From positions 1 through 59,963 of the forward strand of contig MU271465.1 of the NCBI GenBank assembly GCA_021432655.1: a stretch of DNA of 59,963 bases, read 5' to 3'. This stretch comes from Atractiella rhizophila (taxonomy: Eukaryota). The stretch's first letter is position 1. Each line of letters opens with the position of its first letter. The notes beneath the pieces were generated by a model. That model had not been told where the DNA came from. It saw only the letters and a list, made by a program, of their open reading frames with translations, and made no database searches. Position numbers and translations under genes: made by a program. Of this stretch, positions 1-59,963 are shown one piece after another.

Positions 1-1303
1 GACGGAAAATATAGTGTACAGAGAAGTTTTGAATTTTCACAATCGGATGCATGTAGACCTATAATGAAATCATATAGATTCATACCAAAACCCATATCCA
101 TATGTGCTCGCTGAAGGCGAGGCCCCACGCAGTGGCTGCCAGTGGCAAGAGCTCCACGCAGTGGCTGCCGGAGGCTGGGTCCAAGGGGTGAAGCCCCTGG
201 CGGGGGGGATGCCCGAGGGACAAGGGCACTGACACACTTGTTGATCCTAAAGACTCGTCTGTTTTCTGTGCACAAAAATCGACACCCGAACTTCTGAGGC
301 AATCTGAGGGGTGAGAACGAGATGACAGGACTGTTTTGCGTTGACTAGTGAGCTAGTACATGATTTTCACAAGCACACCGTCAATAGGACCAATAGGGCG
401 TCCTATGGTGAAATCCTATAATAGGACGCTGTAGGGTTTGCAGTTTTGCTGATGTTAAAGTCTGTTTACAGCACTAAGTAGTGAACAAGTTGATCGGAAT
501 TATCCTATCCTCTAAGATTCATCTGTTCTTGGCATGAGTCATAAGACGCACTTTTGAGCCCTCACACCTCCCTCGCCATGCACAATAGAATGAAATAAAT
601 TACGCCATCGTAACCCATATGCTTGCCCCTTTCCGATCCTGCGAGGAAATTTTATTCTGCAAGGGCTTAAAAAATTGCGTTTCGTACTGGACTCGAACTC
701 TTACCTGATCTGATCACTGTGGGGTTCAAGGGGCCATGCCCCTTGCGAGTGGGTTGGAGGGCCTGAGGGACGAAGGCCAATGACACACTTGTAGAATTAT
801 AATACTCCAGAAGGTAGAGTCCAGTTCCTCACCACATGTTAGGGTTCCATAGTAGGCAGTGGATGATGCGTTATAGAGTGTCAGTGGTTGAAGGTATACA
901 GTCTCTGCACCTTGTTTGCTATCCTGTGTGAACCTTTTAGCTTAGTGGTCAACCCTGACACTAGATTCGACAAGCCCATTGTCCCACAAGTGCCCTGGGG
1001 CGATCAAATCCCAGGGAACTCGAAAAGGCATTGCAGCAACCTTAGCCAACAGGTCCTCAAGCAGGACACACGAAGCAGTATCCATGAAACTCATTCGCTT
1101 CGCATGCCTTCCAAGACCAATTAGGCCACATCAGGATTCTTGAGAAATATTGCAGTCCCTGAAGGCGATTAATTGGATTACAACTCAACCTCCGGAGTAT
1201 ATGACAAACAAGTGTTCACCCATGACCTCTACGGCAGCGTTTGTATTTCCCCTTTCCACGTACTGCCCAGCTTGCATTGAAGTATGACCCAAAACAAGCA
1301 ACT

Positions 1304-4300
1304 TCAATGCCATATCCAATATTCAAATCGTGTTTCAGGTTCTCCTGCTTCCAGACAGAGTCTTTTTGCCTCCTCGAACTCCGTCTGCGCGACTTCGCTT
1401 AGGCCATGTAGAAGATTGATTTCCCCGACATTGTAGGCACAGTCGGCTTGTCCTAATTTGCCTAATTTATCTCCCAATTCCCCATAGAGCACCTTAGTCT
1501 CCTTAAACGTCCTCAGAGCATCCTCAGTGGCACCTTCCTTGCGAAATCGGCAGGCAAGAGACTCGGTTAGTGAACACTTTAGCCTTAACAGATCGGGGTG
1601 CCTCTGATCTTGTCCTATCACTTCCTCCACGACGCAAAGTGCCCGTCGTAAGAGCAGGATCGAGAGCCAGAGATTCACATATGGGGTTTTTGACATTTTC
1701 TCCACATGGCGGACAATTGACAAACGGTTTGGTAGGTGTACCATGCTTTCTAGCAAAACATGTTCGAGATTTTGATACTGTTCACCGAAGAATAGTCGCA
1801 GGGATTTCCTAAGTGCTCTATCATCGCGGTTGATATCGAACTCTTCCGCAATCTTCTCGGGTTTTTGCATGAGATGGTTGGCAAGAGGCTGAAGTGACAC
1901 AGCAAGAGTCATCGGAAAAGGAGGGCTGGAATCACGTACAAGGCGGTTGATGTATTCGCGAATAGGCGCGAGCATACGGAGAGTACCTTGGAGTTCATCG
2001 GCAAGCCCGATCTTTGAAATCACTGCGATGATCTTGAAGACGTCCTGACACACATAAGATCTGGATATGAGCGTTGATAAATCGCTATGGGACAGGCCGT
2101 CAGGCACCCATGATAGGAGAGCAAGCCCAAAAAACCCGCACTCCCCCTGCTTTTTGAGCACTGGAGAATTGAGGGAGAACGATATCGACTTTTTGAGCGT
2201 CATTGTGCTTTTGCTCTCTTCGTCCCAGAAAACATCTGTCTTTCTATCCTTCCACTCGTCGAACAATTGTTTGAGTGTCATGGTTAAATCCTCATTGGCA
2301 CGTAGAGCGAACAGCTTGATTGATAGAGCATGGAAGTCTAGTTCTTCAACTAGCTGTTTGATCAGTGACAGGGTAAAATTCTCTTCTCTCTGATAAAGGT
2401 TCTTGAAGAGTTCCAGTGCACCTTCTTCTGGCAGACGACTAATCAAGACCCTGAAAAACACTACTCGCTCGTCGGCTCTCACGTCCAACGGTTCAACTTG
2501 ATTCCCGCGATGGGCGACGGCAAGCACCGAGCCGACCGAGTTGTTTGAAAGAAGTGTTCGAAAAAAGTGTTCTTTTTCGTCATTGTCAGCACGCAGCGGA
2601 GTTTCAAAGTTATCCAAAACGAGAAGACATTTTCTACTTCTGAAGTAGTCAGCGGCAACGGCCAGTGATGGTTTGCCAGATCGGGGCAGCGCAAAGACAT
2701 CGTCACAGATATGGTCGGAAAGCCGAGCAAAGGTATCAAAGTTGTCGCAGCGAACCCAAAAGCGGAGATCTTCTCTACTGCCGCCCGTCAAATCTGTGAA
2801 GTACTGCTCGATCTCTTCGGAGTGCACGGTGTTGAGTGCAACGGTGGATTTACCGCTTCCAGCTCCACCCACAATCGCAACATGGCGCCGGTTAAGTATA
2901 GCGTTTCTAGCACGTTGGATCTCATCTTCACGGCCAAAGCAAGAGCCTGGAGGCGGTAATGGCAGCCGTCGACGAACTGCAATCCGCTCAGCACACACTA
3001 CAAGAGCATCAACACAATAGCAACAGAAGCGGTAAGAGAACTACCCCGAACGAGATATTCAGCAGCATTCCGCACTTCGTACCTCATTACGTCCATGTAA
3101 GCCTTTGTAACGCCCACGACGTCCTCCTTTCTCTCTTTGACGCCTCCCATCTTTTGGACTGAAAAGCGGTGGTAGTGATGTGTTAGGCGTTCAACCTGCA
3201 TCCTCATCTTCGCCTGATCGGCCACCTGGGAACAATCTTCGGCAATTGCCTTCACAGCGATTTCAATCTCGTGTTTAGCACAACCCCACTTGATAGCTGG
3301 CGCGATCCCTGACCCCAAAGAGACAAGACAGGCGACTTGGCTCCCTTCCCCCCAAATGCGCTTCGATTCTTCGATCGCCAATCCTGCTGGGTTATTGTTT
3401 CCGCTGGCGACATATTTCGTTTTGTCGATGACGATAGGAGGGAAGATGTCAGGAGCAGAAGAAGTTGCTCTTGCCGCCTCCCACACACTACATCGAGCGG
3501 CAAAGCGAGCTGCGTGGCGGACGTCGTACGTGCGCATCTCTGTCGAAAAGACGGCTGATTCGTGCTTTGAGACGACGAAGGTTCTGCATCGATCTACGAT
3601 CTTCTCATCCTTCATAGGAAGATGGGATGACGGTCCAGATGATGGAGCATGACGTGCAATGATGTCGAGGAAGACGGCTTCGAGCCTCTCTGCAGAGTAG
3701 ACGCAGCCTTGTTCCGAAACTGGACCTTGATAGGAAAAAACTGTCTGCACGATCTCCTCATAGGCGCGCATGGATTCGCGTACCGTCATGCCCAACCGTC
3801 CGAGCATGAGGGCAATCCATCCGCCAGTGGAAGTGCCGCAAATCAGGTCGAAAACATCGCACGGCCGAACCTCTTCTCCTTCCGGCACGCAGAGGAGCGC
3901 TCCAACCTCAAGCATGACGGCCTCGAGCATATAAAGGGTGGAGAAAGTATAGATGCCGCTGTTGTCGATCGCGAGGATTCGGAGTCCTTTGTCGTTCGTT
4001 GTCTTGACATTGTCCGGGACTTCGAAAATTTTGACAGTTGGAACGTGGGAGGTGACAGGGGATGTAAACGATGTTGGAGTGGGAGTTCTGGACGGAACGG
4101 TCGTCGCGGTACGCCGCCCTAACATACGAAGTATTGGCTGAAAAGCTTTCGTTTTGGCGCTGAGGAATGGGTGGGATCGAGAATCCAGTGGCATCACTGA
4201 CTGGTTGCGAACTGTATCGCATTCCCCCGATGGAGTTTCTTGCGATTTGGTGCCAAATTGGTCGTTGTCCTCAGACGAACTCCCTAGGTCTCCATTATCG

Positions 4301-4359
4301 TGATCGTTGGCAGGCGAAGAAGGAGGCCTGAGCGTCTTCATAAAGGCAGAGGCATCCAT
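1304..4359 (-). CDS. NLR-like protein copy 1: patatin-like domain + STAND (NB-ARC/NACHT-like) NTPase + short TPR tail; two exons joined by intron 2998-3044
   Basis: Patatin motifs LRILAIDNSG, FDLICGTSTGG, WEAARATSSAP. Walker A GGAGSGKS, Walker B LLVLDNFE, HALSIKL. About 2 TPR-like units. The 47-nt GTAGTT...TTGTAG intron joins EYLVR-V-CAER in frame. Start taken at the first ATG (4359, MDASAF). Confidence 0.85.
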
Positions 4360-6683
4360 CGCGTTGAGAAAATAATATACGGTGCCGACGATAACTGAAT
4401 GAGAGCTGGTCCTGATTTGTTGAATGCGGGAACACACTGAGAAATGGAAGTCACGTATCTGTAAATGGATGCCGTTAGTAAGCAGGAGAGCCAGTGAAAA
4501 GGCAGTGTGAATTGATATCGGAGGGAGGAGAAGACGAGCGGAATGCGATGGAGGAGATGTTTGATCCAAAAGATCATCCGTACGTGCGGATGCATTGAAG
4601 ATGGGTGGAGCGCGCTCCACGACTGCATGTGGGAAACGCAGGACAAGTAGTTTGTCAATCTCAATAACTAAAGCTGGGAAAATCAACAAACAGATCTTCC
4701 AGTGCTGAGTGAGGAGCTCGTAAAAGGGTCTCGTGAATTAATCATGATGAAGATATGCAGGTGTAATTTGAGAAGGGCGAAGAACAGACAGAAACCGACG
4801 TTAAGCCCTTCTCCCACGCATCCCTCTACGCGGCCATGACGGTTGTCAATGTTTAACCCAGCCAGCCTCAACCGTTGACAGGACCAGTTTATACCTGGGA
4901 TAACTTACGAGAACTTTCACCAACTCTGCAGATCCTGCGAAACTATCAAGCAACTTGAAGTAACACCGTGGCGCGATTCAAAATCTGAACAGCAGAATTT
5001 CTTTGAAGCTGTGGAGGAGAGCTGTTAGTCGATGACTGGCAATTCAGAAGCAGATTGATCATCGTTTGTCCCACATCCTAAACCTGCAGTGCCCGACGTT
5101 CCCGAAAGTGAAAGGAACAAAGATGATGACTAACTTCCTCCAGTGATCCCTCTGTAGGATTTACACTTCGATTAGCTTTCTGCATTGTCGGATGACTGCA
5201 ATCCCGAATATCTATTTTATGCTCCATGATTTAGTCGAGTTGCATGAACCCTTTTTAATGGATCCCGAGGGAAAGAGTAGAAGGCGGGTGTTGGGAATGT
5301 CGCTCTGCTGTTTAAGCCTGTCTCGCATCACTTCTCCCATTACCTACCTGTCAAATATCTCACAGGTGGTGCAATGGGCTCTAGTAGTCGATCGATGGCT
5401 TGTATAATCAGCGGCTTCATGTATCCCGCGAGCTTGTGGCTTTCTGCACAAAGTGTTTTGCTTTGGCTTTGGAGTGGATGTAGACTAGGGATGGCCATTG
5501 AATGGAATTGAATCGGGCCAGCCCTCGTTGATTCGCAGACTAGAAGTAAGGAGGTACTTACAAGCCACATAAATGTAGTGTAGAGAATCGTCTGAACTGT
5601 AATGGTACTCAGCAAGCATTGTATGTGCATTAACCAGACCCCTTCGGTATGCTTTAGAGAGAATGGGGGAAAATCGTTAATTATCTTGTTCAGGTGATTG
5701 AGCAAGTCTAGAGTCCAGCCCCAATGTGTGCGGACATTAGGGATCAACATCCTTAGAGTATCATTGGACACATGCTCTACACCTCAGTCAATGCCTTCTC
5801 AAGCTCCAGCAGCCAGTTGTTTCGTTGGCACCAATCATAGGTCACAATGAAACAAGTCTTTTGACCATCTTTGAAGAAGGAATTCACCCACATATTGCTG
5901 ATACCATTGCTATTTCAGAGCATAAACCCAATACTCTCGAAAAATGAAAGACCAGAGCTTGGAATCTTGATTGTAACTATCATCAACGACTGGACACCAA
6001 ATCTCTAGGTTCAGACCCTATCCAACCTCTTCGTCAACCTTTCAATTGACAACCTCAATTCACTAGAAATACCCCTCCTCCTCCTCAGATAGCTGGACCC
6101 ACGACCACTATGACTCCTGATAGAACCAAATTCTTTTGAAAATCTCTCATCTTTGATTGTTGTGGTCAATCTGGACATGTTCAAGCTGTCTTTGTAATCC
6201 CAATCGATCTTCAAGTTAGAAGTACAATCAGAATGGCTTTGGAGAACCTATGTTCCTCTATATCGGCACAGGGAAAAGACCACATACATTATAGGAGATA
6301 CTGGATTAGTGGTTCGTGGAGCGTGAACTACACATGAAGGAGAGGATGAGCCGGAGAGAATGATATGGAATTGAGGGGGAGAAGAGGAGCACGGACAGTA
6401 GCACTAGTGATCGAAGCGATGGACACTGCCATTCCTTCACAATACCTTCAAGTTCGCGTTCTAGACTCTGTAACTTTGTTCACAAGGTGGTGGTCAGTTG
6501 CAGCGACTATCTTTGGTTGACAAAAAAGTCACTGACACAAGATGAGGAAAAATGACGGACGAGCTCCCAAATCGAGATCTTGCCACCACAGGCAGAGTTT
6601 CCTCTCGAGAAGGCAGTTAACTTCAGAGAGGTACGTCTAACTTATGCGCAAGGGAGTGATTTCAGTTCTGTTTCCTTGTAGTC

Positions 6684-6965
6684 ATGGCACCCCTTGACCT
6701 CCAACCTACCTATATCAAAGGCTACGAGTTCAGCTATCCCAAACTAGCGAAGCTTCTGGAGGTGGGAGAAAGAGACCCAGCTGTCTTCGATGCCATAGTA
6801 ATGACTGTTCACGATTGGATCCCTCGCGATTTATATCTTTTTATTGGCGGCGGAGCGAAAGTCGATGTTAAACCAAACCAGTGTCATACTACCGCCGCGG
6901 TTATAGTGCTGGATCAGGATTATGATGCCAAGAAGCTTGAGGAACGAGCTTTGCCCTTCATTTGA
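6684..6965 (+). CDS. Small hypothetical protein, possibly a truncated or frameshifted relic
   Basis: 93-aa ATG ORF with globular-looking composition (YIKGYEFSYPKLAKLL...); no recognised motif. Confidence 0.3.
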   Translation: MAPLDLQPTYIKGYEFSYPKLAKLLEVGERDPAVFDAIVMTVHDWIPRDLYLFIGGGAKVDVKPNQCHTTAAVIVLDQDYDAKKLEERALPFI

Positions 6966-7346
6966 CATTGATCCCAATGTTGAAGAGATGGCTCTGGAGC
7001 CTGATGTTAAGGTGCGGAAGAGGTGTGGCTGAAGAATTCGTTATAGCGAGTATAACCCTTCTCTCAAAGTGGGAGTTGAGTTAGGAAGTGTTGACCTACC
7101 TGCAGCCAGTGCAGGGTCTCAGACCTAACCCTCTCCAACCAAACTCGACCCGAGAGGAAGGACTGATGAGTTGTCGTTGGCGGAGGAAGTTCTGAGGTTA
7201 CTACAGTGGTGCAAGAGATAGTTCAATAAACTAATACTTGTCAAAGCCTAAGAAGAGTTACCAAGCAGGTCTATTCCCCTTCGCATCAGATTCGTCCCAC
7301 TGTCAGCCCCTAGGCGACGTCACTGTACTCAATGGAAGCTCTCGCG

Positions 7347-7448
7347 GTCATGGATTATGAAAAGAGACATGAGCATTCTGGTCATGGATTATGAAAAGAG
7401 ACATGAGTATTCTGGTCATGGATTATGAAAAGAGACATGAGTATTCTG
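7347..7448. repeat. 34-bp tandem repeat x3
   Basis: GTCATGGATTATGAAAAGAGACATGAG(C/T)ATTCTG at 7347, 7381 and 7415, with no spacers. Confidence 0.95.
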
Positions 7449-9542
7449 CCGCATATGACATTGGAACGAAATCTCGTACTCCTCATGCTCCTTAACTTGC
7501 GAGTGCTTGCATGTGCCAACTTGGAAAGCATATTCTCCACTCAATCAGCTCCAGCCTCAACATCCAGCAAAACTGAAATACCATTTGTGTGCCGTCCTCT
7601 GCTTATATATATGAACACTTGCCCCTGGATGACAATGATCATTGCAGTTGAAATCGACGTAAAGCTCGAATCATGAGGGCTTCGCTTCCGCCATCTTCTC
7701 CAAACACGCTGCTGCATTAATCACACCGACTAGAGGTACGGATGGAACGACTGACTTGACCTCTGATCCAGCATTAAACATTGTGATCATACTCCCGTTG
7801 CAGATTCCTGAAGCTCTCATTCAGCGTTCTTCTCGATACCCTTCCATCGCATCAAACAGATGCTTGATCTGAAGACGCGAAAATGAGTGACACCATTACA
7901 GGGAATCAAGTGCGGACTAGCATCTGTCAACGCTGCACTTTCCTATTCTGAGAGTCACAGGGGGGAACAGCTCCAATTCGATCCACTTGAACCGCTTCAA
8001 CAACCCCCTCTCTCGCCTCTCATTCCTTCGTGACCCTGGGCTCCCTGTCCGCAACTTCGTCTGCAGTCAGCTGGCGGGTGGCGTCGAGGTCACTGTTACG
8101 GATTTGTGTGCTCCTGCATGTGGATTTCGCATTTCCTGAACCGCCTTCAAAGTCATGGAGGGAGATGCTTAAAGAAAACTTTATGCCCATTGTGGCTCCA
8201 GCTGCGAGAGAAGGTGGCGACGCCTGATCTCGTATCTTTGCCCGTCTCCGACTCGCCTGCCCCATCTCATGGAGTCACTTTGGTGGTGCGCGATACTGCC
8301 ACGAAATCGTCAAAGTCCTACCGGGATACTTGATCAATCGAGAAAGGCACCTTGTTTACGGCGACGAAGAATGTTTAGGGCGACCCCATCGCTCCTTGCT
8401 CAGCAGGCATAGCTTCGGGAAGGAGAGCTGGGTAGATTGCGCGTCGAACTAACACTTCCTAACGGAGCTGAGACTTTGTCTATCCGTGGACTGGACTATT
8501 CGGAATGGGTGTCTCTCAACGCTCGTCTACGTCCTGACCGAATCAACCACCTCCGCCTTGTCTTCCGTCCGGCCAGATCCACTCAGGCTCCTCTTCGCCA
8601 CGATGCTTTGGCAAATTGCATCCAGCCGGAGATTGTATCTGAGGTTGAAACTGACTTTAACCAATCTGACCCTGTTGGAATTCTTTCGGGCCAGTTGGAG
8701 CGTAGGGGGAGGAACTAATGGGACGAGCAGCCATGAGCATCTTAGCAGGGCCTTGACTAGGTCCACCGAGATGGTCAAGATAACGCCTTTTAGGTCTTGC
8801 TGGTATCATCTGCTTCGGGCAGTCAGGATCGAAGGGAGAGCAGGCGAAGGAGAGGCTGCGTTCCTAAATGCGACTCCTACTTCTATGTCTCTCTCGACTG
8901 TGGTTAAGACTGCCTCGTCGCGAAGATGGCCTCTGAGTGAGCGGGAGGGGATTCGAGAACGAGGACAGAACGAGTGCTGGTGACGAGGTGAAAGAGAGCA
9001 GGCTCGTCAGCGTAAACGGTGACGACCACGGGGAGAATGTGAATGACCTTGGGGAGAACATGAACAACCGCAGGCGAGCGTGAGTGTGAGAGCGGAATAG
9101 AACGTCTTCGCCTAGGAGTGTGAAAACTAGATCGCTCCCCTTTCTCTCCTTCCCTCCCTCTTCATCGTCAGACTTCACCTCACCTCCCACCAGATCGTCG
9201 TACGCCATTTGTTCATAGCTTAAGTAGAGATCTTTACAATAGAGAGCACTCATCGATATCATACAATCTACCTGTTTCTGGATTTAGTCGTCTAATTCAC
9301 TCACATCTTCTTCCGTCTTCATGCAGTTGTACTTTGAAATTTCAGCTTCGCTCACTATGTAGTTGAAGCATCTGAGATGGGCTGGCCGTCATTTTGAATA
9401 CGGTTGGTTATTTCTTTTCATTCATGCCCAGTTCATTTCAAAATCGTGTAGGAGGGAGAAGAAGGTTCAAAAAAGAATGCGGGCAGGAGTCACGATTGAT
9501 GAGTTGCAACAACTTTCAACCATCTGCTCTCCTCAGCACGGA

Positions 9543-11236
9543 ATGGGTCATATCAGCCGACATGCACTGCTAAGCCGCCGCAACCTGCGGCCAGTGTGCG
9601 TGTCTCTAGCCTCTAGCGCGCCGAATAAGTTCTGACAAAGGATTTGTAGCCAGTTCCCTCTCTCCCGCTTCTCGTAATCTCCATAGTGAGCCTGTCCTTT
9701 CGCCAGCGTGACATTTTAGCTGAAGAACAATTCTTAGCTCTGTCAAAACCATCCTTTGTCGCCTCTGCTTCGCTCAACTCGTTACCCGCCCGCTCATCGT
9801 ATGGCCACCTGTCCTTCATGTTCATTGACGCTTCCATTGGATACTCATACTGCGGGATAGGCTTCCATTGGATACTCATACTGCGGGATAGGCGACCACA
9901 GCGCTATTGCTTCGATCCTGAGCGACCACCGCGAAATGTCTTGCTTATCAAGAAACACCACGATGCACCGGCGTTGGATGCAGCAAAGAGAATCATTTCG
10001 TGAGGCTTTCCTTTCCAAGCCATGCGTGTTAAGAAACGGGGTGGAGTATAGACACATCACCAGCGTTCATCCCAAAGCGAACCTTCACCTCGAACCTTCA
10101 GTCTTCTCTGAGTTAGGCAGGAGCTTCTGCGAGGGGAAGAAAAATCTGATCGCTTCTCCCGGCGACGGTATGGATGCCTCTGTCAGTTGGCAGAGATATA
10201 CAGTGACTCTGTTGTGGGTACAGATGAGCCTATCGATCTCGTCCTCGCAATCGGAGGCGATGGTACAGTTTTGCATGTTTCTCATCTGTTTCAAGGTCCC
10301 GTACCACCAGTCGTTGGCTTTGGCGGCGGAGGATTGGGCTTTTTACTTCCTTTTCGTGAGAACACCTCCGTCCAACTGATGAAAAAAGCCTTGATAATGA
10401 GCTGATAGACATAAATGATCTCCCACATGTTCTCAAAGAGCTTATGCGTCCTGGAAAAGAGTTTGAGGTCTTACATCGCATGAGACTTCAAAGTTGGATA
10501 GTGGGAGAACAAAGAGAGGCGACCGGTCTGTTCTGGCTTTATTATCCGCTAAAGGGAGCTCACCGAGCATTACAGTTCCAACGCTAGCTCTCAACGAAGT
10601 CCTTTTACACCGCGGTTCATCCCTTTGCCTTACCCTCCCTCCCTTCCCAACTTAAACTATGTTATGCAGGTGCTTCGGCCCACATGATCCGCCTCTCGAT
10701 CTCAATCCATTCGACACCCCTCACCGAGGCACTAGCCGATGGGCTCCTTCTCTCAACACCGACAGGGTCCACAGCGTATTCGCTCTCAACGGGAGGACCG
10801 ATAGTGTCTCCACGTGTCCCAGGAATCCTACTCTCACCTGTGTGTCCGAGGAGTCTGTCGTTCAGGAATTTAGTGTTGGATGAAGGTGCAGAAGTGGCAG
10901 TCCAGGTGAGACCTCCGATTTGTCATAGCAGGGAGGCATTGTTAAATGACGGGTGAACAGATATGTGGAACTTCCCGTTCCAATGCCCTCCTCACAGTAG
11001 ACGGTCGAGACGTCAGGTTCCTTTCTCCTGGCGAGAAACTCTTCGTCAAGAAAGGACCAGAGCCAGTTCCATGTGTTATGCCTCCCATGCTCTCTTCGGG
11101 CTCCGGATCTCCTGCCAGCGAGGGACATGAAGGAGGAGAGGGTCGGCATTGGAACGATGACTGGGTGAAGGATATCAACTCAATGTTGCGGTTTAATTAT
11201 GGGTTTGCCTCGAAAAGGTTGCTTAGTGACACTTGA
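9543..11236 (+). CDS. POS5: NAD(H) kinase, POS5-like (probably mitochondrial), multi-exon
   Basis: Spliced exons give DLVLAIGGDGTVLHVSHLFQGPVPPV, GLGFLLPF, ALNEVLLHRG, ADGLLLSTPTGSTAYSLSTGGP, SPVCPRSLSFR and DWVKDINSMLRFN. The Arg-rich N-terminus MGHISRHALLSRRNLRP resembles a targeting peptide. Start approximate. Confidence 0.88.
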
Positions 11237-12216
11237 CTGTACGTTCAATTACTTTTTCCATCACATTGGATCATGTAGATTGGATTCTGGGATGTTGCTC
11301 GATTGTCGCAGAAACCATTGAAGGATTCCTTGGAACCATGATGAGACTGAGGACTCATCTGAAGAACATTCGAATGGGATGTTGCTCAGCCTCCGGGAGT
11401 GGAGTCGTTATTGATTCTGCAGTATTTCGGAGATGATTGCTATTAGTTGTGGACGTCTCACGACCTGCCTTCTCTCCTCCCGCATAGACATCTATAAGCT
11501 TATCCCATCTGAGGATTCGGATAAGGGGATGGGGTTATGATACGACACAAGAATCTGTTTCAACTCTCCGCTGCAACACACGTCGTTGACCAAGGCGACG
11601 AAAGGCACTTTAACACTAAGTGAATGATTGAGCCTTCTGTGAGGATAACTTTCAGGATGCATGGACTTGATCGTCGCCGTGTGTTCAGTCCGTCAATAGG
11701 TGCACAAAAGTCAAAAGGTAAATGTAATTGCAATGTGGGGTAGGAAATGTGGTACCGCGCACTCCTGCCTTCAACGAAATGTGATCTATGTCTATTTAAT
11801 AGTCTAACTTCGGCTCAGTTATTTGATGGGCTGCTATCTAGTATCATCCCAGCTCGTAATTCTAAGTGGTAGGCATAGCGGGAGAAGGGGTTCTGTTGTT
11901 ATGTCCAGAGACAATCGCTGGGACTGACACGAGAATCCTCCGACGTGAAGCCCTGTTGTGCCCTCTCCACTATTCCTCCTATGCCGCCTTGTTCTCCACC
12001 TTGCTCCCGCCTTTAGCTTTGCCACATGCTCCACTTCCACCTTACTTCCTCCTGCCTCCCGCTACACTTCCACCAGGGAAGTGATAAGACAACAGGCTGA
12101 GTTTTGTACCCGTCCTCTAAACCAAGTTGTAAGGCCGCTTCTTCCTACACAAGAAAGTGTGCACACTTAACCCCCAGGGTCTCGCTCAACGTGAGAAAAG
12201 CAGCGATGAAGAACAG

Positions 12217-13546
12217 ATGGACTTGCCAACCAACTTCAGCAGTAACCCGCATATAAAGAGCGCTCATGATGCGTGCCGAACCGTGGAGGGGAGCTTGAAA
12301 GAGAGAATAGAATCGACAGAGGACAGGAGTGTGGCGAAGGTGTTGCAGAAACAGCTCATCAACGTCCGAATCCTTGGTCGCATCCTCGAGTTCTGTCCGA
12401 CGCAGATTGGCAAGAACAAAATTGCGACAGAAGTCTTCACCGCTCTCAAGGAAGTGAAGACCAAAGACTTGCACTCCTCCGCCTCCCATGACGCTTTGAG
12501 CAATCTGGGGGAATTTTACGACCGCTTTTTCATTCGTTCGTGTAAGTTGGATCCTATATTTACGGGGTTCTTGCAGGTAATTTTTGTCCCTGCCCTGCGG
12601 TTACGCAGTTAGGAAGGCAAAAGGTTCGACGACGCAGATGTCAGGCCATCCTTCGCGACCATCTTTCGATCACGAGAGTGACTTGATGAAGGAGTTGCTT
12701 GTCGGTTGTCCAAAAGATCATCGTCAGGCAAAGGAAAGTGTAAGCACTGAGCTCGCTAACCTCCGTCTTTTTTAACTTCATGGCAGGCACTAATTCGCGA
12801 CAACCTCCGTTGCATCCTAAGTGGCAAAGTGGATCATCGCTTCGCACCAGACAATTTGAGGAAGGATCGAAACAATCAGATATCTCCGCCGGGACTCACT
12901 CACTGCGCTCACATATTTTCGGAATCGACCAATACCAATCTAGACGACGAGCACAAAGTGCGTAATGTCATTGTTTTCGGCGTATATTCATGGGTTAGTA
13001 TAGCGCAATCATGCCGCGAATGCTTGGGCGGTAATGGACAGGTTCGGACTCAGTGAAATTCGGCGAGAGCTAGAGGGTCAGAAGATACACCGTCTCAGCA
13101 ACATTCTAACCCTGGATTCGGCATTGCACGATTTGTTTGACAATCTCCAACTGTGGCTTCAGCCTACAGTGAGTGTCTCGGTATTCTTGATTCACTTCCA
13201 TTTATCATGCTCGTACAAGGCCGAATCCAACGTGTACAATATCGGGGCACAAGATGAAGAACTGGTTTTCGAGGGCTATCGCATTCCTCGATCAATCCTA
13301 CTCAGCTCTCGAAATCCGCGACTGGAACTACCCAACCCGGAGTACCTGAGAGTCCACGCTTCTTGCTGTCACATCGCAAATCTTTCCGGAGCAGTGAGTT
13401 ATCTTGATCAGATGGAAGATGTCCTTCCTTCGACCGTCCTTCCTCTGAAAGGTGATTTCTCGGAAGTCCTGACTGCCCGTCACTATGACCTGGAAATGTC
13501 GCAGCGACTGATTGAGGTTGGAAAGGAAAGGGAAGCTAAACAATGA
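12217..13546 (+). CDS. Fungal HNH_2-type endonuclease-domain protein, multi-exon
   Basis: Exons give ALIRDNLRCILSG, THCAHIFSES, IHRLSNILTLDSALHDLFDNLQLWL and LPNPEYLRVHASCCHIANLSGA, the usual pattern of basidiomycete HNH proteins. GT-AG introns lie between the pieces. Confidence 0.8.
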
Positions 13547-14177
13547 ACCCAATTTCACTGTTCGTTGGGATGGGTGACGAAGTTAAACAATGACGGCGCT
13601 TCAGTGTTTGTTGGGATGGGCGACGCTTTTCTTGCTTCTTCAAGCTGAGCTCATCCGGTTCTTCCTCCACTTCTTCAGAACTACCTTCATACTCCTCTTC
13701 TGATGACGCCGTCTCCGCATCCGTGTCTTGGTTGTCTTCACCCTTCATCAACGTCTCTTTGTTTAAACGAACGAAATCGAAAAAAATACCATAAAGAAAT
13801 ATTTGAGATCTCCCTAAACCAACGAAATAAATCTAGAAGGTCATATTCAGTTTCTCGCTTTCAGTTTGCTCCTCACGCAGTCCAACCCCATACGTTCTCC
13901 GTCTCCGTGCACCTCAATCGCGTCTGCAACTTGAAGACTATTAACAATACCGACATACGTCAAGACGTCAAGTTTTCTGTAGCATCCGTCATCAGTAACA
14001 TAACAACATGAACATGTTCAAATCAACCTTTCAACCTGCCCCCGCTCCTGCAGTCAACATCCGCTCTATCAAAGCTGTTGCATCCTCTGGATCTTCCGCT
14101 CCGTGTCAGAGGATCTGTTCTATGCAACCTCCTTCCTCGATGAGCCCATTTGCGAACCCAACGAACCCCTCTTACAA

Positions 14178-15661
14178 TTAGCACTCAAATCGGGTGCAGA
14201 AAACAAGCCGCAGAATCTTATACCCCTCGAAGTGTTTGTCACGCCATAACCTGGAAGGGTTTTTCAGAGGACTGATGGCGAAGTTGTTGGAGGAATGCCT
14301 CCAGGCACTCTTTTGAGGGGTTATGGAAATCTCCCTTACCTTCTTCTCCTGTTCAATGTTCAAAACCCGTGTTCTTTGGCGGGCCCGTTAGCATATCTTT
14401 CGGTCTAGTGAGACGAATCTAGCCTTGATGAAGCTGCTCAGACCGCTCTCTTTCCTTCCTCGCAACATGTTCGGGACGTCAAACATCACCATGTAATTCT
14501 TCATCCTTCGAAAGTCCTGCGGGAACTGTTGCTTCACTCGCTGAAGGATGCACTTGATCTTCTCGGAAGGAGGGAAAGGAAACTTCTCCCGAAGCTCGTC
14601 CGCGTCGTCGTTTCTTCGAACCGTTTTCACCGACTCTTTCACCTTCTTCTTCGCCTTACTTACAGACGGAGGTTGCGCAGGGATTCTCACTGCAGTTTCC
14701 TGGTATCCAATCCGTTGAATCTTCAAGGTGGTCTGTTCAGCAGGTGGGGAATCGGGAGTGACAATGGTATCTACGGCACGCACTCCCTTCTTGCTCGTAC
14801 TCTTCGAGTAAGTACATCGCATGGGTTTCTACTTCTGACATCTTCTTCGGTTCCTTCTTTCGTACAATTCCAGGGTACTTAACTGGAGCACGAAAGGCGG
14901 CATATGAGTCTGCCGTCGTGATGGGTTCGCGTCCATAAACATCTGGTGTTGTGAGTGGAGTCTGGAAACTGATACTGAAATTGTAAGAGAAAGGGGTTCG
15001 GAACGGTTGTTGTGGAAAATGGGCGGGAGTGGGTTGGATCAGAGGAGAAGGTGGTTGAGGAGAAAGGTCTACGTTCACCGAACGAGGTTGAGACGTCCAT
15101 CGCTGGCCGATCATCAAACGAAATGTCCATGTCTTTCTCTGCATTATCATCCTCTGTCCCCTTCTCTGCTCCTTCCTCCTAGAGAAGGAATCATCAGTTT
15201 CCATGAAGACGTCCGCAACGGAGTCTCCGGTCAAGTCAATTAAGGGTTAACCCGAAACGTACACTCTCTATCAGAGACGGAGAGCTCGTCCTTCAATTCT
15301 TTGGCGAAGAGTCAGTTGCTTTGGCCATCGGCACCAGAGTAGACCGTTTAGATAGTCCCGCAGGAGTGGGAGGGGAGGTGGTGGCATGGACTGTGTGAAC
15401 TTGTTTCACAGCACAGGGGCGTATGGCGCATGCAGGTCTGGTGGTAAAATTGAGGAACGAAGCGATGGGAGGTGTTTGGTCGAGATCCATCGACCTGCTA
15501 AAGGATTCAGCATCTTCGTCCGCTGGGGAGGATAGATCGAAATAAGACTCCTCGTTCAAGCCCCCCTGATACTCTTCCACATTGAACTCCTGTTGATATT
15601 CCTCAATAAATGTGGAGAGTTCGAATGATTCCTCATCCTCCTCCTCGTCTATGATATTCAT
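14178..15661 (-). CDS. Hypothetical low-complexity protein (fragmented ORFs, possibly a pseudogene)
   Basis: Collinear minus-strand ORFs 15293-15661, 14737-15234 and 14388-14822 with acidic, Pro/Ser-rich, then basic composition; no domain recognised. Confidence 0.25.
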
Positions 15662-16779
15662 CAGCGAGCGCGAACGACCTGAAGAAGCTTCGTACTATTG
15701 TTCAGGGCAGGGCATAACTTGGACAGCGACGAAGTGCGGGAGGTGTCAACGATGGAAGAACAAGATCATATCGAAATCGTCATCGACAACGCTAACATCT
15801 ACTCTCCTTCCTAAAGTATATCAAGTTTGCAGAGCGTGCAGCCAGAAGGTCGAGTCCTGGGCACAAAGGGAGTTCATGAGACGGCGGCCGAAGTTGGATT
15901 ACGCCATGTTATTTATCCTCGAAAGAGGACGCAAAGCAAGGGCAAAGTATATTGTAGGCAGTTCTCCGCTCTACAACCCCTCGAGGTTACCGTCGAATGG
16001 GTCAGTCTTGCTGTGGCTTACAGTCTTGAGCTCAACGTCGTTTAGGGTTACGACGTTTCTCTTTTACAGCGAGTGCGACAGGCCGTAAATGTTCCGGATG
16101 ATGACATTCTCGATCCAAGTCCCCCGCGTCGTGGAGTAAAGCGTCTTCGAACTCGCCAAGCTTCTAGTGGAGTTATACTGAACAGGTGATTTTCCTGCTC
16201 CTCCTCTTCTTTTCCTTGGGTCCTAGTGTGTTGACGAAATCCTGCGAATGAAGTTACTCGATCATTAGCCGTTGAACGTTCCCCAAACGCTAAAGTGACG
16301 CTCGTTCTCCTCTCGGGCGATGGTGCAGCATCCGACTTCAGTGACGAGGGATTCATGACACCCATACGCCTGCACTCAAGAGATGGAATGTTGAGATTGT
16401 AGCTTTTGGATTGTGCACGAGCGCGGCTTGGTTTGACAAGAAGGTTACAAAGCTGGGCACAGGCATCCCCAATGTTATTGAAATGGAAGAGTGTGCCGAA
16501 GCTTTGATCTCTTAATGCGTAGATGTATTTTGTCACACATCTCTTTGGATAATGAAACATGTCGTGTACCCTGCAATGGACGAATGCCTGAGTTATGATC
16601 ACCCAGAGGAAAAACCGCAAGAACAGAGCTTTTGTAATTGCACCAAGTTAGGAAAGACACGGAGGGTAGACATCAAATCAGAGACATTAAAGTGATTGTG
16701 TTCAGAAGAGGTCACGAATACTTACTTGGAAGAAAGAAAACGTCCATAATATAATATCAGGGAAGAACGGTCCATCAGG

Positions 16780-19700
16780 TTAGTTATGTGAAGTATTGCT
16801 CCAATCCGCTAGGTTAATAGTGGAGGAAGGGGTAACGAAGGCGGAAGCATCCATACCATCCCACTGAGGATTGAACAAAACCTGAATGGTTGCCGAGCCG
16901 GCAGGTAACTCGATGCAAAGGACGGTGGTGGGGTCGTTAGGTTGGTCTTGGTTTTTATCGCCTGATGGTAACGCAGGATCGGTTGAATATCTAGTGGCAG
17001 GAAGCTGACTGAAAATGCCATCAGCCGTCTGGATCTGCACCGTCATCTTCTTGCCTCCAAGCTCGAGTGTGGCCGTCTTTTTGTCGTCGCTGAACGACAT
17101 TGTGGCATTGGTGTGCGCTCGCCATTGAATAGTTCTGAGATCCAACCCATCAGAGCTCGCCCAACAAGACAAAGCGCAAAAGAATACCCATTAGCATTCT
17201 GAATTTCGTCCCTGATGATGGCTTGCTTGCGTCCGTTGATGTATCTGAAACCTCTTCGAACAGTGGCACCAGAATAGTAGGATGACAGATCCATCCAATA
17301 CCAGGCTGTGGAAGTGGACGGGAGAGCAGCGTCTAGCTTGACTTCACTACCGCTCGTGCTGGTATATTGAGCTTCATCAGTCGATCCATAGTTAGCGGGT
17401 GATGTTCCGGTGATTAGCTGGTTCACCTCGTCGATGACTGAATGAAAACGTTAGCCTTCCTCAAGTAAGAATGACGCAACATCCGTACCGATAGTGTTCT
17501 GTCCTTCCGTTCTCTTCCTGTAGTAGAGCCACCGATTTGAGTTCTGACCCTCTCCTCGGAAGTAGTCATCAGCAAGATAATTTCCACTTCCGAGCTCACC
17601 AAACCACCTCTGTCCAATGGCTTCCATAACAAAGTCACCGGCATCGAGATCTCCGTGCTGTGTAGCGGATCAGACCTTAGTAAGCTTTAAATTGGAAAGC
17701 AAGCGAAATTGTACATTTTGGTGATCTACCAGTTTCCCCTAGTTCCTTGTGATTAGCTCTGCTAGACACTGGTGATCGACACTTACTCCTTTCGTTGCAA
17801 TGTAAAACCCATCCGTATCAGTCCAGCTTGAACGCGTGGACACCCAAGTGTGGTTCTCGTGAGGGAAGTAATGGTCAAGTGGGAGATCGCAAGGCCAGGC
17901 TCCAGTCGCTGTAGCATCGTACCAAAGGGCGGAGAAAGGTTCGTCGGCGTCTTGAGCATCACGTTGATAGAGTATACATGGGAATGTCTTCACAAATTCG
18001 ACATCAGTCATTAACTAACTGGGGAACGGGTGGGAAAAGCAGAGACTGACCGAAGTAGCGACCCATGTACATCAGTGTGTTAGCAGTTGCAGTGTATTTG
18101 TTTGGTCCAGTATCGCCGTAGCTGAACTAAGCAGAGAGCTCAATGATCAGTTCCTCTGGTTCCTCTCCATAAGACCAAAGCACCATTCCAGTGTTTCCAG
18201 AGACGTACATGTGGAACAGCCCAGTGAGGTTGATAAAAGGATTCAAGTCCCACAGTCCTTGCACGCTTCCAGTAGCGGTTTCCAAATTGGAAGCCATCTC
18301 TACCATGGTTGACGTTCCGAAATACCAGTACGCAGCCTTACATTCCAATCAATATTCGTATAATTCTCGAGGGAAACGGAGGGAAGACGTACAGTTTCAG
18401 ACCAAGTTCCATCGGTGGATACACCAAAGGCGCAATTGTTGGCAGCGTTGGGAATTGAGTTCTGGAGGACGGTTTGAGAAGCACCAGTCGGGTCATCTCC
18501 AGAAATTGCGAGGGCTAAATGGTATCCACCATCAAGATGAGTTCTCGTTTTTGAACGTCAGGACAGGGTGACTTGCCTCCAGCGATGACTCCTCCGTTGC
18601 ACACGCAGTTCCAATTGCCGTTTACCCCAGGGTTGTACCACCAACTGTGGTTAGTATCTGATCCATCATAGACATTCAACGCCTTGTCTAGACCGAGAGT
18701 GATGATCGACCACATGATGTCTGTTTTCTGTTGAGCGCTCCAGTAGTCGTAGAACCAGTCATAAGCGATGGCAAAAGCGAGCTACGATCCATCAGGCCAT
18801 CAATTGCCTGAGGTAAAGTGGCGACTGAGAAATGGCGAACAATGAATTCTCCAACATCCAACCAATGCTGAGTATTCCAGTTATCAGGTGCGGTGCCAAA
18901 CGGAACAGATGAATCATTGCCAGATGCGACCTTCCCGGAAAGAAATAAACTGATCAGACCATGCATCCCACGAAAAAGATAACACATACCAAGATCTCCT
19001 GCCAGGTCCTCTCAGCCCACTTCGTATCCCCCGTCATCCTATAAGCCCAGCCCCAATGCTTGATCCTAACCTGAACCTGTCTTGCGACATCAAGCACACC
19101 GCTGTCTCCGAGGCCACCATCAATGTCATACGGCACGGGATCCATATTCGCAAACTTTGTAGCATTAGCAATGATAGTCTCGTTCCATCCAGCCAGGTAA
19201 GCATCGCTCGCAATGAGTTCCTTGACGCACTCCCAACGGGCACTGTCCGCAATCAATCGGGGATGGTCAGGTCGAACGGAGGGAGGCAGAGTGCTGGTGG
19301 TGGGTGTAAATCCGCTGGGAAGCGTGAAGGCGGCGCAGGAGAGGTTAGAGTTGCTCTGGAATGTCGGCGCTGAGAAAACAGTAGTGTCCACCGTGGTAGA
19401 GTATTGTGGGTTTCCGTTCGCATCGTATCCCTGTTTGTGATTGCAGAATTTCAGTATTTCAGGTCCTGAAGACAGCCCGAGGGTAAGAATAACGAAAGGA
19501 CGTGGCATGGCCCAACCTCTTGAAAATAGTAGCGTAACTCGCCATGGGAGGTGCGCAGCGTGACCAAATAAACAAGGAATCTGTTATATTTGGAACACCA
19601 CCAAAAAGGTCCTTGCGCAACCAGCTCCTTTGGGTGACAAGATGAAAGGATTTCTCCTCCTCCCGGAAGGCTCAGGCGAATAAAGCCTTCTCGCTTCCAA

Positions 19701-20232
19701 GGAGTCCAAATTGCTGAGAACAGAGGAGGGGCAACACAAAGCATGACCCATCTACTCAGACAGGACAATAAGACTAGGAAACTTACAACAGGGACGAAAT
19801 TGTTCCTGCTCCCACTTCCGAGCCCGCTGGAAGTAGTCCCACTCCCAGGACTTCCGCTCGAAGAGCCACCGTTGCTACCATTGCTCCCAATGCTGCTGCT
19901 TTTGTGCGAGCCTCCACTATCTCTCGTCCCCAATACACCTCCAAGCACAGCGCCGACGATGATGGGGATGACGGGTGGGATCCAACGAACCCATTTCTTG
20001 CCGAGAAATCCGCCCTTCTTGTTGGGCGGAGAAAAGCCTTGACCGTACGAGAAGTTCGATGGACCCTGTGCGAAGTTGGCTTGTTTCGGCGTGTTGGCGA
20101 AACTTCGCTCCCAGTTCAAGTCTTGATAGTCCTGCGCATCCAAGTGATCGTTAAACGTTGTTTCTGGAACCAAGGAAAGTAACTACGTACGACATTGCTC
20201 ATTGGACGCTGTTGAACGTCTGAGCGATACAT
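16780..20232 (-). CDS. Heparinase II/III-like polysaccharide lyase (PL35-like) with N-terminal membrane anchor, multi-exon
   Basis: Motifs DHPRLI, VLDVARQVQVRIKHWGWAYRMTGDTKWAERTWQE, WNTQHWLDVGE, NGNWNCVCNGG, HGDLDAGDFV, YYRKRTEGQNT. Hydrophobic segment WIPPVIPIIVGAVLGGVLG is followed by a Ser/Gly linker. The first exon MYRSDVQQRPMSNV splices in frame. Confidence 0.8.
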
Positions 20233-21156
20233 TTTAGAGTCTTGTAAAATCCTGGGCAGATTAGTACACTGCCAATCTAAGTCACCCCAGGCTGGTCAAG
20301 AGGACAACGAGACCGAGAAATGAAATTCACGGCCCTCGAGACCCAGCCAATTCTCAAAACAACTCTGAATTCGTGAATTGACAGTGCGGTCTGGCCTCAT
20401 CACGAAAGGTGAATTCCAAATTAAGAAAGCACTACACGATGTGCAAGCAGTTGGATTTTCGCTGAGAGAACACTGCCAAATGGCTGCTTTGCACACCAAT
20501 AATTCAATGCTTCGAGCACTGCGGTGGTGCTGCGTCCCACCAAGGTGAAAAAGCTCTGCTTTAGCTGCAAATGTAGTGCCTACTGCCGTCAAACTTAGGC
20601 AGTATCCGAAAAGCCTCATCCAGACATCAACGCACCATGCACCAATATTTCGCTGTCCAGCAGCTGCAGGGTAATGCTGCAACTGTTTCTCTTTCCGAGT
20701 TTGCGTTTCCGGCCCCAAGGGATCTTTGCTCTCACCCATCCATCATGGCCCCATCTCGTCCACTCCTTGAACAAGAAAATGGTCTCAGTGAGAAACTGAT
20801 TTCTTATCGCTTTGCACTAAAGGTCCCCAATCACTTATCAGTGAGTGCAAGCGATACAAATAATGTTATGTGATTGGGGAAAAGAAAGAGAAGGGAAACA
20901 CATCAAGCCATACTTATAAGTACATGTTTGGTACGGCATCCGGAACACGAGGCAAACGAACCAAACAGAAACAGATGACATCCACGATCTCCAACAGTCT
21001 CCATCCCCAGTAGTCCCAAGAACAACCTCATAGTCCCTTTCGATCCCAGGGAAGCGACGAATCTCCTCAATTGATATAGAACTCCAAGCGGCACAAGGCG
21101 GATGGTGGGAGAAGGCATATGCTGAAGATACCAAGCTTGGGATCTGGCTGAGGTGT

Positions 21157-22450
21157 GTGCATCTGATCTCAATCGAGTGGAGCCTACTAACAGTACTTGG
21201 TAATGTGCGCCGATTCGGCGTTCCAAGCAACTACACCACAGAGAAGTTTGAGAGCTACAACGGTGTCATGTGTCTGACGTCAGTGCATTCGAATCATCAA
21301 GGCCCAGGTCACAACATTGCTTCAGCTTTTGCCGGCTACAACCGCGTCCGACACATTCTCAGCGATGGGTTTTTGGTACGACAAATCGGTTTCTTGTTGG
21401 GCGCGTGCTTCCCAGCGCGCCCTCAACATCCTGAATTGACAGCGGAACTCCTCCGTCTCCCCTGCTTTCAACCGAACTTCAATCCTTCCGCCATTATGGA
21501 CAAAAAGCTTCTGCATAGCTATGAGCTGGGAGGAAAGACTCGCGCAAATGCCAAGTCGGTACGTCCATCGCTCACTCTAAGATTGTATCACGTCAAGTAC
21601 TCGAGTCTGATTCAGTTCAACAAAGCCGTTTTTATGTACTGCAGTCGATACCGTCCTGAAAGACATCTTGACCTAAACCTCTTCCAACTTCTCGAAGGAG
21701 AGCTCAAACTCTCCACAGCGATCGACCTCGTCATCCGAACCAGCAACCGCTATGAGCGCCTTCCCCTTAACTCCATCCTCCTGTCTCCCACGTATGCTTT
21801 CCCTCTTGCATTCATTTCTGAAGTCTTTTCCATGTCCAAATTATGTACACCAGAATGAAATCCATTGACCTCTCCGATGTAACGCATAAACATTCAGGGC
21901 ATGCTCTGTTCGATCTTTCTTTCTGCCCTCCGTATCCGCCTCATATCAACGACGCGCCGCGTTCCCCTTCCATCACATCAGCCAACTTCAGAACTCTACT
22001 AATTACTGCACCAACATGTATCCTTGCACAAAAAGAGTATCCATACTTGTCTACAAGGTGGCATCCTTTGGGCAAGAGATCCTTCTTGCTGCGAGTGAGA
22101 GGGCAACATCAATGACGCTTCCTCGGATGTAGTTTGATCAGTAAAGAGCAGGACAGTGAAGACGAAATGGACGAACCTGAGGGCTGCAGGCTGGTAACAG
22201 CCTTGAGGCAAAAGGTCCGGTCTAGCCATGGCGTCGTGTCGAGTTTCAAGCGAGAGGAAACAGGGGTTACGTGTATTGGTTTCGACCTGCGTACATTGAG
22301 GAAGCTGCAGTAGGAATATCCTTTCGTATTCTCAACAATCGATGGTATGGGAGGCGGAGGAAGGCTCCCATATCCGTTGCAGCCGCCGTAGGCAAGGATA
22401 GCAAACTTGATACAGTGATTGCATGTCAACCAGACACATGATCATCGCGT
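21157..22450 (+). mobile_element. Relic of a basidiomycete transposase-like ORF (probably CACTA/EnSpm-related), C-terminal part
   Basis: VRRFGVPSNYTTEKFESYNGVMCLTSVHSNHQGPGHNIASAF...RVRHILSDG resembles a recurrent repeat-borne protein motif in rusts and agarics. Broken frame; boundaries approximate. Confidence 0.5.
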
Positions 22451-23789
22451 ATCATTCTCCAAAAGAAGGAAAGAACCGAAACCTCCTGAAGCGTTAGCAT
22501 CTAGTATCCTTCTGCCCTGATTCGCCACCCCCCGCTCCATCCTCAACTCTCGTTCTTCCTCCTCTTCACTCCTGCCCTGAGTTCAACTAGAGCGCCAAGC
22601 TGCTATCGATTTCATTCGGTCGAGTTGCTGGCTAATGCTGCTTTTGCAGTGGTGCCATGAAGACGGATTGCCACATGAGAGGAGGTGGAGTAACAAAGGA
22701 GGGCTTTCTTGATGTTCAATGGGATCCACCGGTTTGATTTGCAAGTCGAAGGCAGTTGGAAACCAGGTGCCATTGTGGCACCTGGGCTGGTGGTTGTTGT
22801 TCGCTTGGATTGGATGTTCAATTGGTAAGGTTGAGTTCACAGGCATACTGCAAGTAAAGGAAGCTTGGATTTCAACCAGCCAACGCCATTTGCATCTCAC
22901 ATGAATGTTCACTTGGGTTTCCTGTGACACTTCAGGTAAAACCAACTCACCTGTAAACCAGCTGAGAACTGCAGGACGTTATGCCACTCTGAACCGACAC
23001 AGTTTTAAGTTTCATCTCAGATCCCCATGTGTTGAAGGGTCGCGACATTGCCGCAAACAATAGCGTACAGGCGTTTGAAAAATTAGTGTTGCCTGCTGTC
23101 GTCAATCTCAACCCGTTCGTCTTCCGGTCACGAGGTTATGCAAATTTGCTCATCAGCTATGCTGCAACACGTCTAATAACTACTCTTTGCTACATCTTGC
23201 AGTGCAATAATTGCATCCCATTGCACTTCCTGTGAAAGCTATCCATATTACTGCACCTGCCGGAGCAGACTAAATGCTTGGTTGCAAACACGTGAAGGCA
23301 CCAGCCTGTACGTCCGCATACACAATGACATCAGTTTGCCACCCGGAAATTCGGAAATTGGCTGGTTGAGATTGACGACGAGCAGCAGGAATGCAAACGA
23401 CTGTAGCGGCACATTTGCCGCAAACCCGCAAACCCCCTACTGCTCGTTCTGCCTCTCACCTCTGGTAGTCTCAGTTGCTTGTCGATTCTATTGTCAGGGC
23501 TGAATATAATGATATTACAATGAGGTGAAGAATGGCCTTATATACTTCAAGACAGGTGGCAAAATGAGTAATCACAGTAAGTCTAGAATGTTCACGAATA
23601 AGTGCGCCGCATGGTGGCAACGGACACGCTCAATCCTGACATTGCTAAGTCCACAGGACATCTCCATTGCCAAGAAAACACCTCATTTAATCGGATCCGC
23701 TGGAATCCAGCAAGGAGTGACTTAGGCATGCGCAAAAGAACCACAATATGTATGACATTTAGAGATTTGTACAAAGGAAAAGTGAATTG

Positions 23790-25700
23790 CTCAACTCAGA
23801 TCAAGTATCGCAGCCAACTTTTTCTGCTCAAATTTGGTTGGGTAAATTGCAGGATGCAAGAAGATTGCGACCATCGCGCTGAAAATACCAATCCCAGCCA
23901 TGCCATACTGTACGCCTAAAGGCAAGGGAAGAGAAGTAAGACTACCCATGAGTCCAGAAAAAGCCATCAGGAGCGTAATCCGTCCTCTGAGTTTATTAAG
24001 CCAACCATGCAACCTCGCATACTTTTTGAAATCCTCGTGTCGCTTCGCTCCTCCCTCGCTGTGCAGCATTGTCAGTCAAATGCTTCTCTGATCTTTATAC
24101 CTACCCCGACGGTGCCACCTTTCTGCTCAGGAATCGCCTAGGAAAAGAGTAAAGGAGTAAACTGAAGAGGTAAGTAGGGTACGAACATTGGCTTTCCATG
24201 TAGCCCGAGGAGACCTGGTTGGTGGACCTTTGTCCACTCCAAAGTCCTATGTTTGATTTTTAACCGCAATACATCTCGTCCTGCACTTTGTCGCACAACA
24301 ATGTCGTCATACAGAGTCCCACTGGCCACCATCGGTGCTATTAACAAGGTAAGAAGCAGCGAGAGGAGAAAGATGAGTAGCTACAGCCGTTGTCGTCCAA
24401 TTCATCGACAAAGGCTTTGATGCGAGTGATGACTTTGATCTCAGCAGCGGATTGTGGTGACACTAATTCTACGTGACTCTCAAAGTACACAAACTGTTGA
24501 AGAGAGGCCATCATCAGCCTCAAGGCGAGGGTCCCTCAGGAAGCTCGTACCGGGAAGTAGTATGAATCGTAGATTTGAGTAATGCATTGTTTATCCAAGT
24601 ACACCGGGTTGTTGTCCTCTGGTTGTAACCGTGCCACAATATCCCACGTTACATCGACTGCCTTTAGTATTGGTAACTCCAATTTGCTCAAGGAGAGAAA
24701 TCGCTTGCGATTTAGGTGGCATGAATCGAAACGGTCACGATTGTCCTTAATATCTAGTGACCTTCTACAGAGGCATCCTGTGGACGAGTCAGATTCATAA
24801 GAACCCAAAAATTTAGGCACACTCATGGAGTCTCTGATTAAGACAGGAATATTTAGTTCGAGTTGCATAATGTCGAGCCTAAGAGTGGGGACACTGATAG
24901 GACTGGTGTCTTGACTTCCTACATTTTGCGAAGGTGGTACAATCAGAGTTGGATCGAAGTCGGGTAGTGGCTGCATTTGACCTAGAAAGTTGTAAGGGTT
25001 ATCGCTTCAAGGAGCGATTGCTCGTTACCGTTCAACGTCCAATGAAGATACGAAAGATACGATGGTTTGTGTTTTGTTGGGTCTCATTTGTGGGAATTCA
25101 TTCTGGAGCTTGAACTCAAATTGGTTTGTTGAGTAAGGATGCAGGCAAGTATTTTGGCTTGTTCCAGTTGATGGAAGAATATTCTCCGATCAGGTTAATT
25201 ACATAAGCCAGTTTTCTAGTTATTAACCTTAAGCGCAGGGCTACGAACCTTACATTATCGGCGTCGAATCCGACTCCAACGGTGTCGACGAGCTCATCAT
25301 GCCTTCCCTCCCTGTTGCATCTGCCCTACTCCGGCTCACAGCACTTGTAGGGTCCTTCTAGCGGAATGGAATGTAACTCGATTTCTACTCCTCATACGAG
25401 TGGAAATTGTAAGGAGTTGGAAGAGCATGATGATGATGGCGAAGAGGGGTCAATTTCACTTGGTATGGCCGTCTCTTCCACTGGGAAGATTTTTTCAGCA
25501 GTTTTTCACTCTTGTACCCGTACTTCTCTAGCAAGTTTCTGCAGATCACCTGTTCAAACTTGTGGTACGTCTGGCGGTTTTACCTCTTTCTTACCTGACT
25601 CTTTGCTTGGGATAGACTGTCTAGACAACTCGGTGATTGAATATGTCTTGCTATAGACGTCCGGTACCCATTCGGAAGTAGGTTTGCCTGGTGGTAAAGG
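23790..25700 (-). pseudogene. Probable decayed multi-exon gene of unknown family
   Basis: Run of collinear minus-strand ORFs with splice-like junctions. The frame at 25330-25620 is interrupted by three TGA and one TAG. Confidence 0.3.
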
Positions 25701-27755
25701 GTAACGTGCCAAATACAAACAGCTGGCTTGCAAGCTTGCCCTAAAGAGGCTTGATCTTTTTCTAGATGTATATTACTTGTTTTTGTGCCAATACCAATGA
25801 ATGATTTCAGCCCTCTCGCAAGCTACATGACATAACCTCCACACAAAGTGCACTGAAAACATGGCTTGCAACTCGTGGACTGCCTTCATCTTGCTATATA
25901 TGCTGCCGTTCAACGTTCAAACGTTCATCGATGATCAATGGCTCATTTTTGTGGTTGCGTCGCTTGTCATAGCAGTGTTTCTGTTCTGTTATCGCTGGAC
26001 TGTAACCATGGATTTATGGTGGCCATCGTGCAGGCAGGAGAGACATGCATGAAAATACCTTAAACGCTCAAAGGACAGTATCCTGCTGCCGTCCTACGCA
26101 GCTACCTTGCGCGCTACAAGACTCCTATTGAGGATTTGCTATCCGTTCCCGCACAAATCCTGCTCAGTTCCGTCAAATGCGAGCTCAGTTATCAACCCAG
26201 TTTCAAACCTCGTTCCCTGCTTGGAGCGTCAAATAAGCCAGCTCCTGCCCACCCACTCCCCAGCCGCCGGTCCTCCCATACGTCGTATCACACTAAGCCA
26301 GTACCACTTGCCATCCACCCACATTTCCCTTTCGCCACAGTCGATGGCATGAATGACCAACTCTGCGTTCCTCCTCTCCTCTCCAGCCAACTTCGCTCCT
26401 CCCTCTTCCACCGACGGCTGAGAAGTGGAACGGGAAGCGGATGGGGACAGGAATACACATCCCACCCGCAAGTCGCGTTAGCGATGATCTGGTAGGACGG
26501 CCAGCTCAACCTTTTCGAAGGCGGAACCCTCGGTCGCTTCCTTCTTGACTGGATGTTCAACAACGCTCAACCCTTTCGTCTCCAATCGGAGATAGTCCAA
26601 GAAATGCACCTCTGCAGCCGACGAGCTGGTGTGAATCCAGGTAGGGGAAGGTTGTTTCGGGGCGTGTGACGAGATAGAGAGCTGGGGAGGAGGAACGGAG
26701 GAAGGGGAGGAGAGCGCAAAGAGCTGGGAGAGAAGAAGGGCGTGTGTTCGTCGCTGCTTGCGGCGGAGCGAGGGGCAGAGTTATTACTGAGGTGGGGGAC
26801 GACATGGGGACGAGAGAGTGGGAGTGCACGAATGCTGTGGCACCGGAAGGTGAGATGGGGCTGCGCGGCGGAATGAAGTCAGTGGCATCAATGAAGGAGG
26901 GAAAGAACAGACGAGATCAAAACCGTGTCGATTGTTGACCATGGCAGGGACCATCTCCCTGAGTGAGGCTCCGAGCGACAGTTCGCATGTCACCACTTGG
27001 ACGCCTTCGAGAATGGGAAATCCTTCGCCCCTTCTGACAACCTGTTGGATTTTGCAGTCTAGTTTCGCGCCACTCAGTGGCAAAGTCCTTTAGTTTTCTG
27101 GAATGTTCTACTATTTTCTAGTTGCCACTGCTGTAAGCTATATAAACACATAGAATTCCATTTCCTGGTGCTCATGCATTTGCAAGAGCTCAGCCAAATG
27201 TAACCAAGTCGTACGATTGGAAAGGCACACCACCGTGTCCAGACCGTGATCGTATGGTTGCACTGCTATGTCTTGAGCATTGCTCAATCGTCGAGGACAA
27301 CCAAAACTTGGGCAACAACCGACCACGACCATCCCGAAATTGCCCAATTGTTGTCGCGTCATTGTCCCACCATTAGAGGGTTTGCGAAATGAGCTTCCAG
27401 CTTATTTTTCCCCTTAATTTTTTGGCCGGCGCAGTCGTACAACGAAAATCTCAGATTAGCTCCAAGCTATTTCCCGGAGCCGGAGCCCAAAGTTCTGGAG
27501 GCAGGAGCTGCTGCGCCTCCCAGCCAAAACCGTTAAGCAAGGTCGCTTATCGAGGCCCCTTTAAGACCCAAGGCTTATGGACGGACTCAAGCCTAACACC
27601 GCATATATCCGTAACGTCGCCGCCGCCAGCAATCCAAATTCAAAGTGTTCTCTTGCTTTTGTTCTCTTGCTTTCCTTTGCACGTACCTTCTTCTCATCTC
27701 CCCAGCCCCAAATTTCTTTGACCATTATTGACACCTCCTTAGGAATGACTGAGCC

Positions 27756-29411
27756 ATGTACAGTCAGTCTCAGACACCTCAGCCTCTCCGTCGTGCTCCC
27801 GCCACTCAGGCTACGTTCCACTCTCAAAGGCAGAGTCGACCTCTTCCCCTCTTCAGTCCCAACCTCTCCCCTGCGCCGTTCAACCCAATCGATCACTCAG
27901 GCGAGGTCGGCTTCCCCTCTCACCCCACCAGCGCCGTCCGAACCGTCCTGCCTCTAACTCCCCAACGAGAAAACACCGCTGTCCACACTTTGTCGACCTT
28001 CGATGCTGCAGGTGAGAACAATGATGAGAAGGACGAGAATTGGCACATGCAACCTGCAATAGAGCCTTTTGCAACGGCAAAGGATGGCAATGATGTCTTA
28101 GCAGCTCCTTATGATGTGAAGGTGGGAAGAAAAGGGAAGCGATTCGCTCTGAAGGGAGATGTGGAGATACTGCAAGCTCTTACAGCCGTGTGGGAGCTAA
28201 AGCCCTGGGAGAAAGTTCCTAATGTCAAAGTTGATGCGCAGTGGGATACTGTTTGTGTTTTGGTGGGTTTTTCTTCAAAGAAAAGAAAGGATGGGAACCG
28301 ATGTGTCTTGGTGATGGTGACAGTGGAGGAAGAAGATGAAGCTGGGCGCTCAGTGGCTGACCGATAGAGCGATCGCTAAAGGGGCATATTTCCAGAGTTG
28401 GTTCAACCGTGAACTTCAGAAAGTTCGGGAAAGCGAAAAAGCTGCAAAGAAGGCATCAGTTGTTGAGTACGAATTCACGGAGATCGATGAGATGCTACTT
28501 ACGTGTTCAACTCTCGAAAAGGAGCATCGTGAAGAGTCCACTAGGCAGACCCAGGTTTGTGTCCTCCTCATTTATAAGTCAAGCTCACTGATCGTTTTCT
28601 TTCTGTCGTATTGTCTATATCATCTCATTTCGCTCATCTCCCTCACCTGTCTCTTCCATTTCTCTCACCTATTTCCTTCATCTCCTCCGCCTGTCTCCTT
28701 CCTCTGCCTTTGCCTCTCTGACCGCCTCATCCCCCTGTCATCGCTCCTGCTTACCTTGTCTGCCTCGTCCTGCCCTCACTGCTCTCGAATACCATGCGCT
28801 TCAATCTCAACTTTGCATTTGCCTTGCCCCCCTCGTCATTTTGCCCTTATTGCTTTGAATTTCGTTAGGAGAAGAAGAATGTGGAGGCAAAGAAGACTGC
28901 CAACTCACAATTGATGCAAGATTTGGCGGTCAGTGGGAAGAGGAAGAGTCCAGATGGAGTTCAGGAGAGGAAGAAGACAAAGAGGGCTAAGTTTGTGATG
29001 ATTGAGGATGATATTGATTTAGAGGAAGATGACGAGAAAGCCGGAGAAGAGATAGAAGAGGGGATGCAAGAGATGGTCAAAGCGAACGATGTGAAGATGG
29101 CTGCAAGATGGAAGTCAAGCGGGATCAAGAAAGACATCTCAGAGCTGGTTGAGGTTGGAAGAGAGGCGATCCAAGGATTGAGTCGACCTGTGGAAAGGAA
29201 CCAAGGTGTGGCTACACTTTTGGAGAGTTTGGTGGAGATGAGTAAGGGAGAAGCGGCGGAGAGAAAGGCGGATAGGGAATTTGCGGAGAGAAAATTTGCG
29301 GAGAAGAAGGCGTTGAGAACTCGCGAGCAGGATATGCAGGCAGCTAGGGACAGGGAGCAGGGTCAGAACTTCATGAAAATGTTGGAGTTGTTGGCTAAAA
29401 AGCTCGATTAG
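27756..29411 (+). CDS. Harbinger accessory protein (putative Myb/SANT-like DNA binding + coiled coil), about 3 exons
   Basis: Lies inside the TIRs opposite the transposase. Trp-spaced segment VWELKPWEKVPNVKVDAQWDTV and a charged helical C-terminus. Pyrimidine-rich intron at about 28554-28868. Confidence 0.7.
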
Positions 29412-29549
29412 AGGTGGCGCCCAAGAAACCTATAATGTCTCTCTTCTGCTTCTTTCTCATCTCATGTAGGCCTAGTTGATAGGTTGATTCCAATTCAATA
29501 TCTTTATATGATTTACAAAGTGACTTTGCATCTAGATTCTCTCTTACTC

Positions 29550-30724
29550 CTATAGCCCTTGCTCCTCCTCTTCCTCCTGTGGCTCTTCATCATTAAGGCC
29601 AGTGGTCTGCAAAATTTCAAAGCTTCTGAGGTATGTCTCAATGGATAAAGGGTTGCAATCAAAGTAAGTAGCAATCTGATTAGGCCGAAAGCTGTTTAGA
29701 ACATTGGTGAGGAAAGCGCAAACGTAGTATTCACAAGCAACAGGCGCTGCCGTATCTTCTGCTCTTGTTCCCAATTGAGCCATGACCAGTAGCATCGGAC
29801 CATGCCCAAGTTCCATTCTACTGCAATACGAAGCTATCATGGACAAGTTAGCTTGACAAAGTGAAACAAGTGTGCAAGTGTACAGACCTTGCTCATGGGT
29901 TCGTTAAATGAGAGCTCGTCTGTGTCTTGAGAATTCTTAAAACCAGCCGTCAGAACATCACCAATGCATCCATAGCCACAATCCCCATATACCATATACC
30001 GTTTACCATTGGGTCCTAGTGTCAGATTTGTCAGGTGAGATATACAGCCCACAGTTTCTTGATTCTTTGAAGGTCTTGCAATCGGTTGTATAGTACCGTC
30101 CAAGAAAGCAATGATCCCTTCGACAGGACATCCTTTTGGTAATGTTGCATCCGCCCATTTCTCCAGCTCATCAGGACTTTGAACAACATCATTCCATTCG
30201 CAAAGGTACCGTGCCCAGTCAACATAAATCAGATTTAACATGGCTCTCCAAATCCGTGATATCTCACACAGAGGTCAGCCGAACCTTTCAGCAATAATGC
30301 CCAATCGATCAGCATAAGCCAAACGCTTAAGCATAATGCAAAATGCCTCAAAGATATCAACCTTTATTCCATTGTCTAGAAGAAGGATGTCTGGCAGATG
30401 GAGGAGGTTGACAAGTGTTTCAATCTCGTCTAAGGTAAAGCTAACAACCTCCGTCAGAATCAGCCATAACAAATTTGTTGAAGGTACCCACCGGCAATGG
30501 TACTGGATGTCGTCACAACTGTAGTCCGTAAAGAATCTTCCCCGCTTCTTGATATCAGAAAGAAGGATACGTTCTCGAGGAAGAGATAACGCTGCCCCTT
30601 CAACTTGGAGAAGGAAGGCAACTAGCAATGATTGATATCTCCGTCTTTCTTGTTCTTGGGTTTTCTTCTCTTCATCATCGAGCAACACAGAGAATGTACT
30701 CAGTTGTAGGAGCCTGGTGAACAT
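29550..30724 (-). pseudogene. Harbinger DDE transposase (DDE_Tnp_4-like), inactivated
   Basis: EAFCIMLKRLAY, IIAFLDGTIQPIARP, VYGDCGY, FNEPMSKV, NQIATYFDCNP. In-frame TGA at 30275-30277 (RFG*PLCEISRI). The segment between DGT and GD appears deleted. Confidence 0.85.
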
Positions 30725-33700
30725 TTAGAAGGAAGAATCAAGCTGGAAAGAGTTGGCGGAACAACGCGTACACGCAGAACTGGCAAACAACAACTTTTAT
30801 TGTAAATTCAAGCATCTCTTTCGCAAACCACTTTGCGCGATCAAAAATTGGGATGTTCGGCAAATGCTTATGGGACTGCAGTGCGTCATACGCATGGCGA
30901 CTCGCGATAGGCTCGGCACTAGTCAAGCCGAAAATATTAAGAGGTCCTCAACGAAGCTGGTTTCGCAAACCCTCTATTGTCGAACTTCAGCGACAGTTAT
31001 CTGTGCTTGTCAACAATCACTCCATTTGTTTGCTAGCTCATATGGCCTCAGAAGAACCTTTCTATTGTTCTCCAACCGAAGCAAAATTGACGCCAATTTG
31101 GCTTAGGTCGCCTGTCATCCGTCTACAGTTGCCGCATGATTAGTGGACTTGCCAATCATTGACCACTCCTTCAGAAACAATAGACACTGCAAACAATGAT
31201 GCAATAATCATAGTTAGTGCTTTTTATTTCATCGTCAATGATGTGCTGACTCTGATGGGAAGCAAGGCATATCATTGGCAACATCGAAAATGGTGGAACA
31301 ACAGGACATCTCTGTCCACAACCCTTGGTCAACCCCGCTGCAGCTGTATTGCAGGAGTAATGCAAGATTAGGGGAATATGCCAGAAGTGAGGGAGGTGGG
31401 GATGAAGTGATGAGGAGGCTAAGAGTAGCATGTTCAAGGAAATGCAATAAAGGTATGCTGTCTCTCAAGGCCATGATGAAGGGACGAAGTTGTTGACTCT
31501 CTGTGTGATTCGTATGCAGAGCTACTACCTCAAGTCTGCTCTTCTATCAGGTAGCGGAGTTGAGGGAGAAAGCATGGGTGCCTAACACTTGAAGTTCTGT
31601 ATGATTTACCTCTGTGGCTGACACATTGCTCACTTTGGTATTAGTGGCAGTATAAATCGCACTTTGCACGATTCCCAGTCACAGTCATCGCCTTTCGCCT
31701 TTACACTGCTTCTGGTGTCCAAATGCCGCATGTATTGTTGGTGTGGGAGATGAAGATGGAATGGAATGAAGCGTGGACAAGGCTTGGAAGCGCCTTGAAC
31801 ACTGAATTGATACGCGTTCCTCCTCTCTCTCGCCAGAGCGGCCTTGCATGTGTGCTTGCCGAAGATTGGGCTTCTGATGAGGTTTGACGTCAAAGAAAAT
31901 GACGACTTACCTTCCCTCTGCCCCCTCTCTCTTCCAATTCAAGTCACAGTGTGCAACTCGCCTCCTTAGGATGACACACTTTGTCTACGCATCCCCCATC
32001 CCACCCTTGCCCCGTTGATTGCGATTGGATCAAGATGAGCACAGCGGATCCAGATGGGCAAGATCAGTAGTTCGAAATGAGAGAGTCTACAAGAGGTCGA
32101 AGGAGGTGTAGCTAGGATTCTGCTGTGCAACAAGGGAGGGAGGTAAGTTCTCAATTATTTAGTGCATGAGTAAGCAGGTTAGTGTTTTCAAATCAAGCAT
32201 GACAATCGAAAGTTTTTCGTCAGGATGTCTATAATTACAACGACTACTGTGTCTGCCACCATTTGTTCTTTTGAAGCTCAGTAAGAGCTGAATTTATCTT
32301 TTAGCCACAAGATCATACCTAGACAAGTTCATCTTCATTTTTTGCGTGCGAGCCGTTTCATTCTTTCGTCTTCCCCTGGTACTGAGGTCTCTAAATCATC
32401 TTACTATGTGTTTAAGTTTAATCCATTGTTGAGCATGGTGAGTCTCCCAGCACACTTTCACTTAGCTGACCGGCCTGTGCTAGAACATTGAAATTCTTCC
32501 ATTTGCTTCCCTCTTTTATATTTGATGACTCTTGAGCTGTGGATCAGGTACCCTTTCGATCTCCTTGCTCTCCGTTCTTACACCTTCTACACTTGTTTTT
32601 AGCCATCCGGTGTTGTTTATGACTCACCATCACCTAATATGTCGAACGACTCCTCGTATCCCTTCCGATCGGCTCCTGACATCTCCACAATGGTTGTAAC
32701 AATGGGACAGTGTGTGGACAAGTGGAGGTTGAAGGAAATCAGAGGATGAGAAATCGCAAAGGGGATGCGATGCGAAGGGAGGCAGAAGGAGGATGTGAGG
32801 AACAGGAGAAGCGACAGGGAGGGAGACAGGTTGTAGTAAAGGTGGTATACGAAAATTCAAGCCATTTGAACCAAATCTGAAAGTCCTGGTGCCATCTGGG
32901 AGATGAATGTTTAAGAGATTGTTAGACCTTGAAAATCATCATCATAGATTTCATGCTGTCGCTTCACCGTTTTTATACACTCTTTCAACTGTTGTCAAGT
33001 AGGGTCAATCTTTGTTCAAGCATTGTCGAGCCATAAAAGCATTGCCAAGACGTACTTACTTGGCCATCACTGGCTGATGATTAATGCATTATCTCCTGAG
33101 GATGGTTGAACTATGGTTTGTTCATTGTGTTCCGGCTCAGTGGATGCTTATTGTCCCTCAGCCTACATCGCATCGTCCTGCTTTCATTCTTTCTTCTTCA
33201 ATGTTAGCCATAGTCACGTGACTAGCTTGTGACTAGTGCGATTTTGTTTGTCTCTTAGACACCTGGGGTTTTCCACCATCTCATATTTCACTGGGATCCA
33301 GCTCACATGGTAGCGAGAGCTGCTGGCGACTGAATGCATTCCAACCATCTGCATGAGGGCAACTGCCCCCTCTGCAAAATCTTTTGTAACACCATCTTGA
33401 TTTCGTTATATGTCTCAACATCTGACACCACCTATCGAACGTGAACCACCACCCCATCTTACACAAGGTAAAAATCACCTTTTTCCCGCCCCTACCACAA
33501 ACCCAAACCCACAATCTACTCAGGCTTCATCCCCTGCCATTACCGAACCGCTTCTTTATTCTGATCCTCCATCACCGTCTAATTCTTTCGAACCCCTTCC
33601 TGTTAATGGATATATGTGTATCCAACCCCAACATTGGTGGCATGAGCATGAAAATAGAAGGAGTACCTCCTGTCCAGGGAGGTTTCGATCCTTGGTGGGA

Positions 33701-33956
33701 AGTGATGTCCAGTGGACTCATGCAGATGAAGATTTATCAGTACTGCATTGACCGACCAGATAGAGAGGATGAGAAACCTGTGCCCCCCCCCAGACAATGC
33801 TCCCAAGGCGACAAGGAAGGCATGGGAAAACGTGATAGTCGAATGGAATGTGGGAAATGCGAGCGCGGTAGCCGTTATTTGAGCAAATTTGGACAACGCA
33901 TCTAATAACGAAGTACCTACCACCATTCCAAACTGCCTCAGAAATGATTGCGAAAC

Positions 33957-34445
33957 TGTTAGGGCAAACACTATGTGCGGTCGCCGATGGGCGATGCGTC
34001 TGTAGTGGAGGTAAACCTAAGAGAATAGTATGGCATGAGAAGACTAACCTGTAGTGGAGATAAACCTAAGAGAATACTCTAAGGTCACCAGCACAACATC
34101 TCGATGTATATATACATATGTAAAGGCACTGCTATAAACTATAACATATGTTTCTTGAAACACATAAGATAGCTCAATCAGGAAAGCAATAAAGGGAATA
34201 CTCGGAAATAAGAGATACTGAGTAGTACTAGTGCGCAAGGATAATAAGGCGAAAATGGAGACGGTGCAGACCGGCGAAATGTATAAGGGTTGCTGAGCGA
34301 CGATTCGTGTGAGAAAGGTAAGGGCGGCGGACAGCGCGGGCATGAGCAAAGTGGTAATGGTAGGCATGTCATCCCATGACGTGGTAAAGTGGGTCACGTG
34401 ACTTCGGATGGTGCATTTCAGTAATGCGTAGGGGCAAGCGTGACA
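33957..34445 (-). mobile_element. Solo LTR (subfamily B)
   Basis: TG...CA ends; TSD GAAAC on both sides; reverse complement of 34700-35189. Confidence 0.92.
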
Positions 34446-34699
34446 GAAACTTTGAGCAGTGTATGGTGATGCCCACACACTTAGTGGCCACACTGCTTAG
34501 GATGCGTTTAGCCGATGCTCATTTTCGACATCAGGAACGTATTCCATTCAGGAGGACATCACGCATTGATCTCGCCTCTATTCTGAACTCGTAGCGACGG
34601 ACAAAGATTTTATGGTGCCGGAGGCCACGCATTTCGTGATGTTTGTTAACTCTCTCGATCCGGAATGGCGGGCCCATGCTTTAGACACTGTCAAAGTAC

Positions 34700-35189
34700 T
34701 GTCAGGCTTGCCCCTACGTCTTACCGAAATGCACCATCCAAAGTCACGTGACCCACTGTACCATGTCATGAGACCCGGTACCTACCCATCGCCGCTTTGC
34801 TCATGCCCACGCTGTTCGCCGCATTCTCCTTTCTCACACGAATCGCCGCTCAGCCAACCTTATACATTTCGCCGGTCTGCACCGTCTCCATTTTCGCCTT
34901 ATTATCCTTGCGCACTAGTACTACTCAGTATCTCTTATTTCCGAGTATTCCCTTTATTGCTTTCCTGATTGAGCTATCTTATGTGTTTCAAGAAACATAT
35001 GTTATAGTTTATAGCAGTGCCTTTACATATGTATATATACATCGAGATGTTGTGCTGGTGACCTTAGAGTATTCTCTTAGGTTTATCTCCACTACAGGTT
35101 AGTCTTCTCATGCCATACTATTCTCTTAGGTTTACCTCCACTACAGACGCATCGCCCATCGGCGACCGCACATAGTGTTTGCCCTAACA
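34700..35189 (+). mobile_element. Solo LTR (subfamily B)
   Basis: TGTCAGGCTTG...CCCTAACA; TSD AGTAC on both sides. Confidence 0.92.
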
Positions 35190-35249
35190 AGTACCTAGGA
35201 AAACCTTACCAAATGCTTCGAACATCTTCGGGAAGTGGCGAGGCAAAGG

Positions 35250-35654
35250 TGTTAGGGCTGACACTATGTGCGGTCGCCGATAGGCGATGCGTCTGTAGTG
35301 GAGATAAACCTAAGGGCATGATATGACATGAAGACTAACCTGTAGTAGAGATAAACCTAAGAGAATACTCTAAGGTCACCTCCACTACTCTCTGATCTAT
35401 ATATACAAGCGGAAAAACACTGCCACAAAGCGTAGAGGAGAGCAGATGAAACATGTAAGAGAACTAAAAGGGGAAGTGACAGTGGGATTACGCGGAGTTA
35501 ATAAGAGGAGGATAGGCACAATTGGGCTAAGTGGTGGTGTAGGTGCAAATGGGCGAACGGGCGAACGGGCGCCGATTCACAGGGAACGCAAATGGGCGAT
35601 AGGAGACGCAATCCGGCGAACGGGCGCCGATTTGTGTAAGATGCAAACCTGACA
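35250..35654 (-). mobile_element. Solo LTR (subfamily A, same as the Gypsy element), with a small internal deletion
   Basis: Reverse complement of 41647-42103; TSD AAAGG on both sides. Confidence 0.92.
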
Positions 35655-36231
35655 AAAGGGAGATGCACGGTGCTATGGAGGCAGCTAGTATGAGGAACGG
35701 TGCTTACTCCAGGAAGTCAAGCATCAGCGAGTATGCAACACACATTGGGAATCCTAGGAATTGGTCATCCCCTCGATATGCATCCAATTTGTCAGGTTTG
35801 CATCTTACACAAATCGGCGCCCGTTCGCGGGATTGCGTCTCCTATCGCCCATTTGCGTTCCCTGCGAATCGACGCCCGTTCGCCACTGCGTCTCCCGTCG
35901 TGCAAATCGGCACCCTTTCGCCCGTTCACCCATTTGCACCTACATCACCACTTAGCCCAATTGTGCCTATCCTCCTCTTATTAACTCCGCGTAATCCCAC
36001 TGTCACTTCCCCTTTTAGTCCATCACTTAGAAAGGATGTTCCAAACTCTACACCTCACAACCGAAAAGCAGTTCAAAAAAATCGAACAAGACCTCATAGC
36101 AAGTTTCAACTAACAAAACACACAAACCTCCCAAAATGCACACGAAATTGCGCAACTGAGGTCCGACGTCCAGAACACAAACGACCTAATCTTACAATTA
36201 CTGGACTCCAGACTGCCTCCTCCTAGAGACA

Positions 36232-39200
36232 GTGGAACCACCTCCACCTTTTTATCGCGAACAGACCCAATACCCCAAACTTACTCTCCTCCCTCTATAC
36301 CTCAAAATGCACAAATTTCGCCTTATGCAGGAATCAGACTTGCCACACCCTCTATCTTCAAAGGAGTGCCTAGCTCAGTGCCGACCTTTCTTTGCGAAAT
36401 TTACGTCTACATATCTGCCATCCCAGAACAGTTCCCTTCAGAAAAGTCGAACATCTTATTTACTCTATCGTATATGAAAGAAGGAGATGCCGAAAAATTC
36501 GCCGCTGGGATACTACGCTGACTTGTCGAAAATGAGGAACAGATTTCGTGGGAGCAATTTTTGTCGGAGTTCAGATCATGTTTTTGCAAAACTGACCACA
36601 AACTTATTGCGCAAACGAAACTGTCTTCCCTGCAACAGAAGGGCAACCTAGAGTCCTACATCATCAAGTTTGAGGAGTTGGCAAATCAGGCAGACTTTGA
36701 TGATGAGGTGCTCACATTTTTCTTCAAACGGGGCCTCAACCCTGCCCTACACATTAAGGTGACACAAGGTGATTTCCCCAAGCCCCTTGAAGAGTGGAAG
36801 GAAAAAACGCGGCGAATCAACACAGAAGAATTTGCGCATTCCAGCTTATGGAACCCAAAATACACCTTCAGCAAAGAAAGATCACTCAAAATCTACGAAA
36901 CAGAAGGACAACAATGGACCCCCTCTGTACCGACCGAGCGCCGCTTTGTCGCCCATCACCGCTTCGCAACCTCAAGGACCCCAACGATATGGAGGTGGAC
37001 GCAACGAAGTTCAGACCGTCTCGTTGTCGAAGATGCCAAAAGATCGGACAAAGAGAGAAGGAATGCAAGGTATCCATGAGCAAAGAGCAATATCTTCGTG
37101 CACAAGGAGAATATTTCGACTCTCGTCTCATAAAACAAGAACAACAATCTGGGCAAATCCCCGACCGGTCGCCGAAAGGAAGCGTTGCGCAATCATCGGA
37201 TCTGGAGGAGGATCTTTGAGACGGCGATGGGTGAAAGGAGTGTCCCTGTCGCGGACTTGCAATTCATTTTCGTTATCTAAAATCACTTCCAACAAAGCGC
37301 CGCTTTGCGCAGATTTCCCTTCTCCCGAACAAGACTCCCCATTTCCAAAATTGCGTTTTCCATCTTGGAGACAAAGATGCGCTGATGTCGCAAAATGTAC
37401 GACAAAGTCCATTTACGTTCGACAACGGCATCCCTAGTCAGTTCGAAAACGAAACTCAGGACCGCTTTCCATCACCCACACTCCCATCGCCGGCACGCCA
37501 CATCGGCACTCGTCGACAGCGGGGCAACCAATTCCTTTATTTCTCCAAAACTCGTTTCTGAATACAACCTACCCGTCATTCAACTCCCTTCCCAGTGCCC
37601 GTTTACAATATCGACAGATTCCTCAATCAGGGGGTTCCATCCATTCTGTCGCTTATTTACCCATTTCGATCGCCGCCCATCATGAAGTTTGGCAATTTGC
37701 AGTGGCGGAGTTGGGGACAGTCGACATGATTCTGGGTCATGACTGGCTAAGACACCACAACCCAGGGAGTAACTGGGCGTCAGGGAAAGTTCAGTTCTCT
37801 TGTTGCCCCACCAGTTGCAACGCGGTTGATGTGTCTACCACACGAGACCAACTTCCATCGTCCTCTGCCTCAATACACGCTGCAATGACAAAATCGCAGA
37901 AACTGGCGAAAGACGCAGCGGCGATGAGACCAAAGAGTGTTGTTGAAATACCGACGCAAATCGCCAATTTTGCAGACATTTTCGATGACGAAAAATTCAA
38001 AACCTCGCTTCCTCCTCGACGACCTTGGGACCATGCCATCAACCTCAAACCAGAAGCTCAACCATATGCTGGTCCCGTCTACCCCTTGAAAAGAGACGAA
38101 CAAGCGGCGCTCGACCAATTCATTAACGCTGAACTGAGCGCCGGTCGTATACGTCCCAGCACAGGTGAACATGGTGCTTCCGTCTTTTTTACACACAAAA
38201 AAGACTCACCCAAACTTCGTCCCCTTTTCGACTATCGTAAGTTGAATGAAGCCACAATCAAGGACAAAACTCCACTCCCTATCCAAGCTGACCTCTTCTC
38301 TATGGTCTCTGGTAAGAAATTTTTTAGCAAGATTGACCTGAGAAAAGGTTTCAACAACGTTCGCATCAAAGAAGGAGACGAGCACAAAGCGGCGTTTCGC
38401 ACAAATTGTGGACTTTTCGAACCATTGGTGATGTATTTTGGTCTCTGAAACTCACCAGCGACTTTTCAGGCTTTCCTAAACTCTATTTTTCACGCGATGA
38501 TCGCCGCTGTGTTCATCTTCATATACATTGACGATATCCTCATTGCGACAGAGACTGAAGAAGAACATTGGGAACGTGTTCGACAAGTTTGTCAAATTTG
38601 CGCGAAAATGGGCTTTACATAAATTTGCAGAAATGTGTTTGGTGTCAAGAGGAGGTGGAGTATCTAGGCTTGATCATTTCCAGCAGAGGAATTGAACCAG
38701 ATCCAGTGAAAGGTGCAGGAGTGATGGATTGGCCGGAACCAAAAAACATGAAGGAAGTCCAAATGTTCCGCGGTTTCGCTAATTTCTATCGCCGCTTTTG
38801 CGACAGATTCAGTCACATCGCACGACCTTTATATGAACTGACGAAAATGGAGGTTTCCTGGGTCTGGGGGGTAGATCAACAACGTTCGTTCGCAGCTTTA
38901 ACACAACTCATGACTTCGGCGCCCGTTTTGGTGCATCCTGAACAAATAGGACGGTTTTTGCTCGAAGTCGACGCGTCAAATTTCGCGGCAGGCGCAGTTT
39001 TGTCGCAAATAAAGCCTGATGGGAAATTTCATCCTCTCGTTTCGTGTCAAAATCGCTCGACGCCGCCCAGAGGAACTATGACACCTACGACAAAGAAATG
39101 CTCGCGATTATGCGTGGACTGCAAGAATAGAGACACCTTCTTCAAGGCACTGATGAGCCATTTCTGATCTTGACCGATCACAAAAATCTTGAGTATTTCA

Positions 39201-41074
39201 GAATGCCACAAAGGTTGAATTGGCGACAGGCACGCTGGATCACCGAACTTGGATATTTCAACTTCACTCTTTTGCACCGTCCTGGACGAAACTCCGCAAA
39301 ACCAGATGCGCTCAGTCGGCGACCGGATCACAAACCGGCGACTTGCGACAACTTTGACGTAGTATTACTCCCAGAACGTTGTTTCAACACGGATCGTATC
39401 ATGATCAACGCGACTGGGTGCGCGGTTGCGCTCACAAGACAAATGTCGGAGTTGAGTATACTGGAACGTGTGAAAGAGGTACCTGAACGGGGAGAACAAG
39501 TAGTCAAAGCCTTGAGAGAGATCCTAGACGAACCAGTCGATGCAATTCGCCGACGGGAGTGGCAAGAGGTCGATGGTGCTGTCTACTTTCGCGGAAAACT
39601 CTACATTCCTCGCGACGACGAAATTCGCCTGCATGATTTGCAAATCGCCGGTCATCCAGGCGTAAAATCGACGACTGCTCTCGTAAAAAGATACTACTGG
39701 TGGCCAGGTTTGGCGCATTACATTCGCCGCTATGTCGGCACCTGTCACACTTGCCACAGAACGAAAAACTTTCCTTCCCCACCTGTCGGGTTTTTGCAAC
39801 CAAATGACATTCCCACACGTCACTGGCAAATTATCAGCATGGACTTGGTTGGACCACTCCCAGAATCTGGGGGGTTCGACACGATTTTCGTCATAGTTGA
39901 CAGACTCTCAAAATGCATCCATCTCATCCCCACCCATTCGACGATGGATGCAGAGGGCCTTGCAAGACTTTTTCGCGACCACGTATGGAAGCTACATGGA
40001 CTTTTCGATGTCGCAATTTTCGATCGTGGAAAAGAGTTTGTGTCTAAATTCACATCTGCGCTTTTTCGCCTATTGGGTATCAAAGGCTCACCATCAACAG
40101 CCTATCATCCACAAAGTGATGGCCAGACTGAACATATGAACCAAGAAGTTGAGCAATATTTGCGCATTTTCTGCAATCACCGTCAGGATAATTGGGTAGA
40201 AGGACTCCCCAACGCAGAATTTGCAATCAACAATCGTGTCAGTTCAGCGACGGGCGTAACTCCATTTTCGCTCGATTGCGGTCAACATCCCCGCATGGCC
40301 TTTGAACCCATCTCCGACGAGGACGTTCCCGCAGCGGCGCAATTCGTCGAAAAGATGCAAATCGCCAACCGGGAAGCACAAGCGGCAGTCGAGCAAGCAG
40401 CAGATCTCATGGCAAAATATTATGACAGAAAACGCGCACCGGCGCCCGAATATCATGTCGGCGATTTCGTCTGGTTGAGCGCGAAAAACATCAAATCGAC
40501 GAGACCTGTCAAAAAGTTAGACGACAAATGGCATGGCCCTTTTTGCGTTTTGCAAGTTTTGGGTCCCCTCGACCTTAAACTCGAGTTCGTCCTCTTGATC
40601 CTCATCATTGTCCTCAAGTAGCGCATCATGATCGTCTGCCTCAGTTTCTTTTCTATTCAAGTTTACGAGAAGTGTTGTGCCATCCTCATGGAAGATACCA
40701 GTGTTCCATGTGGGCCTGATACGAAAAGTCAACGAAGATGACATCCCTGGCAGAGTCCAGTTGCCCAAACCACCTCCGGAACTGGTGAATGGAATTGAGG
40801 AATGGGAAGTACAAAAAATGTTGATGGGAAATGGTTCGGTACCCGAAATAGAGTTTTCAAATATCGCGTTCGATACAAAGGGTATTCACCATCTCAGGAC
40901 GAGTGGATCAACATCACAGATCTAGAAAATTCGCAGGATGCTATAAAAGACTATCACACTGCACACCCTCTCGCAGTTCGTCCCGATTCCATACCGAACT
41001 CTGCCAAAAATCGCCCAAATGTGCGTTTTCGTAACCTTCGACGAAAAAGCGCTGAAGGGTCTTCCTCACTTTAA
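36232..41074 (+). pseudogene. gag-pol polyprotein with stops and frameshifts
   Basis: Fragmented ORFs; premature TGA in YFGL*NSPAT at 38446-38448; several frame switches. Confidence 0.9.
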
Positions 41075-41646
41075 GGGGTCCAACACCCCTATATGCCTTG
41101 CCGGGTGAAATCCTAGTCTTTGATACTTAGGTCAAGGCAAGGCGCCGACTTGCTCCTCAACGGGCAAGTCGGCGACTTGGTTGTTGGTGAGTCCATTCGT
41201 CGCCTGTCAAAGACGAATGCTCATTGCGTTCTCGCACCATCACCAATGTCGCATTTACAAAAATTGCCCTCAATCGCAAGGTCCCCTCCCCCTCACTTTA
41301 AGAGGTCCTACTCCTCTACATGCCTCGCTGGGTGAATCCCTAGTCACATTGTTGAACATAGGTCTAGGCGAGGCGCCGGTCTGTTCCTCAACGGGCAGAT
41401 CGGCAACCGGTTTGTTGGTGAGCTGTCCAGCCCGTTTTCGCAGAATGGACACTTATTACACCAAAACAACACCTGGTCAACTTTGAAAAAATTCCTCAAT
41501 TGCAAGGTACATAATGTCTCTTTGCTCCAACAATTTCATCTCTGTCCAAGCGGTGGCTGGTACTTCAGGCGCTTTTCGCAAAATTGGCAAACGTCACGAA
41601 GCAGAAGTTTATGCTTACTGCAAGCACCACAGAAACTGGGGGGTGT

Positions 41647-42103
41647 TGTCAGGTTTGCATCTTACGCAAATCGGCACCCGTTCGCGGGATTGCGTCTCCC
41701 ATCGCCCATTTGCGTTCCCTGCGAATCGGCGCCCGTCGCCACTGCGTCTCCCGTCGCCTATTTGCACGCAGTGCAAATCGGCGCCTGTTCGCCCGTTCGC
41801 CCATTTGCACCTACATCACCACTTAGCCCAATTGTGCCTATCCTCCTCTTATTAACTCCGTGTAATCCCACTGTCACTTCCCCTTTTAGTTCTCTTACAT
41901 GTTTCATCTGCTCTCCTCTACGCTTTGTGGCAGTGTTTTTCCGCTTATATATATAGATCAGAGAGTAGTGGAGGTGACCTTAGAGTATTCTCTTAGGTTT
42001 ATCTCCACTACAGGTTAGTCTTCATGTCATATCATGCTCTTAGGTTTATCTCCACTACAGACGCATCGCCTATCGGTGACCGCACATAGTGTCAGCCCTA
42101 ACA
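41647..42103 (+). repeat. 3' LTR of the Gypsy element (457 bp)
   Basis: TGTCAGGTTTG...CCCTAACA; TATA-like TATATATATAG; matches 35790-36019 directly and 35250-35654 inverted. Confidence 0.95.
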
Positions 42104-42134
42104 CAATTCTCCTCATTTTTCACAGTCATCTTCC

Positions 42135-42900
42135 TTGGCCACAAACCCAACCCACCAACATTTCTCTTATTCCCCAACGCTGGTCACGCCCAATTTTGTT
42201 ACTTCTACCCGCCAATCTTCTGAAACCCTGCTACCTCCACCTACTGATCGCCGATCAAATACACCTTCTCCACAGCTTACACTGCGTCGACGTTCAGTTC
42301 AGAGGGACCTTCCACCACTGGAGTCTCACATTCATGATGTCTATAACGTGCGTAGCCCACAAAGGATACTGTCTCCCAGGCCTGGCCGGGTTTTACTCGA
42401 TGTGTATTCTCACACCCCGAACTACATGCCTTTGGATCTCGAGCACGGGATTACAATGGATTGAGGCTCTGTCCAGGAGATATATCTCCCTCTGGACTTT
42501 TCATTGTCAGCCCTCAGCAATGCGTGTATTGCTTACAGGAAGGCCACATTGCGAATCAATGCACAGTTCCCCAGATGACCGCTCCAGAGCTTGACTTCAA
42601 GCTTTTCGTGATCTTGGGATCACTATCAAGACGAATCGACCACCATACTATAGGATACCATCCACAGCTCTGATAGTTAGCCCCACCGCCACGTCCACTT
42701 CCGTCCTTTCTGATACTCATATCCCTCCATTACAACGAGATCAGGAGAACCCTGGACCGGACGGCAGATGGGATGCAGGTGGAGATGGCAGGTTGATTGT
42801 GAATGGGGATGTGACCTACTGGCCATCCTAGGGTTAAGCCGCATACAAACAACGTGGGTGGGACGTTCCTCACCCTACCATGCATATGGACCTGGAATGT
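42135..42900 (+). pseudogene. Zinc-knuckle-containing ORF relic
   Basis: CVYCLQEGHIANQC fits CX2CX4HX4C; the surrounding frames are broken. Confidence 0.4.
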
Positions 42901-43599
42901 CACCCACTTTATTCTCTCAGAATTCACTTGGCATAGACATGTTCCTGAAGCAAATTCTCATTACCTTACTAACATGACTTACTCCTCTGGCGGCCCAACA
43001 TCTTCAGGGAAGCTCTTCATACCATTACTGACGAATAATATCTCGCTTTTGAATCTGTTTCCGATAACGAACATCCTCACGACGACCCCATGCCTTTCAA
43101 TTCCATTTTGTCACCTTCTCATCCACCTTCTGCATTCGTTACTTCATCATTTCCTTTTTCAAATCAGGAAATTCCGAAATCTTCATTTGACTGTTTTTCT
43201 AACATTGATTATCTTCTTTCTCTTCCAAAATTTGATGTGGCCCTATATTTCCAAATGTTTCAGCCATTTTCTTTGACTTCTGATCTGCTTATGGCTTGAG
43301 AAAGTTGATAAAAATACTTCTCTTGCTGCTTCACATTTGGACGTCCTGTATGCAATGTGTGAGGATAAGAATCAGTAGAGGGAATGAAAGCTTACTTGTC
43401 AATGATGTATAAAAGGAGTTATGTTGGTTTCACTGCTTCGAACGGTTGCTAGAGGAGTTGTCTGCATAGAGTACGAGCAGTACGGTGATGATTCGCTTTC
43501 CACCTATGAAATACGAAGGTGTAATATTGGTTCGTAGGGTGTCCTCGAGGATAAAGGCCCTAAAGATGTTGATGTGACCTATATTCCAAAGATGAGATC

Positions 43600-44983
43600 T
43601 TATCAGCAATCAAATAAATATACTCACCTATTACCAAATGTACTGGGACCTCACTTTGCTGGCATGCCAGATCTTCGCCATTTTGTATAATTTTGTGGCC
43701 GGAAACTGTACTTCTCTGGATTTGTTCAGAATCCATCCATTACGCTGTTCATAAAATATCACAGTCCAACCCGCCGCCCACACTTTCTTCTGCCGTCAGT
43801 ACCATGGGAGAGGACTAAAAAAAGACCCCTCATCAAGCTCTGTCACCTCATCAATCCAAAGCCGCTTCCCACCCACGTCAACACTTGGCATCAGCAGAGA
43901 CTTCTGACTTCCACTTTTCCGCTTGATATATCTCCTCTAATGCATCCCCAGTATCCTTAGGAAGGAACGTAAGGTCTTTCGGACGACGGGATTGGCAATT
44001 GCCTGCTCCAAATTCAGCTGAAGTAAGTCTCACTTCACAAACTGGAGTAAGCATTACAAACCTGACCGAGAACGTCATGCAAGTCATTTAGGTATACAAG
44101 ATTCCCTTGATGTCCGGTGTATTCAGACGGAGGCTTCCCTAGCCCCGCTGCATGCATTTGGGCTGCAAAGTTGTTCATTTGTCGTTTCGATGGTAGCTTG
44201 GGTGGTGGAGCTCTGTCTGCGGACAATGCGGTATTGTCTCCCAGAGGACTTGATACAAGGATGTGGATATCTCGTGGCGAGGGAGATTTGTAAGCAAGTC
44301 TGCATATGCATGCTGGCAAGATGTGTCAGAGCAAACACACGACAGCTCCATGTCTAGTTAAACTGGAGACCAACCTCTTTGTTTAGGTAAGGAAACTGTT
44401 CATCTCCAGCCTTGCTATCTTTGGCAGGGCAGCCAGCATTCATTACTGTTGGTAGCTTTGTTGCTCTTTTGGAGGTTGTGACCTGGCTGCCCTAGGTCAA
44501 AATCATGATTTTCAAGCGGAATCGACAAACCGTTTTCCTCTTCCAAGCTGTCTTCAGCTCTGTAACTATTGCTTTCCTCATCAGTGAAAAAGTGGAGGTT
44601 ATAACTCAAGCCATCTTTTAGAGCTATTCAAGATATTCCTGGCACACCCAAACTCCAGAGCTGCAACCTTCTAGAAGTGATCCTCTTCCTCCAAATCCAA
44701 CAAAGCTTCCACAGGGATTGACTCCGGCTGCCAAGCTTGGAAAAAATCTTGATATCCATCATCTTGAAGGTTTGCTTGAATATCAGAAGGGAAAAGTACA
44801 TGGGAGGAGGATCAAAGGAGAACTGAGGTAGCTGCTTTGGAAAGAATGATATCGAGTGCTCGTCTCAGGCTGCTGTTCGCTTATTTTCAGATGCCTTCTT
44901 GTTTGGTGATGATTCTTCCAGTGACCTTGGATGCTGGTTGCAAAGTTGGGACAGACCTTGCAGTGGAATCTGCCATTTGACAA
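43600..44983 (-). mobile_element. Relic of a basidiomycete transposase-like ORF (probably CACTA/EnSpm-related), N-terminal part
   Basis: N-terminal C2H2-like FHCKVC...WKNHHQTRRH. GNLVYLNDL, then IANPVVRK, then a frameshift to LTFLPKDTGDALEEIYQAEKW. Boundaries approximate. Confidence 0.5.
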
Positions 44984-45587
44984 CCGCTCGTACTCAATGT
45001 CCTCACTTTCGAACTCGAGTTGTGAGACTGTATGACTATCTTAACTTGAATATCAACCAACACTTAGAGTATCAAGAGGGCACGAACTCATACTATGTCC
45101 AAGTATCCGGTCAGAAGAAGTTTGAGCTTGAAAGGATTCATCAATCCACTGCTTAGTAAATTTTATGAAGCTCTCAAGGTTACGGAGGTTCATGAAGGAT
45201 ATTTTGAAAGACAAGCATCAGATTGTGACCAGAACGAATCTGAACAAATGAGCTGCCTCGAGCGAGCTGCAATCTCTCATCTTTTTGCAGTACATCCTGA
45301 ATCACTATTAATTCTGCTTGTGCTAAGAAAATGGTCCAGAACTGCTCCTCTGCCTCACCTCCGTCTTCCACCCAGTTTTCAGCTCTCCAGAATTCAATAA
45401 TGCTGCATTTGGAGAAGAATTGACAAACAGTTGGAGGCTTTGAGAGCTGATGAAGCGCATCCAAGCCCTGACCCTAAAATATCTGCCGCCTACTTCAATT
45501 TTCTGAGTGATATCAACATTCACACCAGAAGCATGCACCATATGTCCCATATTCTCTGACTCCAATCCTCTGATTTCCCAGAGCAGT

Positions 45588-46041
45588 TGTAAAGGTTAGA
45601 CGGTTTTACGACTAGACTTTATAAAGTATATGTCCTTTGATCTCTTTCACACTAGGTTTAAACAACATCCTTTCGTAAGCTAGGCACAAGACTTGACGTT
45701 GTTGGTTGTCGGTAATCCTTATGTTATTCCGAAGATGTACTATAAGATGAAATGTATATAAGAGGTTCGAAGGTTGGTTGTGGAGGTGTTGATCCAGTCT
45801 CTGGAATGTGCTGAAGGAGTAGAGTTGTTGGAATGTCTCGAATCCTTACTCATTTGAGCTCCTTTTATGTGGTTACGGAATTGTTCCAGAATATTCCAGA
45901 TACTCTAAGCGATGGCAGTTAAGGTTATTCAGAGAATATTCTAGACTGTTCTACCATATCCCAGAGTAATGTTCTAGGCTGTTCTAAGAGGTTCCAGAAG
46001 GTTCCAGTATCTCCTATAATGTATGTGGCCTAACCATTACA
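45588..46041. mobile_element. Solo LTR of an unrelated family (C)
   Basis: TGTAAAGGTTAG...CTAACCATTACA inverted ends; TSD GCAGT on both sides; 454 bp. Confidence 0.88.
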
Positions 46042-46237
46042 GCAGTCCACCCTCCACTCCCGCCTAATCTCAAGTCCACTCCATCTGACCCCCCATCACA
46101 AACTTCAACAGCAACACCACCATCATCTCCAGTACTGCCCTGATATTGTCAAAGGCCTCTCCAGAAACCTGACCACCTGTACTGTGAGTGTGACACTCTC
46201 CCAGAATACTTGGATGCTGTGACCTCTGAAAGGTATC

Positions 46238-46727
46238 TGTCAGGCTTGCCCCTACGCATTACCGAAATGCACCATCTGAAGTCACGTGACCTACTTTACC
46301 ATGCCATAGGACCACGCGCCTGCCCATCGCCGCTTTGCTCACGTTCTCGCTGATCGCCGCCTTCCCCTGTCTCACACTAATCGCCGCTCAGCAAACCTTA
46401 ACCATTTCGCCGGTCTGCACCGTCTCCATTATTGCTTTATTGTCCTTTCTCACTTGTACTGCTCAGTATGTCTTATTTCCGAGTTTTCCTTTTATTGCTT
46501 TCCTGATCTAGCTATCTTACATGTTTCAAGAAACTTATGATACAGTTTATGGCAGTGCTTTTACATATGTATATATACATCGAGATGTAGTGGTGGTGAC
46601 CTCAGAGTATTCTCTTAGGTTTACCTCCACTACAGGTTAGTCTTCTCATGCCATACTATTCTCTTAGGTTTACCTCCACTACAGACGCATCGCCTATCGG
46701 CGACCGCACATAGTGTCAGCCCTAACA
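46238..46727 (+). mobile_element. Solo LTR (subfamily B)
   Basis: TGTCAGGCTTG...CCCTAACA; TSD GTATC on both sides; diverged copy of 34700-35189. Confidence 0.92.
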
Positions 46728-47204
46728 GTATCTTGGATTGGTCTACATCTTCACCAAGGATAGTGAGACAAGTTTGATCAACACCTTGCAATGCTGCTGG
46801 AACTACAATGAGCACCAATTGGAGAGGCGGAGGGGACCTGGAAATTTTTTCTCAAGTTTATAGTGTGTGTAGGTTAGCATACCAGTTGGGATGAAGACAT
46901 GGGCTTCATAGGGGATTCGGGCGTTAGGGTTTGAATTGCTGTATTCCACGGTATCTTGGACTCTTCGAGGGTGGAGATAAGGGACTCGACTTGGCGGATC
47001 AGAAAGATGAAGCCATGTTGTGCCTCCAGGTTAGTGATGAAAGGTTGAAGGTCAGCTCTCTCTGGAAATGCTCCAGACGATGATTATTCCCTTCCTCCCT
47101 CTGGATGGCATTCTCTGAGTTTTTGCAGGATGATGTGAACTCTGTCTTGAAGGATTTGTTGGTGGACGGACCGGCCTGACACAACTGATCCTAGGATTGG
47201 TGAG

Positions 47205-47360
47205 AAAATGATGGTTGTTGTTGTGCTATTGATTGGGCATGACTGAAGGAGGTGTGTGGATTTATGGGTTGGAGTGAGATTGGCAACAAAATGATGGTTG
47301 TTGTTGTGCAGTTGATTCAGTATGACTGAGGGAGGTGTGTGGATTTAAGGGTTGGAGTTG
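47205..47360. repeat. Imperfect ~83-bp tandem duplication
   Basis: AAAATGATGGTTGTTGTTGTGC...GGAGGTGTGTGGATTTA.GGGTTGGAGT occurs twice. Confidence 0.8.
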
Positions 47361-48805
47361 AGTGGTAGTGGTAGGAGGTTATATGGAGAAGAGCTAAGGA
47401 GGAGTTCTGGTTCTGCAGGCAAAGAAGTTTGTGATTGAAGAAACTTGGTGATGGGGAAGTGGCAGGAAGACAGTGAGCGTAATTCCATGGAATGCCATTG
47501 TATTGCTACAATCCCACATCAATAGAGAGGTGCTAAATCAACAGTGACTCTGACATGTGGTGCGACATTTCACAATTTTGCTAGAGGGGCGCCAGCATTT
47601 TGACATTTTGTTGCAGACACGCCACAGGTACCTATAGCTGGAGAATTTCTGAGCAAAATATAAAAATAGATGCACTCACTGACTAAAATATGAAATGGAG
47701 GCATGCCATTTCGGAATGACAGTCATTTAGCAGATTGCTGACAAGCAAAATGTCGAAATAATGAAATAGCAAAATAATGAAATGATTTTACTATTTATGT
47801 GGTGTTCGGCGCGCCATAACCCTGGATGCCAGGGTCCACCGAAGGTGGAGGATTCTAACCGTATCCTCCTCCCATCCCATATAGGCTGGACCCTAGGGTG
47901 GCTTTAGAACATTGAAAATTTAAAATTTAGGAAACAGAGGGACTGGTAATTGGTTTCTGCTGACATGTAGCTGATACCATAGAATTAAGGTGGAGAGCAA
48001 AACAATGCTGCACTGTGATGAACAACATAAGAGGTAATCTAGAGAACCAGGGTGGAGAGTCCTTACAAATTATCGAAATGGCACGCATCACATTCATGAT
48101 TTTGCCACCAGTACCACACCTTAGTGCATAATTTACGATGTATAGGGTGGCACAAGTCATGTGGAAGAACGGATACCACGATTTAGAGCCACTAGGTGGA
48201 GCAAAATATGGAAATGGAGGCAAACAGAAGCGAAAGTGACATTTCTCTATTTCTTAATTGCCGATGGTATTTCGTGACTCTGCTACTGCCTCTTGGCAAT
48301 AATATGAATTGATTTTCAAAATGTTGAAACTATGAAATTTGATGAGCAGTCTTTCAAAAGAGTGATTTGTACCTTCCAAAAGTTTGCTCCTTCTATTTTG
48401 AAAGAGCGCGAACAAACCTTCAAAAGTTTGTTCACAATTGATGGAGAATTCGAGCAAAATATCAAAATGTCAAAATGTTGAATTGAATTCGTTATTTAGT
48501 ACCCATTTCACGCCCATACACAGGTTTCTGATGTCTTATGTTTACATCATGCTTGACATCGTCATTCATCATTCATAACATATATACAGTGTTCTTTCAT
48601 TTGCTCTTCTATTTGAAACTACAAGTGTTTGGGATCTGTAACTCATCAGTTTTCCATATGATTCATTTTAGAGACCAGTCTCCAGCCTCATGTATTCAGA
48701 CCACTGTCAAAATGAGCTAGTCAAAATTTGCCTTACTTTGATGGTGATACCAGCAGGCTTACGTACAAAGCTGAGCCTGGCTGAGTCGCAGCCATATCAA
48801 GGGTA

Positions 48806-51800
48806 TCAGCACCACAGATCTTCCATGCCAACACTACATTCCAGGGTGATGTTCTGCTTTCCCATGGGAAAGTATTTAAAGTCTTTGGTTGCTTTGGCCT
48901 CTATCTCGATCGGAAACAGTCTCGGAATCAGACTTCTTGCTTGGACAAGCAAGGAAAAACAAGGTAGACTCAATCTTCTCCCTGCAACTTGTTCAATACA
49001 CCTGTTCTTGAATTGGTGGTGGGTGGTTTCACCTTTGAGCTTCCAGGTTGCCCTTGGTGTATTAGTTCCCAGTGAGCGACATTCAGAAATCCACTCGGGG
49101 CGGAAGGTTAAACTCTGGTCGAAATCGTCAGGATAAGCAATTGTTTTGCCATTCCTATCTCCATTCCACCTTGCCTTCATCCTTCACTTTCATTTCGTCA
49201 GTTGAACTTGAGATTTTGGCCAGAATAAAGAGGTTTGTACGGACCAATTCTTCTTGATGTTGTGTGGAAACATCGTAATTATTCGTGGATAGTTGCGAAC
49301 ATCCACAACATTAAACACAACTTTCAGAGTCAGCTCCGCAATGTTTTGGGCATCAAAATCAAACGAGAACCTAAATCCCAAGCAACCGGGCCAACCAGGC
49401 ATCTTATCCATGTTTACCTAATCAGACCTTCACATAAACGCGACCATGATCGAGAAACGGTGGAAAAACAATCACTGACCATAGTCACTTCCAGCCGTAC
49501 GCCATGACTGTGAAAAGCATTCCTTTCACTCCGTTGCGGATCCAGGAAACGAAAAGCATTGATTAGGATGTTCTCCTTGTTGAGCTGATGGCTTCGTCCG
49601 CTCACATTAGCTCCTTCATCTTCATTTGATATGCCCGATGAAATGCCAAAAGATGGAATGTGGTCCCAAAGAGCACGGAACTTTGTTCGAGCATGGTCTC
49701 CTTGGATCGCAAATGGCTGATCTGCACTCCTGAGTGCATCTTCATGTAAAGCTTTTACATCGGCCTCCTTCCGTCGATCTCCTCTCCTGAGCACATTTTC
49801 TTGTAACACTTTAACCTCATCCTCTTTCCATCCGCATTGAAAAAGTGCTGTCACCAAGCTGTCGATGCATTCGGCCTGACCCCCTCCATGTCCACATTGC
49901 CCATAGAGCACCGCCGCGATCTCTAAAGGCCCCTTGGCCATGTGGCTCTGACCGGATTGAGAATAGACCTTCCCGATTAAGTGGAAGCATTGGCCGCGAC
50001 CGTGTTTATCCCCCACTTCTGCATACACGTCGTCCGCATCAACGAATGCCTTCAGTGCTTCTTCGAAGCGGCTGCCCCGAAAATCAATCTCTCCAAACTT
50101 TCGGATGCAGTGGGCTATGCCCTGTCGATCTCCCACTTCGCTATATAACACCTTCGCCTCCCCAAATGCCTTCAGTGCATCCTCGTTCCGGTCACAATCA
50201 AAGTTAATCTCTCCAACACTGAAGATACAGTGTGCTTGACCTCGTCGATCTCCTGTAACTCCATAGAGCACCATCGCCTCCTTGAACATTTTTACAGCGT
50301 CATCCTTCCTGCCACAGTGAAAGTGGATCCTCCCGATACTGAAGATGCAGTTAGCTTGACCCTGTCGATCTCGCAATTTGTTGAAAACTGCTTTAGCCTC
50401 TTCAAACTGCTTCAAAGCTTCCTCGTTCTGGCCACACCGAAAATCAATCTCCCCAACATTTCGGATGCAGTGCGCTTGACCCTGTTGATCTCCTAATTCC
50501 TTATAGAGCACTTTCGCCTCCTCAAACGCCTTCAGCGCGTTTGCCTTCCGGTCGCATTGAAAGTCTATCTCCGCCATGTTGCGGATGCAGTGGGCTTGGC
50601 CCTGTCGATCTCCCACTTCCCTGTACAGCAGCCCCGCTTTCTCAAACGCCTTCAGCGCCTCCCCGTTCCGACCGCGTTGAAAGTCGATCTCCCCGACGCT
50701 GCGGATACAGTGGGCTAGGCCGCGTCGATCTCCTGCTTCTCCATAAAGCACCTTCGCGTCCTCGAACGCTATCAACGCGTCCTTGTTCCGCCCAGCTCGA
50801 AAATCGATCTCTCCGATGCGCCGAATGCAGCGGGCTTCACCCTGTCGATCTCCCACTTCATGATAAAGCATCTTCACCTTGTTGAACATCGTCAATGCGT
50901 CCTTGTTGGCCCCGTGATTGCGATAACAGTGACCAAGCGACTCAGTAAGCGAACGCTGCAGTCTCATCAAGCTAAATTCGCTCTGATCTGTAGAACATGA
51001 CGTTGCTAGCGCTGTCTCGACGACACATGCCGCCTGACGGAAAGGTAGGGTTGAAAGGTAGTGGTTAAGGCGCAGGAACTCCGACATGTTGTTCAAACGG
51101 GAAACAAATGATAAAGGATCCGGTAGGTGTTTCATGCTTGCTACCAGGACATGTTCGAGATTTGGGTATTGTTCACGAAAGAGCAACAGTGCCTGAAGAT
51201 TCTTGCCTTTTTCGAACTGTTCAATAGTTTTCTCAGCATTTTGCATGAGATGATTAGTAAGAGGCCTGAGAGACGAAGCGACCTCGAGCGAAAACGGTAG
51301 TTGGGATTCAGATACGAGGCTGTTGACATATTTACGAATAGGAGCTAGCATACGAAGAGTGCCTTTGAGGTCACTGGCAAGCCCAATCTTCGAAATAACG
51401 GAGATGACTTTGAAGGTATCGGGAGGGTCAGACGGTCCACAAATGAGTGCTGACAAATCACGGTGGGATAGACCATCAGGAGCCCATGACAAGAAAGCAA
51501 GCGCAAGGACAGCGCGTTTTCCCTGCTGTTTGAGAGCTGGAGAATCAAGGGAGAAGGAGATAGAGGTTTTGAGTGTGACCACGTCTCCGTTGTCTAGGTT
51601 CCACAAAACATCTGTCCTTTTTGCCTCCCACTCTTCTGCCAATTCCTTGAGTGTCATCGTGGAATCCTCATGGGCACGTAGAGCAAATAGCTTGATTGAT
51701 AAAGCATGGAAGTCCAGCTTTTCCAACAGGCGTTCAACGAGCGGGTCAGAAAACTCCTCTTCTCTCTGATATGAGTTCTTAAAGAGTGTGCGGGCAGCGT

Positions 51801-53510
51801 CTTTAGGCAAAGCGTTAACTGGGACCCTAAGAAACGATACTGACTCATCCGCGCTGACATCTAAAGGTTCGACTTGATGTCCGCGATGGGTCACGACCAG
51901 CACTGACCCCACTGAGTTGTTCGAAAGAAGAGTCCGAAAGAAGTCTTGCTTTTTATCGTTGTCAGCAAGCAGGGGAGTTTCAAAGTTATCCAAGGCGAGA
52001 AGGCATTTTTGACTTCGGAAGAAATCTGCTGCGGCCTCCAGTGATGGTTTGCTGGATCGAGGCAGCGCGAAGACGTCGTTACAGATGTGGTCGGAAAGTA
52101 ACCCAAAGCTGTTAATGTTGTGGCAAGGAACCCAGAAGCGGAGATCTTCTCCGCTGTTTCCATTCATATCTGAAAAGGATTGCTGAATCTCCTTCAAGTG
52201 CAGGGTATTAAGGGCGATGGTGGATTTTCCGTTCCCAGCTCCGCCCACAATCGCAACATGGCGGCCCTGAAGTATAGCTTTTCTGGCCTTTTTGACCTCA
52301 GCTTCACGCCCAAAACAACTTCCGGGAGGCGGTAGTGGCGACTTTCTACGAACTGCAATCCGTTCACTCGACGCTTCAAAGAACGTCAACATGGTATCAA
52401 CGTGAGAGCTAAGAAATCATACCCTGCGCGAGACATACAGCAGCATTAAGTACTTGGTGGCCCATTCCTTCCATATATGCCTTCGTACAGCCCACCACAT
52501 CCTGCATCCGCCCCCACTCCGCCCAATTTATGCTTCCCGTCGTATGGGCTGAAAAGCGATGGTACCGATGTGCCAGACCTTGCCCCAGCATGCTCGCCTT
52601 CAACCAATCGGCTACCTGAGAACAATCGTCTACAATGGCTTTCAAAGCAGACTCAACTTGGTCTATAGTCTGTCCCAATTTGACGGGCTGAGCGAGCCCT
52701 GACCCCAAGGAGACAAGACAGGCGACTTGGCTCCCTTCTCCCCAGATACGCTTTGACTCGTCAATCGCCAATGCCGCTGGGTTATTATTTCCAATGGCGA
52801 CATATTTCGCTCCGTCGATGACGATCGGGGGAAAGAAGTGAGGTTCGGAGGAAGTTGCTCTTGCTGCTTCCCACACCGTACATCCAGCAGCAGAATGAAT
52901 TCCATCGAGGCCGTCGTACGTACGCATCTCTGTTGAAACAACTACATTGGATTCGTACCTTGACACCACAAAAGTTTTGCATCTATCTCCGATTGCCGCA
53001 TCCCTCATAGGAAGTTGAGAGGGCGATACAGACGACGGGGCGTGTCGTGCGATGATCTCGTGGAAGACGGCTTCGAGCCTCTCTGCAGAGTACAGATAGC
53101 CTTCTTTCGAACTTGGGGCTTCCTCGGAAAAGACATTCTGTACGATTTGCTCATATGCACTGATGGATTGTCGAACAGTCATTCCCAACCGTCCGAGCAT
53201 GATGGCCATCCAACCTCCCGTGGAAGTGCCACAGATGAGATCGAAAACATCGCACGGCCGGACCTCTTGTCCCTTTGCCTCGAGGAGTTCTCCGACTTCA
53301 AGCATGACAACGTCGAGCATGTAAAGCGTGGAGAAGGTACATATGCCGCCATTGTCGATGGCGAGAATTCGGAGTCCCCTTTCGTTGGCCTTCTTCACAT
53401 TCTCTGGAACATTGAAAATCTTGACATGTGGCATGGCGTCTTGTTCCCGTATAGCCTATTAATCTATGTTAGATGAGAATGGCTGAGAAGATTTAAGCGA
53501 CCTCGACCAT
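48806..53510 (-). CDS. NLR-like protein copy 2: patatin-like + STAND NTPase + TPR array + probable spliced C-terminal domain
   Basis: Same motifs as copy 1 (DNGGI, GTSTG, GGAGNGKS, LLALDNFE). Intron 52374-52422 joins CLAQ-A-SSERI in frame. Possible micro first exon at 53510 (intron 53456-53501 with CTAAC). Putative introns 49418-49479 and 49182-49244 extend the frame to 48806. Without them the ORF stops at 49414. Confidence 0.87.
49850..50940 (-). repeat. Coding tandem array of 120-bp (40-aa) TPR-like units: 7 well conserved plus degenerate flanking units
   Basis: Consensus GDRQGQAHCIRxVGEIDFxCGRNEEALKAFEEAKVLYxEV; the DNA motif CCTGTCGATCTCC recurs every 120 bp. Confidence 0.95.
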
Positions 53511-54389
53511 TGTGAGTATGCAGAAGCGCAAAACCCAGGTGAGGTGAAAGAAGTTTACAGGAGGATGATATGTCGAAGGATTTGCCTCTGAGCTTGCACG
53601 CGGCCAGAAGGAGACGTCGGGAATTGAAGGTGTCTGCAAGACTGCTGACGCAGTTTGTTATTGTTAAGGTTTGCTGAGAGAAGGAGTAGCGATTTAGCTT
53701 TCGATGGACATGTTTGCGGCCGTTTGTCTCAACTCAAGCATGGAATGCTTTGGGCAACTTTCGGCAGGCTTCTGCAACTGACATTCAAAAACGTTTGTCT
53801 CCGGAGTGCTAAATACAGGGTACTGCAACAATAGTGTCGCCTGTCGCCGTTAATTTCAAGCGCCCTTCCAGTCGCAAGTATACGCAAGCACTCCATCTAA
53901 AGACGATCTCATGTCGAAGGAAATCCTTCCTTTCTTCTACGACAAGCGTGAGAGTGCCGTCGTCCCTCGGGCAACATTACATGGAAGCTCCACGATGTTC
54001 TGTCCTTGGACCTCCAGAACATTCTCCCCAACAACGTTACCCCGACCTCTCCTTCTCGACCTGTCGCTTCCCAACCAAAAACTCGATAAAAGGAGGCAGA
54101 CCTCTAGAGCTTTTGTCATTCCCACAAAACGCTCTATCAACATGGTGTCCAAAAGGCCGGTTCGACAAGTCAAGATTATAGACATGGTGAAGCAGAATAA
54201 TGAAGAAGGAACCCATCAGCAAGGGCAGAGCATAAGAAGACGAGAAGCATATTTCTATGGCCTTTGACGACTTGTCCTGTTCATTGACTATTATTTGTGT
54301 GATAGGAACTCAGACATTCCTGGATACAAGGAGCTTGAGGTTTTGATAGCAGCCGCTGCAACGATAGGACATGATCAAGATTATGTATG

Positions 54390-54833
54390 TTACACGATCG
54401 GCATCCGTCGTGCACGCCTTAAACCCGACACCATCCAAGCTCTCATGGTTCTTAAGGCTCAGTTAAAATTGGAGAGAGATGAGAAGACGAGGGAACTGAA
54501 GGCAGCCCTGGGTGATGTTGCTAACAGATCTTAATCGATATTTATGATGTTTATTTCCATTGCATTCATTTCTTCCCCTTCTTCTTTTGCTTCCACTGCA
54601 TCGCGTTGCTTGCTTGCTCGGCCTAATAAACTAGTACGCGTCTTCAAAATAGAATAGAGTAATGCAAGACATGACACATGAACCCGCTCTAGACCCCGCT
54701 CTAGACCCATAACCCGTCGACTCGACGTGCGACTCCACCTTTCGAACCCGTCTCCACGCACCCGCCCGCCTCAGTTGACGTCGAGAAACGTACGGGTTTC
54801 ACCCATCCCGTAACCGCACATTGCCCATCCCTA
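54390..54833 (+). mobile_element. hAT transposon 3' end fragment
   Basis: TIGIRRARLKPDTIQALMVLK matches the end of the hAT dimerisation domain. ACCCG-type subterminal repeats follow. The end TTGCCCATCCCTA is a TAGGG-type TIR. No left end was found. Confidence 0.75.
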
Positions 54834-54836
54834 TTC

Positions 54837-56980
54837 ATGGAGCAGCTGCAGCCACCTCTTTCTCTTTGTTACGTCGCCATTGGAAAGCCTGATCTTTATA
54901 CTTCTCCAAATGTGATTACCCTGGACAGAACATCCTTGTATATACGGAATGTCCGAGATCAAATCCGTGGCGACTTGGAGGCAAACCAACCATCTTTCAA
55001 GAAGCTTGAAGTCGAGGTAGGTACTTGTAGAGTCAGGATTTGGCAAGTCAACACGCTTCTGACAAGGACCAACCTCCGAAATGTCACAGAAACTCTCCAA
55101 TCGATTGATTTTCCTTGGAAAGGCCCTGACAGCGATGAGGACGCCGATTCCCCTAAACACTCTTTGGCTTTGGAGATCCTTCTTCCCTACCAGGTCGTTA
55201 GCGATCTTTGGAAGTCTCAACCGGACCGGTCTCAATTGCATATTATTGCTGAAGTACTGCCGTTCGAAAACCTCGATAGTACGCTCTCTCCCTATCCCAC
55301 CAGCACCAGTAACTATTTAGCTAGCTTGGCAGCGCAATAACGAGGAGCTTAGCGGCATTCAGAAACTTGCACAATTCTAGGCTATGAAGCAGGGAACGTT
55401 CCTCACTCACGCGGCCCTGCTCAACATGAAACACATCATCAACGCTGCTAATTTACCGTCCCCCCCAGCGCCGCTCGATGATGCGACTCAGAAACTACGT
55501 CCAATTTTCGACTTGCCTTCACCTGAACTTGAGGAAGAACTACTGGGCCCCCAGGTCCAATTCGCGAAGAAGTTTCGTTCCAATTTTGGTTATAGCCTTC
55601 CCTCTTCGCAGCGGTGTCTGACCCTGAGAGAGCTTCTCCATTATTCGGCGGCCGTTGGGCATTGCCTCTGCATGGACCTCGACAGCTATCGCGACAACAA
55701 AGAAGCGTATTTTGTAGCAACCTACATGCAACACGTTGCAAACGAGCTGGCTGGCTGACCGGATGGGGAGGAGCGCACGTCGAAATTTGGACTTTAAAGC
55801 GTACTGTTGTTTGCGATGTGTGGCATGGGCTGACGCTTGGTCTGCAGCAATAAACAGTGGAAATTCCACTTACTTCCTTTCGTACTCAATCCGAGCGGAC
55901 AGGGACCGCCTACTCAGTTTAGATATCACCCCCGCAACCATTACGAGTTTCGCGTCCACGAATTCCAAGACTTATCGTTGAGGTTCAGTCGGGGAAAGAA
56001 TACGAGAACGAAACGGAAGATGGGGAAGATCAAACTCGAATGCTGCTCGAAGGCGCTGCCGTGGTTAGAAATGTGCAGTCTTCCATTAACAAGGGTAATG
56101 ACTCGCCCTGGCCGTTTGTTATGATTTGCTGCTATGTGGACCATGACATGCAGGTTACGCGGTATCTGATGTGTAGCGAGAATGTCAAGAAGCCTAGCGT
56201 GCGCACATTTTGCTCTTCAGAAGTTTGTCTCAGGGTCGTGCAGGGTGGCGTTGTGTATCTCCGTGAGGACTTCAGCCTCACAGAGAAGAAAGAAGCGTTC
56301 ATGTTTCTCCTTGGACTGTACAACTCAACGTCTGTGATCGACTGGGAAAGAACTATCGACAGGAACGAGATCGACAATGATCTAAAGGAAAGTGTAAAGG
56401 GCTTCGAAGCATTCTGGTCAGAAGGTAGTAAAAGGCGGCGAGATGCTGACGAAAAAGAGACTCAAACGGACGATGAGGTCTCCTGCAGTTCAGACGCTTC
56501 TTTCTGATGCAAGATACTCCCTAGCCCGAGTTCAACCTCGGTGCCCCAGTCGATGGACCACTTCACAGTCCGATCAAGTCTATATTTCCAACTCCGTCTC
56601 TTCAGCACTGATCCCAGTGAGATAGTCGTCGGTTTCCTCCCGTTCATGCAGTGACTCATTGCTAAGTTCATCGAAGACCGTGAAGAACTCAAGATCCACC
56701 GTTCCCTTGCACGAATTGACAACACCAGGAACCATACAATCAAAATCATCGACATATTGGAACGTGAAGGCAACCATCTCCTAGTTCTTCCGCTTGGAGT
56801 CCCTGCGCACGGTTTCGAAAGACCTCTGGAGCTTGTCTATGTTGTTTTCAATGTGCTTGAGGTCACAGTTATCCACCGTGTGGCGAATTAGATGAGGAGT
56901 TGCTTTCGCATAAGGACGCGGCCGTGAATTCAACATCTCCTGCCAAAGACAGTGCGCTCCTTTCAGGGGTCTCAAGCTCA
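54837..56980 (+). pseudogene. Crinkler-like gene: N-terminal ubiquitin-like header, central nuclease-like region, truncated kinase-like tail
   Basis: Header pattern LSLCYVAIG...IRNVRDQI...VRIWQVN...VSDLWKSQPDRSQLHIIAEV (compare CRN LxLWKV...HIIV). Central EDQTRMLLEGAAVVR. Kinase N-lobe-like LIAKF..ELKIHRSL...RNHTIKIIDIL, preceded by an in-frame TGA. Confidence 0.55.
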
Positions 56981-57499
56981 GTTGAAGTGCTGACGGGTTT
57001 AGACTAGACCCTAAACTAGCGAGTGTGCAGAAGGTCCCCGCGGCAATGAAATTCTCTTATTCCTGCATAATCTGTAAATGTAAAGGTACTAACTTGAAAT
57101 CGCGTTCTCCCCTCAACCAACCAGCTTCGCTCAACGTCCAATCCCACATCCTGCTCGTACGCTTTCGGTGCACCTACTTCGTTTCTCGCCATCTTCTTGA
57201 AGTTGAACTTTGAACTCGTCAACTTAAACAATAAACATGTGTGGATGGCCGCAAACTACACGACAGCTAAGTTTTGAATTCCAAAAGTACAACTGCATGA
57301 AAAAAGACTATGAGTGTATTAGAAAACTAAATCCAGATACTAAATCCAGAAGCAACCAGAATTGCATGAAAATCGATATGAATGCTCTTTGTCCTGTCGA
57401 TCTAACTGAAGCTATGAACAAATGTATTTACCAAACGAAAGGGTACGAATGTAAAATGTGAGGTAAAAGTACAATAACTTAACTTGTAGTAACTCCTTT

Positions 57500-59963
57500 A
57501 AAGCAACCATTATTCCTCCAAACCACTTGCTCTAACATAACGATGTCAGACAATGACGTCCACATTCACCGTTTCGGGACTAGTCCTAAGGCCGGCTGCC
57601 CTCTGCGTCTTCCTACGCTGCCAAAAAAGTAATCGTTTCCTTCTACGGTCTGAATTTGAGTCGCAGGAACGAGAGGGGTGCGTGGTGTTTCTGAATCGAA
57701 GATGGCATCTGAAGTGGAGTGCCTTTTAGCGGGGGTATACACAATTTGGCTATGGGATGGAGAGGGGAAAGTGGGTGAACCAGCTTCTTCTGCTGAGGTG
57801 GTCGGTGAAACACCTGTCGAAGAATTGGCAGGGGAGGTGAAGAGTTCAGGACGCTTTGAGACTGCACGAGAACGGATAGTAGCTGCCGCCGAAGGGAAAG
57901 GGAGTGAAGAGTGGCGTTCTGTTGGCGTAGTAGGTATATGGACATGTAGATGGTGTGTCGCAGCGGAGGAGAGTGTGGCAGAGCGAGAGCGGGAGAGAGA
58001 GAAATATCCCTTCACGGAAGTAGGCATCGCGCCAGGAGTGAGAGCAGGATGAAGCTGAGTGGTAGAGAGGGGAGGAGAGGTGAAGGAGTCACCTGTTTCG
58101 TCCTCGTCGTCATGGTCGTCCTCAGTGGCCGAATGCGAATAATCATGCTCTTCACCGCCGCTCCCGATCACTACATCTTCGTGCTCCATCGATTGCAGCT
58201 CTGCCTGTTCAACGGAGAAAGGAGACATCGTTCCAGGCTCGTCGAACTCGGACGAATGACCACCTTCCGTTGCGCCAGTTCCTTCATTGGGAAGCGTAGC
58301 ATGCCCAAAATCCATTCGAGTGGGAGAGATGAGAGCTGTGGACTGAAAGGACGGCAACTTCTTCACATGATGGAAGTTGCTCTGGATTGCGGCGTTGATA
58401 GCTATAACCCGAACAAATTAGGCGTTTCGGACGGCATTGAAATAGACGAACCTTGCACTCTCCACCCAAGATCATCCCCTTTCTCTCTATATGGATTTGC
58501 CAACGGCGACCCTAGTAGTCTCACTAGATCTTTGTGATCTTCCTCATTCTCCGCCCTTAGAACCAAGAGACTCCCATCCGCAAACATGAGGATGACGAGA
58601 AACTGACTGGCGAGTTCCAACTCTGACTCAACTGTCGTAGTGTGCAGGCTAGTTTGGGAAGAAGACTGGTTATATTGTTTCTTGAACGGAAGGGAATGGT
58701 TGTAGAAGAGCGACGAGACCGAAGCCTCGCGGAAAGACTTTGCCGGAAGCTGATGATTGCTTATTACTTGTTGGTCCTGCACATCTGTGTTAGGTTCACA
58801 CTCGATAATACTCGATAACAGATGGAAGAATGTGAACGCACTTTATGGTCTTTCAAAACGCTCAGCAACCGTCCCTTAATGTTGATCCACACTCTTTTCC
58901 AAGCGCCTTTTGGTTCTTTGATTCCCATAGGAGTAGAAGCCGTATGTGAGAAGATCATTTTTGGCGTTATGAGTCCGGGTTTTAAATACCAGCAACAAAG
59001 TCGCGCGTGCGGTTCGTAATAAGTCCTTATTGGAAGGTGAGGGTGGATGTGTCGGAAGTGCAAAGCAAGAAGATCGTTCGGTACCGTCGTAGCAGAGAGG
59101 GGCAGAGCTTCATTCAAGATGTGTCCCTATAATCCCCCATCTTCAGCGGATGCAATGAGAGGAAACGGAGGAAAGACCTTGCAAACGTGTGTCAGTCTCA
59201 GGCTGTCCAATATATCCTTCCTCTGCCTCTCGTTCATCAGCCCAACTGAAACCTTGATCTTGCCAACTTTAGCCTTCGCCTTCTGCTTGAACTTCTTCTT
59301 TTCTTTCTCCCTTTCTTTCTCTCTATCTTTGTTGCCACCATTATTTATCGATCCCGATCCCCCTGCATTTGCGTTGCTCGTGGAAGCTTGGCCTGACGAG
59401 CTAGCCGTTCCTGTCCCAAGAATACTACTCCGCCGACCTGGTCGCGCATCCACCCCACCTCCTCGTCCCCGTCGAGTAGCTTCAGGAGGTACACGTCCTA
59501 GGAATACAGCATTGGTGCTGAACTCCACAGCGTCTTTGAAAGCGATGTGTCTAGATGAAGGGGCCGATTTGGGGGTCTTGGGACGATCCTTGTCTTTGGA
59601 ATGGGAGCGAATAGACGTAATGGAATAAGCCTTATTGACCACTTCGCTCTGATCCATCCCCTCTCCCTCTAATTCAAACTCGCTCTCTTCTCCTCGCAAG
59701 CTCCGCATAGATAGACTCTCCTCTGACTGTCTATAAGGGAAGCGATCGCTTCGATCCGTCCTGGATCCAGGGGAAGAATGTACATGGGATTGCGAAGAAT
59801 CGATCCGACCGCTCAGAAGCGCGTCTTCCGGTGCAACATTAGTCAGCGAAGCAGTCGGACAGTAAGAAAATCCCATGCTGGGTGGCGAACCGGCGACGCT
59901 TGGACTGGCGGCTGAGCCGGAAGCGAGGGACGGCAAGGGGGAGGCGAAGGAGAGGGAGTGAGA
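57500..59963 (-). CDS. Large Ser-rich protein with a PH-like domain, multi-exon, 5' part outside the window
   Basis: Collinear long ORFs. GAWKRVWINIKGRLLSVLKDHK and LVLRAENEEDHKDLVRLL resemble PH beta-2/3 and the terminal helix. 3' end approximate. Confidence 0.55.

Follow-up and report, generated by a model that had tools for sequence, protein, structure and literature searches.

In plants, NLR receptors may carry a non-canonical integrated domain (ID), and the integrated-decoy model for these NLR-IDs is said to go back to Cesari et al. in 2014, a study that PMC12258605 cites. Plant IDs usually come with a head-to-head helper NLR, which is frequent there without being obligatory, and with known effector targets. 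The gene described here was found in Atractiella rhizophila, in the window (the whole stretch of 59,963 nucleotides analysed, contig MU271465.1). It resembles plant NLR-IDs in the fusion of an NLR with a non-canonical domain which, going by gene models, has relatives elsewhere in the proteome. It differs from them in its surroundings: no head-to-head helper NLR was found in the window, where the only other NLR (copy 1, 4737-1304, minus strand) lies ~44 kb off on the same strand.

Counterparts are also found among the fungal receptors. In STAND/NLR proteins, as set out in the available sections of Dyrka et al. (2014, PMC4986451), the C-terminal half senses the ligand, activation oligomerises the protein and the N-terminal effector then acts. 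According to the same sections, patatin is one of 12 N-terminal effector classes of fungal NLRs and is associated almost invariably with NB-ARC; its role in cell-death control is presented as inferred, and an incompatibility gene of Cryphonectria parasitica encodes a patatin NLR (PMC4986451). As far as these sections report, no NLRs were found in Pucciniomycotina by that survey. The main text of a further paper on fungal NLR signalling (PMC9815663) contains neither the word 'Pucciniomycotina' nor the word 'Atractiella'. For Sordariales, the accessible part of a 2025 survey (PMC12258605) gives non-canonical domains in 8% of the NLRs, chiefly at the C-terminus, and the extra C-terminal domains are proposed there to be integrated decoys or additional sensors; nine NLRs consist of the complete tripartite architecture followed by a C-terminal kinase, a proposed integrated decoy. 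Teleost NLR-B30.2 proteins are described in the same part as carrying a beta-sandwich-type binding module constitutively C-terminal to the NLR repeats (PMC12258605).

The present locus is one expressed gene with a four-part patatin-STAND-TPR-X architecture, in which X denotes the extra domain after the repeats; our confidence in this assignment is high. The four parts had been proposed in an earlier reading of the letters alone (hereafter the sequence-only reading), and they are borne out by spliced contigs, by a single frame of 1477 codons and by homologues that align across the junctions. X and the NLR core are parts of one polypeptide, as seen from the contig, from the frame and from the extension of X across the first intron of the tail.

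The protein is like the fungal patatin-NOD-TPR NLRs covered in the available sections of PMC4986451 in having a patatin-like lipase N-terminal to a STAND NTPase and TPR. Those receptors are tripartite, whereas the present one adds a fourth domain after the repeats; in addition its NOD, unlike that of the patatin NLRs in those sections, could not be assigned to NB-ARC or NACHT by Pfam. With the Sordariales T-NACHT NLRs bearing a C-terminal PKinase (PMC12258605, part available) it has in common the tripartite plan and an extra C-terminal domain that is also present, in the case of X as judged from gene models, in non-NLR proteins. The effector is patatin here, unlike in the T-NACHT examples described there. 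The extras listed in that part come from Ascomycota and have names in Pfam (zinc finger, SPRY, PKinase), whereas X is an unnamed family with members only in A. rhizophila (Basidiomycota) and the window, as far as the searches show. The position after the repeats is that of the module in teleost NLR-B30.2 as described in the same source; X, in contrast, has no SPRY/B30.2 match in Pfam, and its fold models are too poor for a comparison.

C-terminal extra domains on fungal NLRs are thus already known, and are still rare. The sequence-only reading had called the arrangement unusual in fungi, which holds as to rarity and does not hold as to kind, given the 8% of Sordariales NLRs with non-canonical domains (PMC12258605, same part). 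New here are a domain family without a name, the fact that it is paired with patatin, and the three short introns by which it is hidden.

Without splicing, the locus reads as a minus-strand open frame of 1000 codons (52416-49414), which closes at a TAA (49416-49414), with a 348-codon frame upstream of it on the same strand (53455-52409). Scripted joining of the exons given in Table 1 resulted in 4434 nt with the sole stop at the end, corresponding to 1477 residues; the gene runs on the minus strand from the ATG at 53510 to the stop at 48806. All six introns of the joined model, five of them coding (46-63 nt) and one in the 3′ UTR, are of the GT..AG type. Intron 2 of the tail has a branch-like CTGAC at 16 nt from its 3′ end.

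Table 1. Features of the receptor gene; positions are those of the window, and X1 is the public run described in the text.
Feature	Position	Strand	Evidence or remark
Coding exon 1	53502..53510	-	ATG 53510-53508 and two codons; first ATG of the contig reaching 53690
Intron, 46 nt	53456..53501	-	GTCGCT..AATAG; X1 joint 53454>53501 (cut +1)
Coding exon 2, patatin-like phospholipase	52423..53455	-	PF01734; G-T-S-T-G and D-G-A readable in the translation
Possible alternative in-frame intron within exon 2, 60 nt	52598..52657	-	weak X1 joint 52596>52657, depth 13.8, shorter side 29 letters
Intron, 49 nt	52374..52422	-	GTATGA..TTTGAAG; X1 joint 52373>52423
Coding exon 3	49480..52373	-	P-loop STAND NTPase, about nine TPR units, linker and first conserved strand of X
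P-loop STAND NTPase in exon 3	about 52314-51712	-	
TPR array in exon 3, about nine 40-residue units	about 50980-49870	-	
Linker between TPR array and X, roughly 120-130 aa	exon 3	-	
First conserved strand of X, GVRLEVTM	49503-49480	-	end of exon 3
Intron 1 of tail, 62 nt	49418..49479	-	GTCAGT..CTGATTAG; X1 joint 49415>49478 (cut +2), shorter side 172 letters
Coding exon 4, X part 2	49245..49417	-	X1 contig; tblastn with P0004
Intron 2 of tail, 63 nt	49182..49244	-	GTCCGT...AAGTGAAG, 3′ end GTGAAG; X1 joint 49180>49244 (cut +1); P0004 alignment gap
Coding exon 5, X part 3, with conserved TIAYP motif	49033..49181	-	X1 contig; alignment
Intron 3 of tail, 51 nt	48982..49032	-	GTGAAA..GTTGCAG; X1 joint 48980>49032 (cut +1); 16-residue insertion relative to P0004
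Coding exon 6, X part 4, with the strands CFSLLV and IEIEAKA; stop codon TGA 48808-48806	48806..48981	-	X1 contig
3′ UTR to the limit of the contig	48582..48805	-	63-nt intron at 48766-48704, GTACGT..TTGACAG, X1 joint 48703>48767

Splicing was followed in one public run covering the stretch, X1, whose contigs were compared with the window over 48300-53700. The kind of this run is given as '?' and not recorded as RNA; from its behaviour we infer that it is cDNA-like. Its first record is a contig of 3728 letters on 48582-52597, with 0 letters differing from the window, and since Logan contigs can merge overlapping transcripts, this contig is not formally one full-length molecule. It omits 48704-48766, 48982-49032, 49182-49244, 49418-49479 and 52374-52422. 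In record 4, 53234-53454 is joined to 53501-53690, by which the start codon was placed at 53510. All seven X1 joints show GT..AG on the strand of the gene (CT..AC on the plus strand) and skip 46-63 nt each; six of the seven are in contigs of depth 26-32. In the intergenic stretch 48300-48480, X1 depth was zero. Bin depth equalled contig depth multiplied by the exonic fraction (for 49386-49566, 21.3 = 32.4 x 119/181) and the skipped stretches therefore have zero cover. Intron 1 of the tail is covered by none of the X1 contigs, so no RNA form seen holds the TAA at 49416-49414.

Both introns put forward in the sequence-only reading are skipped exactly by the X1 contig: the 62-nt intron (49479-49418), joining ...VRLEVTM in frame to the tail, and the 63-nt intron (49244-49182), including the acceptor that had been called less certain. 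The peptides quoted at that time are the translations of 49417-49190 and 49183-48806. The predicted addition of ~180 aa stood as to the existence of the tail and was corrected as to its length: 165 aa follow the first junction, a third intron (49032-48982) having been overlooked. This intron was first read as coding because it is in frame and stop-free; 17 residues of the last exon as first read fall within it and are absent from the protein. When all GT/AG pairs were scanned, several options preserved the frame. One of them would end intron 1 at 49403; the intron would then measure 77 nt, the frame would be unchanged, and the acceptor would be better spaced from a CTGAT branch-like site. It was rejected, since the contig takes 49418.

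The receptor core was assigned using Pfam. The patatin domain PF01734 scored 53.7 bits (cut-off 27.7, E 4e-14), with GTSTG and DGA presumably as its catalytic motifs, and TPR_12 scored 110.2 bits (cut-off 30.1) over five stretches; the count of about nine repeat units in Table 1 was obtained by reading the translation. The NTPase region stayed below the Pfam cut-offs (given in brackets), with 23.3 bits for nSTAND1 (27.1), 23.3 for NACHT (26.7) and 11.9 for NB-ARC (23.5); its translation shows GGAGNGKS, which resembles a Walker A motif, together with an LLALD stretch. Pfam recovered both an N-terminal domain of a recognised effector class and C-terminal repeats, the two terminal features by which a fungal NLR is delimited. 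For the linker after the TPR array (P0003 residues 830-1000), none of 195 candidates was related among proteins of 550-1750 aa.

X covers residues 1305-1477 (roughly 173 residues). With the unspliced last exon as query, HMMER returned a single match (E 9.6e-10) among 1.84 billion representatives, the hypothetical protein P0004 of A. rhizophila (234 aa). Word-indexed searches yielded P0005 (223 aa) and P0006 (743 aa, profile E 8.4e-14), both likewise from A. rhizophila. P0004 and P0005 contain little beyond X; in P0006, X is C-terminal (residues about 545-743) and follows ~540 residues of unrelated sequence. The search for stand-alone homologues suggested in the sequence-only reading thus returned two small proteins and one in which X is fused to something else. 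All three bear X without NLR parts as gene models of another genome, for which mis-splitting is possible; in particular, P0004 and P0005 might represent only the 3′ ends of larger genes that were split wrongly. Two metagenome scans for X gave 512 and 41 pattern matches, 0 of which were confirmed by tblastn. As far as sequence searches tell, X is a small family, unnamed in Pfam, PADLOC or PDB sequences.

With P0004 as query against the window, tblastn gave E 1.9e-31, which speaks against a chance match; the alignment extends over both exons, and its gap of 21 codons coincides exactly with intron 2. P0004 continues ungapped from ...NIKKNW to LKGRQNG..., whereas in the window NIKKNW and MKARWNG are separated by intron 2. 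A 16-residue gap was seen at intron 3, and removal of this intron abolishes the insertion. Pairwise identity of spliced X amounts to 53% with P0004 (146 aa aligned) and 34% with P0005 (154 aa aligned). P0006 was not reached by blastp with spliced X at E ≤ 1e-3, and tblastn with P0006 gave nothing significant at X in the window; the link between X and P0006 was made via the profile (E 8.4e-14) and MAFFT. In two tblastn searches no other X was detected in the window, consistent with the earlier statement that copy 1 has no counterpart of X.

In the MAFFT alignment, GVRLEVTM is matched by GVRLQVTK in P0006 and VVRLEIAR in P0005, immediately ahead of the block to which exon 4 corresponds. Since this strand, the first of X, is located in the large NLR exon, X spans the intron 1 junction and starts within the NLR frame. 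At the level of alignment, this strand in the NLR frame is evidence for the fusion that is independent of run X1. From the GVRLEVTM strand to the LGFRF motif the window has 98 nt and the three relatives 16-19 codons, which agrees better with the insertion of an intron than with a frameshift. Over the 165 tail codons the codon-usage score was +0.04 in the used frame vs -0.37 and -0.25 in the others. The core exons scored 0.11-0.33 by the same measure, and tail GC was 0.42-0.48 vs 0.50.

Fold and family searches were carried out with exon pieces, P0004-P0006, the X profile and predicted structures. Pfam, using the exon pieces and P0004-P0006, gave no family for X at E ≤ 1 except Ig_3, which stayed below threshold (E 0.15; 13 bits vs a cut-off of 30) and was obtained on the unspliced last exon with intron 3 included. 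PADLOC gave no family for P0004-P0006, the PDB sequence search with the X profile no match, and the ESM Atlas no usable match for P0004, the pLDDT of its own model being 0.30. AlphaFold2 predicted all-beta structures for the P0006 tail (7-row alignment, pLDDT 48.4, pTM 0.47) and for P0005 (6-row alignment, pLDDT 41.5, pTM 0.38), both with long beta-strands at equivalent positions at low confidence. Foldseek against the PDB gave none at E ≤ 1e-3 (best E 1.2e-3, TM 0.32-0.40). With VIA, for which a best Z of 7-8 is typical when there is no true match, the best three (Z 10.1, 9.3 and 9.2) were generic beta-sandwiches, namely adhesin Ig-like domains, hemolysin-family caps and cohesins; the first was an adhesin Ig-like domain with rmsd 4.7 over 149 aligned residues, from a model of pLDDT 48. 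The tail had been described as rich in beta-strand patterns, which agrees with the two all-beta models, themselves of low confidence. Of the outcomes named beforehand as speaking against the tail, the lack of a confident fold did occur, whereas homologues and joints across the junctions were found.

By analogy with other STAND proteins, the C-terminal half of the receptor would hold the NOD in a closed state as long as no ligand is present. Binding would lead to oligomerisation, by which the patatin domains would be gathered; once gathered, these may attack membrane lipids, resulting in cell death or defence. X, placed on the sensor side after the repeats, would be an 'integrated domain' that equips the TPR sensor with a further surface for specificity. 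Because X is on the sensing side and is also present in the unrelated P0006 and in two small proteins, it is read as a portable recognition or bait module. The combined explanation, a four-part receptor with X as such a module, is the one that we favour and consider reasonably probable, while the role of X itself in sensing or as a bait, drawn by analogy, is put forward tentatively.

Other readings were weighed against this one. The NLR could end at the TAA at 49414 and be followed by a small gene from the ATG at 49411, directly after the unspliced stop, or by a frameshifted relic, which would make two genes or an expressed pseudogene; the annotation of P0004 and P0005 as small stand-alone proteins would agree with this. 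Against it, none of the X1 contigs runs over intron 1, the joint there links at least 172 letters on each side, the first strand of X is found upstream of that intron in the NLR frame, there is no space for a promoter, and the surplus length at the junction fits an intron and not a frameshift. On the joint, the position of the strand and the junction length, both the separate gene from ATG 49411 and the frameshifted pseudogene were rejected as very improbable. It is likewise unlikely, to a far smaller degree, that X itself plays no part in recognition and either covers the TPR solenoid as a lineage-specific cap or autoinhibitory lid, or is a nearly neutral tail, gained recently by exon shuffling and retained in the transcript. 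The X family is tiny and limited to one lineage, copy 1 is without X, the tail exons lie below the core both in GC and in codon-usage score, and a confident fold for X is lacking, all of which would suit such a tail. However, the frame is intact through 165 codons and three introns, all removed in the contig, and motifs are conserved at 34-53% identity with the two relatives reached by blastp; the intact frame and the conserved motifs argue for constraint on the protein.

X might also act as a homotypic adaptor, which would, when clustered after NOD oligomerisation, recruit X-bearing proteins such as a P0006-like protein, possibly a gasdermin-like executioner by its N-terminal region. This would provide a second output besides patatin, resembling by analogy CARD-CARD or fungal amyloid-motif signalling. 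The presence of X at the C-terminus of the non-NLR P0006 and in small proteins is in line with this, being the same distribution as that of the fungal NLR signalling motifs common to receptor and effector, as described in the part of PMC9815663 available. A lead from the ESM Atlas also points this way. Residues 150-545 of P0006 fell with unnamed Basidiomycota clusters (0.96 by features), the nearest named clusters being Bact_GSDM (0.83; 11% of members carry it) and Gasdermin/PJVK (0.79); in structural comparison the region reached TM 0.65 with a Basidiomycota cluster of WD40 proteins, in their N-terminal part, and TM 0.31-0.40 with the gasdermin clusters, the gasdermin link being under the Atlas's own bar. 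For P0006, nothing was found in the Pfam, PADLOC and PDB sequence searches, and the possible gasdermin-like nature of its N-terminal region is accordingly treated as a lead only. Besides this sub-threshold link, it counts against an adaptor that known fungal NLR signalling modules are N-terminal, a place already taken here by the patatin effector, that X sits after the sensor repeats, and that tblastn revealed no X-bearing partner gene within the 60-kb window; we regard such an adaptor as distinctly unlikely. More specific within the bait reading, and more doubtful still, is the idea that X was copied from the regulatory domain at the C-terminus of a gasdermin-like cell-death executioner of the P0006 type and was integrated as a bait into a patatin NLR. 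If true, the receptor would guard the cell's own pore-forming death machinery against effectors disarming it, and would be the first fungal integrated-decoy NLR with a nameable guarded protein family.

With X read as a portable recognition or bait module, its movement among small proteins, an NLR and a protein that may be gasdermin-like makes it a concrete candidate for testing whether integrated baits are used by fungal NLRs in the manner of plant ones. The only relatives found are from a member of Pucciniomycotina, a subphylum without NLRs in the early survey as far as its available sections report (PMC4986451). Automatic gene callers, once past the repeats of a fungal NLR, tend to end the gene at the next stop codon, and architecture surveys may therefore undercount such tails. 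Copy 1, the other NLR of the window, ends after about two TPR units, and its nSTAND1 match in Pfam reaches 27.7 bits.

Contigs of the public run X1, taken as cDNA from their behaviour over 48300-53700, lacked a further intron of NLR copy 2, the minus-strand patatin-STAND-TPR-X gene, which starts 40 nt downstream of its stop codon in the 3′ UTR. An alternative intron located 3′ of the patatin domain is possible as well; it is skipped in one contig of low depth (13.8), with only 29 letters on the shorter side. The main X1 contig ends at this candidate intron, as is expected of a splice variant. Across the conserved patatin N-terminus (53187-53367), X1 depth reached up to 128, and at 53274 one contig diverged into 255 unlike letters; this stretch is probably common to transcripts of paralogous patatin genes.

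The tail exons (48806-49417), which encode most of X, the beta-rich C-terminal domain, had a lower GC content than the core NLR exon (49480-52373), 0.42-0.48 versus 0.50, and a weaker codon-usage score. Both properties would be consistent with X having been gained after the core.

NLR copy 1 was matched to patatin with 51.6 bits and to nSTAND1 with 27.7 bits, and its NOD region was 59% identical to that of copy 2. Only about two TPR units precede its stop at 1304, and neither X nor more TPR was found downstream of this stop within the window. Copy 1 may be a truncated or decaying gene. The retroelement listed below is situated between both copies.

For P0006, an A. rhizophila protein of 743 aa carrying X at its C-terminus, the resemblance of residues 150-545 to gasdermin-like proteins was seen solely in the features and structure prediction of the ESM Atlas. 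A different cluster from Basidiomycota appears to combine the N-terminal fold of this protein with WD40 repeats (ESM Atlas, TM 0.65).

Additional features located in the window
Feature	Position	Strand	Remarks
NLR copy 1	1304-4737	minus	patatin and nSTAND1 matches
ORF with weak HNH_2 endonuclease match	13004-13546	plus	E 9.5e-5, 22.6 bits, cut-off 21
Ty3/gypsy-type retroelement, several broken frames	~36500-40600	plus	Retrotrans_gag, RVT_1, RT_RNaseH_2, Integrase_H2C2, rve
3′ UTR intron of NLR copy 2, 63 nt, GT..AG	48704-48766	minus	spliced out in X1 contig
Candidate alternative in-frame intron of NLR copy 2, 60 nt, GTTGAG..TTGAAG	52598-52657	minus	one X1 contig

Follow-up and report, generated by a model that had tools for sequence, protein, structure and literature searches.

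Patatin-17 (1OXW/4PK9) is the founding Ser-Asp lipid acyl hydrolase. Allorecognition of the PLP-1/SEC-9 type involves a linked, polymorphic SNARE partner and an allelic cell-death phenotype. The available portions of two reports describe PLP-1 from Neurospora crassa and HET-Z1 from Podospora anserina as NLRs with a patatin/NB-ARC/TPR architecture that govern cell death in allorecognition (PMC12881547, PMC10197012). For the CBASS phospholipase effector AbCapV, the available part of one study gives S58 and D192 as the catalytic dyad, proposes that R21 stabilises phosphate, and states that S58A or D192A abolishes both hydrolysis and growth arrest but does not prevent filament formation (PMC12480259).

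Structure of two patatin-NLR paralogs

We analyzed a window of 59,963 nucleotides from the root fungus Atractiella rhizophila, the whole stretch of DNA studied here, which carries two patatin-containing genes on the reverse strand. The open reading frame at 52409-53434(-), which encodes 341 amino acids, forms the first exon of a spliced gene of the patatin/NB-ARC-like/TPR type, here called copy 2. Copy 1 is a paralog at 1304-4737(-) and is 66% identical to copy 2 over 339 residues. An earlier note on this sequence had described two diverged paralogs with open frames, and this description held, with the copy 2 frame now extended to the first exon of a larger gene. A Ty3/gypsy element lies between the two copies.

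The structure of copy 2 was established from a 3728-nt contig of the public run X1, which covers 49478-52373 and 52423-52597 and omits exactly the 49 nt between the two ORFs. The omitted segment (52374..52422, (-)) is a phase-1 intron with GT..AG ends that joins the patatin-like exon (52423..53434, (-)) to the NB-ARC/TPR exon (49478..52373, (-)). The patatin-like exon is defined by its ORF, by the Pfam Patatin match and by AF2/Foldseek, and its 3' end is set by the contig joint. We counted its start from the ATG at 53434-53432, and a few extra residues could come from an upstream exon. The joined frame is open for 1323 codons, and the contig bearing the splice joint has a depth of 32. Judged by the GT..AG joints alone, the kind of run X1 being unrecorded, copy 2 yields a spliced transcript. 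A probable 62-nt intron lies at the 3' end (49416..49477, (-)), where the contig has a loose end at 49478 and its last 30 letters equal 49386-49415; this intron would alter the final ~20 codons of the ORF. The public gene model of copy 2, P0165, is mis-spliced relative to the run X1 contig, and the model of another paralog, P0153, runs continuously from patatin into the P-loop.

The patatin-like exon of copy 1 (3045..4044, (-)) lies in an ORF that is open upstream to 4737, and its start codon is not fixed. At the same position as the copy 2 intron, a 47-nt phase-1 intron with GT..AG ends (2998..3044, (-)) is predicted from sequence, and the frame is open across the predicted join. The NB-ARC-like exon (1304..2997, (-)) reaches a stop after ~1.5 TPR units and is shorter than that of copy 2. 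A tblastn search downstream of copy 1 found no extra TPR-coding sequence.

The second exon of copy 2 encodes a P-loop STAND NTPase (NB-ARC-like) and ~10 TPR-type repeats, as assigned by Pfam and BLASTP. The repeats match TPR_12 at 5e-32. The NOD is sub-threshold against Pfam NACHT and nSTAND1 (23.3 bits versus cut-offs of 26.7 and 27.1), and its P-loop GGAGNGKS and Walker B LLALD align with the NB-ARC region of P0156 in a weak BLASTP match (E 2e-4). Intron removal fuses the two ORFs in frame and places an N-terminal effector, a P-loop NOD and C-terminal repeats on one polypeptide. The best explanation is that both genes follow the PLP-1-type NLR order of patatin, NB-ARC-like NTPase and TPR.

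Active-site motifs and the missing aspartate

Pfam Patatin (PF01734), against which the earlier note had proposed alignment, matched copy 2 with 53.7 bits (gathering cut-off 27.7), with residues 25-224 falling on profile positions 2-191. The AF2 model of the copy 2 patatin domain had a pLDDT of 89 and a pTM of 0.90, and Foldseek matched it to AbCapV (E 8e-16, TM 0.70) and to patatin-17 (TM 0.74-0.75). Judged from this model, the patatin alpha/beta fold is retained. In the PDB, the CBASS phospholipase effectors CapV/CapE (8ZR9, 9KEJ, 9KH6/7, 9IOM-Q) matched best, both by structure and by sequence. The top PDB chain against the clade profile, 9kh7, reads YVAGG, and the otherwise matching 9wn1 reads YVDGG.

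The three motifs attributed to both copies in the earlier note were all present. In copy 2 the glycine loop reads DNGGICT (53336..53356, (-)), the nucleophile elbow GTSTG (53216..53230, (-)) and the segment running into NNP, from which the catalytic DG is deleted, YVAIGNNNP (52778..52804, (-)). The corresponding motifs of copy 1 are DNSGIYT (3946-3966, (-)), GTSTG (3823-3837, (-)) and YVASGNNNP (3388-3414, (-)). Thus both copies read DN[GS]GI[CY]T, GTSTG and YVA[IS]GNNNP, whereas relatives read DGGG[IV]RG, GTSTGG and [YF][VI]DGGxGxNNP. The nucleophile Ser of GxSxG is present in both copies and aligns with the GTS motif that holds S58 of AbCapV. When copy 2 was mapped onto AbCapV (8ZR9), S71 corresponded to S58, C32 to R21, and A213/I214 to D192. 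The general-base Asp in DG[GA] before NNP is absent from both copies, and neither has the Gly-rich oxyanion loop with its phosphate-binding Arg/Lys (DGGGxRG). The loop changes are G28N, R32C/Y and G33T, at positions conserved at 99%, 92% and 100%, respectively, in 106 canonical relatives. In the 153-row alignment of relatives, 141 rows carry a residue at the loop position, and in 123 of these it is Arg or Lys.

We surveyed relatives for dyad loss using the best 150 of 4470 matches, taking the counts from the alignment column. The "DG" that holds the dyad Asp is deleted: in the HMMER alignment "dg" stands as an insertion that the query lacks, and MAFFT opened a 2-column gap. Asp fills the DGG column in 132 of 153 aligned rows, and the 2-residue gap is found in 11 rows, all of them Atractiella clade members. 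The shared motif losses are more than a coincidence. The earlier claim that both paralogs lost the Asp and the oxyanion Arg while keeping GTSTG was borne out and extends to 16 further Atractiella proteins; the Asp, however, was lost through the DG deletion and not through a D-to-A or D-to-I substitution. No acid occurs at or beside the dyad position in the 18 clade proteins, save an Asp right before NNP in P0152 alone.

The DG deletion marks a clade of 18 proteins that, in the protein databases, is found only in Atractiella rhizophila. In the tree, the 14 Atractiella rows form one clade (SH-like support 98) with the gap-bearing rows nested inside it. P0009, a more distant paralog from the same genome that bears DGG, falls outside the gap-bearing rows. 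Neither Ser71 nor any other residue of the GTSTGG elbow varies within the clade, and E161, E169 and H292 are clade-specific invariant polar residues. Of the 55 positions taken as family-conserved, with at least 80% conservation across 106 canonical relatives, the clade kept 48; four of the seven differing positions are conservative and three lie in the Gly loop, which is altered at three of its seven positions.

Loss of dyad residues was also found in other fungi. Among the 139 non-Atractiella fungal relatives in the best 150 of 4470 matches, 21 have lost Ser and/or Asp, with 19 lacking Ser (GxGxG or GxNxG), 9 lacking Asp and 7 lacking both. These include several NB-ARC/TPR or NACHT proteins from Mycena, Sphaerobolus, Ceratobasidium/Rhizoctonia and Hypsizygus. 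The alignment indicates independent loss of Ser and/or Asp in these other lineages. In the other fungal patatin-NLRs the Asp was mostly replaced by Gly and the Ser is usually gone too, whereas in the Atractiella clade DG is deleted, the Ser is kept and the Gly loop is rebuilt. Because Ser71 and GTSTGG are invariant in the clade, whereas other lineages often lost the Ser as well (19 of 139), there is a hint that Ser71 still matters. We found no description of dyad-less patatin NLR domains in a literature search by title and abstract, which placed subscription papers and supplements outside its scope, and in a survey of fungal NLR effector domains (PMC9815663) "catalytic" and "inactive" have 0 occurrences. 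The suggestion of an undescribed NLR subclass stands in a limited sense only: the clade is confined to one species, and other lineages lost Ser/Asp independently.

Selection and possible functions of the domain

The patatin domain is under purifying selection. For the one paralog pair compared, copy 1 and copy 2, dN/dS was 0.25 over the whole patatin ORF (bootstrap 0.18-0.35), far from the value near 1 that the earlier note had set against a retained function. The ratio was 0.21 in the Pfam part of patatin versus 0.28 in the NB-ARC/TPR ORF, and dS for the pair was 0.75-1.0. It is highly probable that the canonical dyad has been lost in a domain that is nonetheless under selection.

Our best explanation as a whole, which we hold with reasonable but not strong confidence, is a selected, dyad-less patatin output module in an Atractiella-specific expansion of PLP-1-type NLRs. 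Both genes would derive from this Atractiella rhizophila-specific expansion of PLP-1-type NLR genes. The patatin domain of the clade has kept its whole fold, the GTSTGG elbow and the NNP helix cap. The general-base Asp has been lost through the 2-residue DG deletion, and the oxyanion/phosphate loop has been rebuilt from DGGGxRG to DNGGIxT. With the Asp deleted and the Gly loop rebuilt, the canonical Ser-Asp phospholipase A route, in which the Asp deprotonates the Ser and the Arg holds the phosphate, would be unable to run. The domain would still provide the output of the receptor at its N-terminal end, most probably with no lipid hydrolysis: clustered by NOD oligomerisation, it would become active as a surface that binds lipid or membrane or recruits proteins. 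The motif losses, the DG deletion, the restriction to one clade, the fold, the selection and the splicing are observed; that hydrolysis has ceased and that the output is non-catalytic is what we infer. We read the module as selected, non-canonical and probably non-hydrolytic, although whether it is truly non-hydrolytic comes close to an even call. The decoy, lipid-sensor or adaptor roles suggested in the earlier note would be candidate functions. A non-catalytic output would be a departure, and we counted this against the best explanation.

Alternatively, the domain could be a hydrolase with altered chemistry, in which Ser71 is activated by another base or serves a slow Ser-only esterase or acyltransferase, perhaps acting on a phosphate-free substrate, the Arg being gone. 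Such an enzyme would fit with the invariant GTSTGG, the two loop glycines and NNP that are kept, the retention of a pocket-forming fold, and the finding that the patatin part has the lowest dN/dS among the tested regions. E161, E169 and H292 would be candidate bases near Ser71. We nevertheless consider this alternative rather unlikely: in the available part of the AbCapV study D192A kills the enzyme (PMC12480259), the clade proteins offer no acid at or beside the dyad position apart from that of P0152, and the changes extend to the Gly loop, from which the oxyanion hole is built.

A second alternative is that the family is decaying, with dead copies turning into pseudogenes and the shared changes marking one inactivated ancestor that was later copied. 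Fragments and odd gene models are common among the Atractiella members, copy 1 ends early in its TPR region, and a Ty3/gypsy element separates the copies. Fragmentary models may, however, be annotation errors, and P0165 is itself mis-spliced against the contig. Moreover, a dN/dS of 0.25 at a dS of ~0.75 built up after the loss, the clade retains 48/55 family-conserved positions, and the spliced frame of copy 2 is open throughout in a contig at depth 32. We regard decay as improbable.

Finally, it is hardly credible that the gap is an alignment artefact and that D207, the Asp of IVIDG in copy 2 (52811..52825, (-)) or of IVIDK, is the true dyad Asp displaced in sequence in a canonical enzyme, even though D207 does not vary across the 11 rows of the clade alignment and is followed in copy 2 by a Gly that mimics the DG motif. 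The earlier note had named this Asp as a possible occupant of the dyad position, which the AF2 model did not bear out, and we rejected it as a replacement because 30 of 140 relatives with a true DGG also carry Asp there and because it is located in a hairpin turn. The remaining relatives, again from the best 150 of 4470 matches, mostly have G (60) or N (17), as is typical of a turn, and P0005 has G at this position. In P0009, from the same genome and clade, the segment reads ITFDNTVYVDGG, with both Asps present. In the AF2 model, D207 and G208 link strand 204-206 to strand 209-212, which puts a whole strand between them and position 213; the pLDDT in the region is 90-96. D207 lies opposite hairpin residues in each of three independent alignments, made with phmmer, with a profile against PDB sequences and with MAFFT, and its counterpart in CapV is the G/E of the hairpin. 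In light of the model and the alignments, we take the IVIDG/IVIDK Asp for an ancestral residue of the hairpin turn and not for the dyad Asp.

Comparison with known patatin effectors

A broader reading of the selected, dyad-less module is possible, though we offer it as doubtful: in Basidiomycota, dyad-less patatin domains could form a class of NLR output modules that recurs and is positively maintained. It would include the Atractiella clade with its DG deletion as well as NB-ARC/TPR proteins of Agaricomycetes that carry GxGxG and/or G for D. Such modules might signal or kill without lipid hydrolysis, via oligomerisation-driven membrane binding or as sensor or decoy partners of active patatin proteins. 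If true, patatin NLRs would split into enzymatic and non-enzymatic functional types. The Atractiella clade, expanded in one species with Asp and Arg gone and the fold and Ser kept, offers a natural test of whether an NLR patatin module needs hydrolysis, and copy 2 and P0009, the paralog of this genome that retains DGG, make a defined pair for a clean experiment. Should hydrolysis prove dispensable, patatin would join other immune output domains whose action depends on clustering or on binding to membranes and not on catalysis. Caution is also warranted in annotating such genes as "lysophospholipase-like".

Compared by description with the available accounts of PLP-1 and HET-Z1, copy 2 has the same three-part order of N-terminal patatin, P-loop NOD and TPR repeats. 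The Atractiella copies differ in lacking the dyad Asp and the Gly-loop Arg, a comparison made with an alignment that does not contain the PLP-1 sequence. A Pfam scan of 54 ORFs in the window, an ORF-level scan that split genes may escape, found no SNARE (sec-9-like) domain. With patatin-17 and PF01734 the domains have in common the fold (TM 0.74-0.75), a Pfam match above the gathering score and the GxSxG elbow; both copies differ from them in lacking the DG[GA] Asp motif and in their altered Gly-rich loop. CapV needs S58/D192 and R21, and of these three the domains in the window keep the Ser only. CapV and CapE are patatin-fold death effectors that become active when they oligomerise into filaments, a parallel to activation through NLR oligomerisation.

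Gene structure of the two receptor copies

The 341-codon open reading frame at 52409-53434 on the reverse strand exceeds the gathering score of Pfam Patatin (PF01734; 27.7) with a match of 53.7 bits. Immediately downstream, in the same orientation, a 992-codon NB-ARC-like/TPR ORF (49414-52392) contains a P-loop (GGAGNGKS), strong TPR matches (TPR_12, 5e-32, Pfam), and Pfam matches to NACHT and nSTAND1 that are both sub-threshold. A 49-nt phase-1 GT..AG intron between these ORFs was first predicted from sequence. A 3728-nt contig from the public sequencing run X1 covers 49478-52373 and 52423-52597 and omits exactly 52374-52422 (plus-strand ends CT..AC), and the frame runs on across the joint, giving 1323 open codons. 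Run X1 is not annotated as RNA, and we took it as transcript-derived because its joints are GT..AG. With the contig joint and the open joined frame, we conclude that 52409-53434 is exon 1 of a patatin/NB-ARC-like/TPR gene, referred to as copy 2 (49478-53434).

The X1 contigs have other joints or loose ends at 49478 and 53457. Loose ends suggest a 62-nt intron at 49416-49477(-), which would replace ~20 codons at the end of the long ORF, and a 46-nt intron at 53456-53501(-) just upstream of the copy 2 ATG. Removal of the latter eliminates a stop codon from the frame, and ~10 residues would be gained from an upstream ATG at 53508-53510 (frame read by eye). A second, weaker joint at 52597-52656(-) omits 60 nt, GT..AG and in frame, and another contig is unspliced there. 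The segment encodes approximately residues 260-279, two helices in the patatin domain's C-terminal part, and this joint may mark an intron that is optionally spliced, or else a bubble in the assembly. The public model of copy 2 (P0165, 391 aa, 100% identical) exits the patatin ORF after ...LNAA, enters the NB-ARC exon out of frame and stops early. P0153, a paralog model, uses the same junction that we propose for copy 2 and continues into the P-loop. Many of the short "FabD/lysophospholipase-like" models of Atractiella rhizophila may be mis-spliced NLRs.

The paralog, copy 1 (1304-4737, reverse strand), has a patatin part at 3045-4044, 66% identical to that of copy 2, and an NB-ARC-like exon at 1304-2997; the predicted 47-nt intron at 2998-3044 shares position and phase with the copy 2 intron. 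Its TPR region (1304-1540) stops after ~1.5 units, versus about ten in copy 2, and tblastn found no more TPR-coding sequence downstream. Either copy 1 encodes a shortened receptor or it is turning into a pseudogene. Between the copies, at ~35600-42000(+), Pfam matches identify a Ty3/gypsy-type retroelement (gag, RT, RNase H and integrase) with frames broken across several ORFs; near-identical translations of its end ORFs (35603-36226 and 41336-41956) suggest LTRs. The ATP-NAD kinase C-terminal domain (PF20143) is matched at 8.5e-25 by an ORF at 10588-10953(+), probably a single exon from a housekeeping gene.

Deletion at the catalytic Asp

The earlier note suggested, from sequence, that the patatin domains of both copies look like pseudo-phospholipases, and the motifs it cited are all present exactly as written. 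The glycine loop reads DNGGICT in copy 2 and DNSGIYT in copy 1, the nucleophile elbow is GTSTG in both, and the region before NNP reads YVAIGNNNP and YVASGNNNP, respectively. An exhaustive HMMER search of 1.84 billion representatives returned 4470 matches at E <= 0.001, and relatives among the best 150 of these mostly have DGGG[IV]RG, G[TS]STGG and [YF][VI]DGGxGxNNP. HMMER scored the relatives' "dg" as inserted with respect to the query, and an independent MAFFT alignment opened a two-column gap at the same site (KYV--AI-GN--NNP in the window versus VYVDGGM-SSHCNNP). The tree alignment of 153 rows was made without P0168, a duplicate of copy 1, and without the long-branch rows P0020, P0052, P0133 and P0135, three of which (P0020, P0052 and P0135) are Ser-less themselves. 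Its Asp column contains D in 132 rows, G in 7, P in 2, A in 1 (P0011, from Atractiella), and a gap in 11. We therefore conclude that the Asp was lost by deletion of a DG dipeptide. The Asp is indeed absent from both copies, but not by substitution, as had been supposed, and our survey of homologs for the variant before NNP found the gap only in rows of the Atractiella clade (11/153).

When PDB sequences were searched with phmmer and a profile of the deletion-bearing clade, the Asp region aligned with CapV-type phospholipases, with "kyvaig..nnnp" opposite "eyvDGGlfaNDP" (9wn1) and "nyfaDGGlvaNNP" (the CBASS phospholipase AbCapV, 8zr9). Counting along the AbCapV chain in these alignments, C32 of copy 2 corresponds to R21, Ser71 (of GTS) to S58, and A213 or I214 to D192. 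According to the AbCapV study, the catalytic dyad consists of S58 and D192, the latter as general base, R21 is directed at the phosphate, and both hydrolysis and growth arrest are lost in S58A and in D192A, with filaments still formed (PMC12480259). Of these three residues, which AbCapV needs, the window domains lack two and keep the Ser. The best-scoring PDB chain against the clade profile, 9kh7, has YVAGG where the otherwise matching 9wn1, 9wn0 and 9kh6 have YVDGG. Apparently this chain was engineered to carry Ala for Asp, and its YVAGG resembles the natural Atractiella sequences.

Distribution of dyad loss

Among relatives with the region visible, all carriers of the DG deletion are from Atractiella rhizophila. 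They comprise 19 rows, representing 18 distinct proteins when the window's two are counted; some may be fragments of one gene. FastTree placed 14 Atractiella rows in one clade (SH-like support 98) with the gap-bearing rows nested inside. Outside the gap-bearing rows, this clade also holds P0007, whose loop is shortened, P0011, which lacks the deletion and has A in place of D, and P0009, which retains DGG and has DSGGLRG as its loop. From this nesting, we conclude that the deletion had a single origin within this lineage, with gene multiplication afterwards.

Dyad residues are also missing in other fungal relatives. In the 139 rows from outside Atractiella, the Ser is missing from 19 (17 G, 2 N), the Asp from 9, one or the other from 21 and both from 7; these fractions are not family-wide estimates, as the sample is the best 150 of 4470, closest to an Asp-less query. 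On the tree, the Asp state must have changed at least 8 times and the Ser state at least 11 times. Dyad-deficient patatin/NB-ARC/TPR or NACHT proteins include P0012, P0092, P0120, P0135, P0137, P0140 and P0147, and the dyad-deficient P0040 and P0138 combine patatin with TPR or NPHP3_N domains. Named sources are Mycena, Sphaerobolus, Ceratobasidium, Rhizoctonia, Hypsizygus, Gloeopeniophorella and Sphagnurus. In Rhizoctonia solani, the 1484-aa protein P0012 has two tandem patatin-like domains, both Ser-less (GAGTG and GTGTG), before NB-ARC and TPR, and by its sequence is a predicted double pseudo-patatin NLR. P0040 (Hypsizygus marmoreus, 1278 aa, patatin/TPR) keeps the Ser and has Gly for Asp. 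It shares a 90%-identity cluster and a contig with P0186, a free-standing 354-aa patatin with an accession number two apart, and the two may represent either a receptor paired with a free domain or one gene split between two models.

Constraint and possible function of the patatin domain

Between copy 1 and copy 2, dN/dS was 0.25 for the patatin ORF (Nei-Gojobori, 336 codons; bootstrap 2.5-97.5% 0.18-0.35), 0.21 within the segment matching Pfam and 0.28 across the NB-ARC/TPR ORF, with dS of 0.75-1.0. The patatin dN/dS is not near 1, the value that the earlier note took to be contrary to its claim. At the 55 positions with 80% or higher conservation among 106 canonical relatives, the nine full-length rows of the clade match the family at 48. 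Four of the seven changes are conservative (L26I, I187V, A196S, T245S) and three are in the Gly loop (G28N, R32C/Y/A, G33T); the DG deletion falls in insert columns and is hence additional to these. The AF2 model of the copy 2 domain (pLDDT 89, pTM 0.90; blocks of 201-220 at 96 and 90) matched AbCapV (E 7.6e-16, TM 0.70) and patatin-17 (TM 0.74-0.75) in Foldseek, and the patatin fold is intact in this model. Because non-conservative change is concentrated on the catalytic apparatus and the rest is held, we conclude that the pattern is the signature of a specific functional shift rather than erosion.

Taken together, the results show loss of motif residues in a domain that retains its fold, is under selection, is spliced into an NLR architecture and is restricted to one clade. 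The canonical Ser-Asp phospholipase reaction could presumably not run in such a domain. It would still be the N-terminal output of the receptor, most likely acting through lipid or membrane binding or partner recruitment once the NOD oligomerises. The results speak neither for nor against the roles of decoy, lipid sensor or adaptor that the earlier note proposed. On alignment and model, we lean slightly toward a patatin domain that is truly non-hydrolytic. An altered chemistry using Ser71 is a less probable but serious alternative, as the GTSTGG elbow is invariant across the clade and the alignment indicates clade-specific invariant polar residues (E161, E169 and H292), both of which speak against a fully dead pocket. 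We consider a decaying gene family improbable, given the dN/dS, the retained conserved positions and the intact fold.

The earlier note allowed that the Asp of IVIDG/IVIDK (D207) might occupy the dyad position. D207 aligns opposite CapV hairpin residues G or E (phmmer and clade profile), and in the AF2 model D207 and G208 lie between strands 204-206 and 209-212, a full strand away from position 213. In 140 relatives with a DG[GA] Asp, the hairpin position is D in 30, G in 60, N in 17, E in 9 and other residues in the remainder. P0009, the DGG-bearing paralog from the same genome, is one of the 30 (ITFDNTVYVDGG), and the clade member P0005 has G. Based on these alignments, the modeled strands and the Asp-bearing relatives, D207 is best read as an ancestral turn residue, and we rejected it as a relocated catalytic Asp. 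A misalignment that hides D207 as the real Asp is therefore very improbable, since this residue sits at a hairpin turn and co-occurs with the true Asp.

Pseudoenzymes are common across enzyme families generally. The openly available literature searched, together with a term look-up in a published overview of effector domains in fungal NLRs, contained no description of dyad-less patatin NLR domains. We conclude that loss of the dyad Asp in the Atractiella patatin domains is robust and testable, its functional consequence being putative. Patatin NLRs themselves are already known: copy 2, as a patatin/NB-ARC-like/TPR gene, has an architecture like that of fungal PLP-1 (PMC12881547, PMC10197012), which, according to review literature, requires the activity of its own patatin domain.
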